The notes beneath the pieces were generated by a model. It was not told the origin of the DNA and searched no databases. It saw only the letters and a program-made list of their open reading frames with translations. Source: Candidatus Latescibacterota bacterium (GTDB lineage: Bacteria > Latescibacterota > UBA2968). From it: DNA of 64,000 bases. Below, piece by piece: positions 1 through 64,000 of this stretch. The stretch is taken from positions 1,920,001-1,984,000 of the forward strand of contig OZ242010.1 in NCBI GenBank assembly GCA_965204745.1, in the 5' to 3' direction. The position numbers were made by a program, and so were the translations under genes. How positions within the stretch are numbered: the first letter of the stretch is position 1; each line of letters starts with the position of its first letter.

Positions 1-66
1 CTCAATCCCTTTGCATACGACAAGTGCGATCATCTGCCGTAATCCTTTTCACCCATCGAGGTTTCC

Positions 67-1512
67 ATGTCCAACAAACCAAACATCCTTTGGATCTGCA
101 CGGATCAGCAACGTTTTGACACGCTCGGTTGCTATGGCAATCCATTTGTCCACACGCCCAACTTGGATCGCTTGGCCGAACAAAGCGTGCTTTTTGAATG
201 CGCGTTTACCCAAAGCCCGGTCTGCACGCCCAGCCGATCCAGTTTTCTCACGGGCCGGTATCCGCGCACCACGCGCTGCCGGCAAAACGGTCAATCCATT
301 CCCAGGGACGAAATCCCAGTTACCAAACTGCTCCACGATTCGGGCTATGTGTGCGGCCTGTCCGGCAAACTCCACCTCTCGGCCTGCAACCCCCGTGCGT
401 GTCATGGCACGGAACGCCGCATTGACGACGGGTACGACCAGTTCTTTTGGTCGCACGACCCCGCGCCGCGATGGCCCACGAACGACTATCACCAGTGGTT
501 GCGAGACAAGGGTTTGCAGCGCGATGTCCAGCCGTTTGCGGATTCGCAATACGTGCGGGTTTTGCCCTCTGAAGAACACAGCCAAACCACTTATTGCGTC
601 CAGCGCGCCATCACTTTTATCCGCCGATGCGCGGAGGAAAACAGGCCATGGACCTTTTCGCTCAACCCGTTTGACCCGCATCACGCCTTTGATCCCCCGC
701 GTGAAGACTTGGAGCGATACCGCGATTTGCTCGCCGAGATTCCATTGCCCAATTACGTCGCGGGCGAACTCGACGACAAACCGATTTGGCAACGCATTGA
801 CCACGCCGGGTCTTATGGCGGCAAGGGCGTGTTCGCGTACGACCGCATGACCGATTCGGACCACCGCTGGGTCACGGCGGCGTATTGGGCGATGGTCGAT
901 GTGATCGACCGCCAGATCGGTCGCTTGCTCGACTGCCTCGAAGAAACGGGCCAGCGCGACAACACGTATATCATCTTCACGTCTGATCACGGCGAGATGC
1001 TCGGCGACCACGGCATCTACCTCAAAGGCCCGTTTTTCTACGAACCCGCTGTGCGCGTGCCCCTCCTCATCTCGGGCCCCGGCCTTCGCAACGATGGCTC
1101 GCGTTCCGCCGCGCTCGTGGAACTGGTGGACCTCGCGCCTACGATCCTCGAATGGGTCGGGCAGGACATCCATCCCGCGATGCAGGGCCGCTCTCTTCTC
1201 CCCCTCTTGACCGGCGACGCGCCCACGGACGAACACCGAGACGACATTTACTGCGAATACTACAACGCCATGCAGGGCCATAAAAATCCACCCGCACACG
1301 CCACGATGGTCCGCACGCGCAGGCACAAACTCGTCGCGGCACACGGCACGGGCACGGGCGAACTCTACGACCTCGAAATTGATCCCAGTGAAACGCACAA
1401 CCTGTGGAATGACCCGGACGCCACCGCCATCAAACTCGATCTCCTAACCCGCCTCGCGGACCGCATGGCGTGGACAGTTGACCCCCTGCCTCCGAGAGAA
1501 GCGGGGTTTTGA
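67..1512 (+). CDS. Formylglycine-dependent sulfatase
   Basis: N-terminal PNILWICTDQQR, CTPSR (CxPxR) motif, GKLH, SDHGEMLG. Confidence 0.93.
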   Translation: MSNKPNILWICTDQQRFDTLGCYGNPFVHTPNLDRLAEQSVLFECAFTQSPVCTPSRSSFLTGRYPRTTRCRQNGQSIPRDEIPVTKLLHDSGYVCGLSGKLHLSACNPRACHGTERRIDDGYDQFFWSHDPAPRWPTNDYHQWLRDKGLQRDVQPFADSQYVRVLPSEEHSQTTYCVQRAITFIRRCAEENRPWTFSLNPFDPHHAFDPPREDLERYRDLLAEIPLPNYVAGELDDKPIWQRIDHAGSYGGKGVFAYDRMTDSDHRWVTAAYWAMVDVIDRQIGRLLDCLEETGQRDNTYIIFTSDHGEMLGDHGIYLKGPFFYEPAVRVPLLISGPGLRNDGSRSAALVELVDLAPTILEWVGQDIHPAMQGRSLLPLLTGDAPTDEHRDDIYCEYYNAMQGHKNPPAHATMVRTRRHKLVAAHGTGTGELYDLEIDPSETHNLWNDPDATAIKLDLLTRLADRMAWTVDPLPPREAGF

Positions 1513-1905
1513 AAGGCGGGGAGAGGTAAGAGGTAAGAGGCAAGACGGGGTTAGCCACGAGCGGGGTACAACTGGCGATAGCCAGTTCAAAGGCCCAAAA
1601 ACACAAAAGGGGTACAACTGGCGATAGCTAGTTCAAAGGCGATCAGTGTGTAGGGGCGATGCCCCGTGCTCGCCCAAAGATACAAGAGGCGGGAAGAGGG
1701 GAGAGGTAAGAGGCAAGAGGCAAGACGGGAAAAGCGGGAAGACGCGAAAACGCCCACTTCGCATAAGAACACAGATGAAAGGCAAAACGCACACGGCGGG
1801 GCGGAAGCGGGGATGGGCACGCACGGGTGGATGGGTGGATGAGCGGGGCACGCACTTGGGCGGCAGTGCGGAGATGGGGATGGCCGGGGTAACTGACCAC
1901 TGAAA
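1513..1905. repeat. Intergenic mosaic of heptamer runs, AACTGGCGATAGCCAGTT hairpin repeats, a GTAG-REP and GCACGCACGGG repeats
   Basis: Each module recurs elsewhere in the window (18739, 33369, 57872; 18821, 63089; 5460, 23870). Confidence 0.85.
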
Positions 1906-1915
1906 GGAGCACGAC

Positions 1916-3703
1916 ATGACCCACACACAACCGCGGGCCGAGCATCCGCGGCCGCAATTTCAGCGCGATGCGTGGATGAATCTCAATGGCACATGGGATT
2001 TTGCTATCGACTTTGGACAATCGGGCGAGGCCAAGGGCTGGCCCGAAAATCCCGCTGGTTTGGACCGCGTCATCACCGTGCCATTTTGCCCGGAATCCAG
2101 CCGCTCGGGCATTCAGCACACGGATTTTATGCCGTGCGTGTGGTATCACCGAACCCTTGGGATCCCCGATGAATGGGCAGGCAAGCGCGTTCTGTTGCAC
2201 TTTGGGGCCGTGGATTACCACTGCAAGGCGTGGGTCAATGGGCGGCTCGTGGGGCAACACTACGGGGGCAGTTCCTCGTTTGCGTTTGACATCACGCACG
2301 CGCTCGCGGCTGGGGAGAACCACCTCGTCGTCTGCGCGAATGACGACACGCGCTCGCGGGAACAGCCCTCGGGCAAGCAGTGCTCAACCCTGTATTCGCG
2401 GGGTTGCTTCTACACGCGCACCACTGGAATCTGGCAAACCGTTTGGCTCGAAGCGGTTCCCGAATCGCGCATTGACGCCGTGCAGATCGTTCCGGATTTG
2501 GACAGCAGCCGGTTTGTGCTGACCCCCTCGTTCACCAATGTGCGGCGCGGGCATACCTTTCGCGCTGTGCTGTGCAATGGCGATGAGGTCGTCGCGGTTT
2601 CCACCATGCCGGCGGCGAGTGGCGCGGCGATGTCGCTGCGCGTCAAAGATCCGATATTGTGGTCGCCCTCCCATCCCCATCTCTACGACCTGCGTTTTGA
2701 ACTCTGCGCGGGCGACGCGGTGATTGACGCGGTTCACAGCTATGCCGGGTTGCGAAAATTTCACATCGAAGGCCACGAGTTTTACCTGAACAACGACCCC
2801 ATTTTCCTGCGCTTTGTATTGGATCAGGGGTTCTATCCCGACGGTATTTGGACCGCGCCATCGGACGAAGCCCTCAAGGGCGATATCGAAAAATCGCTCG
2901 CGGTCGGCTTTAATGGCGCGCGCTTGCACCAAAAGGTTTTTGAAGAGCGGTTTCACTATTGGGCGGACAAACTCGGGTATCTCACTTGGGGCGAATACTG
3001 CGACTGGGGCATGAATTTTGGTTCGCCGCAGGCGATTCTCAACCAGCAACGCGAATGGCGCGAGATCGTCCTGCGTGACCGCAATCACCCGTCCATCCTC
3101 GCGTGGACACCGTACAACGAAACCCGCGGCGGCGCGACCACTCACTTTGAAGCGCACCGCAACGCCGTGCAGGAAACATACAGCCTCACCAAAGCCCTCG
3201 ATCCCTCGCGGCCCTGTCACGACACCAGCGGTTATGTTCACGTTTGCACGGATATTTACACCGTGCACGACTACGAACAAGACCCGACCAAACTCCGCGC
3301 AACCTACGCCCCGGTATCCCCAAGCGATTGCGAGAACACGCCCATCCGATTCCCAGACTTGAGCGCGCCGTATCAGGGGCAACCATATATCGTAGATGAA
3401 TACGGCGGGACGTGGTGGGATGCCAATGCACAGGAAACCGAACAAGACCCGGACCGCAAGGGCAGTTGGGGCTATGGCAAACGCCCGACGGACATCGAAG
3501 AAGTGTACGACCGCATTGAAAAACTCACGGCTGTGCTCGTCAACCACCCCAACATCGCGGGGTATTGCTACACGCAACTCACGGATATCGAGCAGGAACA
3601 AAACGGCATTTACACGTACGACCGCCGCGCAAAATTCGACTCGGAACGCCTGAAGAAGTACTTCGGCGCGCCCGCGGCAATCGAGAAGGCATCGGACAAA
3701 TGA
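1916..3703 (+). CDS. Glycoside hydrolase family 2 (beta-galactosidase/glucuronidase-like)
   Basis: PRPQFQR..WMNLNGTWDF, LHFGAVDY, GIWQTVWLE, RDRNHPSI..W..NE, YTQLTDIEQEQNG. Confidence 0.9.
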   Translation: MTHTQPRAEHPRPQFQRDAWMNLNGTWDFAIDFGQSGEAKGWPENPAGLDRVITVPFCPESSRSGIQHTDFMPCVWYHRTLGIPDEWAGKRVLLHFGAVDYHCKAWVNGRLVGQHYGGSSSFAFDITHALAAGENHLVVCANDDTRSREQPSGKQCSTLYSRGCFYTRTTGIWQTVWLEAVPESRIDAVQIVPDLDSSRFVLTPSFTNVRRGHTFRAVLCNGDEVVAVSTMPAASGAAMSLRVKDPILWSPSHPHLYDLRFELCAGDAVIDAVHSYAGLRKFHIEGHEFYLNNDPIFLRFVLDQGFYPDGIWTAPSDEALKGDIEKSLAVGFNGARLHQKVFEERFHYWADKLGYLTWGEYCDWGMNFGSPQAILNQQREWREIVLRDRNHPSILAWTPYNETRGGATTHFEAHRNAVQETYSLTKALDPSRPCHDTSGYVHVCTDIYTVHDYEQDPTKLRATYAPVSPSDCENTPIRFPDLSAPYQGQPYIVDEYGGTWWDANAQETEQDPDRKGSWGYGKRPTDIEEVYDRIEKLTAVLVNHPNIAGYCYTQLTDIEQEQNGIYTYDRRAKFDSERLKKYFGAPAAIEKASDK

Positions 3704-3774
3704 CGAGGATAGACGCGCATTGCCACATTTTTGAAACGCTCGCGGATGATGGGGAATTGCACGGGCGGGCTTGA
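3700..3774 (+). pseudogene. N-terminal remnant of an amidohydrolase-family gene
   Basis: ATGA overlap with the GH2 stop; MTRIDAHCHIF (DxHxH) stops after 24 aa. Confidence 0.55.
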
Positions 3775-3845
3775 CTGCTAAAAATTGATTGCTGATTGCT
3801 TTTCCCTTCTCGTATCTTTGGGCGGGCCGGACTGACTACTGACTA

Positions 3846-4269
3846 GGTTGTGTTGACATTTCATTTTTTAACCTTACGCACAGAGTAGCAACTGTGTTGC
3901 TTCTTGCTCATTTAAGGCGTTTGGTCCTTTGATGGCTTAGATTGCTCTGATGGCATTGCGCGAGGGGACCTATCCCCCGGCCCCTTTCCTACGAGGAAAG
4001 GGGAGTAAAGCTCCTTTGATGGCTTCTCGCTCTGGTTGCTCTGATGGCGTTGACCGAGGGCATAAAGCGATTAAATATCCCTCATCAATCCCCTCGCAAA
4101 ATCGCTCACAGTTCCCCCCTTCCTCGCAGGAAGGGGGGTTAGGGGGGTAGGTCCCGATAAGGAGCGACTGTTTCAGTTTCTCAAACCGAGAGCCTATTCT
4201 GTGATAGAGCTTGATTTTCTCGATAAACCGCTCAAGCCAGTTGCTTTGCTCCTAAATGTCAACAGAACC
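3846..4269. mobile_element. Non-autonomous MITE-like element with IS5-type terminal inverted repeats
   Basis: GGTTGTGTTGACATTT ... AAATGTCAACAGAACC with flanking TA; 15/16 and 16/16 identical to the TIRs of the IS at 41721-42538; no transposase. Confidence 0.8.
3965..4155. repeat. REPIN-like element, copy 1 (inverted GGGACCTAYCCCC..CCTTCCT.CGAGGAA units)
   Basis: Homologous copies at 5599-5831, 38822-39100, 55366-55590. Confidence 0.85.
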
Positions 4270-4291
4270 TAACCACTGACCACTGATTGAT

Positions 4292-5167
4292 GTGAGACGC
4301 GCCACGAAAATTTTGCTCATTGTCATGCTGTTGCTCACCGCACTCTGCGTTGCGCTGGCGGTTTGGAGGGAGCCGATGCCCGATCATCCTTTTTTTCAGC
4401 AAAACGCGGGGGTTGACGTGATCGCCCACCGCGGGGGCTGGCGGTTGTGGCCCGAGAACACCCTGTATGCGTTTCAGCGTGCGGTCGATCTCGGCGTGGA
4501 TGTGCTGGAGATGGATATTCGCAGTACAAAAGACGGGCATCTGGTGGTTTTTCACGACGAGACTGTGGCGCGCACCACAGATGGCAACGGGCTTGTGGCT
4601 GATTTCGCGCTCGCAGAATTGAAGCAGTTGGACGCGGGCTACCAGTGGTCGTCGGATAATGGGGCCACCTTTCCCTTTCGCGGACAAGGCATTGTGGTGC
4701 CGACATTGGACGAGGTCTTTGCGGCGTTTCCACACATGCGAATGACTATCGAGATCAAAGACCCGGATGTTGTCGCGGCATTTGGCAATGCGATTCGCCG
4801 CCACGGAATGCAGCACCGCATCCTGGTGGCGTGTTTTGACAGCGGGACATTGAAGCGGTTTCGCAAGCAATTTCCCGAAGTCGCCACCTCCACGGGCATG
4901 ACGGAAGGCATGTTTTTTTACGCCTTGTGCTATTTGCACTTAAGCGCGGTTTATCATCCCTCAGTGGAAGCCTTGCAGTTCCCGTTGAAGCTCGGCCCAA
5001 TCAACGGCGTCCATCCCCGCCTGCTATCGGGCGCGCGCAAAAACAACATCCAAGTGCAAATCTGGACCGTGGATGACGAGGCAAAAATGCGAATGCTGAT
5101 CGAGAGCGGGGTCAACGGCATCATCACCCGCCGCCCGGATCGGTTGTTGAAAGTCCTGGGACGATAG
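4292..5167 (+). CDS. Glycerophosphodiester phosphodiesterase with N-terminal anchor
   Basis: IAHRGG..PENTL, LEMDI..TKDG.LVVFHD, IEIK, WTVDD. Confidence 0.92.
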   Translation: MRRATKILLIVMLLLTALCVALAVWREPMPDHPFFQQNAGVDVIAHRGGWRLWPENTLYAFQRAVDLGVDVLEMDIRSTKDGHLVVFHDETVARTTDGNGLVADFALAELKQLDAGYQWSSDNGATFPFRGQGIVVPTLDEVFAAFPHMRMTIEIKDPDVVAAFGNAIRRHGMQHRILVACFDSGTLKRFRKQFPEVATSTGMTEGMFFYALCYLHLSAVYHPSVEALQFPLKLGPINGVHPRLLSGARKNNIQVQIWTVDDEAKMRMLIESGVNGIITRRPDRLLKVLGR

Positions 5168-5390
5168 GCAAAAGCAACCCCATCAGAACGCGGATGAAAG
5201 GCGGATTTTGCCACAAGGAGCACAAAGTCGAGAGGCGAGATACAAGAGGCTTAGCAGTCAGCGGTTAGCCAACCGCATCGTCACTTCGGCACACGCGCAA
5301 GCACAGGCGTATCCAACGTCAGTAATCCAATGGCTTTTGTCTTTTGTTCCACGCGAGAGCAGACGAATCGCAACAAAACAGCAACGCAAC

Positions 5391-5430
5391 GGGGGGTGAA
5401 ACCGAATATGGCTTCACCCCCTTTTTTTTT
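5391..5430 (+). terminator. Rho-independent terminator
   Basis: GGGGGTGAA..TTCACCCCC hairpin followed by T9. Confidence 0.75.
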
Positions 5431-5598
5431 GAAAATCAGCAATCGGCTTTCAGCCCCCACCTGACCCAACCGCCCGTGCGTGCCCATCCGCTCCGCCCAA
5501 CCGCCCGTGCGGCCTCACCGCGCCACCCAACCGTGTCTGAATCGCGGGTTAAACGGATTAGAGGATTGCGCGGATTACCCCACACCACCCTACCGCAA

Positions 5599-5831
5599 GA
5601 CCTATCCCCCCGGCCCCCTTTCCTACGAGGAAAGGGGGAGCGCATGGCTTTCTTAAAGGTTTGTATCCCTGGCTGTTTTGATGGCTTTGAGCGAATGGAT
5701 CACGCCATAGAAACCCAAACCCCCCTCGCACAATCCCTCGCAAAACCTCTCGCCATTCCCCCCTTCCTCACAGGCACAGGCGTAGCCTACAACGAAGCGT
5801 AGCGAGTAACGGGGCCAGGGGGGTAGGTCCC
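5599..5831. repeat. REPIN-like element, copy 2
   Basis: Same inverted ends as 3965-4155; internal insert shared with the 55366 copy. Confidence 0.8.
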
Positions 5832-5963
5832 AATAAATGGATGCAACGCTTTATTCGCATTGACAACTGACAACTTGAGGAACAGCACGGTAGCCTTCTC
5901 CCGTCTTGCCTCTCGCCTCTTACCTCTTGCCTCTCGCCTCTCCCGTCTCACGCCTTCAATCAC

Positions 5964-6896
5964 CTAAAGCCCCGCAGCGAAAAAGGCTTTGAATACCTCA
6001 TCCGACACCGTTGCACAGGCTGCGCGGACGTTGGCTGTGAGTTGGTCTTTGTTCAGGCTACCGAGGGGGTTGCCGTGGATGCGGGTTTCGCGGATGGAAA
6101 ATTGCAAGGTGAGTTCGAGCAGGTCGTGCCCGCGTTCCTCGCACCACAGGCGCATGGTTTCCGCGCGATAGTGATCGTCTCGCCAGCGGTTGCGGGGGAC
6201 GAAATTTTCCACGGGCACACCCGTGAGATAGCCGCGCATGATGGACCAGCCGTTCATCACGCCCAAGTCGCGTTGGGCCGCAGCGGGCAGGATGTCGTCG
6301 CCGATGGTTTGCCGCAAGAGGTTGTGATCGCCAAAGCACAGGAAACAATCCGTGCGCCCGGATTCGATGTGCGCGAGGTGGAAATCGTGGGGGCGCATGC
6401 CGTAGCCGATAAAATTGACCCATCCCCGTTCTCGCGCTTTTTCCAAGCCTTCGAGCGTGCCGCCCGAGGCGAGCGTGGGTTCGATGGTTTCGGGATCGTG
6501 GATAAAGAGCACGTCAAAGTGGTCGATGCCCAAAATGTCGAGTTGGTCTGCCACATCGGCGAGCACGCGCTCGGCTGTGTAATCGGGATCGCCACTGCCA
6601 TATCCCCCCCATCGTGCCGCGCTGTGACAGCACACGCGCCCGCTGATGATGAGTTCCCCTCGCCTGACAACGCCTTGTTTGATGGCGAGGCCGAGTTTGC
6701 GAAGGGAGTCGCCGTAACACCGCGCACAATCGAAGTGGTTGACGCCGATATCCACGGCAAACCGAATGAGGTCCGCGGCTTCATCATCGGTGACCGGGCC
6801 AAAGTGGTTGCCAAACCCCTGCGTGCCAAACGGAATCACCGGGATGGAAAGTTCGGTCTTGCCCCAGCGTCGCCGGGGGACTTGCAGATCGGACAT
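5964..6896 (-). CDS. Aldo/keto reductase
   Basis: RRRWGKTELSIPVIPFGT, FDCARCYG, DVLFIHDP. Confidence 0.85.
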   Translation of the reverse strand: MSDLQVPRRRWGKTELSIPVIPFGTQGFGNHFGPVTDDEAADLIRFAVDIGVNHFDCARCYGDSLRKLGLAIKQGVVRRGELIISGRVCCHSAARWGGYGSGDPDYTAERVLADVADQLDILGIDHFDVLFIHDPETIEPTLASGGTLEGLEKARERGWVNFIGYGMRPHDFHLAHIESGRTDCFLCFGDHNLLRQTIGDDILPAAAQRDLGVMNGWSIMRGYLTGVPVENFVPRNRWRDDHYRAETMRLWCEERGHDLLELTLQFSIRETRIHGNPLGSLNKDQLTANVRAACATVSDEVFKAFFAAGL

Positions 6897-6924
6897 GGGG
6901 AAAACTCCGGAAAAGAGAATGACC

Positions 6925-7293
6925 TCAATCGTCCAGCGCGTGCGCGACGAGATCGTCCATATCGACAAATTCGAGCGTGGAAATGTGCGTCCCCGGCAAA
7001 AAGACGGGCGGGGCAACGCCTGCATCTCGGGCTTCGATCCAGCGTTGCACGCACAGGCACCAGCGGTCGCCGGGCTTGAGCCCTGGAAAGCGATATTCCG
7101 GCATCGGGGTGCTCAGGTCATTGCCCACGGACCGGGAGAAAGCCAAAAACTCCTCGGTCATTTCCGCGCAGAGGATGTGCAATCCCAGATCGCCCGGACC
7201 CGTGCGGCAACAGCCATCTCGAAAAAAACCCGTCATCGGTTCGGTACAACAATCGACGAGTTCTCCGCCAAAAACATTTCTTCCGCGGTTCAT
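6925..7293 (-). CDS. DUF2237 family protein
   Basis: NVFGGELVDCC.EPMTGFFRDGCC..GNDLSTP..FPGLKPGDRWCLC. Confidence 0.9.
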   Translation of the reverse strand: MNRGRNVFGGELVDCCTEPMTGFFRDGCCRTGPGDLGLHILCAEMTEEFLAFSRSVGNDLSTPMPEYRFPGLKPGDRWCLCVQRWIEARDAGVAPPVFLPGTHISTLEFVDMDDLVAHALDD

Positions 7294-7385
7294 GGTTCAC
7301 TCCAGGTGAGAGGCAAGAGGTGAGAAGGAAGAGGGCCGCCCTGCCCAACCCCCTTCGGCAAGACGGGAGATACTCTCTTAAAAGG

Positions 7386-8393
7386 TCAAGGGGTTTTCGG
7401 GGTGATTCGATAGAATTTTTCGCCCTCAAAATCTTGGTCATGGCGCAACATGCCCCAGATCGAATGGAGCAACTTTCGCATCACCGCAACGATAGCCTGC
7501 AAAGGTTTCTTGCCGCGGGCGATGAGTTGGTCATAGAAGGCTTTGACATGGCCTTCGTGTCTGATGGCCACCCAGGCAGGCATATAGAGGGCATGGCGGA
7601 GGTACTTATTCCCGGTTTTCGAGATGCGTCTTTGTGGATTGGCGGTTCCGGATTGTTTGGGTTTGGGATCCAGGCCTGCATGTGCGACCCACTGGGGCGG
7701 TTGCATCTCCTCTGGCAAAAGGGTCAACTCGGCCAAGAGCCGCAAGGCACTCGTTTGCGCGATGCCAGGCGTCGAGCAGAGGCGTTGGTAGGCACGCTTG
7801 AGGGGCTCATCGTGCAAAACGAGATCGAGGGCTTGGCTTTCCAAGTATGCAATCCGGCGTTTGAAGTGTCGAATATTCACCTGAATATCGCGTGCGATGA
7901 GACGTGTGCTGCGGATGTGGTAGCTCTGCGCGTGGTTGCGGCTCTGTTCGCGGATGATCTCCTGCTTGAGTTGGTCAATGCGTCTGGTGAGGGCTTGCAG
8001 TTGAAGCCGTTGCTCGCTCGGCGCTTGCCAAGGCACAAAAGGCATGCGCTCGGCATAGTCGAGGATCAACAACGCATCCTTCGCATCCGTCTTCGCCCGT
8101 TGCATGCAGGCTTGGGCGTACTTGCTCATCGCTTTGGGATTGACGACCATGACCTTTGTGTGGCGATGCCGATGCAAGGCCAAGGCCACCCCCAAACTGT
8201 AAAGCCCGGTCGCTTCGAGGCACACAGAGACCATGTGCCCGCCCTTCGTGAGCCACTTCAGCAACCGCTTATGGGCTTGGGGATCATTGGCAAAGGTCGC
8301 TTGCATGACAGCTTGTCCGGGTCTGGACAGGGCAACGGACAACGTGCGGGCACTGACATCAATGCCGGCAAAAGCGGGGTGAGATTTCGACAT
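7386..8393 (-). CDS. IS110 DEDD transposase (bridge recombinase)
   Basis: GIDVS, CLEATG, KTDAKDA, QSG serine motif, ISKTGNKYLRHALY; RBS CAGGAGG. Confidence 0.95.
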   Translation of the reverse strand: MSKSHPAFAGIDVSARTLSVALSRPGQAVMQATFANDPQAHKRLLKWLTKGGHMVSVCLEATGLYSLGVALALHRHRHTKVMVVNPKAMSKYAQACMQRAKTDAKDALLILDYAERMPFVPWQAPSEQRLQLQALTRRIDQLKQEIIREQSRNHAQSYHIRSTRLIARDIQVNIRHFKRRIAYLESQALDLVLHDEPLKRAYQRLCSTPGIAQTSALRLLAELTLLPEEMQPPQWVAHAGLDPKPKQSGTANPQRRISKTGNKYLRHALYMPAWVAIRHEGHVKAFYDQLIARGKKPLQAIVAVMRKLLHSIWGMLRHDQDFEGEKFYRITPKTP

Positions 8394-8409
8394 GGGGGCC
8401 TCCTGTGAT

Positions 8410-8645
8410 GAGGGGGTTGTAAGGGATCTGGTGCGCGCTCGGGGTCGCGTCCCGACCATTGACGCCAAGTCTACCGGTCTTGTATATGCAGCCTCAAGGG
8501 GCTTAGATACTCTTCGGCATAGACCCGGCGGTCGGGGGGCCTATCTTACCTACAAGGTCATCGCCTTCAAGAGGGGCCGGCCTTCCCCGAGCCGGGCATC
8601 AAGATGGCTTATCTCGATACGAGGGCGCAACTCCTAATTAACCCT
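8410..8645 (-). ncRNA. Putative IS110 bridge RNA (ends approximate)
   Basis: Two stem-enclosed internal loops with guides matching the donor junction (8505-8513, 8479-8485) and the target (8570-8576, 8545-8551). Confidence 0.78.
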
Positions 8646-8680
8646 TACTTCCAAGATACAAGAGGGGAGAGGCAAGAGGT

Positions 8681-8803
8681 GAGAAGGCCACCCAATAACC
8701 CCAAGTGAGAGGGGAGAGGCAAGACGGGAGAAGGCCACCCAACCAACCCCAAGTGAGAGGGGAGAGGCAAGAGGTGAGAAGGCCACCCGACCAACCCCAA
8801 AAC
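8681..8803 (+). repeat. Tandem ~42-49 bp units (heptamers + GAGAAGGCCACCC..CCCCAA)
   Basis: Three units; inverted homologous cluster at 27590-27745. Confidence 0.75.
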
Positions 8804-8867
8804 CCGACGTGCTTTATTGATGAATTGCTATCGCAGTTGTACACCGTTCCGCCGATTCGCCGTTCTG

Positions 8868-10214
8868 TTAATTTGCATAAGACACAGTGCCGGTTTCATC
8901 GACCGTATAGCCCCACTGGTCGATATACGCCGCGCCGGGTAGAAACGAGTCGTTTTGTGCGTCGAGGCGGCGTTGTAGCCAGGCGTCTAATTCGAGTCGC
9001 AACTTCGCGTAGTCGGGGTGGTCGATGAGATTGTTCAACTGGAAGGGATCGGCATCGTTGTCGTAGAGCAACCACGGGCCGTCCAATGAGCGAACGTACG
9101 TGTATTGCCCGGTGCGTAGGCCGCGGTATTCACGGCCTCCCTTTGCGCGTGTCCACTGCCCAAAGGGTTGCGGGCATTGCAACAGAGCCGCGCCATCAGA
9201 GGGCGTGTCGCCCCCGTTGAGATAGGCCGAATAATCCAAGCCCTCGACCGTGGCCGGGATGTCGATCCCGCACAGGCCCAACAGCGTGGGCATGATGTCC
9301 GGGATGTCGATGGGGGCGTCAATCTCGCGGCCCGATGCGCCGAATTGCGCGGGCCAGCGCAACAAGAACGGAATGCGAATGGACTCGTCCCAAGGCTGTT
9401 GCTTTTTCGCGCTGCCCTGCGAGCCGAGCATGTCGCCGTGATCCGAAAAAAAGAGCAAGATCGTGTTGTCCGCCATGCCCGCGTCGTCGAGGGTTTGGAG
9501 CAGGTCGCCCATGCAATCGTCGAGCGCGGTGCAATGGGCGTAGTATCCCGCGATCCATTGTCGGGCGTTTGCTTCGGATTGCGGGGGCACATTGGGGCGC
9601 AACGGCACGTCTTCTGCGCGATACATGGCGCGGTATTTTTCCGGCGCGGTTTCATAAGGCGCGTGCGGCGGCCCCCACGAGAGCGCGAGGAGGAAGGGGT
9701 TGTCCGCATTGCGATTTTGAATGTAGGCTTGCACGTCGCGCGTTTGTGCGATGGCGTCGTATCCCTCCCACAGGAGCTTTTCGTCCGAGTTATCGGCATA
9801 GTAAAAAGATCGGTTGTAATTGTGCGTGCATTCCAACACTTTCCAATAGTCAAAGCCCTGCCGGTTTTCAGGGGGAATGTAGTTGGATCGCCCATTTGCA
9901 TGGACGTGCCATTTGCCGACGTACGCAGTGTCGTAGCCCGCGTTTTTGAATGCATGGGCAAGGCTCATCGCCCTGTCGCTCAGGTGAACATCGTTGACAA
10001 AAACCCCGTGCGTGAGGGGGTATTGACCCGTGAGCAGAGACGCACGCGCCGGGCTACAGACCGAGCACCCGGAAACCGCGTGCGTGGCATTGATGCTTTG
10101 AGACGCGAGCCGGTCGATGTTGGGCGTTTGCACGCAGGTGTTGCCGGCATAACCAAATGCCTGTGCGCGCCACTGATCGCCGAAGATGAGGATGACATTG
10201 GGAGATTCGGGCAT
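8868..10214 (-). CDS. Formylglycine-dependent sulfatase
   Basis: PNVILIFGDQWR, CSPAR, GKWH, SDHGDMLG. Confidence 0.93.
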   Translation of the reverse strand: MPESPNVILIFGDQWRAQAFGYAGNTCVQTPNIDRLASQSINATHAVSGCSVCSPARASLLTGQYPLTHGVFVNDVHLSDRAMSLAHAFKNAGYDTAYVGKWHVHANGRSNYIPPENRQGFDYWKVLECTHNYNRSFYYADNSDEKLLWEGYDAIAQTRDVQAYIQNRNADNPFLLALSWGPPHAPYETAPEKYRAMYRAEDVPLRPNVPPQSEANARQWIAGYYAHCTALDDCMGDLLQTLDDAGMADNTILLFFSDHGDMLGSQGSAKKQQPWDESIRIPFLLRWPAQFGASGREIDAPIDIPDIMPTLLGLCGIDIPATVEGLDYSAYLNGGDTPSDGAALLQCPQPFGQWTRAKGGREYRGLRTGQYTYVRSLDGPWLLYDNDADPFQLNNLIDHPDYAKLRLELDAWLQRRLDAQNDSFLPGAAYIDQWGYTVDETGTVSYAN

Positions 10215-10538
10215 GGAAATTCCTTTGGTTTGAGAGGTGATCCCGCATAAAACCGCGCCTATATTATGGTCGAGCAAGCCCCTTGTCAATATGTCTGACG
10301 AAGGGAATCTGTGATGCGGTTAGATTCTGGCAGACGAATAGTCAGTAGTCAGTGGTCAGTGGTCAGTGGTCAGGTGCGATTTGATGCAGACAGACGAATA
10401 GTAGGTCCAAAAAAATTAAACCAGCCTCGCAGAAATCGGGACTTGCCCCACGCCTGTGATTTTGCTTAATTTAGCAAACCCAAGTTCTCGTCGATAAAGA
10501 CAGGGACAACCGCGCCATTTTGCGATGAGGGAAAAAAC

Positions 10539-11243
10539 ATGAATGCTATCTGGATTCAAAAGAAAATTCAACTTGGGAATCGCGCCAAGTTTGTTCTGAA
10601 GGTGCCCTTGCATGTGACCGCCGAGGCTTTGACCTCCCAAACATTCTCCTTGCCCGTTTATGCTCGGTATCGCACCCGTGTAGAAGTCAAAAAAAACCCC
10701 GGTCGAAAATCTCTCGATTCGGCTCTATTCCGAAGATGAGTTTAACGCGCCAGACAGGTGACAGAGGCGGATGTGGAACAAGTCAAAAACGAACTCATAC
10801 GCGGGGTCAACGCGCTGGCGTTAGATAAATTTGACAACCTCATCAATTCGGGAGACACTTCAGAAGATGCCATCTCAGATGAAGACGCGCTAAAAATCCT
10901 GAAAACGATTGCCGACAACAGCGGAACGGGCCCCTGTCATCGCGATAGAATGGATGGCGAAATATCGGTTGATACCATTTTGGACGATCTCGTAAAGCGG
11001 GATGTCGTCGAATGTGATCGGGGGCAGTATTATCGCATTCGGGTCGGCCTTTTCAATGAGTGGCTCATCGTCAACGGATGAAAGGAAAACGAAATGAATG
11101 ATGCGTTTGAAAACCCATTGGCCCACAACCGCGACGAGTCCCTCCGCGAATACGAACGTCAAATTGCCGAGGGGTATTGCAACGAGATTTTGAACAAACT
11201 CGATGTCGGCGACAGTGACATTCGAAAACAGTCACCAAAATGA
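10539..11243 (+). pseudogene. Fragmented remnants of ATPase-like genes
   Basis: Three short discontinuous ORFs (10539-10739, 10758-11081 ending in a wHTH-like tail, 11094-11243); lower GC. Confidence 0.4.
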
Positions 11244-11252
11244 GGAACTCCC

Positions 11253-12362
11253 ATGCTGACGAGTTTTACCGTAACAAATTTTCGCAATCTCGAGTCGGTC
11301 ACATTGGAACGCCTCGGGCGAATGACGCTGATCGGCGGAAAAAATGGGGTGGGCAAAACGGCTCTTCTCGAAGCACTCTGGTTGCTCGCGGGTTCAGATC
11401 TTCCGGAATTGAGTGGGCGAATAAATTCATTCAGGGGGCTTCCAACACTTGGGCCTGAAACGATTTTTCAAGACATCTTTCGCAACTTCGATACGCGGAC
11501 GCACATCAAAATGAGTGCATCGGGAGATTGGGGAAGCCATCCGCGAAAATTGGAGATCTATTTACAGAAACGCCAACAGGTCGATACCATCCGTTCAGAT
11601 GCTTTGGAAAGGGCGAGCATAGAACGGTTGACGCGCCCCCTAACCGAAGGCGAGTTTGAACTCGTGTTTCGATACCAGCATGGCAGTGATGACGCCTACA
11701 CATCCCGAGCATGGTGGGTTGCAGAGCAGATGCCGGTTGGCCCTGTCACCGCGTTGACGAATGAGGGTATCCGCCAAGAGCGACAATCCGTCCACAACAG
11801 GACCAATTCGGTATTCATGCCAGCGGTTCTCCGAGACAGCCTCCAAGCCATTGCATTGAGGTTTGGCAAATTTCAGTTGGAGAGAAAGGATGCCGAAATT
11901 CTGAGGTTCTTGTGTCTTTTGGAACCGCGCTTGACGGGATTGACCCTTATCGCGATCAACAATATACCCGTCATCCACGCGTACCTAGACGGCATGAGCA
12001 GGCCCATCCCCGTCCAGTTGCTCGGTGAAGGTTTGAACCGGATGCTCGGACTCGTGTTGTCTATGAGCGAGGCGAGTGGCGGATTGCTCTTGATAGATGA
12101 GATCGAAAACGGCTTGCATCACACCGTACAAGAAAAAGTGTTTTCCATCCTGCTGGACATGGCCGGATCATTTGATGTGCAGATATTCGCCACGACGCAC
12201 AGCGACGAGTGTATCAGGGCAGCGCACCGGGGGCTCGCAAAACAGGGGCAGCAAGCGTTGGCATTCTACCGCCTTGATCGCGTTAAAGAATCGGTCAAGG
12301 CGGTGGGCTTTGACAGCGAGCGGATCGAAACGGCCATCAAATACAACATGGAGATCAGGTAA
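11253..12362 (+). CDS. ABC-type/AAA_21-like ATPase
   Basis: NFRNL, Walker A GKNGVGKT, signature LGEG, Walker B LLIDEIENGLH, TTHS. Confidence 0.88.
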   Translation: MLTSFTVTNFRNLESVTLERLGRMTLIGGKNGVGKTALLEALWLLAGSDLPELSGRINSFRGLPTLGPETIFQDIFRNFDTRTHIKMSASGDWGSHPRKLEIYLQKRQQVDTIRSDALERASIERLTRPLTEGEFELVFRYQHGSDDAYTSRAWWVAEQMPVGPVTALTNEGIRQERQSVHNRTNSVFMPAVLRDSLQAIALRFGKFQLERKDAEILRFLCLLEPRLTGLTLIAINNIPVIHAYLDGMSRPIPVQLLGEGLNRMLGLVLSMSEASGGLLLIDEIENGLHHTVQEKVFSILLDMAGSFDVQIFATTHSDECIRAAHRGLAKQGQQALAFYRLDRVKESVKAVGFDSERIETAIKYNMEIR

Positions 12363-12510
12363 GACGTAAGACGTAAGACGTAAGACGTAAGACGTAAGAC
12401 GTAAGACGTAAGACGTAAGACGTAAGACGTAAGACGTAAGACGTAAGACGTAAGACGTAAGACGTAAGACGTAAGACGTAAGACGTGAGACGTGAGACGT
12501 GAGACGTGAG
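12359..12510 (+). repeat. Heptamer array (GTAAGAC)x18 + (GTGAGAC)x3
   Basis: Perfect tandem repeat overlapping the ATPase TAA stop. Confidence 0.97.
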
Positions 12511-12547
12511 AAGGCAACCCATCAAATACAATATGGAGATCGGATAA

Positions 12548-13165
12548 GTGCCCGACCACCTGAAGATCGAACAACCGAAACAGGTCATCGTTGAGGGCAA
12601 CGACGACGTTCGGGTATTTGGCGCGCTAGCCAAGCATCTGAATATCCGAGATGTGCAAATACACGGTTATGGCGGAATCGACAACTTGCGGAGATTTCTC
12701 GATACCTTCCGGAATTTGCCCGAATTTGGTCGCGTTCAATCTCTTGCAGTCGTGGCGGATGCAAACTCGGATAGGGACAAAAGAGAACGCCGGATTTGCA
12801 ACGCATTGTCAGATATGGCATTGCCAACCCCATCTCATCCGCTTGAAATCGCTTCAAATGGCGAGTTGCAAGTCGCCTATTTGGTTATTCCACATAACGC
12901 AACGGGCACGATGAGCGAGGATGTGTGCCTCAACTCGGTAAGCGCTGACCCCGCAATGGAATGTGTGGGTCGGTATTTTGAATGCCTTAGCCAGACCGAG
13001 ATCGAGGGGCCAAAAAAAGTATGGATGTCAAAGGCGCGATTACACGCATTCCTCGCGTCGAGAGACCGTCCTGGCCTCCGCTTGGGCGAGGCCGCAGAAA
13101 GCGGGATATGGCCGTTGGAAACCGATGCGTTCCGGCCATTGCTGGAACTGATCAGAATGCTGTGA
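12548..13165 (+). CDS. DUF3226-like TOPRIM-fold protein (ATPase partner)
   Basis: VIVEGNDD, VVADAN, G.MSED.CL; directly follows the ABC ATPase. Confidence 0.7.
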   Translation: MPDHLKIEQPKQVIVEGNDDVRVFGALAKHLNIRDVQIHGYGGIDNLRRFLDTFRNLPEFGRVQSLAVVADANSDRDKRERRICNALSDMALPTPSHPLEIASNGELQVAYLVIPHNATGTMSEDVCLNSVSADPAMECVGRYFECLSQTEIEGPKKVWMSKARLHAFLASRDRPGLRLGEAAESGIWPLETDAFRPLLELIRML

Positions 13166-13208
13166 ATAAATCGATTCAAACAAACACCACCTCAACTTGG
13201 AGTGTGAC

Positions 13209-13655
13209 ATGGCGATTACGCAACTCGAACCGAGAGAAGCGAAGGCCGCGATAGATGAAGCGGAAAATGCGGTTTATTTGGATGTGCGTACGGAAATGGA
13301 ATTTGCACAGGGGCATCCCCAAGGCGCGATCAACATTCCGGTTGCCGTGCCCGGGGCCGCGGGCCTGATGCCGAATCCCGATTTTTTGACCGTCGTCCAA
13401 GACGTGTTGCCGGACAAAGACCAACCCGTGTTTTGCGGCTGTCAGGTCGGAATGCGCTCCCAGATGGCCGCGGAATTGATGGCGCGAGCCGGGTATTCCA
13501 AGCTGGTCAATGTGCAGGGCGGCTTTGGCGGCAAAGTCGAAAATGGCGTCCTCGTGGTCGCGGGATGGCGCGATTCCAATTTGCCGGTGGAAACAGAGGT
13601 CAACGACGCCAATTCCTACGCGAGCCTCAAAGCGCGGAGAGCGAAAAGCGAATAG
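13209..13655 (+). CDS. Rhodanese-like domain protein
   Basis: LDVRT..EF..GHP.GAINIP, CQVGMRS. Confidence 0.88.
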   Translation: MAITQLEPREAKAAIDEAENAVYLDVRTEMEFAQGHPQGAINIPVAVPGAAGLMPNPDFLTVVQDVLPDKDQPVFCGCQVGMRSQMAAELMARAGYSKLVNVQGGFGGKVENGVLVVAGWRDSNLPVETEVNDANSYASLKARRAKSE

Positions 13656-13714
13656 ATGAATAGATGCACCGGCGTAGCCCAATCCCTCAGTGTTGAGTCC
13701 CCATCTCGTCATCC

Positions 13715-13740
13715 GTAGGGATAGGCGCCCGTGCCTGTCC
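13715..13740 (+). repeat. GTAG-type REP
   Basis: GTAGGGATAGGCGCCCGTGCCTGTCC; relatives at 1650, 18821, 40223(-), 63089. Confidence 0.7.
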
Positions 13741-13765
13741 GAAGCCGATTCGCCAAGGTGGTTGA

Positions 13766-14794
13766 ATGTCAAGAATGAACGACATCCGCGCACGCGAAGC
13801 ATTTGTCGCCGCGGCGAATTTGCAGGTTGGCAGTCGGGTATTGGACCTCGGCTGGGAGGGCGAATGTCTCGGGCGTTTGCAGGGCATAGACATACAGGTG
13901 ACGTTTGTGGCAGAGGACATCCGCGCAGTGCAACCGGGCAACGGGGTGTTGAGCACGACGCCATCGCAGGTCGTTTCCAATGTCCAGGTCGCCTTTTACA
14001 AACCCGCGCAAAAAGCCGCCAAGGGTCAAGTGTTTGAGTGGATCGACGAGAGTTTCAACGCCCTCGAACTCGGCGGCGCGTTCTATTTGGCGGGGCAGCG
14101 CAATCGCGGGGTGCGGAGTTATGCCAAGTATCTAACAGCGGTTTTTGGCAACGGCAAACGCCTCGGGCGCGTGGGCAGGGTGGAAATGTACAGCGCGAAA
14201 AAAGAACGGCCCGACCCCTTGCGAGCACCGGTGGACACGCGCATCTCATTTGCATTGTGCGGGTTGCCGCAGGGCCGCTATGAGATCGAAACCCGTGCGG
14301 GCGTTTTCTCTCGGGATGGACTCGATCCCGGTACCGAATTGTTGATCGCCTGCATGGCGGTTCGGCCCACAGATAGCGTATTGGACTGGGGATGTGGCTG
14401 GGGCGCGTTGGGCATGGTGGCAGCGCGGTTGGCGAGCCGCGGCCGCGCAACGCTCGTCGATTCGAGTCTTCGCGCCATCGCTTGCGCGAAAAACAATTTG
14501 ACGCGCAACCGGATTCGCAACGCGGTCGCCCGAGTGCAAGACGCATGTGTTTATGCCAAAACTGAAAAATACGATCTGATCGTTTCAAACCCGCCCCTGC
14601 ACGATGGCAATGCCGCGGCGCATCCCCTCATCGAAGGCGCGTATCGCGCCCTGCGACCGGGCGGCCGGTTGATGCTCGTCGTGATGCGTGTGGAACCGTA
14701 TTTGAAACACATCCGCAAGGTCTTTGGGCAAGGGGAAATCGCAGTGCAAAAAGACGGGTATGCCGTTCTCGTGGCCCGGGTTGGGAACCCATAG
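13766..14794 (+). CDS. RsmC/MTS-like SAM-dependent methyltransferase
   Basis: GVFS..GLDPGT.LL, LDWGCGWG, SNPPLH. Confidence 0.85.
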   Translation: MSRMNDIRAREAFVAAANLQVGSRVLDLGWEGECLGRLQGIDIQVTFVAEDIRAVQPGNGVLSTTPSQVVSNVQVAFYKPAQKAAKGQVFEWIDESFNALELGGAFYLAGQRNRGVRSYAKYLTAVFGNGKRLGRVGRVEMYSAKKERPDPLRAPVDTRISFALCGLPQGRYEIETRAGVFSRDGLDPGTELLIACMAVRPTDSVLDWGCGWGALGMVAARLASRGRATLVDSSLRAIACAKNNLTRNRIRNAVARVQDACVYAKTEKYDLIVSNPPLHDGNAAAHPLIEGAYRALRPGGRLMLVVMRVEPYLKHIRKVFGQGEIAVQKDGYAVLVARVGNP

Positions 14795-14964
14795 ATGCCT
14801 CAAGCGTTTATGGCGATGAAGGACGAGGTCTGATAGTCGGTCGCGGGTTTCCGCATGGGTCCTGTCTGGGTTCCCTCCCGCCAGATTGGGATGCTTCGCG
14901 GAAGCCCGCTTTTTTGTGGTTGACACATCCATTTTCAAAGCGTTAATTCCCATCGGCAAAAGGC

Positions 14965-14993
14965 TTGACAGCCCGGAACGTCGGTTGTATCGT
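14965..14993 (+). promoter_or_regulatory. Sigma70 promoter of the molybdenum hydroxylase operon
   Basis: TTGACA-17-TATCGT upstream of RBS TAAGGAGG. Confidence 0.6.
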
Positions 14994-15037
14994 TAGCCGA
15001 TTTGTTCAAATAATTCACTACATAAGGAGGAGACGAA

Positions 15038-15913
15038 TTGAACGCATTTGACTATGCTGCCCCAAGGTCTGTCGATGAGGCCATTTCCCTGTTGTCTGCG
15101 GGCAATGGCAATGTCGGCATTCTAGCAGGTGGCACCGACTTGATCGCGCAGTTGAAGGAGAACCGTCGCAAGATCGACTTGTTGCTCGATCTCAAGCGGA
15201 TTCCCGAAGCAACGGCGTTGACGTTTAACGAGGCGGGTTTGCACATTGGCGCGGCGACGCCCTGTGCCAAAATTTACACGTCCGATGTGGTCGAGCGCCT
15301 GTATCCCGCGCTCGTGGATTGCACCGAGCTCATCGGTTCGATTCAGATTCAAAACCGCGGCTCGATGGGCGGCAACTTTTGCAATGCGTCGCCCGCGGCA
15401 GACACCCCGCCATCTGTGATCGTGCAAGGGGGCGCGTGTCGCATCGTTGGCCCCAGTGGTGAGCGCGAAGTCGCCGCAGAGGATTTCTTCGTAGGCCCCG
15501 GGCAAAATGCCCTGCGAGCCGGCGAGTTGCTCATCGCCATTCGCATTCCAACCCCGGCTGCCAATTCCGGGGCGTTCTTCCTGCGCTTTATCCCGCGCAA
15601 TGAAATGGACATCGCCGTCGCCAATGCCGCGGCGGCTGTGGTGTTGGACGAGGACAAAGCGACCATCCAATCCGCGCGCGTCTCTATCGGCGCGGTCGCG
15701 CCAACGCCCCTGCTCGTCGCAGGCGCGGGGGACGCACTCGCGGGCAAAGCCACAGATGACGAAGATGCGATCCATGCCGCCTGCGAGGCAGCGCGTGCAG
15801 CGGCCAACCCCATCAGCGATATGCGGGGCACCATCGAACAGCGGGTTCACCTGAGCGGGGTTTTGACGGGCCGCGCCATTCGGGGAGCCATTCAAAGAGC
15901 AAAGGAGTCTTAA
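15038..15913 (+). CDS. Xanthine dehydrogenase/CoxM-family FAD subunit
   Basis: LAGGTDL, QIQNRGSMGGN.CNASPAAD; TTG start with strong RBS. Confidence 0.9.
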   Translation: MNAFDYAAPRSVDEAISLLSAGNGNVGILAGGTDLIAQLKENRRKIDLLLDLKRIPEATALTFNEAGLHIGAATPCAKIYTSDVVERLYPALVDCTELIGSIQIQNRGSMGGNFCNASPAADTPPSVIVQGGACRIVGPSGEREVAAEDFFVGPGQNALRAGELLIAIRIPTPAANSGAFFLRFIPRNEMDIAVANAAAAVVLDEDKATIQSARVSIGAVAPTPLLVAGAGDALAGKATDDEDAIHAACEAARAAANPISDMRGTIEQRVHLSGVLTGRAIRGAIQRAKES

Positions 15914-15917
15914 GCAC

Positions 15918-16394
15918 ATGGCAGGCAAAGTTCACGTTACGACGACGATCAACGGGGAATCGGTCGAATTTTTGTGCGAACCTCGGCAAACGATTCTCGA
16001 AGTTTTGCGGGATCAACTCGATCTCACGGGCACAAAAGAAGGGTGTAGCAATGGCAACTGCGGCGCGTGCAGCATTCTGGTCAATGGGCAGGTCATCGAC
16101 TCGTGCTTGATGATGGCCGTGGAAGCCGAAGGCGAGGAACTCACCACCATCGAAGGCATTGCCAGCGCAGACGGGTTGCACCCCATCCAGCAAAAATTTC
16201 TCGAACACGCGGCCCTTCAGTGCGGCATTTGCACGCCGGGCTTCATCATCGCGGCCAAGGCCCTGCTCGACGACGAGCCAACGCCTTCGGAAGAACGCAT
16301 TCGCCTGTACTTGGCCGGCAACCTGTGCCGCTGCACGGGTTACGACAAAATCGTTCGCGCAGTGCAAGACGTTGCATCTGCCATGGCCGAATAA
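15918..16394 (+). CDS. [2Fe-2S] small subunit (CoxS/XdhC-like)
   Basis: GTKEGC..G.CGAC, QCGICTPG, GNLCRCTGY. Confidence 0.95.
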   Translation: MAGKVHVTTTINGESVEFLCEPRQTILEVLRDQLDLTGTKEGCSNGNCGACSILVNGQVIDSCLMMAVEAEGEELTTIEGIASADGLHPIQQKFLEHAALQCGICTPGFIIAAKALLDDEPTPSEERIRLYLAGNLCRCTGYDKIVRAVQDVASAMAE

Positions 16395-16407
16395 GGGAGT
16401 AGCTCAA

Positions 16408-18693
16408 ATGGCGACAAGAACAGAAGATTATCTCGGCATTACGGATTACAAAGTCGTCGGCACGCGCCCAATCCGGCACGATGGGGTCGACAAAGTCATC
16501 GGCCGGGCCAAATACGGCGCGGACATCGACATGGCCGGCATGTTGCACGGCGCGGTGGCGCGCAGTCCGCATGCCCATGCGCGGATCGAGTCTTTGGACA
16601 CGCGCAAAGCCGAGGCCCTGCCCGGGGTCAAAGCCGTGATCACGGTTGCGGATTTGCCCTTGCAAGAAGACAAGATCGAAGAACTCGGCGAAGGCGCGGC
16701 GAATTTGCAACACCTGCGCGCCAACCTGCTCGCCGATAGCAAGGTCTTGTACCACGGGCACGCCATCGCAGCAGTCGCGGCAACCGATGTTCACACCGCG
16801 CAAGAAGCCATCGACTTGATCGACATCGAATACGAGGTATTGCAACCGGTGTTGACGGTCCACGAAGCCATGAAACCGGACGCGCCCTTGCTCTTGGAAA
16901 GCCAGACCACGCAATCCTTGGGCGAAGACACGGGCGCGGCGAGCAATGTGTGTACGCATTTTCGCCATGAACTCGGGGATGTGGAAAGGGGATTTGCCGA
17001 AGCCGACCTGATCATCGAGCGCGAATTTGACACGGCGACCGTGCATCAGGGCTACATCGAGCCGCAAAATGCCACGGCCCTGTGGAGCGCGGACGGTCAG
17101 ATCACCGTTTGGTGCAGCACGCAGGGCGCGTTTGACGTGCGTGCCCAAACCGCGCAAATCCTCGACGTGCCGGTTTCGCAGGTGAAGGTCGTGCCCATGG
17201 AAATCGGCGGCGGGTTTGGGGGCAAAATTCGCATTTACCTCGAACCCCTGGCCGCGGTTTTGTCCAAAAAGACCGGGCGGCCGGTCAAGATGATCATGAG
17301 CCGCACCGAGGTTTTGCAGGCGACCGGGCCCACTGCGGGGTCGTTTATCTCCTGCAAAATGGGTGTTGACAAAGCCGGCAAACTCGTCGCGGCTCAAGCC
17401 GATATGCGCTACGAATCCGGCAGTTTTCCCGGCAGTTGGGCCGCGCCCGGTGCCATGTGCATTTTCGCGCCTTACGACATCCCCCATGTGCTGATCGACG
17501 GGTACGAGGTCTTGGTCAACAAGCCGTGGACCATGGCCTATCGCGCGCCGGGGGCGACGAATGCGGCCTTTGCCTCGGAGACCGTCATCGACGAACTCTG
17601 CGAACAACTCGGCGTCGACCCCTTGGACTTTCGCCTCAAAAATTCCGCGAAAGAGGGCACGCGCCGCGCAGATGGCCCGGTATATCCGCGCATCGGGCAC
17701 GAGCAATGCGTGGAAACCGCGCGGTCTTGCGATCACTACGCCACCCGATTCAATGGCAAACACCGCGGGCGCGGCGTGGCTTCCGGGTTCTGGTTCAACG
17801 TGGGCCTCAAGTCGAGTGCGGCGGCGAGCGTCAATCCCGATGGCACGGTCAGTCTGGTCGAAGGCTCGACGGATATCGGCGGAACGCGCACCTCTATCGC
17901 CATGCAGTTGGCCGAAGTGCTCGGCATTGCCGCAGAAGACGTCAAGCCCCAAGTGGTCGATACGGACTCGGTCGGCGAAACAGACGTGACCGGGGGAAGC
18001 CGCACGACCTTTGCGACCGGATGGGCCGCGTATCAATGCGCGTTGGACATCAAAGCGCAACTGATCGAGCGCGCGGCCACGTTGTGGGAAATCTCGCCCG
18101 ACGATGTGGTCTTTGAAGATGGCGCGTTTTCCTCGTCGGATGCGTCTAAAACCATCTCGTTTGGGGAATTGGCAGGCAAACTCGGCGAAACCGGTGGCCC
18201 CCTCATGGGGCGGGCAACCGTGAATCCCCCCGGCGTTGGCGGGGCTTTTGCGGTGATGATCGTGGATGTCGAAGTCGATACCGGCACAGGCAAAGTGGAA
18301 ATTTTGCGCGCGTCCATGATTCAAGACGCGGGCAAAGCGATTCACCCCAGCTATGTCGAAGGGCAAATGCAGGGCGGCACCGCGCAGGGCATTGGGTGGG
18401 CACTCAACGAGGAATACGCGTACAATGCGGACGGGTTGCTGACCAACGCGAGCCTGCTCGATTACCGCATGCCCACCTGCCTCGATCTGCCCATGATCGA
18501 GACCCACATCGTGGAAGTGCCAAACCCGGGCCATCCCTACGGCGTGCGCGGCGTGGGCGAAGTGCCGATAGTGCCCCCGGCTGCGGCAGTTGCAAATGCC
18601 ATTTACGACGCCATCGGCGTCAGACTGACGACCCTGCCCATGTCGCCCGGCGAGGTCTTGAAGGCATTGTGGGCAAAAAACAACGGGCGATGA
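16408..18693 (+). CDS. Molybdopterin-binding large subunit, xanthine dehydrogenase family
   Basis: RSPHAHA, GGGFGGK, AYRAPG, EGQMQGG, GVGE. Confidence 0.92.
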   Translation: MATRTEDYLGITDYKVVGTRPIRHDGVDKVIGRAKYGADIDMAGMLHGAVARSPHAHARIESLDTRKAEALPGVKAVITVADLPLQEDKIEELGEGAANLQHLRANLLADSKVLYHGHAIAAVAATDVHTAQEAIDLIDIEYEVLQPVLTVHEAMKPDAPLLLESQTTQSLGEDTGAASNVCTHFRHELGDVERGFAEADLIIEREFDTATVHQGYIEPQNATALWSADGQITVWCSTQGAFDVRAQTAQILDVPVSQVKVVPMEIGGGFGGKIRIYLEPLAAVLSKKTGRPVKMIMSRTEVLQATGPTAGSFISCKMGVDKAGKLVAAQADMRYESGSFPGSWAAPGAMCIFAPYDIPHVLIDGYEVLVNKPWTMAYRAPGATNAAFASETVIDELCEQLGVDPLDFRLKNSAKEGTRRADGPVYPRIGHEQCVETARSCDHYATRFNGKHRGRGVASGFWFNVGLKSSAAASVNPDGTVSLVEGSTDIGGTRTSIAMQLAEVLGIAAEDVKPQVVDTDSVGETDVTGGSRTTFATGWAAYQCALDIKAQLIERAATLWEISPDDVVFEDGAFSSSDASKTISFGELAGKLGETGGPLMGRATVNPPGVGGAFAVMIVDVEVDTGTGKVEILRASMIQDAGKAIHPSYVEGQMQGGTAQGIGWALNEEYAYNADGLLTNASLLDYRMPTCLDLPMIETHIVEVPNPGHPYGVRGVGEVPIVPPAAAVANAIYDAIGVRLTTLPMSPGEVLKALWAKNNGR

Positions 18694-18738
18694 GCAAAGC
18701 GTCTTTGACCCGAATCAACCCAATGGAAAGATGGGATT

Positions 18739-18846
18739 TTAGCCACGAGCGGGGTACAACTGGCGGTAGCCAGTTCAAAGCCACAAAAGGCACAAAAGCC
18801 ACAAAAGGTGAGCGATATGTGTAGGGGCGATGCCCCGTGCTCGCCC
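18739..18846 (+). repeat. Hairpin repeat + CACAAAAGG nonamers + GTAG-REP
   Basis: Same module order as 1551-1675. Confidence 0.8.
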
Positions 18847-18865
18847 AATGGAAAGGGGACATCGC

Positions 18866-19423
18866 ATGAACCGATTCACTTCGACAATCGCTGTTTGGGC
18901 ACTGGCGGCTTTGATGGTGCTGTGTGTGCCCCGAGCCTCTGACGCGCTGGGCGTGCGGGTCAAAGCCGGGGTGAACCTGACGCGCCAACAGCAGTTCGAC
19001 ACCTTGTACGGCGTCGGTGGGCAATTCGACTCGCACCGCTGGATGTTCGGCGCCAATCTCGACTTGGGGGCATTTATCTTGCCGAAGCTGCATCTGGTGC
19101 CTGGCGTAGATATGGCCGTACAGGAAAATTTGCGCGTGTATGCCGTCAATCTCGATGCCAACTACTTTTTCCACCAAAGTTCGCGTGGTAGGGGCTATGC
19201 CGGGCTCGGCTTTGGCACGCATTTCTTTCGCCCAGAGTCCGCGTCCGAGGCAGAGACAGCGGTTGCCAACGACACCAAAATCAGCCTGAATTTGCCCTTG
19301 GGCTATCAGCGCAAATTGGGCGGTGGTTTGGCGTGGTGGTTTGGCGAGATCAGGTTGGTCATTGCAGACGACGAAAAAGACAGCGCGTTGCAATTCACGG
19401 TTGGTTTTAATTTTGGTTATTAA
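18866..19423 (+). CDS. Putative outer-membrane beta-barrel protein
   Basis: Signal peptide, amphipathic strands (YAGLGFG), aromatic C-terminus VGFNFGY. Confidence 0.65.
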   Translation: MNRFTSTIAVWALAALMVLCVPRASDALGVRVKAGVNLTRQQQFDTLYGVGGQFDSHRWMFGANLDLGAFILPKLHLVPGVDMAVQENLRVYAVNLDANYFFHQSSRGRGYAGLGFGTHFFRPESASEAETAVANDTKISLNLPLGYQRKLGGGLAWWFGEIRLVIADDEKDSALQFTVGFNFGY

Positions 19424-19432
19424 GGAGGGGGT

Positions 19433-19531
19433 ATGCCGAGCAGTCAACGCCGAAAAGAACTGCGCCGACGGCGGCAACGGCGCAAAAAACGCCTGAAAGC
19501 CCGGCGCCGAGAAGAGCGCGCCGGGCGATAG
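19433..19531 (+). CDS. 32-aa highly basic small protein
   Basis: RBS TAAGGAGG; MPSSQRRKELRRRRQRRKKRLKARRREERAGR; below the ORF-track cutoff. Confidence 0.6.
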   Translation: MPSSQRRKELRRRRQRRKKRLKARRREERAGR

Positions 19532-19580
19532 TAGCGAGATGCAACCGTCTCGGTCACACCGATAAAGGGAGGGAATTGAA

Positions 19581-20963
19581 ATGCGTTTTTTGAAATTTTC
19601 TGCGGTTCTGATTTTGGTTTGTTCGTTTTTGAATCCAGCGAGTGGGATGGATATCAAGCGTTGGCTTGAAGAAATAGGGCTTGAAGAATATTATCCAAAT
19701 TTTGTGGATAATGCCATTACTGACGAAGAAACCCTTAAAAGTGTCACAGAAGATGACCTGAAATCCATGGGCATTGCTTCACTGGGGCATCGCAAAAGGT
19801 TGTTGTCAGCTATTTCCGAAGTCAAAACCCAAGGCTGGCAACCCAGATGGGACTTAAAATATTGGCTCCAGTCAATTTACATGGATGAATACTATCCGAA
19901 TTTTGTGGAAAATTCCATAACCGATAGGGAAACCATAGCGACCCTAAGTGAAGATGACTTGAAATCCATTGGCATTGCTTCGCTGGGGCATCGACGAAAA
20001 TTGATGTCCGCTATCGCATCTCTGAGTAAAACCGGTGAAATCGCAAGTGGCGTATTGCCTAGGGCGAATAATAATATCGTCGTCGAAGTGCATCAATCCC
20101 ACGTGGGAAGCGATCTGTGGTACCGCGTTGGCGTTGTCGATCCCACAGCAAAAACGATTGACTGGGGAGAGAGTCACAAATACGACATAGGTCGCTTGCC
20201 CATGTGCGATTTTGACGGCAATACGATTGTGGAAGTTCACGAGGGGCACGACGATTTGAGCTTGTGGTATCGCGTGGGCACGGTGGAAGAACAGACGAGA
20301 ACCATCAATTGGAAAAGAAGTGTCAATTACGACGATAGGGGGAGAAGCCCGGTGATTGCCATACGAGGCAATATTGCGGTTGAGATGCACCAGTCTCACG
20401 ATGGCACGGATTTGTGGTATCACGTTGGGATTTTGGATCGCGCAACGGGGTTTATCAACTGGAGTGAAAGCAAAAAATTTGATCGCGGCAAAATTCCGAG
20501 CATTGGATTTCCCGAACTGGAATTGAACACCATTGTCGAAGTTCACCAATCCCATACGGGCACGAATTTGTGGTACCACGTTGGCGTTGTCGATCCTGCC
20601 TCGAGAACGATCCATTGGGGCGAAAGCCACCAATACGACGTCGGTCGCTTGCCCATGTGCGATTTCGATGGCAACACCATAGTGGAAGTCCACCAAGGGC
20701 ATGACGACTTGCAACTGTGGTATCGCGTGGGCACGGTGGAAGAAAGAACGCGGACCATTGCGTGGGGCAGGAGCGTGAATTACGACAGGGGCAAAATCCC
20801 CACGGTCGCGATCAACGACAATATCGTGGTGGAGATGCACCAGTCTCATGCAGGCACGGAGTTGTGGTATACTGTCGGGATCTTAGACAAGACAACTCGG
20901 ACGATTGAATGGGGACAGGGCCATAGATTTGATATGGGCAGGATTCCGAGTGTTGGATTTTAA
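19581..20963 (+). CDS. Secreted protein: 2x SAM domain + six ~49-aa repeats (probable beta-propeller)
   Basis: Signal peptide; WL..IGL.EY..NF..DDLKS.GIASLGHR twice; repeats IVEVHQSH.G..LWY.VG...I.W..S..YD.G..P. Confidence 0.8.
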   Translation: MRFLKFSAVLILVCSFLNPASGMDIKRWLEEIGLEEYYPNFVDNAITDEETLKSVTEDDLKSMGIASLGHRKRLLSAISEVKTQGWQPRWDLKYWLQSIYMDEYYPNFVENSITDRETIATLSEDDLKSIGIASLGHRRKLMSAIASLSKTGEIASGVLPRANNNIVVEVHQSHVGSDLWYRVGVVDPTAKTIDWGESHKYDIGRLPMCDFDGNTIVEVHEGHDDLSLWYRVGTVEEQTRTINWKRSVNYDDRGRSPVIAIRGNIAVEMHQSHDGTDLWYHVGILDRATGFINWSESKKFDRGKIPSIGFPELELNTIVEVHQSHTGTNLWYHVGVVDPASRTIHWGESHQYDVGRLPMCDFDGNTIVEVHQGHDDLQLWYRVGTVEERTRTIAWGRSVNYDRGKIPTVAINDNIVVEMHQSHAGTELWYTVGILDKTTRTIEWGQGHRFDMGRIPSVGF

Positions 20964-21070
20964 TTGCGGTGCCCTGTCGCCAAAAGCCAAGAGAATCCTT
21001 GCCTAATGTGCGATTTTTCGTAAATTGAGGAAGTAGGCAGACGCCAACATTCACTTTTCAGGAGGTTTTG

Positions 21071-21439
21071 ATGGACAATCCCAAAGTTATCGCCTATTTG
21101 AAGCCCGTGTGCGGCTGGAGCGGGGGCGTGCGGGCCGTGCTGGCAAAATACGGCCTTGACTACGAAGACCGCGACATCATCAACAATCCCGACAACTACC
21201 GGGAAATGGTGATGAAGAGCGGGCAACCTTTACAGCCCTGCGTTCAAATCGGGGACGCGATGCTGGCCGACATCAGCGGCGACGAGTTGGAAAGGTGGTT
21301 GATCGAAAACGGGTACCGGCCCGGCGGCCCGGATCCCGCTGTTCCGACAGATAGTTCCTGCACGGACGAACAGCACGAAGCGATGGCACGCGCAGCAGCC
21401 GCACAGCCGACCATTGCCAACCCGTTTTTTGGTCAATAA
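21071..21439 (+). CDS. Glutaredoxin-family protein
   Basis: YLKPVCGWS, SGQPLQPCVQI. Confidence 0.8.
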   Translation: MDNPKVIAYLKPVCGWSGGVRAVLAKYGLDYEDRDIINNPDNYREMVMKSGQPLQPCVQIGDAMLADISGDELERWLIENGYRPGGPDPAVPTDSSCTDEQHEAMARAAAAQPTIANPFFGQ

Positions 21440-22023
21440 CAAAAGCGGCGGGGTTTTGAAAGAGAACGAGGCGATCCCTTTGGGGGTCGCCTTTTTTGTG
21501 GGTGCAAGACCGCAATGTGGGGAAGGTTGCGATAGGCTTGGTCGTAGTCGAGGCCATAGCCCACCACGAATTGGTCCGCGATAGTGAACGCGGAGTACTG
21601 CACTGGAACTCGAACGATGCGGCGGCTCGGTTTGTCGATGAGGGCGCAGATGCCGAGGCTGCGCGGGTTTCGGTCTTTTAAGAACGCGAGCAGGGCCGAG
21701 AGCGTGCGCCCGGTATCCACGATGTCTTCGATGATGAGCACATCCCGCCCGGCGATTTCACCATCGAGGTCTTTTGAGAGCGTCACCTTGCCGGAACTCT
21801 CCGTGCCGACGTAACTCGACACCGCCATGAAATCGATCTCCACCGGGCTCGTGATCGCACGCGACAGGTCCGCCAAAAAATAAAACGCGCCCCTGAGAAT
21901 GCCCACGAGCACCACGCCCTCCGGATACTGCGCGGAAATCTCAACCCCGAGTTCCCGCACCCGATCCCGAATCGCGCTTTCATCGATTAAAATACGCGTA
22001 CTGTGATGAGACATATCTCGCAT
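21433..22023 (-). CDS. hpt: Hypoxanthine phosphoribosyltransferase
   Basis: GILRGA, VLIIEDIVDTGRTL, FVVGYGLDY..YRNLP. Confidence 0.95.
   Translation of the reverse strand: MRDMSHHSTRILIDESAIRDRVRELGVEISAQYPEGVVLVGILRGAFYFLADLSRAITSPVEIDFMAVSSYVGTESSGKVTLSKDLDGEIAGRDVLIIEDIVDTGRTLSALLAFLKDRNPRSLGICALIDKPSRRIVRVPVQYSAFTIADQFVVGYGLDYDQAYRNLPHIAVLHPQKRRPPKGSPRSLSKPRRFCY
21469..21497 (+). terminator. Terminator hairpin overlapping the hpt 3' end
   Basis: AGGCGATCCC-TTTG-GGGGTCGCCT plus T-run. Confidence 0.65.
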
Positions 22024-22196
22024 ACAAATCTCCTAATTGAGTTCAACACATGAAGTCCATCAAGTCTCGGTTTGGCTTATGGGTTTGCCATCGCGGGCCA
22101 TAACACTAGAAAATGGATCGCCGCTTTCCCTCTACCAAACTGGATTGCTTGCGTTGTGCTTGCGCGTGCCGGCGTTCGCCGGAATGTTCGCCTTCA

Positions 22197-22391
22197 TCAC
22201 TTCACAATTTCGCGCAAAAAATCTTCCGCTGAATATTCGTTGCAACCCACCGCTGCCATTACCAAATCCAATATTTCGCGCCGCGTTCTGCGCACATAGA
22301 GCAGATCTTCTTGCACCTCTTTGGATTTTCGCTCGCCCAGCCGTTCCCCGATCTCCTTGGGCGTCAACCACGCATTTCCCGCCTCTGCCAT
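22197..22391 (-). CDS. Small hypothetical protein
   Basis: 64-aa helical, protein-like ORF; TTGACA promoter-like site upstream near 22467. Confidence 0.5.
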   Translation of the reverse strand: MAEAGNAWLTPKEIGERLGERKSKEVQEDLLYVRRTRREILDLVMAAVGCNEYSAEDFLREIVK

Positions 22392-22514
22392 TGTCGTTCC
22401 CTCGCGTTGAATGGGTCTGGGTTTGAGTAATGGGTGCGAAAATAAATCATGAGAAGGATAATGTCAATAGGGGCAAGAGGGGAGAGGCAAGAGGCAAGAT
22501 ACTCTCTTAAAAGG

Positions 22515-23522
22515 TCAAGGGGTTTTCGGGGTGATTCGATAGAATTTTTCGCCCTCAAAATCTTGGTCATGGCGCAACATGCCCCAGATCGAATGGAGCA
22601 ACTTTCGCATCACCGCAACGATAGCCTGCAAAGGTTTCTTGCCGCGGGCGATGAGTTGGTCATAGAAGGCTTTGACATGGCCTTCGTGTCTGATGGCCAC
22701 CCAGGCAGGCATATAGAGGGCATGGCGGAGGTACTTATTCCCGGTTTTCGAGATGCGTCTTTGTGGATTGGCGGTTCCGGATTGTTTGGGTTTGGGATCC
22801 AGGCCTGCATGTGCGACCCACTGGGGCGGTTGCATCTCCTCTGGCAAAAGGGTCAACTCGGCCAAGAGCCGCAAGGCACTCGTTTGCGCGATGCCAGGCG
22901 TCGAGCAGAGGCGTTGGTAGGCACGCTTGAGGGGCTCATCGTGCAAAACGAGATCGAGGGCTTGGCTTTCCAAGTATGCAATCCGGCGTTTGAAGTGTCG
23001 AATATTCACCTGAATATCGCGTGCGATGAGACGTGTGCTGCGGATGTGGTAGCTCTGCGCGTGGTTGCGGCTCTGTTCGCGGATGATCTCCTGCTTGAGT
23101 TGGTCAATGCGTCTGGTGAGGGCTTGCAGTTGAAGCCGTTGCTCGCTCGGCGCTTGCCAAGGCACAAAAGGCATGCGCTCGGCATAGTCGAGGATCAACA
23201 ACGCATCCTTCGCATCCGTCTTCGCCCGTTGCATGCAGGCTTGGGCGTACTTGCTCATCGCTTTGGGATTGACGACCATGACCTTTGTGTGGCGATGCCG
23301 ATGCAAGGCCAAGGCCACCCCCAAACTGTAAAGCCCGGTCGCTTCGAGGCACACAGAGACCATGTGCCCGCCCTTCGTGAGCCACTTCAGCAACCGCTTA
23401 TGCGCTTGGGGATCATTGGCAAAGGTCGCTTGCATGACAGCTTGTCCGGGTCTGGACAGGGCAACGGACAACGTGCGGGCACTGACATCAATGCCGGCAA
23501 AAGCGGGGTGAGATTTCGACAT
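22515..23522 (-). CDS. IS110 DEDD transposase (bridge recombinase)
   Basis: Protein identical to copy 1. Confidence 0.95.
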   Translation of the reverse strand: MSKSHPAFAGIDVSARTLSVALSRPGQAVMQATFANDPQAHKRLLKWLTKGGHMVSVCLEATGLYSLGVALALHRHRHTKVMVVNPKAMSKYAQACMQRAKTDAKDALLILDYAERMPFVPWQAPSEQRLQLQALTRRIDQLKQEIIREQSRNHAQSYHIRSTRLIARDIQVNIRHFKRRIAYLESQALDLVLHDEPLKRAYQRLCSTPGIAQTSALRLLAELTLLPEEMQPPQWVAHAGLDPKPKQSGTANPQRRISKTGNKYLRHALYMPAWVAIRHEGHVKAFYDQLIARGKKPLQAIVAVMRKLLHSIWGMLRHDQDFEGEKFYRITPKTP

Positions 23523-23538
23523 GGGGGCCTCCTGTGAT

Positions 23539-23774
23539 GAGGGGGTTGTAAGGGATCTGGTGCGCGCTCGGGGTCGCGTCCCGACCATTGACGCCAAGTC
23601 TACCGGTCTTGTATATGCAGCCTCAAGGGGCTTAGATACTCTTCGGCATAGACCCGGCGGTCGGGGGGCCTATCTTACCTACAAGGTCATCGCCTTCAAG
23701 AGGGGCCGGCCTTCCCCGAGCCGGGCATCAAGATGGCTTATCTCGATACGAGGGCGCAACTCCTAATTAACCCT
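23539..23774 (-). ncRNA. Putative IS110 bridge RNA, copy 2
   Basis: Same sequence as the copy 1 leader. Confidence 0.78.
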
Positions 23775-24148
23775 TACTTCCAAGATACAAGAGGGGAGAA
23801 GGCTACCGGGCTGTTCCTCAAGTTGTCAGTTGTCAGTTGACTAATTCTAACGAACATAGCGGTGGGGAGCGGGCGGGCACGCACGGGTGGCGGGGTGGAG
23901 CAGATGGGGACGCACGGGCGGTTGGGTAGGGCGGTGGGCAGATCTCACCTCTTACTTCTTGCCTCTTACTTGGGGGCAGGGCTTGCGGTGGGGCGGAGGG
24001 GGTAGGGTAATCCGCGCAATCCCCTAATCCGCGAAAATCCGCGATCCGCTTTTACTCTTGAACTATTTTTATATCTGTATTATAGTTGGCCTTACCACGT
24101 AACGACATATCGCCTCTCTGCTCCCCATTCCATTGGAGGCGTTTTTTT

Positions 24149-25441
24149 ATGGAACAATTTGTCATTGAAGGTGGGCATCCGCTGGCGGGCACAGTGGTTC
24201 CGGCGGGCAACAAAAATGCGGCGCAACCGCTGTTGGCCGCGACCTTGTTGACCGAAGAACCCGTGGTGCTCAAGAATGTGCCACAAATCGGCGACATCGG
24301 CGTTATTGTCGAGATTTTGCGCGACCTCGGCGCAGAAGTCCGCGAGTCGGGCGATCACGAACTCGCGGTTTGTACCAAAGGCGTCGACAAATCCGCGTTG
24401 CGCGCAGACCTGTGCCGAAAAGTGCGCGGCAGTTTTATGTTTGCCGGGCCCCTGTTGGGCCGCTTTGGGCAAGCGACCATTCCGCGCCCTGGGGGCGACC
24501 GCATTGGCCGGCGGCGCGTGGATACCCACTTGATCGCGCTCGAAGAACTCGGCGTGCGGTTCCACACCAACCACATCTACGATTTTCAGGCACCCAGGGG
24601 GCTCGTCGGCGCGGACATTTTTTTGGACGAGCGCAGCGTCACCGGCACGGAAAACGCGGTCATGGCCGCGGTGCTCGCCCGCGGCACCACCATCTTGTCC
24701 AACGTGGCATCCGAGCCGCATGTGCAAGAACTGTGTTTCATGCTCAACGACATGGGCGCGCAAATTTCGGGCATCGGCACAAATGAAATGGTGATCGAAG
24801 GCGTGTCCAAACTCGGCGGCACAACGCACACCATCGGGCCGGATTACATGGAAGTCGGCAGCTTTATCGGCCTGGCCGGAGCCACCAACAGCGAGATTCG
24901 CATCGTCGATGCCGCGCCCAAAAACATGCGAAAGACCTTGATGGTATTTCGGCGGTTGGGCCTCGAAGTCGAAGTCGATAGACGAGACATCGTCGTGCCG
25001 CCCTTTCAAAAGCTGGAAATCATGCCCGACGTGGGCGATGCGATCCCGCGCATCGACAATGACCCATGGCCGGGGTTTCCGCCCGATTTGATGAGCATTG
25101 CCATCGTCCTTGCCACGCAGGCGCGGGGCACCGTGTTGTTTTTTGAAAAAATGTTTGAACAGCGCATGTACTGGCTCGACCGCCTCATCGACATGGGCGC
25201 GAAAATCGTCATTTGCGACCCGCACCGCGCCGTCGTGGTGGGGCCGTCCAAACTCTACGGCGAGCATCTGACGAGTCCGGATATTCGGGCGGGCATGGCA
25301 TTGATCATCGCGGCATTGTGCGCCGAAGGGCAAAGCGTGATCCGCAACATCGAACAGATCGACCGCGGATACGAACAAATCGACACGCGCTTGCGGGCCT
25401 TGGGCGCGCACATTCAGCGGGTGACAGTGGAAGATGGATAA
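24149..25441 (+). CDS. murA: UDP-N-acetylglucosamine 1-carboxyvinyltransferase
   Basis: [40 protein letters not shown]. Confidence 0.95.
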
Positions 25442-26774
25442 CGCAGATGCACGCGCGGGCGCGCTACAAATCGTGCGCCGGTTGCAGGCGCGGGGGTTTC
25501 GCGCCCTGTGGGCCGGCGGATGCGTGCGCGACATGGCGATGGGGCACGCGCCCCGGGATTACGATATTGCCACAAATGCCGATCTCCAAGAGGTGATCGG
25601 CATTTTTCCACATGCCCAAGCGGTCGGCGCGCACTTCGGGGTAGCACTCGTGCGGTTGGGCAATCACCTGTATGAAGTGGCGCGCTTTCGCCGGGACTTG
25701 GCATATTCAGATGGGCGGCATCCCGACGGCGTGGTATTCGCAGATGAACGAGAAGACGCCGAGCGGCGCGATTTCACCATCAACGGCATGTTCTACGATC
25801 CCATAGCCGACGAAGTGCTCGACTATGTCGGCGGACGGGCGGACCTAGCGAAAAAAGTGATCCGCACTATCGGCGATCCCCAGGCCCGATTCCGCGAAGA
25901 TCGCTTGCGGATGTTGCGCGCCGTGCGCTTTGCGTGCCGGTACCACTGGCCCATCGAGGACCAAACGCGACTCGCTATCGCGGAATTGAGCCACAGTGTT
26001 GACGCCATCAGTTCCGAGCGCGTCCGCGACGAGGTCGTCAAAATCCTGACCGAAGGGGGCGCGCCTTGGGGCGTGCGTTGCCTGATCGACCTGGGCTTGA
26101 TGGCCGTCTTCATGCCCGAAGTGGTCGCTATGGATGGCGTGCCGCAACCGCCGCAATTTCATCCCGAAGGCGATGTGCTGACCCACACCCTGATCATGTT
26201 GGGCCTGTTGCGCGATCCCTCTCCCGAATTGGCAATGGGTGTTTTGTTACACGATGTGGGCAAACCCCCGACTTTTCAGGTGCGCGACCGCATTCGGTTC
26301 GATAACCACACAAAAGTCGGGCGCGCAATGGCCGAGGAAATTTGCAAGCGGCTGCGCTTCTCCCATGACCAGACAAAGCACATCGCGGCATTGGTGGTCG
26401 ATCACCACAAATTCATGCATGCGCGGGACATGCGCCCGAGCAAGTTGAAGCGGTTTCTCCGCGCGGATCGGTTTGAAGATCATCTGGAATTGCATCGCAT
26501 AGATTGCCTGTCCTGCCATGGCGACTTGGCAAATTACAAATTTTGCAAGAACGCACTCGAAACCCTGCCACCAGAACAAATCCGTCCCGATCCCCTGATC
26601 AACGGTTACGACCTCATCGCAATGGGCCACACACCCGGCCCTGCGTTCAAGCGCGTATTGCAAGCGGTGGAAGATGCACAACTAGAAGAACGGGTAACGA
26701 CTCGCGCCGCCGCATTGGCATTGGCAACACAACTCATTGAATCGCCCCCACACCCGGAACCCTTTGCCCGTTGA
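25434..26774 (+). CDS. cca: CCA tRNA nucleotidyltransferase (HD domain)
   Basis: [42 protein letters not shown]. Confidence 0.9.
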
Positions 26775-26830
26775 GAGGTCAAAAAAATGACCGCTATTCG
26801 GCACATCCAACATTCTCGAGGAGACGCCCC

Positions 26831-27415
26831 ATGCCTAACCGATGGTTTATCACCTATTGCGCGGGCCTGATGCTGATGGCACTTGCGGCAACGCCTGCGG
26901 CAGCGACGACCGTGAAAACCTTTGCCTTTGAAGAAATGTGCGAAACCGCGCAGACCATTGTACACGTCCAATGCCTCGCCCGCGAAAACGCCATCTTTCC
27001 CAAGCGCAAGGGCATCTTTACCCAAACGCGATTCCGCGTTCTAGAAGTGGTGAAGGGACAGGCAGACGAGGAAATGGTACTCGTGTTGCCCGGCGGCGAA
27101 TGGGAAGGCCAACGCATGCATGTGCCCGGAATACCGCAATTTGCAGCCGGCAAAGAAACCGTGCTGTTTCTCTCAAAAACCGACACTTTCGGCTCTCCAT
27201 GGCCAGTCGGCTTGGGGCAGGGATGCTATCCCGTGCAAGTAGAGGAAGGCAAAGACCGCAGCGTAAGGCTCCGCCCGGGGCACACCCCTTTGCCTTTGAA
27301 CATCCGCCGCAAACCCACACAAACCCCGCACACAGACATGGCATTGCGCGACTTTCTCACCGCAATACGCGAAGTACTCGCCTTGCCCAAAAACAATCCC
27401 CCATCCGAGCAGTAA
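26831..27415 (+). CDS. Secreted hypothetical protein
   Basis: Signal peptide; V.EV.KG...LPGG...VPG.PQF..G.E..LFL pattern. Confidence 0.7.
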   Translation: MPNRWFITYCAGLMLMALAATPAAATTVKTFAFEEMCETAQTIVHVQCLARENAIFPKRKGIFTQTRFRVLEVVKGQADEEMVLVLPGGEWEGQRMHVPGIPQFAAGKETVLFLSKTDTFGSPWPVGLGQGCYPVQVEEGKDRSVRLRPGHTPLPLNIRRKPTQTPHTDMALRDFLTAIREVLALPKNNPPSEQ

Positions 27416-27464
27416 GAGGCGAGAAGGTTGCCCGAAACGCAGGCGCGCGGCTCCCAATGAACAG

Positions 27465-27499
27465 AAAAAGCGGACACACAATCGCGTGTCCGCTTTTTT
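27465..27499. terminator. Bidirectional terminator
   Basis: AAAAAGCGGACAC..GTGTCCGCTTTTTT between convergent genes. Confidence 0.75.
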
Positions 27500-27589
27500 G
27501 CGAAACCCAACCCATGCCGCGACAAAACACATCGCACAGCCTACGAGAAGCGGAACGGGGTACAACTTCATCATCGAAGGGCATCGGAT

Positions 27590-27745
27590 TTTGGGGTTGT
27601 TGGGTGGCCTTCTCCCGTCTCCCTTCTTGCCTCTCACTGGTGGATGGGCTGTTGGGCGGCCCTCTCCCGTCTCACTTCTCGCTTCTTACCGGTGGATGGG
27701 CTGTTGGGTGGCCTTCTCCCGTCTCACTTCTCACTTCTTACTGGT
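27590..27745 (-). repeat. Tandem units homologous to 8681-8803
   Basis: TGTTGGGTGGCCTTCTCCCGTCTC x3. Confidence 0.75.
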
Positions 27746-28452
27746 AGATGGGCGGAGGCGGGCTGACCACTGACCGCTGACAGGTCATCGTCATCCACCG
27801 GCGGGCTGGCAATTGCGCCCACAGACACGGCATGCGCGCCTGCGGCCCACAGAGCGAGAACGCACGCATTGAGCGTCGCGCCGGTAGTGATGACGTCGTC
27901 AATCAAAAAAATGTCGCGGCCCGCAATGGTCGCGGGTTTCCGCACGCGGAACGCGCCCATCACATTGTATTGGCGTTCAAAAACGCCCAAGCGCGTTTGC
28001 GTGGGGGTGGCGCGGACGCGATTTAGCGCGTTGGGGATCACGCGGACGCCCGATACCCGGCCAGCAGCCCTTGCGATTATCTCGCTCTGATTGTACCCGC
28101 GTGCTCGTTTTTTGGTCGGATGGAGGGGCACTGGAACGATCACCGAGTCCGGATTGACCATATTCGCAATCCGTTGCCCCAGTGCCACCCCGAGTATTTG
28201 CCCGGGCAGGGTTTTGCCCCGGTATTTGAGCGCGTGAATCAATGCCCGCACGCAGTCGTTAAATTGGTACAAAATCACCGCGTGATCAAAGTCGCATTCA
28301 AAATTCTCCTCGCTTGGCGTCCAATCCTCGAATTCCTCTGTGCAGGCATCGCATATCCCCGGCGCGTCCGGCAACGATGTGCTGCAAATCAAGCAGGACG
28401 ACGGATACACAAAATTGAGGGCCGCACGCCAAAGTTTTTTCGCTGGTTGCAT
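27724..28452 (-). CDS. comF: ComF family amidophosphoribosyltransferase
   Basis: CLIC..ICDAC, PVPLH..RGYNQSE, LIDDVITTGATL. Confidence 0.9.
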   Translation of the reverse strand: MQPAKKLWRAALNFVYPSSCLICSTSLPDAPGICDACTEEFEDWTPSEENFECDFDHAVILYQFNDCVRALIHALKYRGKTLPGQILGVALGQRIANMVNPDSVIVPVPLHPTKKRARGYNQSEIIARAAGRVSGVRVIPNALNRVRATPTQTRLGVFERQYNVMGAFRVRKPATIAGRDIFLIDDVITTGATLNACVLALWAAGAHAVSVGAIASPPVDDDDLSAVSGQPASAHLPVRSEK

Positions 28453-28465
28453 CTTTCCGCTCCTT

Positions 28466-29644
28466 TTAGAGTTCGTAGTGGTCGATTTTGCGGTAGAGGG
28501 TGCGCTCGGACATGCCGAGGAGTTTTGCGGTGCGTTTGCGGTGGCCGCCGGTTGCGCGGAGGGCGTTGACGATGGCTTCGCGCTCGAGTTCGCGCAGGGG
28601 GCGGATGTCGGCTTCTGTGGGCGTTGGGTCCATGGCTGGGGGTTCGGTGGTGTCGGGGGGTTCGGTGTATTCGACTATTTCCGTGCCTTCGATGGGCGCG
28701 TCGTACACGGGAAGGCCCGGCGGGGGCGGTTGCAAATTTTGCATGAGATAGGCTTTGAGTTCTTTGACGTCGCGGGCGACTTCGAGGATGGCCCAATAGA
28801 GCAGGTCGCGGTGGGATTCGGCCGGGGTTTTGCCGGTGGGGACCGGGAGAAACGAGGATTCTGGTTCGGGCGGCGCGTCGAGATAGGGGGCGAGGTCGGA
28901 CGCGGAGATGCGGCGGGTTTTGGACAAGACCATGAGGCGTTCGATGAGGTTGATGAGTTCCCGCACATTGCCGGGCCAGTGGTACTGTTGCAACAGGGCG
29001 AGCGCGTCTGGTGTAAATTCGATGGGCGGCATGTGGCGTTCATCGCTCAGTTTTTGGATGTGGTGTTCGGCGATGAGGGGGATGTCTTGGGGGCGGTTGT
29101 GCAGGGGGGGCATTTCGATTTCAATGACGCGGAGGCGTTGGTAGAGGTCTTGCCGAAACGCGCCTTGGGAGACGGCTTGTTGCAGATTGCGATTGGTGGC
29201 GGCGATGACGCGGACATCTACGGGAATGGCACGGGTGTTGCCCAAGCGGGTGACTTCTTTGGCGTCGAGGACGCGCAACAGGCGCACTTGTGCCGCGGGC
29301 GACATTTCGCCGATTTCGTCCAGGAAAACCGTGCCGCGATGGGCGGCTTCAAAGATGCCTTGCCGCTTTGTGCGCGCGTCTGTGAACGCGCCTTTTTCGT
29401 GGCCGAAGAGTTCGCTTTCGAGCAGGGTTTCGGGGATGGCGCCGCAGTTGACGATCAGAAAGGGTTTGTCACTGCGCGTGCTTTGCCGGTGGATGGCTTC
29501 GGCGACGAGGTTTTTCCCAGAGCCGCTTTGGCCCGTGATGAGCACGCTGACGGGCGTGGGCGCGATTTGCGCGATGCTTTCGCGGACCTGTTGCATGGCG
29601 TCTGAGCGTCCGATGATCGGGGCTTGTTGGAGGTCGGTTGGCAT
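28466..29644 (-). CDS. Sigma54-dependent Fis-family activator
   Basis: GQSGSGK, ESELFGHEKGAFTDA, WPGNVREL, C-terminal HTH. Confidence 0.93.
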   Translation of the reverse strand: MPTDLQQAPIIGRSDAMQQVRESIAQIAPTPVSVLITGQSGSGKNLVAEAIHRQSTRSDKPFLIVNCGAIPETLLESELFGHEKGAFTDARTKRQGIFEAAHRGTVFLDEIGEMSPAAQVRLLRVLDAKEVTRLGNTRAIPVDVRVIAATNRNLQQAVSQGAFRQDLYQRLRVIEIEMPPLHNRPQDIPLIAEHHIQKLSDERHMPPIEFTPDALALLQQYHWPGNVRELINLIERLMVLSKTRRISASDLAPYLDAPPEPESSFLPVPTGKTPAESHRDLLYWAILEVARDVKELKAYLMQNLQPPPPGLPVYDAPIEGTEIVEYTEPPDTTEPPAMDPTPTEADIRPLRELEREAIVNALRATGGHRKRTAKLLGMSERTLYRKIDHYEL

Positions 29645-29655
29645 GGGATGGTCTG

Positions 29656-32600
29656 TTAGGGTGAGCGTTCGTTTTTGAGTTGCTGGATGCGCTTTTCCGC
29701 GCCGTAGCCGTAGTTGCTGGTCGCGCCGTAGCGGGTTTTGATGTCCTCGAGTTCGCGGATGGCTTGGGCGATGTTGTTTTGTGCGGCGTAGCAATCGGCG
29801 ATTTTCATTTGGGCGGATGCGATCCAGAGGTCGGTCGCCGTTGCGTTGTAGCGCAAGATCAAAAATTCCCGCTGGGCGTCTGCGTAGTGGCCCTGCGCGA
29901 AATAGCTTTCGGCGATGGCGTATTGGATGTTCGCTTTTTCGTGTTCATGGGTGACGAGGTCGAGCAAGGGGCGCAGTTCCGCGATGGCTTGTTGGTGGTC
30001 GCCTTTGTTGGGCAAGTAAATCGTGCCGATGTCGATGCGGGCCTCGAGGGCGAGGGGGTGTTGTGGGTGTTCGCGGATGAGTTGGCGCGCGAAGTCGATG
30101 GCGAGGTCGTAGGCGTGGAGGTTGCCGTAACTCTTTGCGATTTTGTGGAGGATTTCGGGTTTTTCAACTTGAGGGACGCCTTTTTCAAGGGCGTTGCGGT
30201 ACGCACGGGCCGCGAGGTTGTACTCTTCGTTGCGTTCCCAAAATTCGGCAAATTCGAGGTTGGCTTTGGCCCAATGCGGGCTGTCGGAAAAATTTTTGAC
30301 GAAGGTGCTGAGGGCGTTGAGATAGGGGTCGTTGTCGCCCTGTTTGTCCGGCCCTTCGGCGTCATAGGCGCGGATGATGTGGTAATGCGCGTCGCGCCCG
30401 GCTTCGGTGGCGGGGTATTTTTCGATGACGTCTTCAAAGATCTGCCGGGCTTTTTTGGCATTTTTGATGGCGAGTTGGTACTCGCCTTTTTCCACCTCGA
30501 AGCGCGCGCGCCATTCGGTCGCGGTTTTGTGGTCTTTTTTGAATCGGCCCGCGGCTTTGTCGGCTTGGTCGATGCGTCGCAGGCGGTAGAGGCACAACAC
30601 TTCGCGGGCCGCGCCGGTTTGGGTGCGCGCGGGTTTGGGCACGCGCCGGTAAGCGGCTAGGGCCTCGGCGTATTTTTCGGTTTGAAAGAGCAGGTCGCCC
30701 ACGGCTTGGTCGGCCTGCGTGCGGAGCGGGCTATCCGGGTATTGTCGGGAAAAGTTGCGGTAGGCGGTCAGGGCTTCGGCGGTGCGGTTGAGGGCGGTTA
30801 GGTGTTCGGCGCGGGTGAAGGCGATGCTGTCGGCGTCTGGGGCGTGGGGGAATTTGCGGAGGAATAGGCGGTAGGTGTCGATGGCGCGGGCGCGTTGATC
30901 GTCGTGAAAATAGGATTGGGCCAGGCGGCGCAATAGCGCGGGCGTGGGGGCGCGCTGGCTGAGGGATTCGTCGATTTCTATGGCGCGTGGATAGTCGGCG
31001 AGGTGGTAGTAGCTTTCGGCCAAAAGCTCGCGGGCAGAGCGGCGCAGCGCGAGGGGCGGGGCAATGGCTAAGAGTTCGGAAAAGGCTTCTGCTGCGCTGG
31101 CGTAGAACTCGCGGTTGAGGAGGATGCGGCCGAGTTGAAAATGCGCGGGCGCGGCCCTGTCGCTGCTGGGATATTCAAAGAGGAAATTTCGGAGGGTTTC
31201 TTCGGCTTGGGCGTGTCGCTGTTGCAGGGCTTGGCACAGGCCGATGCGATAGGTGGCTTTTTCTTTGAGGATGGGATCGACGGCCTCTTGTCGAACTCGG
31301 AGATAGAGGGCCAAGGCCGAGTCGATAGCCGCGGTTGAGAAGTGGGCGTTGGCGATGCGGAGGCGCAGGTCCTGTTGCAGGTCGCTGTTGGGATAGGTGG
31401 TTTCAAAATCGCGGTACGCGCTCAGGCGGATTAGGGCGCGGAGGGTGTCGGGTTGTAAGTCGGCGGTTGCCGCGTCGATGACGGCAAGGGCGGCGTTGTC
31501 GGCCCAATCGCTGTCGGGAAATTTTTCGACGATCATTTTGAGTGTCGTTATGCCCTCGTGGCGCCAGTCGTCTGGGGATTGGTTTTCGAGTGTGGCTTTG
31601 CGGGCGCGTTTCAAATAGCTGCAGCCCAAGAGATAGGCGGCTTCGGGAGACCAGGAGAGGGTGTCTTCGCTCGCTAATGCGGCTTTGAGGTGGGCGGTGG
31701 CGCGGGTATAGTGTTTTTGGCGATAGAGGGTTTGGCCGAGGGCGAGTTGTGTGCGGTCGTCTCGAGCGGGCAGGTTGGCGAGCAAGGCGAGCCAGACGCT
31801 GTCGCGGTGGGTTTCAATGCCAAATTCGGTGAGGAGTTGGATGCGGGTTTCGGCGGTTTCGGCGCGCGGGCCGTCCGCGTGATTTTTGAGGTAGGCGCGG
31901 TATTCCCGGAGGGCAGGCGCGGGTAGGGCGCGTTTTTCAAATACGCGGGCGAGGCCAAATTGGGCTTCGGCGGCGGCGGGTGTGCCGGCGATGAGGGCGC
32001 GATAGTGTTCGGCTGCGAGATCGTACCAATGCAGGTCTTCGCAGAGTTGCGCGATGTGCAAGCGCGCGGCGGCTTTTTCGGCCGGGGATTGGATGCGCGT
32101 TTGGTATGTTTGGTACGCGGAGAGGGCTTTTTGGTGCGAGCCGAGGGCGCGCCAGATATCGCCGATATCGCCGTAGGCTCGGATGCTGACATCGGCGTCG
32201 GGGTATTTCTCTTGGAGCTTTTTGAAGGCGTCTAGGGCGTAGCGATAATTTTTTGAGTCGGCAAAGGCGCGGCCATAGCCCAACAAGGCGTGGGCGCGAA
32301 AGGGGCTGTTGGGATAGGCTTTGAGAAATGCGGCGTAGCGGTTGAGGGCTTCGCGGCTTTTGCCGAGTTCGCGTTTGGCGTTCGCGCTTCCCAATACGGC
32401 GCGTTGGCGGCGGGTGTTGCGCGGCAAGGTGGCGAGTGCGCGGTCGTACGTGGCTTCGGCGCTTGCCCAATCGCTTTTGCCCGCGTGCCATGCGGCGAGG
32501 ATGAGGTGCGAATTTTCAGCGGCGGGCGTTTGGGGAAAGCCATTGCGGAGCGTTCTAAAGACGCGCTCGGCTTCTCGGAGGTCGTCGTGCGCGAGGGCGA

Positions 32601-33279
32601 TGTTGCCCATTTCGAGGAGGGCGTCGGGCTTGCGCTTGGCGGAGGTGGGGGATTCGGCGAGGGTGCGAAATTGCGCGAGGGCTTGGTCCGTGCGCGATTC
32701 TTGGAGCAGGACGCGGCCCAAGTTGAAGGTGGCTTCAGCGACCAGCGGCGAGTTGGGGTATTGCGCGATGAGTTGGCGAAAGGCGTCACCGGCTTTGGAG
32801 AGGACGCCGCCTTTGTGGTAATTTTCGCCTGCGGCTAAGAGGTCTTGGGGCGCGTGTTCCGATGCGGGATAGGCCGCGTGGACTGCGCGATAGGCTTCGC
32901 CTGCGCGGGTATGCTCTTTGAGACGACTGAGGGCATCGGCGCGGGCGCGCATGGCGTTGCCCACTTCGATGTGGTTGGGGTTGCGGTCGATGAATTGCTG
33001 AAAGGCGTCGCGGGCGCGGTCGTACTGTTCGGCTTTGGCATGTGCTCGGCCGAGGCGCAACATGGCGTCGGGCAGGCGTTCGCTGGTGGGGAAATGGATG
33101 ATGAATTGCCTAAATTCCCGTGCGGCGTCGCTGTACATGCCGTCGTTAAAAATGCGGACGGCCAGTTCAAAATGCGATTTTTCATCTTGGGCGCAGAGGC
33201 CGGGCAATGCCGCGAAAAAGAGCAGGCAAAGGCCGAGAGTTAAACCGCGTTTCCAAGTGCTGAGAAGAAGCATTGCCAT
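29656..33279 (-). CDS. Large exported tetratricopeptide-repeat protein
   Basis: Signal peptide; many YP.S..A..A..LG TPR pairs. Confidence 0.85.
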   Translation of the reverse strand: MAMLLLSTWKRGLTLGLCLLFFAALPGLCAQDEKSHFELAVRIFNDGMYSDAAREFRQFIIHFPTSERLPDAMLRLGRAHAKAEQYDRARDAFQQFIDRNPNHIEVGNAMRARADALSRLKEHTRAGEAYRAVHAAYPASEHAPQDLLAAGENYHKGGVLSKAGDAFRQLIAQYPNSPLVAEATFNLGRVLLQESRTDQALAQFRTLAESPTSAKRKPDALLEMGNIALAHDDLREAERVFRTLRNGFPQTPAAENSHLILAAWHAGKSDWASAEATYDRALATLPRNTRRQRAVLGSANAKRELGKSREALNRYAAFLKAYPNSPFRAHALLGYGRAFADSKNYRYALDAFKKLQEKYPDADVSIRAYGDIGDIWRALGSHQKALSAYQTYQTRIQSPAEKAAARLHIAQLCEDLHWYDLAAEHYRALIAGTPAAAEAQFGLARVFEKRALPAPALREYRAYLKNHADGPRAETAETRIQLLTEFGIETHRDSVWLALLANLPARDDRTQLALGQTLYRQKHYTRATAHLKAALASEDTLSWSPEAAYLLGCSYLKRARKATLENQSPDDWRHEGITTLKMIVEKFPDSDWADNAALAVIDAATADLQPDTLRALIRLSAYRDFETTYPNSDLQQDLRLRIANAHFSTAAIDSALALYLRVRQEAVDPILKEKATYRIGLCQALQQRHAQAEETLRNFLFEYPSSDRAAPAHFQLGRILLNREFYASAAEAFSELLAIAPPLALRRSARELLAESYYHLADYPRAIEIDESLSQRAPTPALLRRLAQSYFHDDQRARAIDTYRLFLRKFPHAPDADSIAFTRAEHLTALNRTAEALTAYRNFSRQYPDSPLRTQADQAVGDLLFQTEKYAEALAAYRRVPKPARTQTGAAREVLCLYRLRRIDQADKAAGRFKKDHKTATEWRARFEVEKGEYQLAIKNAKKARQIFEDVIEKYPATEAGRDAHYHIIRAYDAEGPDKQGDNDPYLNALSTFVKNFSDSPHWAKANLEFAEFWERNEEYNLAARAYRNALEKGVPQVEKPEILHKIAKSYGNLHAYDLAIDFARQLIREHPQHPLALEARIDIGTIYLPNKGDHQQAIAELRPLLDLVTHEHEKANIQYAIAESYFAQGHYADAQREFLILRYNATATDLWIASAQMKIADCYAAQNNIAQAIRELEDIKTRYGATSNYGYGAEKRIQQLKNERSP

Positions 33280-33368
33280 GATGGCGTTCCGCGTGGTGGT
33301 GATTGGCGAGATGTGATTTTGTAAATGTATTACATTTTGCAGAAGGCGTCAAATTGAAAGATGGGAAC

Positions 33369-33452
33369 TTAGCCACGAGCGGGGTACAACTGGCGACAGC
33401 CAGTTCAAAGGCACAAAAGGCGTTTAGCCACAAAGGGCACAAAAGGCACAAA
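33369..33452 (+). repeat. Hairpin repeat + CACAAAAGG nonamers
   Basis: TTAGCCACGAGCGGGGTACAACTGGCGACAGCCAGTTCAAAGG. Confidence 0.8.
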
Positions 33453-33466
33453 ATAGGAGGCGCGTT

Positions 33467-34327
33467 TTGGAGATTGTCGAGGATGCGAATGCGAAGATCA
33501 ATTTGGGGTTGAAAATTCTCGGGCCGCGGCGCGATGGGTTTCACGATATTTTGTCCGTGGTTCAGACGATTGATTTGCGCGACCGACTGGTGTTTAGGCC
33601 CTCGGCGCGGGGGCAGATCGCATTGGCGTGCGATGATGCCACGTTGGCCGTTGGGCCGGAGAATTTGGTTCACAGGGCGGTTGTGGCGTTTCGGGATTAC
33701 ACGGGGATGGACCGGGGCGTGGAGGTCGCGTTGGAAAAGCGGATTCCGATGGGCGCGGGGTTGGGCGGCGGGAGTTCGGATGCGGCGGCTGTGTTGCGGG
33801 CGCTGAACCGCATGTGGGAAGCGGGGCTTTCGGAACGAGAACTGCGGGATCTAGGCGCGAGTTTGGGGTCGGATGTGCCGTTTTTCGTGCGGAAGAACGG
33901 GACGGCGATGGTGACCGGGCGGGGCGAGAAATTGCGGTATGTGCGGTGGTCTGCGGATGTGGTCTATGTGCTGGTCTGGCCGGGGTTTGAGGTGGATACG
34001 GGATGGGCTTATGCGAATTATAGAAAGCCCTTGACAGTACATAGGGATTATGATAGGTTTTTCAACTCTGTAAATTTTGACGAGTTGCCCGCTGCGGAGT
34101 TGTTTTGTCATGTCGAAAATGATTTTCTGCCCTTGGTCGCGCAGACGCATCCGGAGACGCGCGAGATCTTGTCTCGATTGACGGATGCGGGCGCGCTGGT
34201 TGCGTCGATGTCTGGGAGCGGTTCGACGCTTTACGGCGCGTTTGCGAGTCGGGCGGTTGCCGAAGGTGTTTGGGCGCGGTTTAAGGCCGAGGGTTTTCGG
34301 GCGTTTTTATGTTGTCCCGCGGTTTGA
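33467..34327 (+). CDS. ispE: 4-diphosphocytidyl-2-C-methyl-D-erythritol kinase
   Basis: AKINLGL, IPMGAGLGGGSSDAA, LGSDVPFF, MSGSGST. Confidence 0.95.
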   Translation: MEIVEDANAKINLGLKILGPRRDGFHDILSVVQTIDLRDRLVFRPSARGQIALACDDATLAVGPENLVHRAVVAFRDYTGMDRGVEVALEKRIPMGAGLGGGSSDAAAVLRALNRMWEAGLSERELRDLGASLGSDVPFFVRKNGTAMVTGRGEKLRYVRWSADVVYVLVWPGFEVDTGWAYANYRKPLTVHRDYDRFFNSVNFDELPAAELFCHVENDFLPLVAQTHPETREILSRLTDAGALVASMSGSGSTLYGAFASRAVAEGVWARFKAEGFRAFLCCPAV

Positions 34328-34351
34328 ATTGCGGGAACTGGAGTGTTTTTT

Positions 34352-35029
34352 ATGGCTGATCAAGTTTTTCTCAGCGCAGATGTGCGAACTGAAGCGGGAA
34401 AGAAAGTCGCCAAGGGGTTGCGCCGTCAGGGGCGATTGCCCGCGATAGTGTACGGGGAACGCGAAGACCCGATTAAGTGTTCGGTGGATCAGCGCGCCTT
34501 GACGGATTTGTTGCACGATCACGGGCGCAACGCCATTATCGCGCTCGAGGCGGGCGATAAGCGGCAGAGCACGATTATCAAGGATATCCAGTACCATCCC
34601 TTGCAGGGCGATATTTTGCATGTGGATTTTCACCGCATCAATTTGACGCGCAAAATCGTGGTCGAAGTGCCCATCGCGGTGCAGGGGGTGCCGCTCGGGG
34701 TGCGTAATGATGGCGGGATTTTGGAACACATGTTGCACGGTCTCGAGATCGAGTGCTTGCCCACGGATATTCCGGATCGAGTTGGGGTGGATGTGTCGAA
34801 CATGGAAATTGGGGATTCGCTGCACGTTTCGGATATCGCGATAGACGGCGATGAGCTGACCCTCGTCACGGATGGGGATCGCACGGTGTTTGCGGTGGTC
34901 GCGCCCGCGATTGTCGCCGTTGAAGAGGAAGCAGAAGAAGACGAAATGGTCGAAGAAGAGATGCAGGAGCCGGAAGTGATCGAACGCGGCAGGCGCGGCG
35001 GCGATGACGAAGAAGGCGATGCAGCGTAG
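34352..35029 (+). CDS. rplY: 50S ribosomal protein L25/Ctc
   Basis: LRRQGRLPAIVYG, IQYHP...ILHVDF, acidic tail. Confidence 0.95.
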   Translation: MADQVFLSADVRTEAGKKVAKGLRRQGRLPAIVYGEREDPIKCSVDQRALTDLLHDHGRNAIIALEAGDKRQSTIIKDIQYHPLQGDILHVDFHRINLTRKIVVEVPIAVQGVPLGVRNDGGILEHMLHGLEIECLPTDIPDRVGVDVSNMEIGDSLHVSDIAIDGDELTLVTDGDRTVFAVVAPAIVAVEEEAEEDEMVEEEMQEPEVIERGRRGGDDEEGDAA

Positions 35030-35030
35030 C

Positions 35031-35576
35031 ATGAAGGCGATAGTGGGATTGGGCAACCCGGGCGCGCGTTATGCCCATACGCGCCACAATATAGGGTTTT
35101 GGGTCGTGGATGCGATGGGCGAGGATGTGCGATGGCACGCCTTTGAATTTTGCATGTGGAGCGAGGTCGGCGATGAGTTGGTGCTGGTCAAGCCGCTGAC
35201 GTATATGAACGAGAGCGGGTTGGCAGCGGCGCAAATTGCGCGGTGTTTTGGGGTGGCGGTGGCAGATGTGTTGGTGGTGGTTGACGACGTGCATTTGGAG
35301 GTGGGGCGGTTGCGCTTTCGGCGCGCGGGCAGTCACGGTGGGCACAATGGGTTGCGGTCGATTGAGCGCGAACTGGGGTCTTCGGATTTTCCGCGGATGC
35401 GCGTGGGCATTGGGCAGCCCGCAGAGGCGGATGGGTTGATCGATTACGTGTTGGGTGAATTTTCGCCGGAAGAACGAGCTGTGATCGCAGATGCTGTTGG
35501 CCGAGGGGTCAGCGGTGCTTTTTGTTGGGCAACACAGGGCATTGAACAGGCGATGAATCGGTACAATGCGCGTTAA
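35031..35576 (+). CDS. pth: Peptidyl-tRNA hydrolase
   Basis: [31 protein letters not shown]. Confidence 0.96.
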
Positions 35577-35595
35577 TTTGGATGAGGGGTGTTCT

Positions 35596-37578
35596 ATGGT
35601 TTTGGCACCTGTGCTGGGAGCGGCGGGGCTTCTTTGCGCTGGTTTGATTTATCTCTATGTCGCCAGACAAGCCGATGGTACGGACCGCATGCGGGAGATC
35701 GCAGCGGATATTCACGAGGGGTCGGTGACGTTTTTGAAGCGCGAATACAGCGTGCTCGGGGTTTTTATCGCGGCGGTATTCGCGCTGGTGTTTTGGGGCA
35801 TCAATTCGGCGACGGCCCTGGCTTTTTTGGGCGGCGCGCTGTGCTCGCTTTGCGCGGGGTTTATCGGCATGAAGGCGGCGACCAAAGCCAATGTGCGAAC
35901 CGCTTGTGCCGCCAATCGGGAGGGACGGGATAAGGCGTTGAATGTCGCGTTTTCTGGCGGGGCCGTGATGGGCCTGGCCGTGGCGAGCCTCGGGCTTTTT
36001 GGCGTGGGCTTGCTTTTTTATTTTTACGGCAAACCGGATCAGGCCGCGATTATCAATGGGTTTGCCATGGGCGCGAGTTCTATCGCGCTGTTCGCCCGGG
36101 TTGGCGGCGGGATTTATACGAAGACCGCGGATGTGGGCGCGGACTTGGTGGGCAAAGTCGAAGCGGGTATTCCGGAAGACGATCCGAGAAATCCGGCGGT
36201 GATTGCGGACCACGTGGGCGACAATGTGGGCGATGTGGCCGGTATGGGCGCGGATATTTTCGAGTCTTATGTGGGGTCCATCATCGCGACGATTGCGATT
36301 GCGGCAACGGCCGGCAACGCGGCACTCTTAAAGTTGGGCGGGGATCAAGTCGCGGCGATGCAATACCCGCTGGTCGTGGTGATGATCGGGTTGGTGGCGT
36401 CGCTGGTCGGCGTGGGGGCCATTCGCGTGTTGCAGTCGTTAAGCCCGGACGCGGCCCTGCGCTATGCCACGTATATTTCCGCTGGTTTGATGCTCATCGG
36501 GGCTTATTTTGCCGCCGAATGGATGGGGTTGGCACGCGGCGTTTTTTGGGCGATTCTCTTTGGGTGCGTGGTCGGCATCGCCATCGCGCTGATGACCGAA
36601 TACTACACGGGCGGGGCGCCTGTAAAGCGCATTGCCCATTCGTCGGAAACCGGATCGGCGACCAATATGATCGCCGGCTTGGCGGTGGGGATGGAGAGCA
36701 CGACCTTGCCGATTTTGGGGATATGCGTTGCCATTGGCGGCGCGTTTCACTTTGCCGGGCTATACGGCATTGGCATTGCCGCTGTGGGGATGTTGTCCAC
36801 AGTGGGGGTTACGATGGCGGTGGATGCGTATGGCCCGATCGCCGACAATGCCGGGGGGATTTCCGAGATGGCTGCACTGGGGCCTGAGACGCGCGAAATT
36901 ACCGATGGGTTAGACGCGCTTGGCAATACGACTGCGGCGATTGGCAAGGGGTTTGCGATAGGGTCTGCCGCGCTGACCGCGCTCGCGCTGTTTTCCGCGT
37001 ATTCGGCGGCGGTGGGCATCGATTCGATCAACCTGATCAAACCCAAGGTCGTGATCGGGTTGTTCATCGGCGGGGGCGTGCCTTTTTGCGTGGCGGCGTT
37101 GACGATGACGAGCGTGGGCAATGCGGCTTTTAAGATGGTGGAGGAAGTGCGCCGCCAGTTCCGCGAAATTCCGGGGCTGATGGAAGGGACGGGCAAACCG
37201 GATACGCGCCGGTGCGTAGATATCAGCACGGTTGCCGCGCTGCGCGAGATGGTGGTGCCCGGGTTGGTGGCCGTGTTGACGCCCGTGGTGGTCGGGTTTG
37301 TGTTGGGCGCGGAGGCGTTGGGCGGGATGCTCGGGGGCGCGACTGTGTCGGGCGTGTTGCTGGCGTTGATGATGGCGAATAGCGGGGGGGCGTTGGACAA
37401 TGCCAAGAAGTTGATTGAAGGGGGCGATTTGGGCGGCAAGGGGTCCGAGGCACACAAGGCGGCGGTGGTCGGGGATACGGTTGGCGATCCCCTAAAAGAT
37501 ACGTCCGGCCCGTCGCTGAATATTTTGATCAAGTTGATGTCGGTGGTTGCCCTGATGCTGGCGCCGTTGCTGGCATAA
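35596..37578 (+). CDS. hppA: Membrane-bound K+-dependent (probably Na+-translocating) pyrophosphatase
   Basis: [46 protein letters not shown]. Confidence 0.95.
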
Positions 37579-37595
37579 TGGGGATGCGTTTTTTA

Positions 37596-37640
37596 CCCCG
37601 TTCAGAACGTCGGATTCTGAACCTCATGTCCGAGGGGGAT
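37596..37640 (+). promoter_or_regulatory. Candidate S6:S18 autoregulatory leader
   Basis: CCCC can pair with the SD GGGGG; GTTCAGAA/TTCTGAAC hairpin; CC in the linker. Confidence 0.4.
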
Positions 37641-37642
37641 TT

Positions 37643-38023
37643 ATGTCACGAGAGTACGAGATGGCTTTGATCGTCGATACGCAGCGTCCGAATAGGGAGG
37701 TGGATGAGGTGGTCGCACGCTACGAGGCCCTGCTCGAAGAGCACGGGGCCGAGGTGGTCGATGTGGACCGCTGGGGCGCGCGCAAGTTGGCGTATGCGAT
37801 TCGCAAGCGGCAACAAGGCGATTACACGTTTTTCCAATTTCGGGCCGAGCCCAATGCGGTTGCGAATGTGGATCGGGCGTGTCGGTTGGATGAGGCCGTG
37901 TTGCGGCATTTGATTCTTCAGGTCGAGATTCCGCCCGCTGTGGAGGCGGACGATGGCGGGGAATCGCCTGAAGGCGGTTCGGATATTGCGGAAAACTCGG
38001 AAGGAGAGGAGGACGGAGCATGA
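37643..38023 (+). CDS. rpsF: 30S ribosomal protein S6
   Basis: [23 protein letters not shown]. Confidence 0.95.
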
Positions 38024-38271
38024 ACAGAGGTCGATTGAAGGTGTGTCATATTTGCGAGGGCAACGCGAGGGCGTGCCGGTTTGAAGCGCATCGGTTGGAG
38101 ATCGATTACAAGAATGATCGCTTGTTGCGGCGGTTTGTGACGGAGCGCGGGAAAATCGTTCCGCGCCGCATGACGGGCACTTGTGCAAAGGGTCAACGTG
38201 CGTTGGTGCGTGCGATTAAGCACGCGCGCTACCTCGCGCTGATGCCTTATGTGAACGATTCGGTTCGATAG
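38020..38271 (+). CDS. rpsR: 30S ribosomal protein S18
   Basis: [37 protein letters not shown]. Confidence 0.93.
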
Positions 38272-38317
38272 GCTGGATGCAACCAGGGCAGTTTTGCCGA
38301 AACAATGGGAATACGCG

Positions 38318-38761
38318 ATGAAGGTTATTTTGATTTCAGATGTGGATGCGCTGGGCAGTGCCGGCGAGGTGGTCGAGGTGAAAGACGGGTATGCGCGAAA
38401 TTTTTTGATGCCTCGGTCCCTGGCGTTGATCGCAAACGCGGGCAACATGGCCGTGTATGAGAATGTGCGCCAACGGCGTGAGGTCCAACGGACACGCGCA
38501 GCCCGCGAGGCCGAATCGCTGGCGAACGCGCTGAGCGAGGTGTCGTGCAATGTGGCGGTGACAGCGGGCGAGGGCGACCGCATTTTCGGATCGGTGACGG
38601 CCCAACACATTGCGACCGCGCTCTATGATTTGGGATTTGATATCGACCGCCGCGCCGTGGAACTCGAGGAGCCGATTCGGGCGTTGGGCGTGTACGATGT
38701 GTCCATTCGCCTTCCGGCAGGGTTTAAGGCGTCTGTGAAGGTGTGGGTGGTTCGGGAGTAG
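38318..38761 (+). CDS. rplI: 50S ribosomal protein L9
   Basis: MKVIL..DV..LG..GEVVEVKDGYARNFL.P, IFGSVT. Confidence 0.96.
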   Translation: MKVILISDVDALGSAGEVVEVKDGYARNFLMPRSLALIANAGNMAVYENVRQRREVQRTRAAREAESLANALSEVSCNVAVTAGEGDRIFGSVTAQHIATALYDLGFDIDRRAVELEEPIRALGVYDVSIRLPAGFKASVKVWVVRE

Positions 38762-38821
38762 AGGCGAGATGGAAGCAGGCAACGCAAATTAAGAGTTGAA
38801 TCCATTGCGTATTTGTCTTTT

Positions 38822-39100
38822 GGGACCTACCCCCCTAACCCCCCTTCCTGCGAGGAAGGGGGGAACTGTGAGCGGTTTTGCGAGGGTATTGATGAGGGAT
38901 TTCTAATCGCTTTATGCCCTCGGTCAATGCCATCAGAGTAACCAGAGCGAGAAGCCATCAAAGGGACTTTACTCCCCTTCCTCGTAGGAAAGGGGCCGGG
39001 GGATAGGTCCCCTCGGTCAATGCCATCAGAGCAACCCTAAGCCATCAAAGGAGCTTTACTCCCCTTTCCTCGTAGGAAAGGGGCCGGGGGATAGGTCCCC
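38822..39100. repeat. REPIN-like element, copy 3 (three units)
   Basis: Near-identical to 3926-4155 in inverted orientation. Confidence 0.85.
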
Positions 39101-39116
39101 TCGTGCAGAGATAGAG

Positions 39117-39157
39117 AAACCCCCGTTCTGACCATGTTCGGTCAGGCGGGGGTTTTT
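39117..39157. terminator. Terminator hairpin
   Basis: AAACCCCCG..CTGACC..GGTCAG.CGGGGGTTTTT. Confidence 0.7.
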
Positions 39158-39194
39158 GGTGGGTTTTTGTTTTTGGGGCGTGTGTGGGATTGGG

Positions 39195-40142
39195 TTAGGC
39201 GTTGCGGGCGCAGCGGAAGCCGAGGTTGCCCGTGGAACTGTCGGGGGTGTTCGCGCTGCGGGCCGCGACTCGGTAGCGGTTGCAATACGAGTCGTGGCAG
39301 AGGTAGGAGCCGCCGCGCATGCTTTTGGCCTGTCCGATGGGCGGGCCCGTGGGATTTTTTAGGGTGCTGTCGAGGTGAAAGGTGGGGCTAAACCAATCGC
39401 TGCACCATTCCCACACATTGCCGGAGATGTTGTAAATGCCAAATTCGTTGGGCGGAAAAGTCTTGACGGGCGCCGTGCCGATGTAGCCGTCTGATTTGGC
39501 GTTGCGCTCGGGGAATGTGCCTTGCCAGATATTGCACATGTGTTTGCCTTTGGGCGTGAGGTCGTCGCCCCAGGGATAGCGCGCGTGCTCGAGGCCGCCG
39601 CGGGCGGCGTATTCCCATTCGGCTTCTGTGGGCAGGCGTTTTCCGGCCCAGTTGCAATAGGCGACGGCATCGTTCCACGAGATGTGGATGACCGGGTGGT
39701 TCCAGCGGTTTTGCACCTGTGTTCCCGGGCCTTCAGGGCTGTGCCAACAAGAGCCTTCAACGGCCCACCACCAGGGCGCGTCTATGACGGTTTGGGAGAT
39801 GCGCGATGCGTTTTCGGGGGATACAAAGAGGTGAAAGACGAAAGACCAGCCAAACAGTTCGGCTTCGGTTTTGTACGCGGTTGCGCGGATGAATTTGGCA
39901 AATTCGGCGTTGGTGACAGCGCAGGCGTCGAGGTAAAAGGGATCGACTGTGACTTCGCGCATGGGGCCTTCGCCGTCTTCGGGAAAGCCCTCGGTGCCAT
40001 TTGTGCCCATCAAAAAGGTGCCGCCAGACAGGCGAATCATGCCTTTGAGCGAGGAGTCGCTCCTGCGTCTCATTTTTTGTTTGCGCGATTTTTGTCTTTT
40101 GGAAGCGGTGGGTCTGCTCGCGCCGCAACACGGGGAGGCCAT
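39195..40142 (-). CDS. Formylglycine-generating enzyme (SUMF1-like)
   Basis: RLPTEAEWEYAARG, GNVWEW, catalytic RGGSYLCHDSYCNRYR; promoter TTGACA-17-TATCAT at 40220-40192. Confidence 0.93.
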   Translation of the reverse strand: MASPCCGASRPTASKRQKSRKQKMRRRSDSSLKGMIRLSGGTFLMGTNGTEGFPEDGEGPMREVTVDPFYLDACAVTNAEFAKFIRATAYKTEAELFGWSFVFHLFVSPENASRISQTVIDAPWWWAVEGSCWHSPEGPGTQVQNRWNHPVIHISWNDAVAYCNWAGKRLPTEAEWEYAARGGLEHARYPWGDDLTPKGKHMCNIWQGTFPERNAKSDGYIGTAPVKTFPPNEFGIYNISGNVWEWCSDWFSPTFHLDSTLKNPTGPPIGQAKSMRGGSYLCHDSYCNRYRVAARSANTPDSSTGNLGFRCARNA

Positions 40143-40507
40143 GGGGATACTCCTGAAAATGGGGTGATTGGTTGTCATGCGGGTTTGTGGCATGATACGA
40201 TTGGGTGCGTTGGATGTCAAGAGGACAGGCACAGGGGCCTGTCCCTACGGGGAATGGGGTTGTCGATGCGCGATAGGGTCGCATTCAGCAGAAAGTCGTT
40301 GCCATCGCCACCGCCCGCCAGAACGCCGCGATCTAGCAAAAAGCCACTGGATTCCATCCCCTGCTTTAAGCAGATAGGGCCATGCTTTCGCCGGAGTGAC
40401 CTGCTGATCGTTGCGTGCTTTTTTGCTTGATTTTTGTTTGTGCTTCATTCTATATTAGCATTCCGCTTGTCGCGTGAGATTTGCGTTTTTAGAGGAAGGG
40501 TGTTCGC

Positions 40508-41104
40508 ATGATAAAGATGGAAGTGGTTGCCGTGCAACTCGAACCGAATAGCAATCATCCGTTGGTTTGGTTGAAAGACAAAGGTCAGCAGGTTTTTTTG
40601 CCCATCGCGATTGGCAATTTTGAGGCGGCTGCGATTTTTATGTCGCTTTACGACGAGCCGCCGCCGCGTCCGATTACCTATGATTTGTTGCGGTCGATTA
40701 TCGAGGGGTTTCATGGGCGCGTTGAGCAGGTGGTGATCAATGCGTTACAGGACGAAACTTTTTACGCCGAGATTACGCTCGTCCGCGATGGAGAGAAGGT
40801 GTGTGTCGATTCGCGGCCGAGTGACGCGCTGGCACTGGCGTTGCGCGTTGACGCGCCGATTTTTGTGGCGGATGAGGTCGTCGAGGAGGCAGGCGTGCCG
40901 GTGCAGACGCAAGATGCGCGAGATGCTGTGGAAGATTATTTGAACCTCGCGGCCATTGAAGAGGACGATCCAGACCAAGTGACGGAGCGCGTCGTCGCGC
41001 TCAAGGTGCGTTTGCGGAAGGCGGTCGCGCATGAGGAGTACGAAATCGCCGCCAGGCTTCGAGATGAAATTGGGCGGCTGGAACACAGCATTCAAAAACG
41101 ATAG
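40508..41104 (+). CDS. Bifunctional nuclease (DUF151) with UVR domain
   Basis: LPIAIG.FEA.AI, PRPITYDL, DSRPSDALALA, EEYE.AARLRDEI. Confidence 0.92.
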   Translation: MIKMEVVAVQLEPNSNHPLVWLKDKGQQVFLPIAIGNFEAAAIFMSLYDEPPPRPITYDLLRSIIEGFHGRVEQVVINALQDETFYAEITLVRDGEKVCVDSRPSDALALALRVDAPIFVADEVVEEAGVPVQTQDARDAVEDYLNLAAIEEDDPDQVTERVVALKVRLRKAVAHEEYEIAARLRDEIGRLEHSIQKR

Positions 41105-41121
41105 AATTTTCGGAGGTCGTC

Positions 41122-41370
41122 ATGACGGAAGTGATAACGGTGATAGCGGTTGGCGTTGGCGTTAGCGGGCTGATCTTGAACGGTCAGCGGAATGCCCGAG
41201 AGGAGATGAAAGAATTTAAGGCTGAGATGAAAGCTCGATTTGAAAAAATCGAGGGTCGTCTTGGGCAAATCGAGGGTCGTCTGGGTGTGTTGGAGCGTCA
41301 GCAAGCGAAGTTGGAGGGGTTGTTGGATGGCTTGCGGGAAGCCATATCGGGACGGGCGAGAAAAAAATGA
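41122..41370 (+). CDS. Small membrane-anchored coiled-coil protein, paralog A
   Basis: Hydrophobic N-terminus, heptad repeats; RBS GGAGG. Confidence 0.75.
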   Translation: MTEVITVIAVGVGVSGLILNGQRNAREEMKEFKAEMKARFEKIEGRLGQIEGRLGVLERQQAKLEGLLDGLREAISGRARKK

Positions 41371-41418
41371 AAAGGCTTGAGCACGGCACCATCAACGATA
41401 GAATTTTCGGATGTCGTC

Positions 41419-41721
41419 ATGACGGAAGTGATAACGGTGATAGCGGTTGGCGTTGGCATTAGCGGGCTGATCTTGAACGGTCAGCGGAATGCCCGAGAGG
41501 AGATGCGGAACTTAGAGGCGCGTCTCCGCGAGGAGATGGGTAATTCAGAGGCGCGTCTTCGCAAGGAGTTGCAAGATTTCAAATCGCAAGTGGATGCGCG
41601 GTTTGAGAAAATTGAAGGGCGTCTTGGTGTGTTGGAGCGTCAGCAGGCGAAGTTGGAGGGGTTGTTGGATGGCTTGCGGGAAGCCATATCGGGACGGGCG
41701 ATGTCTCTAAATAAAGACTAG
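41419..41721 (+). CDS. Small membrane-anchored coiled-coil protein, paralog B
   Basis: N- and C-termini nearly identical to A, different middle; RBS changed to GGATG; stop overlaps the IS end. Confidence 0.7.
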   Translation: MTEVITVIAVGVGISGLILNGQRNAREEMRNLEARLREEMGNSEARLRKELQDFKSQVDARFEKIEGRLGVLERQQAKLEGLLDGLREAISGRAMSLNKD

Positions 41722-42538
41722 GTTCTGTTGACATTTGGGATATTTTGAGTTACTCTGTGTGTATGTCAAACCTTATTCTTTCTCCGAATCAGTGGCCTAA
41801 AATTCTCGCATTCATCCGCGAATGCCCTCGCGTCTATGTCGGCGAGGAAGCCGGTTGCAAACGCTTCATTGAAGCGGTTCTGTGGGTGATGCGCTCGGGT
41901 GGTCAGTGGCGTCAGTTGCCCGCACAGTACGGGAAGTGGAACACAGTCTATAAACGCTTTGCTCGCTGGTGCCGGTATGGCGTGTGGGAACGCATGCACC
42001 AGCATTTTACGTCTGATCCAGACTTGGCATGTCTGATCATTGACAGCACTGTCGTGCGTGCTCATGCCTGTGCAGCGGGTGCCTCAAAAAAAAAGGGGGG
42101 CAAGCCGCGCAAGCCCTCGGCAAGAGCCGAGGCGGGTTCAGCACCAAAATCCATCTCTGCACAGATGCGCGTGGCCTCCCGCTCCGGTTTCGACTCACAC
42201 CGGGACAAACCCACGATATCACGCAAGCCGAAGCGTTAATCGCTGGGTATGAGAGCCGATCTGTCATCGCGGATAAGGGCTATGATTCACAAGCGTTTCT
42301 GGACGTCCTTTCTCACCATGGACAGGTTGCCGTGATTCCGCCCCGGTCTTATCGCAAGACCCCGCGTGATTATGATCGCCATCGGTATAAGCAACGCAAT
42401 TTGATTGAGCGGTTGATTGGAAAAATGAAGCAGTATCGCAGGATATTCGCTCGCTTTGAGAAACTCAGCACGAGTTATCGAGGCTTTCTCGCTTTTGCGG
42501 CCACGCTCATCGCTCTAAAACAAAATGTCAACAGAACC
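41721..42538 (+). mobile_element. IS5-family (IS427-like) insertion sequence
   Basis: 16-bp TIRs GGTTCTGTTGACATTT, TA duplication, 818 bp. Confidence 0.92.
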
Positions 42539-42541
42539 TAA
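41763..42541 (+). CDS. IS5 transposase expressed by -1 frameshift
   Basis: W..LP..YG.W.TVY.RF.RW, IDST..RAH; A9G6 at 42086-42100; -1 frame continues LGKSRGGFSTKIH..ADKGYD..RNLIER. Confidence 0.88.
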
Positions 42542-42549
42542 AAAAAGGC

Positions 42550-42578
42550 TTGACAGTCTGTTTTTGATTGCATATAAT
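42550..42578 (+). promoter_or_regulatory. Perfect consensus sigma70 promoter
   Basis: TTGACA-17 bp-TATAAT. Confidence 0.85.
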
Positions 42579-42984
42579 TAGCCCATTATTTGTCAGTAGG
42601 TAAATTTTTGGATTACACGTCAAACAGAAAGGTTTGTCGATTTTCCTACACACATTCTCCCCGTTGCACTCTGATTGAGATGTGTTGGGTTGTTTTGGAA
42701 GGAGGTTCTCAAATAAAATGTGAGTTTATGGTTGTCTGTAACTCGTTGTTTGGTAAGGGATTTTATAAAAAATAAAAAAAATAAATGCTTTGAAGGGAGG
42801 GATATTTATTGGATGTGAGAGGTTTTTCTCCGTTGCTTCACAAAGGTTGTGACCCTCACCCTTTTTGGGTTTTGATCTTGCAGAAGTGAAGAAAGCGCGA
42901 GAAATTGTTGTTTTGCAGTGCATTTAATTCGTCCGTAATAATCGTTTGTCGTTTGTTGATCGTCCTAATTCAAGGAGGTCGATG

Positions 42985-45900
42985 ATGTTGTATTTTCGTA
43001 GAATTTGCCTTTTGGTTGCTTTGGCTTTGACCTTTGGAGCGAGCGATGTTTTCGCACAGGGAGCACCACCAGGTATTTCTGTTAAAATCGTGCAACCAGC
43101 CGATAGTGCTTGGGTTGGCATTGGTGGTAAAATTGTCGTTGATGTGGAGAGCACGGGCTTGCTGAGTGGCATAAGGGCAACTAGTAGCACGGATACGGCT
43201 TTTTTGGGCTATCAAGGAGCTACTATACCAGGACCGGGAGACGGAATTGACGAAGTTCTCCTCTACATAGATAGCACCCCTAATGATAAATCTGTTGCTG
43301 GGGCGGCTACTCGTACTCTTACGGGTCACCCAGGTAACACTGCGGTTGCTGATCCTGTAGTCTGTAGAGCTAACTATTTCCACAATAGTCCGGTGGTCCA
43401 GCAGAATGGGAGAAGAGTAGTTTGGAATACTGATGCTACAACTGGAGGTGCAACTCCTGGTTGCAAGGTAACCGCAGTAGTACAGTCTTTTCAAGGCGGG
43501 AAACATATTGCCAGATATACCTTTGAAATAAAACAAATACTCGCCACTGTTGGATCTTTCAATTTTCGCCAAGGTGTATCCGGTATTTATGCTGTAGCGG
43601 CAGCCCGAGTGGGCGGTCCTACTTTTAAAGCTGTCGCCAATGTAGAGACTGGTGGCGATGGCAAGTTTGTCAAAATTGACACTGGTCGTCCTAGCCAAGT
43701 TGCGGCTACCCATTTCGACTCGGTTGGCGTTTCAGGGAAGATTGCTGTGACCGATTCGTTTAAGATTGGCGATAAGATCGAGTTGGTGGCGGGGATCAGG
43801 AGCCTTGTTGGTGCTAGCGATGTCGTCGCTATAGAACTCGGCCTGTTTGGTTTCCATGCTGACTATCTCGATGCCTATATGGCGTCGCGTGACAGCGCGT
43901 TGGTAAATTCGCTCACCACGTTTAAGGTCAGCGGCGGTGAAATCCAAGGTGCGGCGAATAATGTTCTGCGTAGAACGGTAACCGTGGAGGAAAACGCTTT
44001 TAAGATCGTTAGTGATGCTGGTGCTACCCCCACTATCCTCATGGACGACCTGAAGTTCAAAGTTGCGGTGTTCTTTGTGGATAGAGCCGGAAACATAGGT
44101 GCGGAGGAGGCAGATGCTACTGCACCTGAGCCTTATTCGGCGGCTACGGTCTATGTGGTAGATTCCAAAAAGCCGAAGATCACGATCAAGTATCCGGTTG
44201 ACCATCCCGACAGCAATCGCTTCACGGGTCTGATAAGCAAAGAGTTCAGAAATTATCGCAATAATGCTAATGCGTTGTCGATAAAGAGGAAGATTTCAAT
44301 CCATTGGAGTTGAAAGTGGATGAAACTGTGAAGTCGCTTGTTGCTGTCGCGAAAGCCGCCGGTAACAAGACGGATCGGCCCAACATAACTTCAGACTATA
44401 CGGAGGTAGGTAGCTTCCAGAAGATTCGGACTACTGGTAAGTTTGCGACGAACGTGAAGTCAAACAATAGTGCAAAGGGCGGGAAGAAATTTAACCTGAC
44501 CATTGAAGCGACGGATCAGGTGGGCAACAAAGCCACGAAGACCGTTAACAATGTTTGGCACGATCAGGATGTGCCTAATCCGATTAGAAGGTTCCCAAGC
44601 GTTGCTGCCTTGGGTGCCGATAATCCGACGATCAACAATGAAACGCGCCATCCGGTTCTCCGGTTTAATGAGAGTCTCGATTCGCTTTCGGTGCGCTTTA
44701 TTGAAGACACGACCACTAATCCGCGCAATGCTATTCAGAAGGCTGGCAATAACCTGCTGACCATGGTGAACAAAGACATTACCATCACGGTCGATTCTTC
44801 GCTCGTGCATGGTACGAGATATTGGTTCCAGGTTTTCGCCCGCGACCTCGCTGGCAATATAGATATCACGCCTGCGGAAAGGTTCACTTTTAGCACTGAC
44901 TTCACGAATCCGCAAGCGGACTCGTTTAAGGTTGTGGCAACTAGTGGAGACACTGCGATTGCCGGTTATCAGTTGCCGATCAAGATTACCGCCCTCAACG
45001 CTGCTTTGACACGCTCAGCTAAGGCTGATCGCGTAGCTGTGACGTATCGCAGTGGTAATGTGCGAGTGAAGGCCATGATGGCTGATGGTAGCGATGCCAG
45101 TGACGTGGTCATCTCTGGTACGGGTGTAGCAAAAGATGAGGGTGGTTATTACTCTCTTAGTAGTGCTGCCTGGAATACTGGTGTGTACGATATTAAGATC
45201 AAGTCGAACAAGGTTCTCAATGGCCTCAAAGTTGAGGTTGAAGAAACGGAAACGACTACGGTTGATGGCAAGTCGATGACCACAACCGCCAAAGTCCGCG
45301 ACCGTGCTGGTAATGAGCGGGAGCTCCGCAATACCTTGGGAGACATCACCATTGACGAAGGCGATATGCGCCGGTTCGTGGTGACGGCTTGGGAAGGTGA
45401 CGGAGAAGCAGACACGGTTGCCGGTGAGTTCAAGGTTCGCGTGGTACCTGCTGATTCGTTGGGCAATCCGTCTGTCAAATATGGTGAAGAACTGACCGGT
45501 GGTGCCAACATTGGTACTCCGGGATTGTTTGATAAGGCGAAGCCGAGCAAGTTGACGAGTATTGATGTTGAGTTTGCTGCCAGTCATCCCAGTGCTCGTG
45601 TGCCGCAAGGTTCGCAGACGGTGATGCCCGAAGGCACTTCCTTCACGGTTCTCGCCCCCAATAGCAATGGCGAAGATCTGACAATTACGGCACGCGTTGC
45701 CAATTTGCAACCCGGCACCTCACTTACCGATGTAAATAAGTATTTGGGAGCTACCGGTTCCGTGACCGTTGACTATACGGTTGCTGAGCCGACTTCTGCT
45801 GATTCGCTCGCGGCTCCGGCTTATCTGGAAGTGATAGATGTTCCGGAGGATCAAGGCCACTATGTGACGGTGACTTTCCCGCTTTCAACCGATCACGATG

Positions 45901-47531
45901 TGGTAGATTCGTATCGTTTGTATCGCGAGTTTGATATTGGCGACGGTAGAGGTTCGCGCTTTATCCCGTGGGGTGATGATTTTGAGCCTTCTGGTAATGA
46001 TTCACTGGTGACGAGGAACATAGGCGTGCCGGACGCTCTGGCGACTCACTGGGCTATTGAAGCCATTGGTGCTAAGCCCTCCAGCCAGACGGTATCCGGT
46101 AAGCTGAGTGCCGCAGTTATCGTTTCGGATCGCACGCAGACCGCAGAAAAGGTGCGCGCCCTAGACAATAAACCGCCAGAGGCCGCGACCGATGTTATGC
46201 TCGAAAACCTGACGGTTTCTTGGACATTGTCTCCAAGTGAGGGGCCAACGGATGCGACTTACACCGATCCCCGATTCCCTGGAAGCCAAGCTAGGGCCAT
46301 TCTCGGTGTGACGGGATACGAGATTATGGTCGGTCTCAGTGCGGATGCTCTGTACTCTGTTGGCAAGGTTGACGCTGGTGAGTCCAGCTTTGAACTGACC
46401 TCGACGGCGATTGCTTCTTTGGTCACCTCTGGTGTGATTAGTCCAGAGCAAATTCAACAACTGCTCGCAACTGATCTCCTCGGCGTTACGATCCGCGTAG
46501 ATGCGCTCGACCTGTCCAATAGCGTTCCGAGTGAAATTTTTGTCGTTGAAAAACTGACGCGCAGAGAGTTCACGAGTGCAGATAATGAGCCTGTCTATAT
46601 CGTCAATCTGGATGGCGATATGACGGTTGGCTTTGATGATTTTATGGCCTTTGCCGCGGCATTTGATACCCGCGATGGCGACGAGGCCTGGAATATTCAA
46701 GCCGATCTCAACGACGATGGGACAGTGGATTTCGCCGACTTCATCCTGTTCGTCGGCTCCTATGGCAAGACCGCTCAGGGGCCTTCAACCAAGCCCGTGA
46801 TTTTGCCGCCTGGCGTGAATGAAAATGCAGAGTTTTCGCTCCGCTTGGGCAGTGAGCGCGTTGTGGTTGGTCAGAACGTGTTTGTGGATGTCTCTCTTGC
46901 AAACGTGCAGGATCTGATGGGTTACGGATTTGTGCTCAACTACGATGCCGATAAGTTCGAATTTGTAGAAGCCGCTCCCGCCGATCAGGATCTGCTCAAA
47001 TCCACGGGTGGCGAAACCCCGCTGTTTAGTTCACTGGCAAACGAAGCCGGCCAGGTTTCCATTGCCAACGCAGTGGTCAATGCTTCGGAAGTTTCCGGCG
47101 GTGGCGACATCGTTCGGTTGACTTTCCGCGTGTTGCAAGAGTTTGCTGAGAACGCTCGGTTTGAAATTGCCGAAGGTCTGGTTTTTGACCCGCAGCAACT
47201 TTCCAATCCGGCGGTGGTCGCGGGTGTGCTCGATGTTCAAACCACACCCACAGAGTTTGCACTGCTTCAAAATTTCCCCAACCCGTTCAACCCAGAAACG
47301 ACAATCGGGTATGAACTGGCCGAATCTGCCGACGTGACGCTTCAGATTTACAATGTCGTGGGTCAGGTCGTGCGGACGTTGATCGCTGCGGAACCGCAGG
47401 CGGCTGGTCGCTACCAGATGCGTTGGGACGGGATGGATGATCGCGGGGTGTCGGTTTCCAGTGGGGTTTATTTTTACCGGATTTCGGCAGGGGAGTTTCA
47501 AACCGTGCGGAAGCTGATGTTGCTCAAGTAA
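42985..47531 (+). CDS. ~1515-aa secreted surface protein split by one frameshift (~44271-44311); Ig-like repeats, dockerin-like, cohesin-like and FlgD/T9SS-type tail
   Basis: Signal peptide in ORF1; DLNDDGTVDFADF; GYGFVLNYD; NFPNPFNPETTI.Y..SSGVYFY..KLMLLK. Confidence 0.8.
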
Positions 47532-47543
47532 TTCCGCTTCAGT

Positions 47544-47582
47544 GTCTGGGAAGTTTCACACCGAGACTTCCCAGACTTTTTT
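47544..47582 (+). terminator. Rho-independent terminator
   Basis: GTCTGGGAAGT..ACTTCCCAGAC + T6. Confidence 0.8.
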
Positions 47583-47631
47583 GCTTCTTGATTTCTGATT
47601 TAAGGAGCAGTTCTCAGTAAGGAGTATCCAA

Positions 47632-50600
47632 ATGTTGAAGAAAGGATTGTTGTTTATTACCGCTCTGGCGTTGTTGGCATTTGTGGGCCAAGCTTCCGCT
47701 GGCCCCAATGCCAATGCCGTTCTGTCTTTGGACATCGATGCCAGCGATAATAAAATGGATGATGGCAATACATCGGGCACCGTTGAGGGTGCTGGTACCG
47801 ATGTTGTCGTCGAGGTGTTTATCACGGGGTTGGCAGGCCCAATTAGCGGTGGCACTTTGTCCTTTAATACGGATATGCTGACCGTCAAAAGTGTGGCTGT
47901 AGGTGCAGGATTTCTTTTAGGTACTACCGATCAAACTGCTAGTATTGGTATTCTACCGGCGGCTACCTTGACCAATGGTCATTTCGCGACTGTTACGTTT
48001 ACGACTGCTTCTGATGTAACAGGCAGGGAGTTCACAGTTGGTGCTAGTGTGAATAATCTGGCTGCTGGTGATGGTAGTACTGATATGCTTACCGCGGCGA
48101 CGTCATTGACTTTTAATGCCTCTACGACGCAACCGCCGATGCCGCCGACTCCTCCTACGCCGATGCCTCCTACATCTACGGTGGGGCCAGCGTTGGATAT
48201 CGGCACCAGTAGCAACGGCATGAATGATGGCAATGTGTCGATTAATGCCGAAGCCGGTAGTACTGTTGTTGTTGAAGTTTTTGCCGGCGCAAATTTGTCT
48301 CCAATCGGTGGCGGTAGCATAACCTTTTCTCAGGCTATCGGCGAAGTCAACTTCGCCCAGGACAATTGGCAAATTGTGGGGGGACTAAAGGATGGAGGCA
48401 AAAAGGTTGACTTTAGTGCCTTAAATGGCGGTCTTGCCACCCTGAACGCCGAAGGTTTCTTAGGTGCTGTGAGCTTTACGGTTGCCTCGGTACCTGCCAC
48501 AATTAGTATTGAGCAACTCGTTTTGGCTTTTGAGTCAGGTGCTGATACACTGTCTGTTAGTAATGTGGCGGTGACGATTTTGCCGCCCACGCAGTTTAGG
48601 TTGACCGCCTCTGAAGAGATGGCGACGATTCCTTATGGCGGAAGTGCTATGATTACACTGACCGCTGAAGGCTTTGCCGAAGATGCTTTTATTGACTTTA
48701 CTGTTGATCCAGATGTGCTTGAAAGATTAGCGGAAGGTGCGGTCCTGACGCTTACGGCTACCAGTGCCGCTACGGTGACGGTGACGGCCAGCGTTGGGGA
48801 AGATTCAACCAACCCTGTCACCGTTGAGTTTGTAGAAGGGCCACGGCCGCCTCATTTGATTTCGGATAGAGAAAGCCCTGTCACAATCCCTCATGATTCC
48901 AGTGTTACAGTGACGGTGACAGCAGTGGATTTTGACGGGATAGTCAGATGGCCTGATCTGCCAGCTGGAGCTGAAGTCCGCGGCAATACAGTGACTCTGA
49001 CAGTCAGCGATGCGGCTACGGTGACCGTGATGGCCAGGGATGATTCAAACAACCAGGATGAGCTTACCATTGAGTTTCTGCACGCTCCCTATCTTGAGGC
49101 TGATACAGACATGGTGTTGGTGCATCGTGACAGCAGTGTCGCTACTGGCATGGCTACGGTGACAGCGATGGGCTTTGATGAGGATGCTGACATTAACTTC
49201 ACTGTTGAGCCGATGGATGCGGTTGTTGAGTCGCAGGAAGGTGCTGTGCTGACGCTGACAGCCAGCGATGCTACGACAGTGATGGTGACAGCCAGCGATG
49301 GCAGAGTCACAACCTCACCGATATCCATTGAGTTTCAACTTGATCCCTATCTTCGTGCGGATAAGGACAGCCCGGTTGAAATTCCGCCTGATAGCAGCGT
49401 TGTGGTTAAGGTGACAGCCATGGACTATCCTGCTGATGCTAATATTTCGTTCGATTCTTCGCAGACATCGACGGAAGGTGATGCGGATACTGATCTGGTG
49501 GAGTTTAATGATGATAAGTATGCACTGTTGACAGTTAGTGGTTCTGGTTCTACTACTGTGACGGTGGAAGCCACCGATGGTACCACAACGAGAACGGTCA
49601 CCGTTCAGTTTATTCAACCCGTGAAGTTGGAATTATCGGAAGAACTTTCAGATAGCCTTATCTCCACTCTGAAGGAGGGTAGCGTTACGGGTACGGTGAC
49701 AGCCCTGCATTTCCCTGATGACGCTGCTCTCGATTTTGGTGTTGAGGTAGTAGAAACAGAGGATGGGGCTGAGGTTGAATCCTCGCAGGATGGTGCAGTC
49801 CTGACCTTAATCGCTAGTGGTTCTGGTTCGGCTACTGTGACGGTGACAGTCAGTTCTGACAAATACGAACACCTCACAGTTGACCCAATCACCCTTCAAT
49901 TCATTCATCCTCGGCTCGTGGCGGATGCAGATAGCCTCATTATTGAGCCTGGTAGCACTGCTGTGGCTACGATTGTAGCAAAGGATTTTCCTGCTGATGC
50001 TGATGTTAAATTTGAACTGACAAAAGATGTAGACGAGTCGGTTACAATTGACCAGCAGATACGTCCCCGTGAAGTGGTTTTAACTGTCCAGGGTTCTGGT
50101 TCTGCTACTGTGACAGTGAGGGCCAGTTCTGGCGAAGGTGAGGACCTGATAACCGCCGCACCTGCGATCATTCAGTTTGATCCTCCTGATCCTCCTGATC
50201 CTCCTGATCCTCCTGGACCTCGACCTGCTCTGGTGTCGGATGCAGATGAATACGTGATTCCACCTGATGGCGATGTTGTGGCGACGCTTACAGCCATGAA
50301 TTTCCCCGAAGGTGCTACTATTGCGTTCAACTGGATAACAGTAGATGCAGAGGGGCCGGAAGTTACGATTGATGAGGGGTCAGAAGGTGCTGTTCTGACC
50401 TTGACCGCCAGTGGTTCTGGTACGGCAAAAGTTGAAGTGAGGGCAACTGATGGTGCGATCTCTGTTGCAGATACCATTCAGTTTATTCAGCCTTCCCTCA
50501 TGCTCGCATCGGATGCAGAAGATAACCAAGTCTTGATTCCGCATAATGCCAGTGCGACGGTTACGGTTACAGCCGAGGGTTCTCTTCCTACCGGTGCTAC

Positions 50601-53055
50601 GGTTGATTTTACGTGGACGCCCGAAGATGATGTTGAAGGGGTTGTGTCGGAGGATAGTGATACGCTGACGCTTACCTCCAGCAGTGCGGCTACTGTGACA
50701 GTGTCGGCCAGTGCTGCTGACGACAAAATCACAGCCGACCCAATCACCATTCGGTTTACTGAACCTCAACCCCGACTTGTGTCGGATGTCGGTAACGCAG
50801 TCGTGATCCCACTTGCAGGTAGTGCTGTGGCGACGATTACAGCCATAGATTTCCCTGCTGGTGATGTGATTACGTTCGATGTAGATATAGTTACAGACGG
50901 TTCGGCTAAGGTTGAACAGTCGGCGGAAAATACTGTCCTGACCTTGACCGCTAGTGGTTCTGGTTCTGCTACTGTGACAGTGAGGGCCAGTTCTGGCGAA
51001 GGTGAGGACCTGATAACCGCCGCACCTGCGATCATTCAGTTTGATCCTCCTGGACCTCGACCTGCTCTGGTGTCGGATGTAGATGAATACGTGATTCCAC
51101 CTGATGGCGATGTTGTGGCGACGCTTACAGCCATGAATTTCCCCGAAGGTGCTACTATTGCGTTCAACTGGATAACAGTAGATGCAGAGGGGCCGGAAGT
51201 TACGATTGATGAGGGGTCAGAAGGTGCTGTTCTGACCTTGACCGCCAGTGGTTCTGGTACGGCAAAAGTTGAAGTGAGGGCAACTGATGGTGCGATCTCT
51301 GTTGCAGATACCATTCAGTTTATTCAGCCTTCCCTCATGCTCGCATCGGATGCAGAAGATAACCAAGTCTTGATTCCGCATAATGCCAGTGCGACGGTTA
51401 CGGTTACAGCCGAGGGTTCTCTTCCTACCGGTGCTACGGTTGATTTTACGTGGACGCCCGAAGATGGTGTTGAAGGGGTTGTGTCGGAGGATAGTGATAC
51501 GCTGACGCTTACCTCCAGCAGTGCGGCTACTGTGACAGTGTCGGCCAGTGCTGCTGACGGCAAAATCACAGCCGACCCAATCACCATTCGGTTTACTGAA
51601 CCTCAACCCCGACTTGTGTCGGATGTCGGTAACGCAGTCGTGATCCCACTTGCAGGTAGTGTTGTGGCGACGATTACAGCCATAGATTTCCCTGCCGATG
51701 CTGATGTTAAATTTGAACTGACAAAAGATGTAGACGAGTCGGTTACAATTGACCAGCAGATACGTCCCCGTGAAGTGGTTTTAACTGTCCAGGGTTCTGG
51801 TTCTGCTACTGTGACAGTGAGGGCCAGTTCTGGTGAAGGCGAGAATATGATCACCGCATCTGCTACCATTCGGTTTGATCACGCAAGGCTTGTGTCGGAT
51901 TCGGATGCAAATAAATATGTGATCCCACCTGATAGCAGTGTTGTAGCTACGATTACAGCAGTAGGTTTTCCTGAAGATGTTGGGATTACATATGAATGGG
52001 TTCGGGTTGTGGCAGATGGACCGGAAGTTACGATTGATGAGACGGTAGAAGGTGAAGTCCTGACCTTGACCGCCAGGGGTTCTGGTGAAGTTACTGTGAT
52101 GGTGCAGGGCACAGGGGGCGACATAACTCGTGAAATCACCATTCAGTTTGGTCAACCTCTACCTCCTGATCCTCCTGATCCTCCTGATCCTCCTGGTCTT
52201 AGTGTTGATCAAGATGTCTCGGATGAAATAGTCACTCTTCCGGGTGGTGGTATTCCTGCAAGAGTTCGGGTTACAGCAGAGAATTTCCCTGCCGATGCTG
52301 AGATTACATTCAGTGTGGAGAGTGTAGGTAACGCTACGGTTGAACATTCGCAGGATGGTGCTGTACTTACTCTGGAAGTTACTGGTCCTGGTGCGGCGAT
52401 TGTAACAGTGATGGCCACAGATGGCGCCACAACGTTTGAGAAAACCATTCAGTTTGACGAGCAGGTTGCCGTCGAATTGTCGTCTTTTGTCGGCGAGGTG
52501 GTCGAAAAGCGCGTGGTGCTCAACTGGGCGACGGTTTCGCAGACCAACAACGCGGGGTTCCGCGTGCTTCGCAGCACGGATCGGGAAACCTACGAAGTGG
52601 TCAGTGAATTGATCGCCGGTGCAGGTACGACCGATCAGTTGATGGATTACACGTTTGAAGATGCCGACTTGCCCGCTGTTGAACTCGTTTATTACGTGCT
52701 CGAGCAGATCGACATCGATGGCACGGTGCATCGTTCAGACCCCATCGAGGTGCTGTTGGGGGCGCGGTTCTTGTTGCCCACGGAATTTGCCTCGTCTGTT
52801 TATCCCAATCCGTTTAACCCGAGCACGACCATTTCCTACGATCTGCCCGTTGATGCCGATGTTTCTATCGTCATTTACGACGCGATTGGTCAGGAAATTC
52901 GTCAACTCGTCAGCGAGTATCGCGCAGCGGGTCGGTATAACGTCCGGTGGGATTCCAAAGACCATCTCGGTCGTAGCGTTGGTAGCGGCGTTTATATCGC
53001 CAAAATCAAGGCGGGTCAGCATACGGCCCTTCAAAAGATGTTGCTGTTGAAGTAA
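47632..53055 (+). CDS. 1807-aa acidic secreted surface protein with tandem ~90-aa Ig-like modules and FlgD/T9SS-type tail
   Basis: Signal peptide; repeated VLTLTASGSGSATVTV; DPP linkers; VELSSF..LNW; YPNPFNPSTTI.Y..GSGVY..KMLLLK. Confidence 0.85.
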   Translation: MLKKGLLFITALALLAFVGQASAGPNANAVLSLDIDASDNKMDDGNTSGTVEGAGTDVVVEVFITGLAGPISGGTLSFNTDMLTVKSVAVGAGFLLGTTDQTASIGILPAATLTNGHFATVTFTTASDVTGREFTVGASVNNLAAGDGSTDMLTAATSLTFNASTTQPPMPPTPPTPMPPTSTVGPALDIGTSSNGMNDGNVSINAEAGSTVVVEVFAGANLSPIGGGSITFSQAIGEVNFAQDNWQIVGGLKDGGKKVDFSALNGGLATLNAEGFLGAVSFTVASVPATISIEQLVLAFESGADTLSVSNVAVTILPPTQFRLTASEEMATIPYGGSAMITLTAEGFAEDAFIDFTVDPDVLERLAEGAVLTLTATSAATVTVTASVGEDSTNPVTVEFVEGPRPPHLISDRESPVTIPHDSSVTVTVTAVDFDGIVRWPDLPAGAEVRGNTVTLTVSDAATVTVMARDDSNNQDELTIEFLHAPYLEADTDMVLVHRDSSVATGMATVTAMGFDEDADINFTVEPMDAVVESQEGAVLTLTASDATTVMVTASDGRVTTSPISIEFQLDPYLRADKDSPVEIPPDSSVVVKVTAMDYPADANISFDSSQTSTEGDADTDLVEFNDDKYALLTVSGSGSTTVTVEATDGTTTRTVTVQFIQPVKLELSEELSDSLISTLKEGSVTGTVTALHFPDDAALDFGVEVVETEDGAEVESSQDGAVLTLIASGSGSATVTVTVSSDKYEHLTVDPITLQFIHPRLVADADSLIIEPGSTAVATIVAKDFPADADVKFELTKDVDESVTIDQQIRPREVVLTVQGSGSATVTVRASSGEGEDLITAAPAIIQFDPPDPPDPPDPPGPRPALVSDADEYVIPPDGDVVATLTAMNFPEGATIAFNWITVDAEGPEVTIDEGSEGAVLTLTASGSGTAKVEVRATDGAISVADTIQFIQPSLMLASDAEDNQVLIPHNASATVTVTAEGSLPTGATVDFTWTPEDDVEGVVSEDSDTLTLTSSSAATVTVSASAADDKITADPITIRFTEPQPRLVSDVGNAVVIPLAGSAVATITAIDFPAGDVITFDVDIVTDGSAKVEQSAENTVLTLTASGSGSATVTVRASSGEGEDLITAAPAIIQFDPPGPRPALVSDVDEYVIPPDGDVVATLTAMNFPEGATIAFNWITVDAEGPEVTIDEGSEGAVLTLTASGSGTAKVEVRATDGAISVADTIQFIQPSLMLASDAEDNQVLIPHNASATVTVTAEGSLPTGATVDFTWTPEDGVEGVVSEDSDTLTLTSSSAATVTVSASAADGKITADPITIRFTEPQPRLVSDVGNAVVIPLAGSVVATITAIDFPADADVKFELTKDVDESVTIDQQIRPREVVLTVQGSGSATVTVRASSGEGENMITASATIRFDHARLVSDSDANKYVIPPDSSVVATITAVGFPEDVGITYEWVRVVADGPEVTIDETVEGEVLTLTARGSGEVTVMVQGTGGDITREITIQFGQPLPPDPPDPPDPPGLSVDQDVSDEIVTLPGGGIPARVRVTAENFPADAEITFSVESVGNATVEHSQDGAVLTLEVTGPGAAIVTVMATDGATTFEKTIQFDEQVAVELSSFVGEVVEKRVVLNWATVSQTNNAGFRVLRSTDRETYEVVSELIAGAGTTDQLMDYTFEDADLPAVELVYYVLEQIDIDGTVHRSDPIEVLLGARFLLPTEFASSVYPNPFNPSTTISYDLPVDADVSIVIYDAIGQEIRQLVSEYRAAGRYNVRWDSKDHLGRSVGSGVYIAKIKAGQHTALQKMLLLK
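50092..51840 (+). repeat. Internal near-identical direct repeats (837-bp period plus a 1704-bp-offset module)
   Basis: ~50206-50860 vs ~51043-51697; ~49990-50130 vs ~51694-51834. Confidence 0.9.
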
Positions 53056-53073
53056 GTTGCTGTTAAGCGATTC

Positions 53074-53112
53074 AAAAAGGCCATTGGGCATATTGTCCAG
53101 TGGCCTTTTTTA
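53074..53112 (+). terminator. Rho-independent terminator
   Basis: AAAAAGGCCATTGGGCA..TGTCCAGTGGCCTTTTTT. Confidence 0.8.
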
Positions 53113-53252
53113 TTGCCATAAGGCAAAGGTAAAACTATATTCGGCGCGTTGTGAGGTGTAATCAGTCCAAGGCGATGGGCTTGCCGCTCGTTTTGCTGAC
53201 CGACGAGACGCGGAGCCCGAACCTTTATCTGAACGGACAAATTTGAAAGGAG

Positions 53253-54269
53253 ATGGCGATGGCGCAGAAAGTGCGAATGGGGTTGATTGGGTGTGGTGGT
53301 AATATGGGCGGGCATATTCGGCGGCTGATGGATATGTCGGATGTGGAGGTCGTGGCGTTGGTCGATCCGAGTGAGGCGAGTTTTGCGCGGTTGTTCGAGC
53401 GCGTGCCCCAAGCCGAGAAGTTGCCGCGATTTGCGGATCACGAGGAGATGCTCGCCACTGTGGAGATGGATGCGACCGAGATTTCAACACCGCATACCTT
53501 GCACTTTGAACAGATTATGGACAGTTTGGACAAGGGCCTGCATGTGTTGACGGAGAAGCCGATGGTTTGCTCGGTGGATCACGCGCTTCAGGTGATGGGT
53601 AAGGCAGAGGAAGTCAATCGCATTTTGATGGTGTCTTACCAGCGGCATTTTGCCCCGGCGTTTCGGTTTATTCGCAACCAGATTCGGGCCGGGGAACTCG
53701 GCGAGATTCAGTTTATACAGGCGATGCAAGACCAACACTGGTACGAAAATCAGCAGGGCAAATGGCGGCAGGTTCACGCCTTGTCGGGCGGGGGGCAACT
53801 CAATGATTCGGGTAGCCACTTATTGGATATCGTGCTGTGGATGGTGGATCAAGAACCTGAGCGCGTGTCGGCATTTATGGAGAATTTGGATACGGAAGTG
53901 GATGTCAATTCCGCGCTGTCAATCGCGTTTGCCAATGGCGCGTTGGCGAATTTTTCGATTGTGGGCACGGGCCCCGGGCCGGGGATGTGGGAAGACATTA
54001 CGATTTGGGGTAGCAAGGGCGCGATTTATTCTCGCAATGGCAAGGTGACGTGCAAGTACGGTGGCAAGGCCCCGGTGGAGGTCGATGCCGCTGGGTTGCC
54101 GTCTCGGTTTGTCAGCCCGGATCAAAATTTCGTGGATGCGATTTTGGGGCGCGATGAGGTTCAGGTGCCCCCGGTGTGCGGGTTGCGCGTGATCCAGTTG
54201 ACGGAAGCGGCGTGGGAATCCGCCGCAAAGGGCGGGCAACCGGTGCGCGTGAAGCGCGTGAGAGGGTGA
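53253..54269 (+). CDS. Gfo/Idh/MocA oxidoreductase
   Basis: IGCGG, STPHTLH, HVLTEKPM, GGGQLNDSGSHLLD. Confidence 0.92.
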   Translation: MAMAQKVRMGLIGCGGNMGGHIRRLMDMSDVEVVALVDPSEASFARLFERVPQAEKLPRFADHEEMLATVEMDATEISTPHTLHFEQIMDSLDKGLHVLTEKPMVCSVDHALQVMGKAEEVNRILMVSYQRHFAPAFRFIRNQIRAGELGEIQFIQAMQDQHWYENQQGKWRQVHALSGGGQLNDSGSHLLDIVLWMVDQEPERVSAFMENLDTEVDVNSALSIAFANGALANFSIVGTGPGPGMWEDITIWGSKGAIYSRNGKVTCKYGGKAPVEVDAAGLPSRFVSPDQNFVDAILGRDEVQVPPVCGLRVIQLTEAAWESAAKGGQPVRVKRVRG

Positions 54270-54303
54270 CGCAACAGGCGAGCAAAGAATTGGAGGTGGC
54301 GAT

Positions 54304-55320
54304 ATGAGGGCGTACACTGCATTGATCTCGTGTGTTTTTTTGCTGAACCTCTCGGATATTTCGGAGGTTCAGGCCCAACCCGTGACGTTGAAGCTCGACC
54401 ATCCAGAAGGGCGCACGGTGCAATACAAACACACGCATAGACTTTTTTATTTTAGCAATCAGGCCGAAATTTTGTTTGGCGTGCAGGAAATGGGGGCCGA
54501 TATCGACGATGAGGGCAATTTTAATTTTTCGTCGGATTTTTCGAGGGGCGCATCGTTTGAAATGGATATAAGCGGAGAATGGGTCAGCCGCGAAGTGGTG
54601 GTGCCCCTCGCAGAGGATCATCCCGATTCCTCGATGGAGGTGGCACGCATCAAGGCGACCATTTTGTCTGCGGACAGCCGCGCTGTTTTGGCGGGTGATC
54701 GGTTGACGTATGAACAATATCCAGATACGTTTGAAAAATTCAAAGATCGGGAGTTTGTTTGGTTTGTCGATTCAGAAGGCCAGATACTCAATTTTGAACC
54801 CGAATTTTACCCCCACAGGCTCGGGCGCGAGGATCTGGTGACAGACCTTTTTCTCGCCTGGGTTCCCGAATACAGTTTGACCCTGCCAGATAAACCCATT
54901 TCCAAAGGCGATACTTGGGATGGAGAGGGTGTTTTCAGCCGGCGAATCGAGTATCGCCGGTTGTCCAATCAAGATGTATTCCTAAACTATAAGAGCACGT
55001 ATCGCGTCAAAGACATCAAAAGGAGCAAAAAGAGGGTTGAAGTTAAAATCGAGGAGACACGAGAGGTTTCTTACAAGACGTGGATCGACCTTAAAAGGGC
55101 CTCCTTTGTCGTTGATGGCAAAGGCTCGGGCAATGGGGAATGGGTCCTTGACGCGACGCGGGGATTGGTCTTGGAGCACAAAGTGAAGTTCGACGTCAAC
55201 CGCCCAAAGGTGATGAAAGGGTTTGTCGATGCCGAAGGCAATCTCGCTGTAATTCCCGATATGGTGGCTGAAATAAAGATAAATTTTGAACGCAAACTCA
55301 AGAAAATAGAAAAAGAGTAA
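54304..55320 (+). CDS. Secreted hypothetical protein
   Basis: Signal peptide, LPDKPISKGDTW motif, RBS GGAGG. Confidence 0.7.
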   Translation: MRAYTALISCVFLLNLSDISEVQAQPVTLKLDHPEGRTVQYKHTHRLFYFSNQAEILFGVQEMGADIDDEGNFNFSSDFSRGASFEMDISGEWVSREVVVPLAEDHPDSSMEVARIKATILSADSRAVLAGDRLTYEQYPDTFEKFKDREFVWFVDSEGQILNFEPEFYPHRLGREDLVTDLFLAWVPEYSLTLPDKPISKGDTWDGEGVFSRRIEYRRLSNQDVFLNYKSTYRVKDIKRSKKRVEVKIEETREVSYKTWIDLKRASFVVDGKGSGNGEWVLDATRGLVLEHKVKFDVNRPKVMKGFVDAEGNLAVIPDMVAEIKINFERKLKKIEKE

Positions 55321-55335
55321 GCGACCCTCTGATAA

Positions 55336-55590
55336 CGGGGGCCGGGGGGTAGGTCCCATTAAAACGGGACCTACCCCCCAACCCCCGTTACTTGCTTCGC
55401 TTCGTTGTAGGCTACGCCTGTGCCTGCGAGGAAGGGGGGAACGAGGATCGGTTTTGCGAGGGATGGGGTGAGGGATTTTTAATCGCTTTATGCCCTCTGT
55501 CAACGCGCCATCAGAGTAGCTATTGATATAAGCCTTCAAAGGAGCTTTGCTCCCCTTTCCTCGTAGGAAAGGGGCCGGGGGATAGGTCCC
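55336..55590. repeat. REPIN-like element, copy 4 (plus a half unit)
   Basis: GGGACCTACCCC ... GGGGATAGGTCCC. Confidence 0.82.
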
Positions 55591-55617
55591 AAAAAAAATC
55601 GTTGAAATGGAGAGCCG

Positions 55618-56088
55618 ATGAAATCATTGGCGTATTTTCCCGAAACCGATACGCTTCACATCACATTGAGTTCGACGCCTGCCTCTGGTGGCGCGGAAAA
55701 TGCCGGCGCAGATGGCGAACATCAAGATGTGATTCTGTCCTATAATGATAGAGACAAATTGGTCTCTATCACGATTGAAAATGCCAGTACAGGCGTCGAT
55801 CTCGATGACATCCTTTCGGGGCGCGGAAAAATTGTACGCGGCGAAACCGAAGTCATTTATTCGGTTTCAGAACTGGCGGGAAAATTGGACATAATACCAC
55901 GCGCATTACGCAAGATCATCCATTCGATGCGGGCTTCGGGAATCCAGGTCGGCAGACGACGAGGGCCCACCTATCCCATGATTTTGTCTGAACAGGACGC
56001 ACAAAAAATTGTGCAATGGCGCGATGCACATCCAAAAGACTGGCAGAAACTGGCGCGTAATGCGTCTAAACCGTGGAAAAATTTTTAG
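55618..56088 (+). CDS. DUF2283-like domain fused to an HTH
   Basis: Y.PETDTL.I.L...VIL.Y....LVSI.I.NAS; YSVSELA..L.I....LR. Confidence 0.6.
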   Translation: MKSLAYFPETDTLHITLSSTPASGGAENAGADGEHQDVILSYNDRDKLVSITIENASTGVDLDDILSGRGKIVRGETEVIYSVSELAGKLDIIPRALRKIIHSMRASGIQVGRRRGPTYPMILSEQDAQKIVQWRDAHPKDWQKLARNASKPWKNF

Positions 56089-56147
56089 GCTGGGTGGCAT
56101 TGCAAATCCCAAAGTTAGTCCATTCCGATCCCGGAAGGGAGGTATCC

Positions 56148-57857
56148 GTGATTCATACCAACGATTCTGATCGGCCGCGCAAGTCCCCTGAAGATTTTCT
56201 TCAGGATTATGTGGATATGCAGCACACGTTTCAGTCCTTGTCGATTATCGACCAAATTTTGATGACGATGGATGAACGAGATCGGCGGCGGCCCTTGTTG
56301 TACCAGCTTCGGCGCCAACTTCAGGAAGACGAGATCACGTTTGAAGAGGCCCGGCGCACCATTGTCGAGTTGGAAGGCGCGCTGGAGAAAGTGACCGCGC
56401 CTGCCAATCGCGTGGGCACGCTGTTGTCGCCTGCGGAGAATGGCGTTGCCTATATTACGGTGGGTGGGGCAGAGTATTATGCCAATGTGGATACGCGGTT
56501 GGACGAGCGCGATTTGAAGGTGGGCACGCGGGTGCTGGTCAATGAGGCATTTGCCGTGGTGGGGGATATGGGCGAGTCGCCGTCCGGAACCGTGGGCAAA
56601 ATTGTCAATGTGCTCGATGACGGGCGTTTGCTGGTGGGGCAAGACCACGGCTCTCAGTCGCATGTGCTGTTGCGCGGCGCGGATTTGGAGGCCGAGGCTT
56701 TGAAGGCCGGAGAGGAGGTTCGCATCGACCCGCAGTTTCGCGTTGCGCTAGAGAAGATGGCGCAGTCGGAGGTCGAGGATTATTATTTGGAGGAAGTTCC
56801 CGACTTGCCATGGAAAAAAATAGGCGGGCACGAGGATGCGATTCAAGCGATTAAAGATACGATTGAGATGCCGGTGTTGCACCCCGAGTTGTTCGAGCGG
56901 TTTCAGTACAGCACGCCCAAGGGCTTTTTGCTGTACGGCCCGCCGGGATGTGGCAAGACCCTGATCGGGAAGGCCACGGCGTACAATCTCGAGAAGCAGG
57001 TGCAGGAAGACGGGTTGGATCTCAAGGCGTGTTTTATGCACATTAAGGGGCCCGAGATTTTGAACATGTGGTTGGGGGAATCCGAGCGCAAGGTGCGCGA
57101 GATTTTTGCACAAGCGCGTGAAAAGCGGCGCGAGGGGTTTTTGCCAGTGGTGTTTATCGACGAGGCCGAGTCCGTGTTGGGCACGCGGCGGGCGATTCGG
57201 TCGCCCAATATTTCCAATACGGTCGTGCCCATGTTTTGCTCGGAGATGGATGGGATCGAGTCGTTGCAAGATGTGGTGATTATTTTGACGTCCAATCGCC
57301 CGGATTTGATCGATCCCGCGATTTTGCGCCCGGGGCGGATCGACCGCAAGATCAAGGTGAATCGACCGGAGGAGGATGCCGCAGGCGAGATTTTGGGCAT
57401 TTATTTGACACCCGATTTGCCAATCGCCAAGGCCGAGTTGGACGCGCACAATGGCGACGCAACGGCCGCGGTTGACGATCTCGTGGCGCGCACTATCGCC
57501 GAGATTTTTGCCAAGCGAGATGATACGCGCTTTTTGGAGGTCACGCTTCGGAGCGGGCGAAAAGAGGTGTTGAGCCGCGGGGATTTATGTAGCGGGGCCA
57601 TTCTCGAGTCGATAGTGAAACGCGCTAAGGAGATCGCGATTAAGCGGTCCATTGCGGTCGGCGCGGAAAAGGGGATCGGCTTTGACGATATGCTCGCGGC
57701 GGTTGAGACCGAGTACGGCGAGAATGAAATTTTCCCGCCGACTGACAATACCGAAGACTGGTTGAAGTTGCTCGATTACGATCCCGAAAACGTGGTGCGC
57801 GCAATGCCTGTCCGCCCAAGGCGATCACAACGCATTCAGCGACAGAGCGTGATTTGA
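56148..57857 (+). CDS. arc: Proteasomal AAA ATPase (ARC/Mpa)
   Basis: Coiled coil, YGPPGCGKTL, IKGPEILN, FIDEAES, NRPDLIDPAILRPGRIDRKI. Confidence 0.92.
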   Translation: MIHTNDSDRPRKSPEDFLQDYVDMQHTFQSLSIIDQILMTMDERDRRRPLLYQLRRQLQEDEITFEEARRTIVELEGALEKVTAPANRVGTLLSPAENGVAYITVGGAEYYANVDTRLDERDLKVGTRVLVNEAFAVVGDMGESPSGTVGKIVNVLDDGRLLVGQDHGSQSHVLLRGADLEAEALKAGEEVRIDPQFRVALEKMAQSEVEDYYLEEVPDLPWKKIGGHEDAIQAIKDTIEMPVLHPELFERFQYSTPKGFLLYGPPGCGKTLIGKATAYNLEKQVQEDGLDLKACFMHIKGPEILNMWLGESERKVREIFAQAREKRREGFLPVVFIDEAESVLGTRRAIRSPNISNTVVPMFCSEMDGIESLQDVVIILTSNRPDLIDPAILRPGRIDRKIKVNRPEEDAAGEILGIYLTPDLPIAKAELDAHNGDATAAVDDLVARTIAEIFAKRDDTRFLEVTLRSGRKEVLSRGDLCSGAILESIVKRAKEIAIKRSIAVGAEKGIGFDDMLAAVETEYGENEIFPPTDNTEDWLKLLDYDPENVVRAMPVRPRRSQRIQRQSVI

Positions 57858-57871
57858 GGTGAGACGGGATT

Positions 57872-57958
57872 TTAGCCACAAAAGGCACGAGCGGGGTACA
57901 ACTGGCGATAGCCAGTTCAAAGGCACAAAAGGGGTACAATGGCGATAGCCAGTTCAAA
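57872..57958 (+). repeat. Hairpin repeat + nonamers between arc and dop
   Basis: Same family as 1551, 18739, 33369. Confidence 0.8.
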
Positions 57959-58005
57959 TCTTACCTCTCCCCGAAGGGGGTTGGGCGGGGTGGAAACTGA
58001 CCACT

Positions 58006-59559
58006 ATGAAACGTTTATTTGGCTTGGAAACGGAATACGGCATCACGATTGACGGCGTGGATACGGTCGATGTCGTCGAGGAATCGATGCAGTTGATTCG
58101 GTGCTATCAACAAGACCCGTTTGTGCCGCTGTGGGATTATCAACTGGAAAATCCGCGCAGGGATGATCGGGGGTTCGAGGTGAAGAATCTGTTGAATGAC
58201 GCCGATGAAAAGGTGCATGTACAACGCGACCGCAAGCGCAAAATTGCGTTTGCAGAATTGAAGAGCGATTTGATCATTTACAATGGCGCGCGGTTTTACA
58301 ACGATCATACGCATCCCGAGTTTTCCACAGGTGAGTGCTTGGGGCTGTTTGAACTCGTGGCGCAGGACAAGGCCGGAGAGCGCGTGGTCGATATTTGCGC
58401 GCGCAGGCGCACGGAGATGCTCGATAGGGGCACGGTGCGGATGTATAAGAACAATACGGATTTTGAAGGGCATAGCTACGGGTGTCACGAAAATTATTTG
58501 ATGGATCGCGCGGTGCCGTTCGAGCGGATCTTGGCGGGGTTGTTGCCGTTTTTTGCGACGCGGCAAATTTATTGCGGCGCGGGCAAGGTGGGCGTGGAGC
58601 GGGAAGACAGGGCGGCGATTTACCAACTGTCGCAGCGCGCGGAATTTTTTGAGGTGATCGCGAGCGTGGATACGATGCACAAGCGGCCCGTGGTCAATAC
58701 GCGCGATGAACCCCACGCAGATGCTACGCGCTACCGCCGGTTGCATGTGATTGTGGGCGATGCGAATATGTCGGAATACGCCACCGCGCTCAAGGTGGGG
58801 ACGACGGCATTGGTGATCGATTTGATCGAGGCCAATTATTTGCCGGATTACCGGCTCAAAGATCCGATTGCGGCGATGAAGAATATCGCGCGGGATCAAA
58901 CCCATGAGTGGTTGGTGGAAGTCGAGGGGGCGGGCAATCGCTTGGTGCCAGCGGTTGAGATTCAGGATGCGTTTTTGACTTTGGCCCGCCGCGAGTTTGC
59001 AGGGCGCGACCGAGAGACGGATTGGGTGTTGGCGGCGTGGGATGATGTGCTGGAAAAATTGCGCCGCGATCCGAATGATCTGGTGGGCACCTGCGATTGG
59101 GTGACGAAGAAGTGGCTGATTGACCGGTTTTGCGACGAGGAAAATTTGGCGTGGGACAATCCCGACGATTTGTTCTGGATGCAGAGTCAGGATTTGGAAT
59201 ACAGCAATGTGGATCGAGAATCCGGGTTGTACTATTTGTTGGAATCCCAAGGGTATATGGTGCGACTGGTGGGGGATGATGAGATCGCCACGGCGATGTC
59301 CGAACCCCCTTCGGGCACGCGGGCGTATTTTCGGGGGCGCAGTTTGGAAAAGTTCGGGGAATACGTGTCGTCGATCAATTGGGATCGCATCGTGTTTAAG
59401 CACAATGGGCGCCAGCATCCGGTAGATATGAAGCTGTTGGTGGATGCCGAGCGCGTGCGGCATTACAATGACGTGTTGGATCAGGCAGAGACTTTGGAGG
59501 CTTTTTTGCAGGCTTTGCACGAGGTGGAGCGTTTTCTTAAGGAGGCCGGAGATGGATAA
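58006..59559 (+). CDS. dop: Depupylase/deamidase Dop-like
   Basis: GLETEYG, NGARFYNDHTHPE, KNNTD..SYGCHENY, NTRDEPHAD. Confidence 0.85.
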   Translation: MKRLFGLETEYGITIDGVDTVDVVEESMQLIRCYQQDPFVPLWDYQLENPRRDDRGFEVKNLLNDADEKVHVQRDRKRKIAFAELKSDLIIYNGARFYNDHTHPEFSTGECLGLFELVAQDKAGERVVDICARRRTEMLDRGTVRMYKNNTDFEGHSYGCHENYLMDRAVPFERILAGLLPFFATRQIYCGAGKVGVEREDRAAIYQLSQRAEFFEVIASVDTMHKRPVVNTRDEPHADATRYRRLHVIVGDANMSEYATALKVGTTALVIDLIEANYLPDYRLKDPIAAMKNIARDQTHEWLVEVEGAGNRLVPAVEIQDAFLTLARREFAGRDRETDWVLAAWDDVLEKLRRDPNDLVGTCDWVTKKWLIDRFCDEENLAWDNPDDLFWMQSQDLEYSNVDRESGLYYLLESQGYMVRLVGDDEIATAMSEPPSGTRAYFRGRSLEKFGEYVSSINWDRIVFKHNGRQHPVDMKLLVDAERVRHYNDVLDQAETLEAFLQALHEVERFLKEAGDG

Positions 59560-59743
59560 GGGCATGCAGTATGAGCGACGGACAAAACCCGTTGCCCCAG
59601 GTGGCCCCGGTCCGGGGGATGATGGCGATAGCGGCCCGGCGCGGCCAAAGGTGGAGCGGCCGGATACGCGCGATTTGATGCGGCGCATGCGGCGCGTGGA
59701 TCCCAATCAGGCGCGGCGGTATCGCCAGCGAACAGGCGAGTAG
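59552..59743 (+). CDS. ubact: Ubiquitin-like modifier UBact (Pup homolog)
   Basis: RBS AAGGAGG; disordered G/P-rich N-terminus; RRMRRVDPNQARRYRQRTGE. Confidence 0.9.
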   Translation: MDKGMQYERRTKPVAPGGPGPGDDGDSGPARPKVERPDTRDLMRRMRRVDPNQARRYRQRTGE

Positions 59744-59746
59744 CCC

Positions 59747-60550
59747 ATGGTATCGGGTGGAGATTTTGTCGATTTGTTGCGGCAAACGGGCTATCGGTTC
59801 CCGGGCGAGCAGTTGGGCGATGCCGCAGGGGATCGCGCCTTGCCTTTTGAGCCGACAGAGGGCACGACCATTTTGGCGTTTCAATACGCCGATGGGGTGC
59901 TCGTTGCGGGGGATCGGCGCGCGACCGCAGGCAATATGGTGCTTTACGACCGTGCGGATAAGGTGATCGATTTGGATGCGTATTCGGTGATGGCGATTTC
60001 CGGGTCCCCGTCTGTGGCATTTGAGATCGCGCGCATTTTGGAGCACGCGTTTCAGTATTATCGCCGCCGCTTGCTCCAAGAGATGAGTTTGCAGGCCAAG
60101 TTGCGCCGGCTGTCGCTGTTGATCAAAGACAACTTGCCCCTGGCCATGCAGGGCATCGGCGCGGTGATTCCGGTGTTTGCGACGTATGACCTGCGGGATG
60201 CGCGAGGAAAAATTTACTTTTACGACGCGTTGGGCGCGCAGTTTGAAAGCGCGGATTTTACGACTACGGGATCGGGTTCGCCTGCGATTCGCGGGGCGAT
60301 GTACTATCTCAATCGCTGGAGTGGTCGGCGGTTTGTGGAAATGGATCGGGAGACAGCGATTGGGCACGCCTTGCAGCTTTTGGATACGGCGTCTGAGTAC
60401 GATTCGGCCACCGGGCGATACGAGCGGGCCGCGGATATTTTTCCGTCTGTCAAGACGATTACCGCGGCTGGGTTGGCAGAGGTCGAGACCGAAGAGTTGC
60501 GGCGGCTTTACGCGCAATACGTCGATGGAGAGGAGGCGAGACGCGCATGA
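59747..60550 (+). CDS. prcB: 20S proteasome beta subunit
   Basis: Propeptide EG|TTILA, AGDRRAT.GN, GSGS. Confidence 0.92.
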   Translation: MVSGGDFVDLLRQTGYRFPGEQLGDAAGDRALPFEPTEGTTILAFQYADGVLVAGDRRATAGNMVLYDRADKVIDLDAYSVMAISGSPSVAFEIARILEHAFQYYRRRLLQEMSLQAKLRRLSLLIKDNLPLAMQGIGAVIPVFATYDLRDARGKIYFYDALGAQFESADFTTTGSGSPAIRGAMYYLNRWSGRRFVEMDRETAIGHALQLLDTASEYDSATGRYERAADIFPSVKTITAAGLAEVETEELRRLYAQYVDGEEARRA

Positions 60551-61341
60551 TGTGGTCGGACGAACCGTATCGCTGGGCCGAGGCGGTTGCCAATCGGCGG
60601 GAGTACATCGAGGATCAAATCCGGCCGGGCAGCCCGGTGGTGGGCGTGGGCTATGACGATGGCATTTTGTTGCTGACCCTGTCGCAGAGTCAGCAAAAAT
60701 TGTTTGAGGTGTACGATTGCATCGGGCTTGCGGGCATTGGGCATTCCACGGATATCGAGAAGCTCCGGCAGGCGGCGATTGATATGGCGCACGCGATTGG
60801 GTTTAATTATTCCGCAGACGATGTGACGCTGCGTCAAATTGTGTACTTTGGCTTGGGCCCCGCGATGAAGGCGGGTTTTGACGATGTGGTGCGGTCGCCA
60901 TTTTTGGCGCGCGTGCTCCTCGCCGAGTTGGATGGGCAAGAAGGCGCGCAGGTGTTTTATACGGTGGATTACGATGGCGCGTTTCACCGGCGCGAAAAAT
61001 GGGCTGTTTTGGGCGGCGTTGCCGAGGCCGATTTGATGATGGAACGCGCGTTTTCAGAGTTGGATACGGCGTCCTCGCCCCTCACAGATGCTGCGGATGT
61101 CGCCCTTCGCGCTTGGGCCATGGGGCGATGGGTGGGAACGATAGAGGAGGTGCCGGACGATGTCGCGGAGCTCGAGGAGATGGCAACGTCCGTGGATGTG
61201 GATGAGGTGCTCGAGGCCGAGTTGAAAAATTTAGAGGTGGAGGCGGTGGTGCTCGAGCGGTCCCTGATAAAAAAAAACAAATACCGCAATTTGGATGCCG
61301 ATGAAATCGCGGCCACGCTGGCGCGGTTCAAGGCGGATTGA
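60547..61341 (+). CDS. prcA: 20S proteasome alpha subunit
   Basis: Ntn-fold features without Thr1, KLFEVYD.IG..GIG; position after prcB. Confidence 0.85.
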   Translation: MMWSDEPYRWAEAVANRREYIEDQIRPGSPVVGVGYDDGILLLTLSQSQQKLFEVYDCIGLAGIGHSTDIEKLRQAAIDMAHAIGFNYSADDVTLRQIVYFGLGPAMKAGFDDVVRSPFLARVLLAELDGQEGAQVFYTVDYDGAFHRREKWAVLGGVAEADLMMERAFSELDTASSPLTDAADVALRAWAMGRWVGTIEEVPDDVAELEEMATSVDVDEVLEAELKNLEVEAVVLERSLIKKNKYRNLDADEIAATLARFKAD

Positions 61342-61348
61342 GGATTGC

Positions 61349-62806
61349 ATGAGAGATCGCATTTTTGGTTTGGAGACCGAGTACGGGTGTTTGGCACCCG
61401 AACGCGATGGCTTTGTGAGTCCAGACGCGATTTCGGTCAAGGTGAAGGATCACATTTTTTTTGTGGATCGAATCGGGATTGTGGATATCCACTATCGCGG
61501 GCGAGACGAACCCCCGGGCAATGGGGGTTTTCTCTTGAATGCCGGGCGCGTGTATATCGACATGGGGCATTTGGAATACGCCACCCCCGAATGCGCGGGC
61601 CTGTGGGATATCGTGGCGTTTGATCGGGCCGGGGATCTCATTTTCCACCGGGCATTGCAGGCACTCGGCTCGGGCAAGGAAGCGTCGTTTTTGAAGAATA
61701 ACATCGATCACTATACGGGGGCGACATTTGGCTGCCATGAAAATTACCTGATTCGGCGCCATGTGCCATTTTCCACGGTGGTGATTCCCGCGCTGTTGCC
61801 GTTTTTGGTGACGCGCCAAATTTTTTGCGGCGCGGGTCGCGTGGGCAGTTATGACGACAGTTTTTATTATTACGGCCGCGATGCGCGAGATACTGCGGAG
61901 AGAGAAGACCCGGTGACTTTTCAGATTTCCCAACGTGCGGATCACATCGTGACGGAGATCTATCAGTGGATTCAGTTTTCGCGTGCGATTATCAATACGC
62001 GGGATGAGCCGCTAGCCGATCACAGCAAGTATCGCCGGTTGCACCTTTTGGTGGGCGATTCAAATATGTCGGAGTATGCCACGGCATTGAAAATTGGTAC
62101 GACTGCGATGGTGCTCAATCTGTTGGAGCGAAAGATTTTTCCGCACGATCTCAGCTTGGGGGATCCGGTGTGGGCACTCAAAGAGATTTCGCGCGATCCA
62201 ACGCACAAATGGTTGCTGTACCGGTACAATGGCCGAAGCATTTCGGCGATTGATATCCAGCGCGAGTATTTGGCCTTGGCGCAACGCCACTTGAGGGGGC
62301 TGGATGCAGAGTCGGATTGGGTGCTCGATGCGTGGGAGCGCACGCTCGATGATTTGGAGGCCGATCCCATGCAACTGTCGGATCGGTTGGACTGGGTGGC
62401 GAAGAAGTGGTTGCTGAATGCGTTCCGCGAATCGGAAAATTTGAGTTGGAATGATCCGTGGTTGCAGAGTTTGGATTTGGAATACCACAATATCGATCCC
62501 AATCGCGGGTTGTATTTCGATCTGGAGCAACAGGGCAGGATGCAGCGCGTGTTGACCGATGATCAAATTGAACGCGCCTGCCTGACGCCTCCAATAGATA
62601 CGCGGGCAAAAGCGCGAGCCGCACTGGTGAAGACGCTGTCGGAGAACCGGATGCGGTACATTGTGGATTGGGATTCGGTGTATTTGGAAAATGAACACCA
62701 CTTGAATCTGCGCGATCCGTTTTGCACGTACGACGAGGAAGTCGCAGAGCTTTCTCGGGAGATCAAAGTCGAATCGCGGACAATTGATGCGAGGCGGAGG
62801 CGGTGA
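61349..62806 (+). CDS. pafA: Pup/UBact ligase PafA-like
   Basis: [41 protein letters not shown]. Confidence 0.87.
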
Positions 62807-63087
62807 GAGGTGAGAGGTGAGAGGTGAGAGGTGAGAGGTGAGAGGTGAGAGGTGAGAGGTGAGAGGTGAGAGGTGAGAGGTGAGAGGTGAGAGGTGAGAG
62901 GTGAGAGGTGAGAGGTGAGAGGTGAGAGGTGAGAGGTGAGAGGTGAGAGGTGAGAGGTGAGAGGTGAGAGGTGAGAGGTGAGAGGTGAGAGGTGAGAGGT
63001 GAGAGGTGAGAGGTGAGAGGTGAGAGGTGAGGCAAGAGGTGAGAGGCAAGAGGTGAGAGGCGAGAGGCGAGAGGCGAGAGGCGAGAT
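62804..63087 (+). repeat. Heptamer array (TGAGAGG)x32 followed by variants
   Basis: Perfect from 62804 to 63027, starting at the pafA TGA stop. Confidence 0.97.
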
Positions 63088-63088
63088 C

Positions 63089-63114
63089 GTAGGGGCGCGG
63101 CCCCAGTGTCGCCC
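63089..63114 (+). repeat. GTAG-type REP
   Basis: GTAGGGGCGCGGCCCCAGTGTCGCCC. Confidence 0.7.
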
Positions 63115-63140
63115 ACAAGATACAAGAGGAGAGGCGCAAT

Positions 63141-64000
63141 ATGGACAATTGGGTAACTCGTGAAAGAGCAGAGAAATTACTTGCCGAAGCCGGCATAATA
63201 GGTCACTTAAAGAACATAGGGCGTGGTCCCCTACCTTGGATAGGTCTCATTGGCACTATTGCTTCTATTGTTAGTCTTGGGCTTGATCTCTTTCCTCAAT
63301 GGGCAATCATCTTTGCCGTTGTTATTTGTTCTACTTTTATCGCAACTGGATTTTGGCACTATCGTAACAGGAAGAACCGTGCAGAAGAGATCCTGTTTGG
63401 TCACATCACTGCGACAGAACATCTCGTATCTTCCTTCACATATATTCACCAACTTATTCACGATACGCGCAATTCTTTTTTGCTCGAAAATTTTCAAGAC
63501 GCTCGCAAGAGTGATGAAAGCTATGATATATTTTGGGCATTGGTCATTGTGAAAGCAATCAACAACATTCAATATATGATTACAGAAGCTATTGGCATGT
63601 CTTGTTATGTCAATCTGATGATCCCTTCAAGAGATGATTCAAACTTATTGGTGTCCTCTTGGTGGTCGGAAAATACCCCTTCTGAACGAAAAGAGAAATT
63701 TCCTCCAACTCAAATACCTATAGGCCACGGGATCGCAGGCAAGGCTTTTGCAGAGATGAAGGTATATGTTGTTGGAAATGTGCAAAATTTTCCCGGTTTT
63801 GTACCAAGAGGTGGAGATGAGCCTTATACCAGTGTGATTTCTTGTCCATTTCGAGTACAAGGGAAACCCGCAGGCGTCTTAAATATAGATTGTAAAGATG
63901 AAAACGCATTTGAACCTGAAGAGATTAAGTTTTTGGTTCAAGCTACCGCTGATACTCTAGCACTGATTTTGCAGATGCAAGAATACGAGCAGTCTTTATT
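63141..64000 (+). CDS. Low-GC 2TM + GAF-domain protein, runs off the window
   Basis: Manually translated open frame MDNWVTRER..; two hydrophobic segments; [24 protein letters not shown]. Confidence 0.75.

Follow-up and report, generated by a model that had tools for sequence, protein, structure and literature searches.

The segment between 8660 and 7370 on the minus strand of the window (the whole stretch of DNA that was analysed, 64,000 nucleotides) is very probably an active-looking insertion sequence of the IS110 group whose leader encodes a bridge RNA of the IS621 type. IS110 bridge RNAs have been on record since 2024, and predicted orthologues now number in the thousands. Judged by its sequence, the element is one more bridge-RNA element of the IS621 type, and its mechanism is not new. 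Its value lies in an unusually clean natural data set: a single genome offers 52 two-ended copies along with several subfamilies whose target loops have been reprogrammed naturally. The features of the element are collected in Table 1.

The boundaries of the element (copy 1) follow from the copies elsewhere in the genome. The genome, a single contig of 5.48 Mb, contains 59 leader loci, 52 of which have both ends, with the ends 1286-1292 bp apart. Read on the minus strand, the left end (LE) begins with TGTATCTTGG (TGTATC..) at 8660, and the right end (RE) finishes with AGAGAGTAT at 7370, also written AAGAGAGTAT (ending ..AGAGTAT). The LE comprises 267 nt of non-coding DNA before the ATG, and the RE extends 16 nt past the stop codon. 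There is no target duplication beyond the 2-nt CT core, and relatives in genome 2 likewise overlap by CT only. When the RE end, CT, and the start of the LE are joined, the reconstructed circle junction reads AGAGTAT-CT-TGTAT, the same letters as those proposed in an earlier reading of the sequence alone (the sequence-only reading). A further copy in the window (copy 2) is flanked by CTCCCCT-CT and CT-TGCCT.

Support for the boundaries also comes from an empty site. A contig from sequencing run X2 links 7366 to 8755 without the element and reads ..CTCCCCT-CT-CCCGT.., and its depth equals that of its flank contig (93.4). The letters between the joined parts of this contig are marked 'not known', and on the left it maps farther out by one repeat unit of 44 nt. 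Because the contig carries the flanks without the element, it supports the boundaries as drawn. A joint between RE and LE, as expected of a circle or a tandem, was absent from the contigs of runs X1, X2, X5, and X6 over 7100-8960, which says little because a repeat of ~50 copies yields fragmented contigs from which rare forms are lost.

Table 1. Features of the IS110-group element and its predicted bridge RNA in the window (positions of the window; LE and RE stand for the left and right ends, TBL and DBL for the loops that bind target and donor).
Feature	Position	Strand	Basis or remark
IS110-family element, copy 1, 1291 bp	7370..8660	minus	ends common to 52 two-ended genome copies
Left target CTCCCCT, copy 1	8669-8663	minus	adjoins left CT core
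CT core, left junction	8661..8662	minus	CT at both junctions in 52/52 two-ended copies
CT core, right junction	7368..7369	minus	CT at both junctions in 52/52 two-ended copies
Right target CCCGT, copy 1	7367-7363	minus	adjoins right CT core
Recombinase gene, 335 aa including stop codon	7386..8393	minus	Pfam domains, PDB matches, catalytic residues
Ribosome-binding site AGGAGG	8404-8399	minus	ahead of recombinase gene
Putative -10 hexamer TATCTT	8654..8659	minus	in LE
Putative -35 hexamer TTGACC	7384..7389	minus	in RE, overlaps stop codon
Bridge RNA (predicted), ~180 nt	8466..8645	minus	MFE fold, consensus fold, pair counts
TBL module	8524..8596	minus	MFE and consensus folds, pair counts
TBL outer stem	8596-8579 / 8541-8524	minus	conserved fold
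Left target guide (LTG) CCCCUCU, 5 nt + CT	8570..8576	minus	7/7 identical to left flank + CT
TBL inner hairpin AAGG..CCUU	8567-8554	minus	conserved fold
Right target guide (RTG) AGGUAAG	8545..8551	minus	complement of CT + TACCT
TBL handshake AU	8543..8544	minus	complements AT of AGAGTAT (donor positions 6-7)
DBL module	8469..8524	minus	consensus fold, pair counts
DBL outer stem	~8524-8515 / 8477-8469	minus	consensus fold
Left donor guide (LDG) AGAGUAUCU (DNA AGAGTATCT)	8505..8513	minus	9/9 identical to RE end + CT
DBL inner hairpin	8503-8490	minus	consensus fold
Right donor guide (RDG) AUACAAG	8479..8485	minus	7/7 complementary to CT + TGTAT
DBL handshake A	8478	minus	follows RDG; tracks target position 7
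Copy 2, same element, 1291 bp	22499..23789	minus	flanks CTCCCCT-CT / CT-TGCCT
Copy 2 LTG	23705-23699	minus	element copy 2
Copy 2 RTG	23680-23674	minus	element copy 2

The protein encoded by the element is a full-length homologue of the IS621 recombinase. It carries the Pfam domains DEDD_Tnp_IS110 (PF01548, E 1.2e-24, residues 9-154) and Transposase_20 (PF02371, E 4.8e-20, residues 203-287). Its best match among solved structures is ISCro4 (PDB 9t56, E 7.6e-40, residues 7-326 of 335), and a phmmer comparison with IS621 covers the same residues 7-326 (E 5.8e-36, 127.6 bits). Residues D12, E60, D103, D106, and S248-G249 align to D11, E60, D102, D105, and S241-G242 of IS621, as counted by hand from the HMMER alignment to 8wt6_A, whose chain numbering is offset by +2; the roles of these residues in IS621 are taken from the relevant part of Hiraizumi et al. 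2024 (PMC11208158). The 335-aa ORF is intact in 51 of the 52 two-ended copies, and the window copy is matched over ~1300 bp at 98-100% identity by 37 places in the genome. These two observations together point to a recent burst of the element.

The leader upstream of the recombinase gene contains four guide strings in the order known from IS621. All four had been claimed in the sequence-only reading, and each was found where claimed, inside conserved modules made of a stem and an internal loop. The left guides repeat the DNA that they read: the LTG is identical to the left flank plus CT, and the LDG is identical to the RE end plus CT. The RDG is complementary to CT plus the start of the LE. 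The RTG forms six Watson-Crick pairs and one U.G pair with CTTGCCT at copy 2 and matches CTCCCGT at copy 1 at 4/7 positions, so that both the single G-U pair and the poorer fit at copy 1 had been read correctly. When the leader was shuffled 20,000 times with dinucleotides preserved, the LDG string arose 16 times, the RDG 162 times, the LTG 992 times, and the RTG 423 times; no shuffle contained all four. The assignment of the donor guides rests on their match to the ends rather than on covariation, because the donor guides and the element ends are nearly invariant.

How well do the guides fit the sites at which the copies lie? With strict Watson-Crick pairing, a copy's own guides match its flanks at 7/7 + 7/7 in 23 of the 52 two-ended copies, and with wobble allowed every guide position is paired in 43. 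The remaining nine, copy 1 among them, contain guide-flank mismatches. The main guide pair is present in 45 copies. In 41 of these the LTG matches the left flank at 7/7, and the right flanks read CTTACCT (7/7) in 24 and CTTGCCT (one U.G) in 17. The two sites differ in how fully they are used. The perfect 12-mer site CCCCTCTTACCT is occupied at 20 places and empty at five (80% saturated, 20/25), whereas the wobble site CCCCTCTTGCCT is occupied at 17 and empty at 65 (21%, 17/82; Fisher p = 1.2e-7). Base composition predicts ~1 occurrence for each 12-mer. Both 12-mers are part of arrays of a heptamer unit (CCTCTYN), and ~220 arrays of at least three units are present in the genome. The element's natural target, CCCCT-CT-TACCT (with TGCCT as the right half when a U.G wobble is used), lies within heptamer-repeat arrays.

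Further evidence that the target guides read the flanks comes from copies with other guides. In the same genome, class B pairs the LTG CGCCTCT with the flank CGCCTCT and the RTG AAGTAAG with the flank CTTACTT. Likewise, class C pairs the LTG TCCCTCT with the flank TCCCTCT and the RTG AGGTGAG with the flank CTCACCT; its LDG, AGCGTATCT, differs from its RE at one position. Classes B and C are older subfamilies with other target loops, located at matching sites. Relatives of the recombinase with 76-84% amino acid identity are encoded on two Latescibacterota MAG chromosomes. On one of these (chromosome 2), the RTG AGAAAAG stands with the right flank CTTTTCT. On the other (chromosome 3), the LTG CTCGCCTCT accompanies the flank CTCGCCTCT/CTCACCTCT, and the RTG, here the shorter GGGAG, is found with the right flank CTCCC. 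The same correspondence is seen in more distant elements. An element on a Gemmatimonadota contig (L038, 48% amino acid identity) has the RTG CCGTTAG and the right flank CTAACGG (7/7), and an element on a Salinibacter ruber plasmid (52.5% amino acid identity) has the RTG CCGTTAT and the right flank ATAACGG (7/7). The latter has an AT core, and its LTG GGTACAT compares with the flank GGGACAT.

Over ten non-core positions in eight classes from three genomes, guides scored 69/80 against their own consensus flanks. Permuted guide-flank pairings reached this score in 14 of 100,000 trials, a figure that is indicative and overstates independence because the guide classes are related by descent. An element on an Acidisarcina plasmid (42% amino acid identity) was kept out of these counts because a downstream RE was not found; its LTG region fits the left flank at 9/10, and an RE-like sequence, ACAGAGTAT, is located upstream of the LE at a distance of 41 nt. 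Comparison with relatives also bears on the donor side. The RDG of the relatives, AUAGACAAG, pairs with CTTGTAT only in a split manner, as in IS621. Since it is readable only in this way, the contiguous 7/7 RDG of the window may be the same split guide of the IS621 type.

Why does copy 1 lie at a site whose right half its own RTG fits poorly? A rearrangement after insertion is ruled out as the source of the odd right flank, because the X2 contig joins the same flanks without the element at flank depth; the right flank of copy 1 is therefore original. The site, CCCCT-CT-CCCGT (CCCCTCTCCCGT), is shared with one other recently inserted copy of the main family, at G000:5152003. The simpler explanation, to which somewhat less than an even chance is given, is that the bridge RNA of copy 1 itself directed an off-target insertion in which the left half matched perfectly and the right half was tolerated. 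This explanation agrees with the finding that one half is perfect in eight of the nine imperfect copies, with the half-match insertion of IS621 reported in the available part of a 2026 preprint, and with the empty site in another population, which indicates that the site is original. However, the two copies of the main family with at least two right-target mismatches are both at one rare site, CCCCTCT+CCCGT. Of the 655 unoccupied sites whose left half is perfect and whose right half is non-cognate, just eight carry +CCCGT, while the better-matched and commoner sites +TACGT (18), +TGCGT (38), and +CCCCT (45) are all without a copy. Chance landing at +CCCGT is expected at ~0.015 per event, or ~2e-4 for both copies.

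Copy 1 may instead have been aimed in trans by the target loop of another subfamily, which is possible though rather unlikely. The candidate source is a remnant at G000:2972661, a 218-bp deletion derivative without the recombinase gene and without the 3' strand of the DBL stem. The remnant encodes the LTG CCCCTCT and the RTG ACGGGAG, which fit the site of both outlier copies at 7/7 + 7/7, and this guide pair occurs in one of the 58 TBL modules (nine classes) in the genome. Furthermore, the donor guides and the element ends are common to all subfamilies. A target loop acting in trans is conceivable because, in the portions of the IS621 reports that deal with it, separate TBL and DBL RNAs supported recombination in vitro, and the two loops of one synapse belong to different RNA molecules (PMC11208160, PMC11208158). 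A second case is the copy at G000:602782, whose site is encoded by the TBL of the copy at G000:1297036. Against targeting in trans, the remnant lacks the junction promoter as well as the 3' strand of the DBL stem. Main-class TBL genes are in the majority by 45 to 7, yet the main-class target is occupied by none of the seven minor-class copies, which suggests either a preference for action in cis or an older age of the minor-class copies. In addition, the small unit vocabulary of the heptamer arrays makes a coincidental match less unlikely than in random sequence, and the copy at G000:602782 is a mosaic whose TBL may have been swapped after insertion. The general proposal that the subfamilies share one donor code, carry different target loops, and can use these loops in trans is advanced with considerable doubt. 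If the proposal is true, an active IS110 burst can be steered to new sites by 'guide-only' remnants that have decayed, so that a bridge recombinase would be trans-programmed naturally. Whether target loops work in cis or in trans in nature is a question that the off-consensus insertions allow one to ask.

The proposal that the leader acts as a structured RNA draws on folding and on comparison across homologues. In the MFE fold of the window RNA, small hairpins at the 5' end precede two stem-loops, both of which have an inner hairpin as well as a large internal loop. The energy of this single-sequence fold is no better than that of shuffles (z = -1.25), so the comparative data were relied upon. 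The alignment (A1) contained 27 distinct leaders, with 38 fetched leaders having collapsed to 26 distinct rows; one remnant (L047), whose final 13 nt are non-homologous, was excluded. RNAalifold recovered both the TBL and the DBL modules from the 27 leaders, and the guide strings fall in the internal loops. Once two spurious pairs within the donor loop are left out, 97.7% of cells over the 27 sequences are paired; shifting the partners by 1-3 columns lowers this to 30-51%. Six pairs changed on both sides, compared with 1.3 in shuffles, and none of 500 shuffles reached six. The paired fraction is 98.7% in helix 2 and 98.1% in helix 3 of the TBL module, and in the DBL module it is 96.6% in helix 4 (in which three pairs changed on both sides) and 99.1% in helix 5. 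The 5' stem-loop is weakly defined, with a 4-bp helix and one-sided changes. Structural covariation is modest because the stems are highly conserved among these close relatives. The fold and covariation analysis suggested in the sequence-only reading returned two modules, pairs changed on both sides, and guides that covary with flanks.

Individual stems also largely agree with those drawn earlier from the window copy. The GGCC/GGCC stem is invariant (27/27 aligned sequences), and the AAGG/CCUU hairpin is retained in 26-27 of 27. The DBL stem had been drawn as GUCUA/UAGAC plus CCG/CGG. This pairing can form in the window copy, but the relatives favour another register, GUC/GAC followed by a 2-nt bulge and UGCCG/CGGUA. 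The predicted RNA takes its 5' end from the junction promoter described below, and its 3' end was placed just beyond the DBL stem. The span 8410-8645 given before has the 5' end about right, with a likely start at ~8645, but overshoots the 3' end of the DBL at 8469 by ~55 nt. In IS621, handshake positions lie immediately 3' of the RTG and the RDG, according to the pertinent section of Hiraizumi 2024 (PMC11208158), and pair with position 7 of donor and target once the strands have been exchanged. At the corresponding place in the TBL, 24 of 27 aligned sequences have AU, which is complementary to the donor AT. In the DBL, the handshake base and target position 7 form A/T in seven sequences, G/C in ten, G.T in nine, and a mismatch in one (n = 27), and the second DBL handshake position is unpaired.

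It is very improbable that the leader is only a 5' UTR regulating translation, in which the copies of ends and flanks exist at the DNA level, for instance as subterminal repeats bound by the recombinase or as outcomes of gene conversion. The non-significant single-sequence fold fits such a reading, as does a scan of 7000-9200 against Rfam 15, which may lack a bridge-RNA family and gave no family at E <= 1; however, protein-binding repeats would explain the copies of the element's own ends and not the flank-matching segments that covary in eight classes from three genomes and in two more distant elements too, the guides match opposite strands and both overlap the core in the RNA-guide geometry described in the cited text of PMC11208160, and the guide strings occupy internal loops of conserved stems.

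How might the RNA be made and used? A promoter-like motif exists only when the ends are joined. TTGACC, 18 nt, and TATCTT are brought together across the RE-CT-LE junction alone and score 9/12 as a motif match, compared with 7/12 for the top promoter-like match in the integrated copy. Relatives retain the -35 hexamer as TTGACC or TTGAAC. In the integrated element, a promoter scan returned a single weak internal promoter-like site and a terminator scan returned none; neither outcome is informative. Of the sequencing runs listed, none recorded as RNA contains this stretch. By analogy with IS621, the element would leave as a circle, and the RE-CT-LE junction would create a promoter of the sigma-70 type that drives an RNA of ~180 nt (~8645-8466). 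This RNA would then bind recombinase dimers through the TBL and the DBL. The first internal loop, that of the TBL, would read the target CCCCT-CT-TACCT in heptamer arrays, and the second, that of the DBL, would read the joined ends AGAGTAT-CT-TGTAT through the LDG and the RDG. Finally, a tetramer of the DEDD/Ser recombinase would exchange strands at the CT core. What the sequence shows is the anatomy, the insertion sites, the joint change of guides and flanks, the conserved folds, and the protein homology; transcription of the leader, binding of its RNA by the recombinase, formation of the circle, and the strand chemistry belong to the inferred part of the scheme.

The likeness to IS621 extends over most of the system, and the description of the element as IS621 architecture with different programming holds for its domains, catalytic residues, end lengths, order of loops, core pairings, handshake, and promoter. 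Comparisons with IS621 here refer to the parts of its two reports (PMC11208160, PMC11208158) that treat these features. Both recombinases combine DEDD RuvC-like and Tnp domains with five aligned catalytic residues. Both elements have a long LE, a short RE, a CT core, and a leader RNA with the TBL followed by the DBL, predicted to be ~180 nt long here compared with 177 nt in IS621. In both, the LTG and LDG repeat the top-strand sequence of the left target or donor plus the core, and the RTG and RDG are complementary to the core plus the right target or donor; the core is part of all four guide pairings in IS621 (Durrant et al. 2024, PMC11208160, in the passage concerned). Handshake positions 3' of the RTG and RDG and a promoter (putative here) split over the RE-LE junction are also common to both. 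Both systems target a repeated intergenic family, which is made of heptamer arrays here and of REP elements for IS621, and in both a commonly used natural site departs from the guide once, through a U.G wobble here and through a mismatch that IS621 tolerates at target position 4.

The differences concern programming, host, and number. Unlike IS621, the element encodes a remote recombinase relative from an uncultured Latescibacterota-like genome, is aimed at a C/T-rich heptamer array rather than REP, and is present in very high copy number (52 two-ended copies). LTG pairing involves 7 nt (5 + CT) compared with 9 nt in IS621, and the RDG is readable as 7 contiguous nt compared with a split 2 + 4. 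RTG pairing involves 7 nt (CT + 5), whereas the IS621 RTG is given as 4 bp in the relevant parts of PMC11208160 and PMC11208158. The sequence-only reading had noted apparently longer right guides. This stands for the RTG, although longer natural RTGs had already been reported, and the RDG is perhaps split. As Durrant 2024 (PMC11208160) states in the part concerned, some orthologues naturally carry longer RTGs, and a 7-bp RTG raises specificity; the natural RTG here thus has the length that raised specificity once engineered into IS621. The suggestion of a candidate new programmable recombinase can be kept in the sense of one more orthologue, but orthologues have already been screened: 72 were tested in human cells and 18 were active, according to the available text of the preprint by Perry et al. 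(10.1101/2025.05.14.653916). A literature search for 'Latescibacter' together with 'IS110' found no paper, and the element may stand in the orthologue tables of Durrant 2024 or Perry 2025. Since no IS110 paper was found for its phylum, this remote orthologue could be added to such screens.

The IS1111 group belongs to the same recombinase superfamily, and there too an element-encoded RNA reads target and donor. According to the Extended Data Fig. 10 legend of PMC11208160, its LE is short and its RE long, and its subterminal inverted repeats are long. Its guide RNA (seekRNA) is 3'-encoded; a review of the subject is PMC13604230. The present element departs from this pattern, with its guides in the 267-nt LE and an RE that extends 16 nt past the stop codon. 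Another comparison is offered by ISCro4 / IS622 of Citrobacter rodentium, which uses the same bridge-RNA scheme including handshake guides and whose recombinase is 88% identical to that of IS621, as reported in the Perry preprint (10.1101/2025.05.14.653916) in the section concerned; the present element is remote from both. The element also resembles ISPpu9 and ISPpu10 of Pseudomonas putida, which, in the portions of PMC12288879 and 10.64898/2026.03.19.712850 that describe them, are multicopy IS110-family elements in a repeated extragenic sequence family with orphan copies of the element's small-RNA gene elsewhere in the genome, though in another host phylum and another target family.

The element's targets come from arrays of the CCTCTYN heptamer. 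Arrays with at least three units number about 220 across the genome that holds the window (G000) and total 8281 bases. Upstream of window copy 1, a main-family member, lie tandem units of ~44 nt, each consisting of GGGGTTGGTTGGGTGGCCTTCTC together with the heptamers CCTCTTG/CCTCTCC.

Coordinates of the features discussed
Feature	Location	Remark
Tandem units upstream of copy 1	window 8661-8840 (-)	~44-nt units
Head-to-tail pair, two full copies	G000:C1:1121591-1124187	
Mosaic copy (L041)	G000:C1:602782	
Copy with broken recombinase frame	G000:C1:3891542	stop after 262 aa
Derivative without transposase (L047)	G000:C1:2972661-2972880	218 bp
Short orphan leader fragments	G000:C1:4730102, 2089466, 950646, 4373185	
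RE-like end of L053, ACAGAGTAT	Acidisarcina polymorpha plasmid NZ_CP030844.1, 240-300	41 nt upstream of LE start

Two full copies were found head to tail, one belonging to the 96% subfamily and the other to the main family, with CTTACCTCT alone in between. The right-target side of the first copy served the second insertion. L041 is a mosaic copy, with a leader that is class B-like up to the target-binding loop (TBL) and resembles the 94-97% classes in the remainder. Its flanks match the TBL of another copy (1297036), not its own, pointing to an exchange among copies by recombination or gene conversion. A broken recombinase frame was encountered only once among the 52 two-ended copies.

The genome also carries a derivative that has lost the transposase (L047), in which positions 1-183 of the left element end (LE) are fused directly to AGTAT followed by CT. 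The retained LE segment comprises the 5' hairpins, an intact TBL, and the 5' half of the donor-binding loop through the right donor guide. The right target guide (RTG) of this derivative is ACGGGAG, which fits the site of window copy 1. Shorter orphan pieces of the leader consist of either its first 59-70 nt or its last 108 nt. The fragment at 2089466 terminates in ..CCATCT, after which TGTATCTTTGG occurs once more; this looks like the insertion of a second element end at that point.

Related elements were found on plasmids of other organisms. In an IS110 element from Salinibacter ruber (L052; NZ_CP030363.1), AT is common to both junctions and is also contained in the RTG CCGTTAT; the core of this element appears to be AT rather than CT. 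For the Acidisarcina element (L053), a right end (RE) was not found downstream of the gene, and an RE-like end is present upstream of the LE. Such an arrangement could belong to a remnant, either rearranged or tandem.

At least half of the window's sampled words were present in sequencing runs from five studies, one of them labelled as a sponge metagenome. Contigs from a run of that study (X5) cover the element.

Follow-up and report, generated by a model that had tools for sequence, protein, structure and literature searches.

The insertion sequences closest to the locus described here belong to the IS110 family and the related IS1111 group. In the IS1111 group, which has subterminal inverted repeats, the non-coding guide region is located downstream of the gene. 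Elements of this group have been described as seekRNA elements and, like the element analyzed here, combine a DEDD recombinase with an RNA-guided choice of site (Siddiquee et al., 2024; PMC11187229). For IS621, four guides, a CT core and a -35 box in the right end have been defined (Durrant et al., 2024; PMC11208160), and both the handshake guides and the catalytic residues of its recombinase (D11/E60/D102/D105/S241) have been described (Hiraizumi et al., 2024; PMC11208158; PDB 8wt6). A stretch of 64,000 nucleotides from a Candidatus Latescibacterota genome (hereafter the window) had received an initial annotation, made from the sequence alone, in which an IS110 element was proposed to home into heptamer tandem repeats of its host. 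Here, we have followed up this proposal in the window, in the whole source genome and in related genomes. Our results indicate that the locus very probably represents an active bridge-RNA-guided element of the IS110 group, with a target loop that specifies the boundary between two neighboring purine-rich heptamers.

Two copies of an IS110-family element of 1,293 bp (a 1,291-bp body plus one CT/AG core) are present in the window, both on the minus strand. Copy 2 occupies positions 22499-23791, as defined from 52 aligned genomic copies, the relatives and a coordinate check, and the second copy of its CT core (AG on the plus strand) forms the right-end junction at 22497-22498 (minus strand). Copy 1 lies 15,129 bp upstream, at 7370-8662, with its recombinase gene at 7386-8393. 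The initial annotation had given a span of 22470-23805; the element is indeed found there, whereas these limits also take in flanking sequence. In recombinase orientation, the left end of copy 2 begins with TGTATCTTGG at 23789, its right end closes with AAGAGAGTAT at 22499, and direct reading showed that the two ends are not inverted repeats. On the plus strand, all copies share the same layout, that is, variable flank, AG, ATACTCTC ... CAAGATACA, AG and flank. The CT core was observed at both junctions in all 52 copies of the genome and in 23 of 23 copies from relatives for which the ends were found, and the junctions carry this short core dinucleotide without any longer target duplication. 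Comparison of 7368-8670 with 22497-23799 revealed a single different base (G at 8274, C at 23403), which is the last base of codon 40 (Ala, GCC versus GCG) and is synonymous, the two proteins being identical; the one synonymous difference between two copies reported initially was thus borne out. Copy 2 is neighbored by short open frames on one side (22197-22391, minus strand) and by a long frame on the other (24086-25441), and around copy 1 long open frames end at 7025-7323 and resume at 8868.

The gene at 22515-23522 (minus strand) encodes a recombinase of 335 aa with DEDD RuvC-like and Tnp domains, which were recognized by Pfam and structure-homology matches. The match to PF01548 (DEDD_Tnp_IS110) had an E-value of 1.2e-24 (87.3 bits, cut-off 29), and that to PF02371 (Transposase_20) an E-value of 4.8e-20. 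Among solved structures, the best match was the ISCro4 recombinase (PDB 9t56; E 7.6e-40, residues 7-326), and full-length homology to the IS621 recombinase was also observed (E 5.8e-36). The GID, EATG, KTDxxDA and SG motifs align with those of both IS621 and ISCro4, and this alignment points to D12, E60, D103, D106 and S248 as candidate catalytic residues. The right end (22499) follows the stop codon (22515) after only 16 nt, and a long non-coding region is located upstream of the gene. An IS1111-type element was also considered and ruled out, as the guides lie upstream and only these 16 nt follow the stop codon. By every sequence feature that could be tested, the element belongs to the IS110 group of bridge-RNA elements.

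The left-end non-coding leader (267 nt, 23523-23789, minus strand) is predicted to encode the bridge RNA, as judged from a single-sequence fold and the consensus of eight leaders. The single-sequence fold contains two modules, each composed of a stem, an internal loop and a hairpin, with a z-score of only -1.98. The RNAalifold consensus of eight homologous leaders (four leaders from subfamilies of the source genome, a single one from each of the related genomes G016, G018 and G030, and that of a Gemmatimonadota MAG) likewise contains two modules, and 9 of its 38 pairs show compensatory change. In this alignment, the scaffold columns are conserved and the target-guide columns variable; conservation among relatives extends to the donor-guide columns and to the element ends. 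A scan of 22300-24000 against Rfam 15 with E-values up to 1 returned no match, and Rfam may not include a bridge-RNA model.

Each of the two modules holds a pair of guides on the minus strand. The target-binding loop (23667-23711), whose guides match the flanks, contains the left target guide CCCCUCUUG at 23697-23705 (reverse complement CAAGAGGGG) and the right target guide AGGUAAGA at 23673-23680. The donor-binding loop (23603-23646) contains guides that match the joined ends of the element itself: the left donor guide AGAGUAUCU (23634-23642) matches the right end, ..AGAGTAT-CT, and the right donor guide AUACAAGA (23607-23614) matches the left end, CT-TGTAT... CCCCUCUUG reads as the site does on its top strand (CCCCT-CT-TG) and is therefore able to pair with the bottom strand, and AGGUAAGA complements the top strand, T-CT-TACCT. 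The summary of the guides in the initial annotation, GGYAAGAGGGG, was a fair one, and both target guides could be located on the minus strand. When loop patterns were applied to all 52 genomic copies, the donor-loop pattern missed 15 (those below 99% identity) and the target-loop pattern missed the copy at 95.7%.

To characterize the distribution of the element, the source genome (G000), a single contig of 5.48 Mb with 56.5% G+C, was searched by BLAST with the element as query. A total of 52 full-length copies and about 25 partial matches were identified, the full-length copies making up 1.2% of the genome. Their identity to the query was at least 99% in 37 copies (30 of which were identical to it), approximately 96% in 8, 95.7% in 1, 94.8% in 1 and approximately 89% in 5. 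The 335-aa frame is intact in 51 of the 52 copies, and 34 of them encode an identical protein; the sole broken gene belongs to the copy at genome position 3890249, with a stop at 262 aa. All 57 PF01548 matches in this genome coincided with BLAST matches of the element when their places were compared by eye, and this is therefore the only IS110 family in the genome.

The landing sites were restored in silico by removing the element and one core. All 52 full-length copies occupy purine-rich heptamer sequence (GGNRAGA) and share a single register and a single orientation relative to the unit. The core-bearing unit fits the heptamer pattern in every restored site; in-phase units flank it on both sides in 44 cases and on one side in 7, and the remaining copy, a tandem partner, shows the central unit only. 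Tandem Repeats Finder (TRF) identified 1,162 period-7 arrays in the genome, and the purine-rich arrays of period 7 or 14 number 485 and cover 20,885 bp. Since such arrays represent only 0.38% of the genome, placement by chance can be excluded. In the initial annotation, copies in unrelated sequence contexts had been named as the finding that would speak against homing, and a genome-wide flank logo with a test of array enrichment as the way to check it; no copy outside heptamers was found among the 52, and the logo and enrichment analysis revealed both the common register and the excess over chance.

Both window copies illustrate how a target is split. That of copy 2 comprises the heptamer units on its left (GGCAAGA GGGGAGA GGCAAGA GGCA.., 22472-22496, plus strand, within TRF array 22472-22499) and positions 23792-23799 (AGGGGAGA), with an in-phase unit count of 3 + 1 + 1. 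For copy 1, the left-target half of the site is provided by a composite 48-nt repeat array with heptamers at 8661-8800 (plus strand; TRF period 48, 2.9 copies). The restored junctions are GGCA-AG-AGGGGAGA for copy 2 and GACGGG-AG-AGGGGAGA for copy 1. Thus, the initial statement that removal of the element restores in-phase heptamers holds, whereas the junction strings quoted with it were slightly off. The similar unoccupied sites listed there (at about 1693, 8706, 8755 and 22472) are present as well, as near-sites to AGGYAAGAGGGG at 22471 (1 mismatch) and at 1690, 8703 and 8751 (2 mismatches each); none of them is exact, and no exact free 12-mer site was found in the 64-kb window. Sites with at most two mismatches occurred 66 times in the window, compared with 6.85 +/- 2.63 in shuffled sequences. 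At the genome level, 70 free exact 12-mers were found against about 1.8 expected from base composition, and 64 of the 70 were inside arrays.

The agreement between guide and site was then quantified in the main lineage. The target loop is identical in all 45 copies with at least 96% identity, and the restored site reads AGGYA-AG-AGGGG on the plus strand (CCCCT-CT-TRCCT in recombinase orientation). The restored 12-mer was AGGTAAGAGGGG in 20 of the 45 copies, AGGCAAGAGGGG in 17, AGGTAAGAGGTA in 4, ACGGGAGAGGGG in 2, and AAGTAAGAGGGG and GGGCAAGAGGGG in 1 each. An exact match to the guides was observed at 37 of the 45 sites, and the other 8 showed 1-3 mismatches. One of the latter is the site of copy 1, ACGGG-AG-AGGGG, which is half-matched, with three of the five right-target positions mismatched, and is one of two ACGGG sites. 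From these mismatched sites it follows either that guide pairing does not account for everything or that insertion can take place at half-matched sites. The flank logo shows full or near-full information from -5 to +5, and beyond these positions only the 7-nt periodicity of the arrays. Conservation at +6 to +8, -6, -7 and -10 stems from the array context, and the logo is to that extent not specified by the guides. As read from the matches, the guided arm beside the core is 5 nt on each side; the guided arms of IS621 are reportedly 7 + 4.

The variable Y position of the site provided additional information on the two guides. Among the 70 free exact sites, 65 carry C and 5 carry T at this position. 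Of the 25 sites of the T form, 20 carry the element, compared with 17 of the 82 sites of the C form (Fisher odds ratio 15.3, p = 1.2e-7), a value that is only indicative because sites are not independent events. At a T site, pairing of the right guide is of the Watson-Crick type and the final base of the left guide forms a wobble pair; at a C site, the reverse is the case. From this difference in occupancy, we infer that pairing of the right guide counts for more than that of the left.

If the guides direct insertion, they should change together with the sites, and both subfamilies and relatives were compared in this respect. In the 89% subfamily (five copies), the left guide is CGCCUCUUG in four copies and UGCCUCUUG in one, and the right guide is AAGUAAGA. 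The flanks of these copies read CGCCT-CT in three and CACCT/TACCT-CT in two (G-T wobble allowed) on one side, and CT-TACTT in four of five on the other; the CCCCT flank of the main lineage was found in none of the five. A DNA search of 30 relatives identified the element in three, and a protein scan with one genome per species revealed 25 loci in two sister Latescibacterota genomes (G018 and G016) and one distant Gemmatimonadota locus. Recombinases of the sister genomes are 76-84% identical to that of the source genome (76-78% for G018). The 18 copies of G018 have the guides CUCGCCUCU and GGGAG and are flanked by RCCT-CT in 17 cases and by CT-CCC in 16. As judged by eye, 16 of the 18 are located in heptamer arrays, at a junction (CGGGAGA/GGYGAGA) that differs from that of the source genome. 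G016 has the guides AUCCUCCUUG and AGAAAAGA, flanks YC-CT and CT-TTTCT (4 of 5), and insertions outside arrays; one copy with the guide AUCCCCCUUG sits at GCCCC-CT. The flank table of G016 covers the 5 of 7 copies with both ends found, two loci without the right-end motif (L034 and L037) being left out, and the G030 element (70% identity), in which guide and flank were not cleanly resolved, was used in the structural alignment only. On the basis of these sequences, co-variation of guide and target between subfamilies and between species is supported. Together with the heptamer context of all 52 copies and the matching guides, it lends support to the guide-programmed homing into heptamers that had been proposed in the initial annotation.

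Heptamer-directed guides were found only in the two array-bearing genomes, the source genome and G018, among three related genomes that carry the element (n = 3). In a census, four-unit GGNRAGA runs numbered 522 in the source genome and 204 in G018; none occurred in G016, and the count was 0-2 in the remaining 28 genomes. Considering this distribution, a more far-reaching scenario may be proposed, in which guide variants partition the heptamers among them (GGYAAGA/GGGGAGA for the main lineage, AGTAAGA/GGYRAGA for the 89% subfamily and CGGGAGA/GGYGAGA for G018), element and arrays co-evolve, and the recombinase adds or removes 7-bp units and so helps to create or maintain the arrays. Recombination between adjacent or sister units, each with a CT core and half-matches, would then change the number of units. 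Maintenance of the arrays by the recombinase would, if this were true, be the reason why purine-rich arrays are abundant only in the two genomes with matching guides (522 and 204, against 0-2 in the 29 others). We consider this combination of processes rather unlikely.

Three other explanations were also considered. First, insertion might be wide and survival confined to harmless arrays, the match between guides and sites being incidental. Such passive retention could leave copies in arrays, but the single register and orientation of all 52 copies and the exact 12-mer at 37 of 45 sites are difficult to reconcile with it, as is the fact that guides and flanks shift together in the 89% subfamily and in the relatives. 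In addition, another heptamer class of the genome (CAGTNGT types) contains none of the 52 copies, despite having more four-unit pattern matches (798) than the purine-rich class. Thus, passive retention appears very improbable. Second, the polypurine heptamer DNA could be recognized by the protein, or through DNA structure such as an unusual helix geometry, without RNA guidance. The arrays are indeed strongly purine/pyrimidine-asymmetric, and a 'sequence-structure dual-match' layer has been reported for ISPpu10 in a 2026 preprint (10.64898/2026.03.19.712850). However, sister recombinases with 76-84% identity use different sites that track the differences between their guides, and where insertions lie at array edges (for example, at genome positions 4228638 and 1407892), the five guided bases are retained although the outer flank is not array sequence. 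We therefore give this possibility very little weight. Finally, spread by segmental duplication or inter-array recombination instead of transposition, for which the homology provided by the arrays and one tandem pair (genome positions 1121591 and 1122888) could be cited, is hardly credible at all, considering that for most copies the flanks show no relationship past about 15-30 nt, that each of the 52 copies has a CT core and boundaries exact to the base, and that the tandem pair combines elements of two subfamilies (96% and 100%), which therefore represent two separate insertions.

Under RNA-guided insertion, a complete cycle may be proposed by analogy with IS621. The element would first be excised as a circle, whose joined ends would form the donor site, ..GAGTAT-CT-TGTAT.., together with a sigma-70-like promoter. 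In this putative promoter, the right end would contribute the -35 box and the left end the -10 box, and transcription from it would yield both the bridge RNA and the recombinase. The donor guides of the bridge RNA would then pair with the circle junction, and the DEDD/Ser recombinase would exchange strands at the CT core, leaving an insertion that is scarless and in phase. The number of 52 full copies would have been reached because heptamer arrays hold many such sites. Joining the ends in silico produced promoter-like sequences in the source genome (TTGACC-18-TATCTT) and in G016 (TTGACC-17-TATCTT); the corresponding junction of G018 fell below the same promoter criteria, with a score read as 8 of 12. 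In the integrated state, no sigma-70-like site was detected upstream of the leader, and two matches occurred elsewhere, one in the flank (22467-22439) and one inside the gene. The element sequence was also present in 20 sequencing runs from 8 studies, including sponge and marine metagenomes, all of which were assembled contigs, with no RNA run listed. Short contigs from four of the runs over 22200-24100 stop at the element ends and include no clean empty-site or circle joint; they are uninformative on activity.

The idea that the arrays serve as a renewable safe harbour, which also goes back to the initial annotation, appears plausible. Long arrays are unlikely to be coding because seven is not a multiple of three. 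The observations counted toward 'safe' and 'renewable' were this non-triplet unit, the presence of a further free exact site within 100 nt of 5 of the 52 copies, and the double insertion at 1121591/1122888, where one array has received two elements in adjacent units. When the longest stop-to-stop frame was used as a measure of intergenic location, frames of at least 150 codons were found to span 42 of the 52 restored sites and 1853 of 2000 random positions; as purine-rich repeats and GC-richness yield spurious long frames, this comparison is uninformative on location.

The natural history of this element may be informative in several ways. Within the genome and across three sister genomes, few guide bases differ and the sites differ in step, which provides a natural case of guide reprogramming. 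The availability of several registers per array, together with new sites that slippage could make, may explain the large burst of copies (52 copies, 34 identical proteins). The T/C occupancy and the half-matched insertions represent natural data on the tolerance of mismatches and wobble pairs that could be used in engineering. In addition, simple tandem repeats are added to the known natural targets of IS110 elements, which comprise dispersed hairpin repeats, the ends of transposons and sites of a similar kind. The initial annotation had not recognized such targeting as previously described, and our literature search, which covered the text of articles, agreed with this: no description of an IS110 element homing to simple tandem repeats was found, and where the papers found contained the term 'tandem repeat', it referred to copies of the element, or of its cargo, arranged in tandem. 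The value of the present case lies in natural history and comparison.

Compared with known systems, the mechanism is one already described, and what is unusual is solely the type of site in which the element lands. By comparison of recombinases, the nearest solved structure is that of ISCro4 (PDB 9t56). The element resembles IS621 of Escherichia coli in recombinase architecture, in the location of the guide-RNA sequence (left end, upstream of the gene), in a guide RNA with two internal loops whose left and right guides take in the core, in the CT core and in the strands that pair (PMC11208160). The natural target is repeated in both cases, that of IS621 being an intergenic repeat. ISPpu9 and ISPpu10 of Pseudomonas putida offer a further parallel, as IS110 elements that are present in multiple copies and home to a single intergenic sequence that is repeated; they target palindromic REP sequences, whereas the targets of the present element are tandem simple repeats. 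Similarly, IS621 targets dispersed REP hairpins (PMC11208160), whereas the element described here targets the junction of two 7-bp tandem units, and therefore one array can offer several in-register sites.

Two composite tandem repeats, with periods of 48 nt (window 8661-8800) and 52 nt (27594-27753), consisted of three or four heptamer units together with a GGCCACCCAACC-like spacer, and the last heptamer unit ahead of a spacer of this kind was the position at which many copies of the IS110-family element resided. Next to the second IS copy of the window, on the minus strand at 23943-23990, the composite repeat was present without an insertion (..CCGCAAGCCCT..CCAAGTAAGAGGCAAGAAGTAAGAGG..); elsewhere in the genome, the same repeat was occupied by all five copies of the subfamily that is ~89% identical to the query. 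Outside the window, two IS copies lay head to tail at 1121591-1124187 of contig C1 of this genome, and the gap between them comprised only five bases plus the cores. As they belonged to different subfamilies (96% and 100%), this pair represents two insertions into adjacent heptamer units.

Very long pure heptamer arrays were also observed, namely 41 units of GGTGAGA (62802-63086) and 22 units of GTAAGAC (12359-12511). The former contained the IS target (AGGYA-AG-AGGGG) only in versions with two mismatches and carried no IS insertion. A second heptamer class, unrelated to the purine-rich one and represented by GTCAGTT, CAGTGGT and CAGTAGT (CAGTNGT type), formed arrays in the window (10341-10373, 23821-23839 and 27763-27781) and genome-wide. 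Its four-unit pattern matched 798 times in this genome, more than that of the purine-rich class, and its distribution across the genus was patchy (43, 40, 17, 12 and 0 four-unit matches in the related genomes G001, G009, G008, G016 and G018, respectively).

Several other repeats were identified in the window. A dispersed repeat, ~70 nt long and containing a hairpin (..GGGGTACAACTGGCGATAGCCAGTTC..), occurred at 1534-1603, 18722-18791, 33352-33421 and 57864-57933, often adjoined by runs of the AAAGGCACA nonamer. Another family of 60-180 nt, whose members were 83-99% alike and appeared in both orientations (3942-4155, 5723-5831, 38822-39107 and 55366-55590), looks MITE-like. In addition, long direct repeats at 48700-52400 were in frame and spaced by 828-864 nt, in multiples of three, which suggests a large repeat-domain protein gene in this region.

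Short solo remnants of the IS left end (..CCTCT-TGTATCTT..) were found on contig C1 at 4730092, 2089406, 950639 and 2972651, as well as in the flanks of three IS loci (L047, L051 and L052) of G018, and adjoined either arrays or full IS copies. Such remnants may have been left behind as scars by one-sided (half-match) recombination or by a deletion. The site of the first IS copy in the window (7370-8662) matched the guide in the left-target half only, its right half being ACGGG instead of AGGYA; one other IS copy, at genome position 5150716, used this off-type site. Half-match recombination is the topic, judging by its title, of a 2026 preprint, which may be relevant to the site of this first copy.
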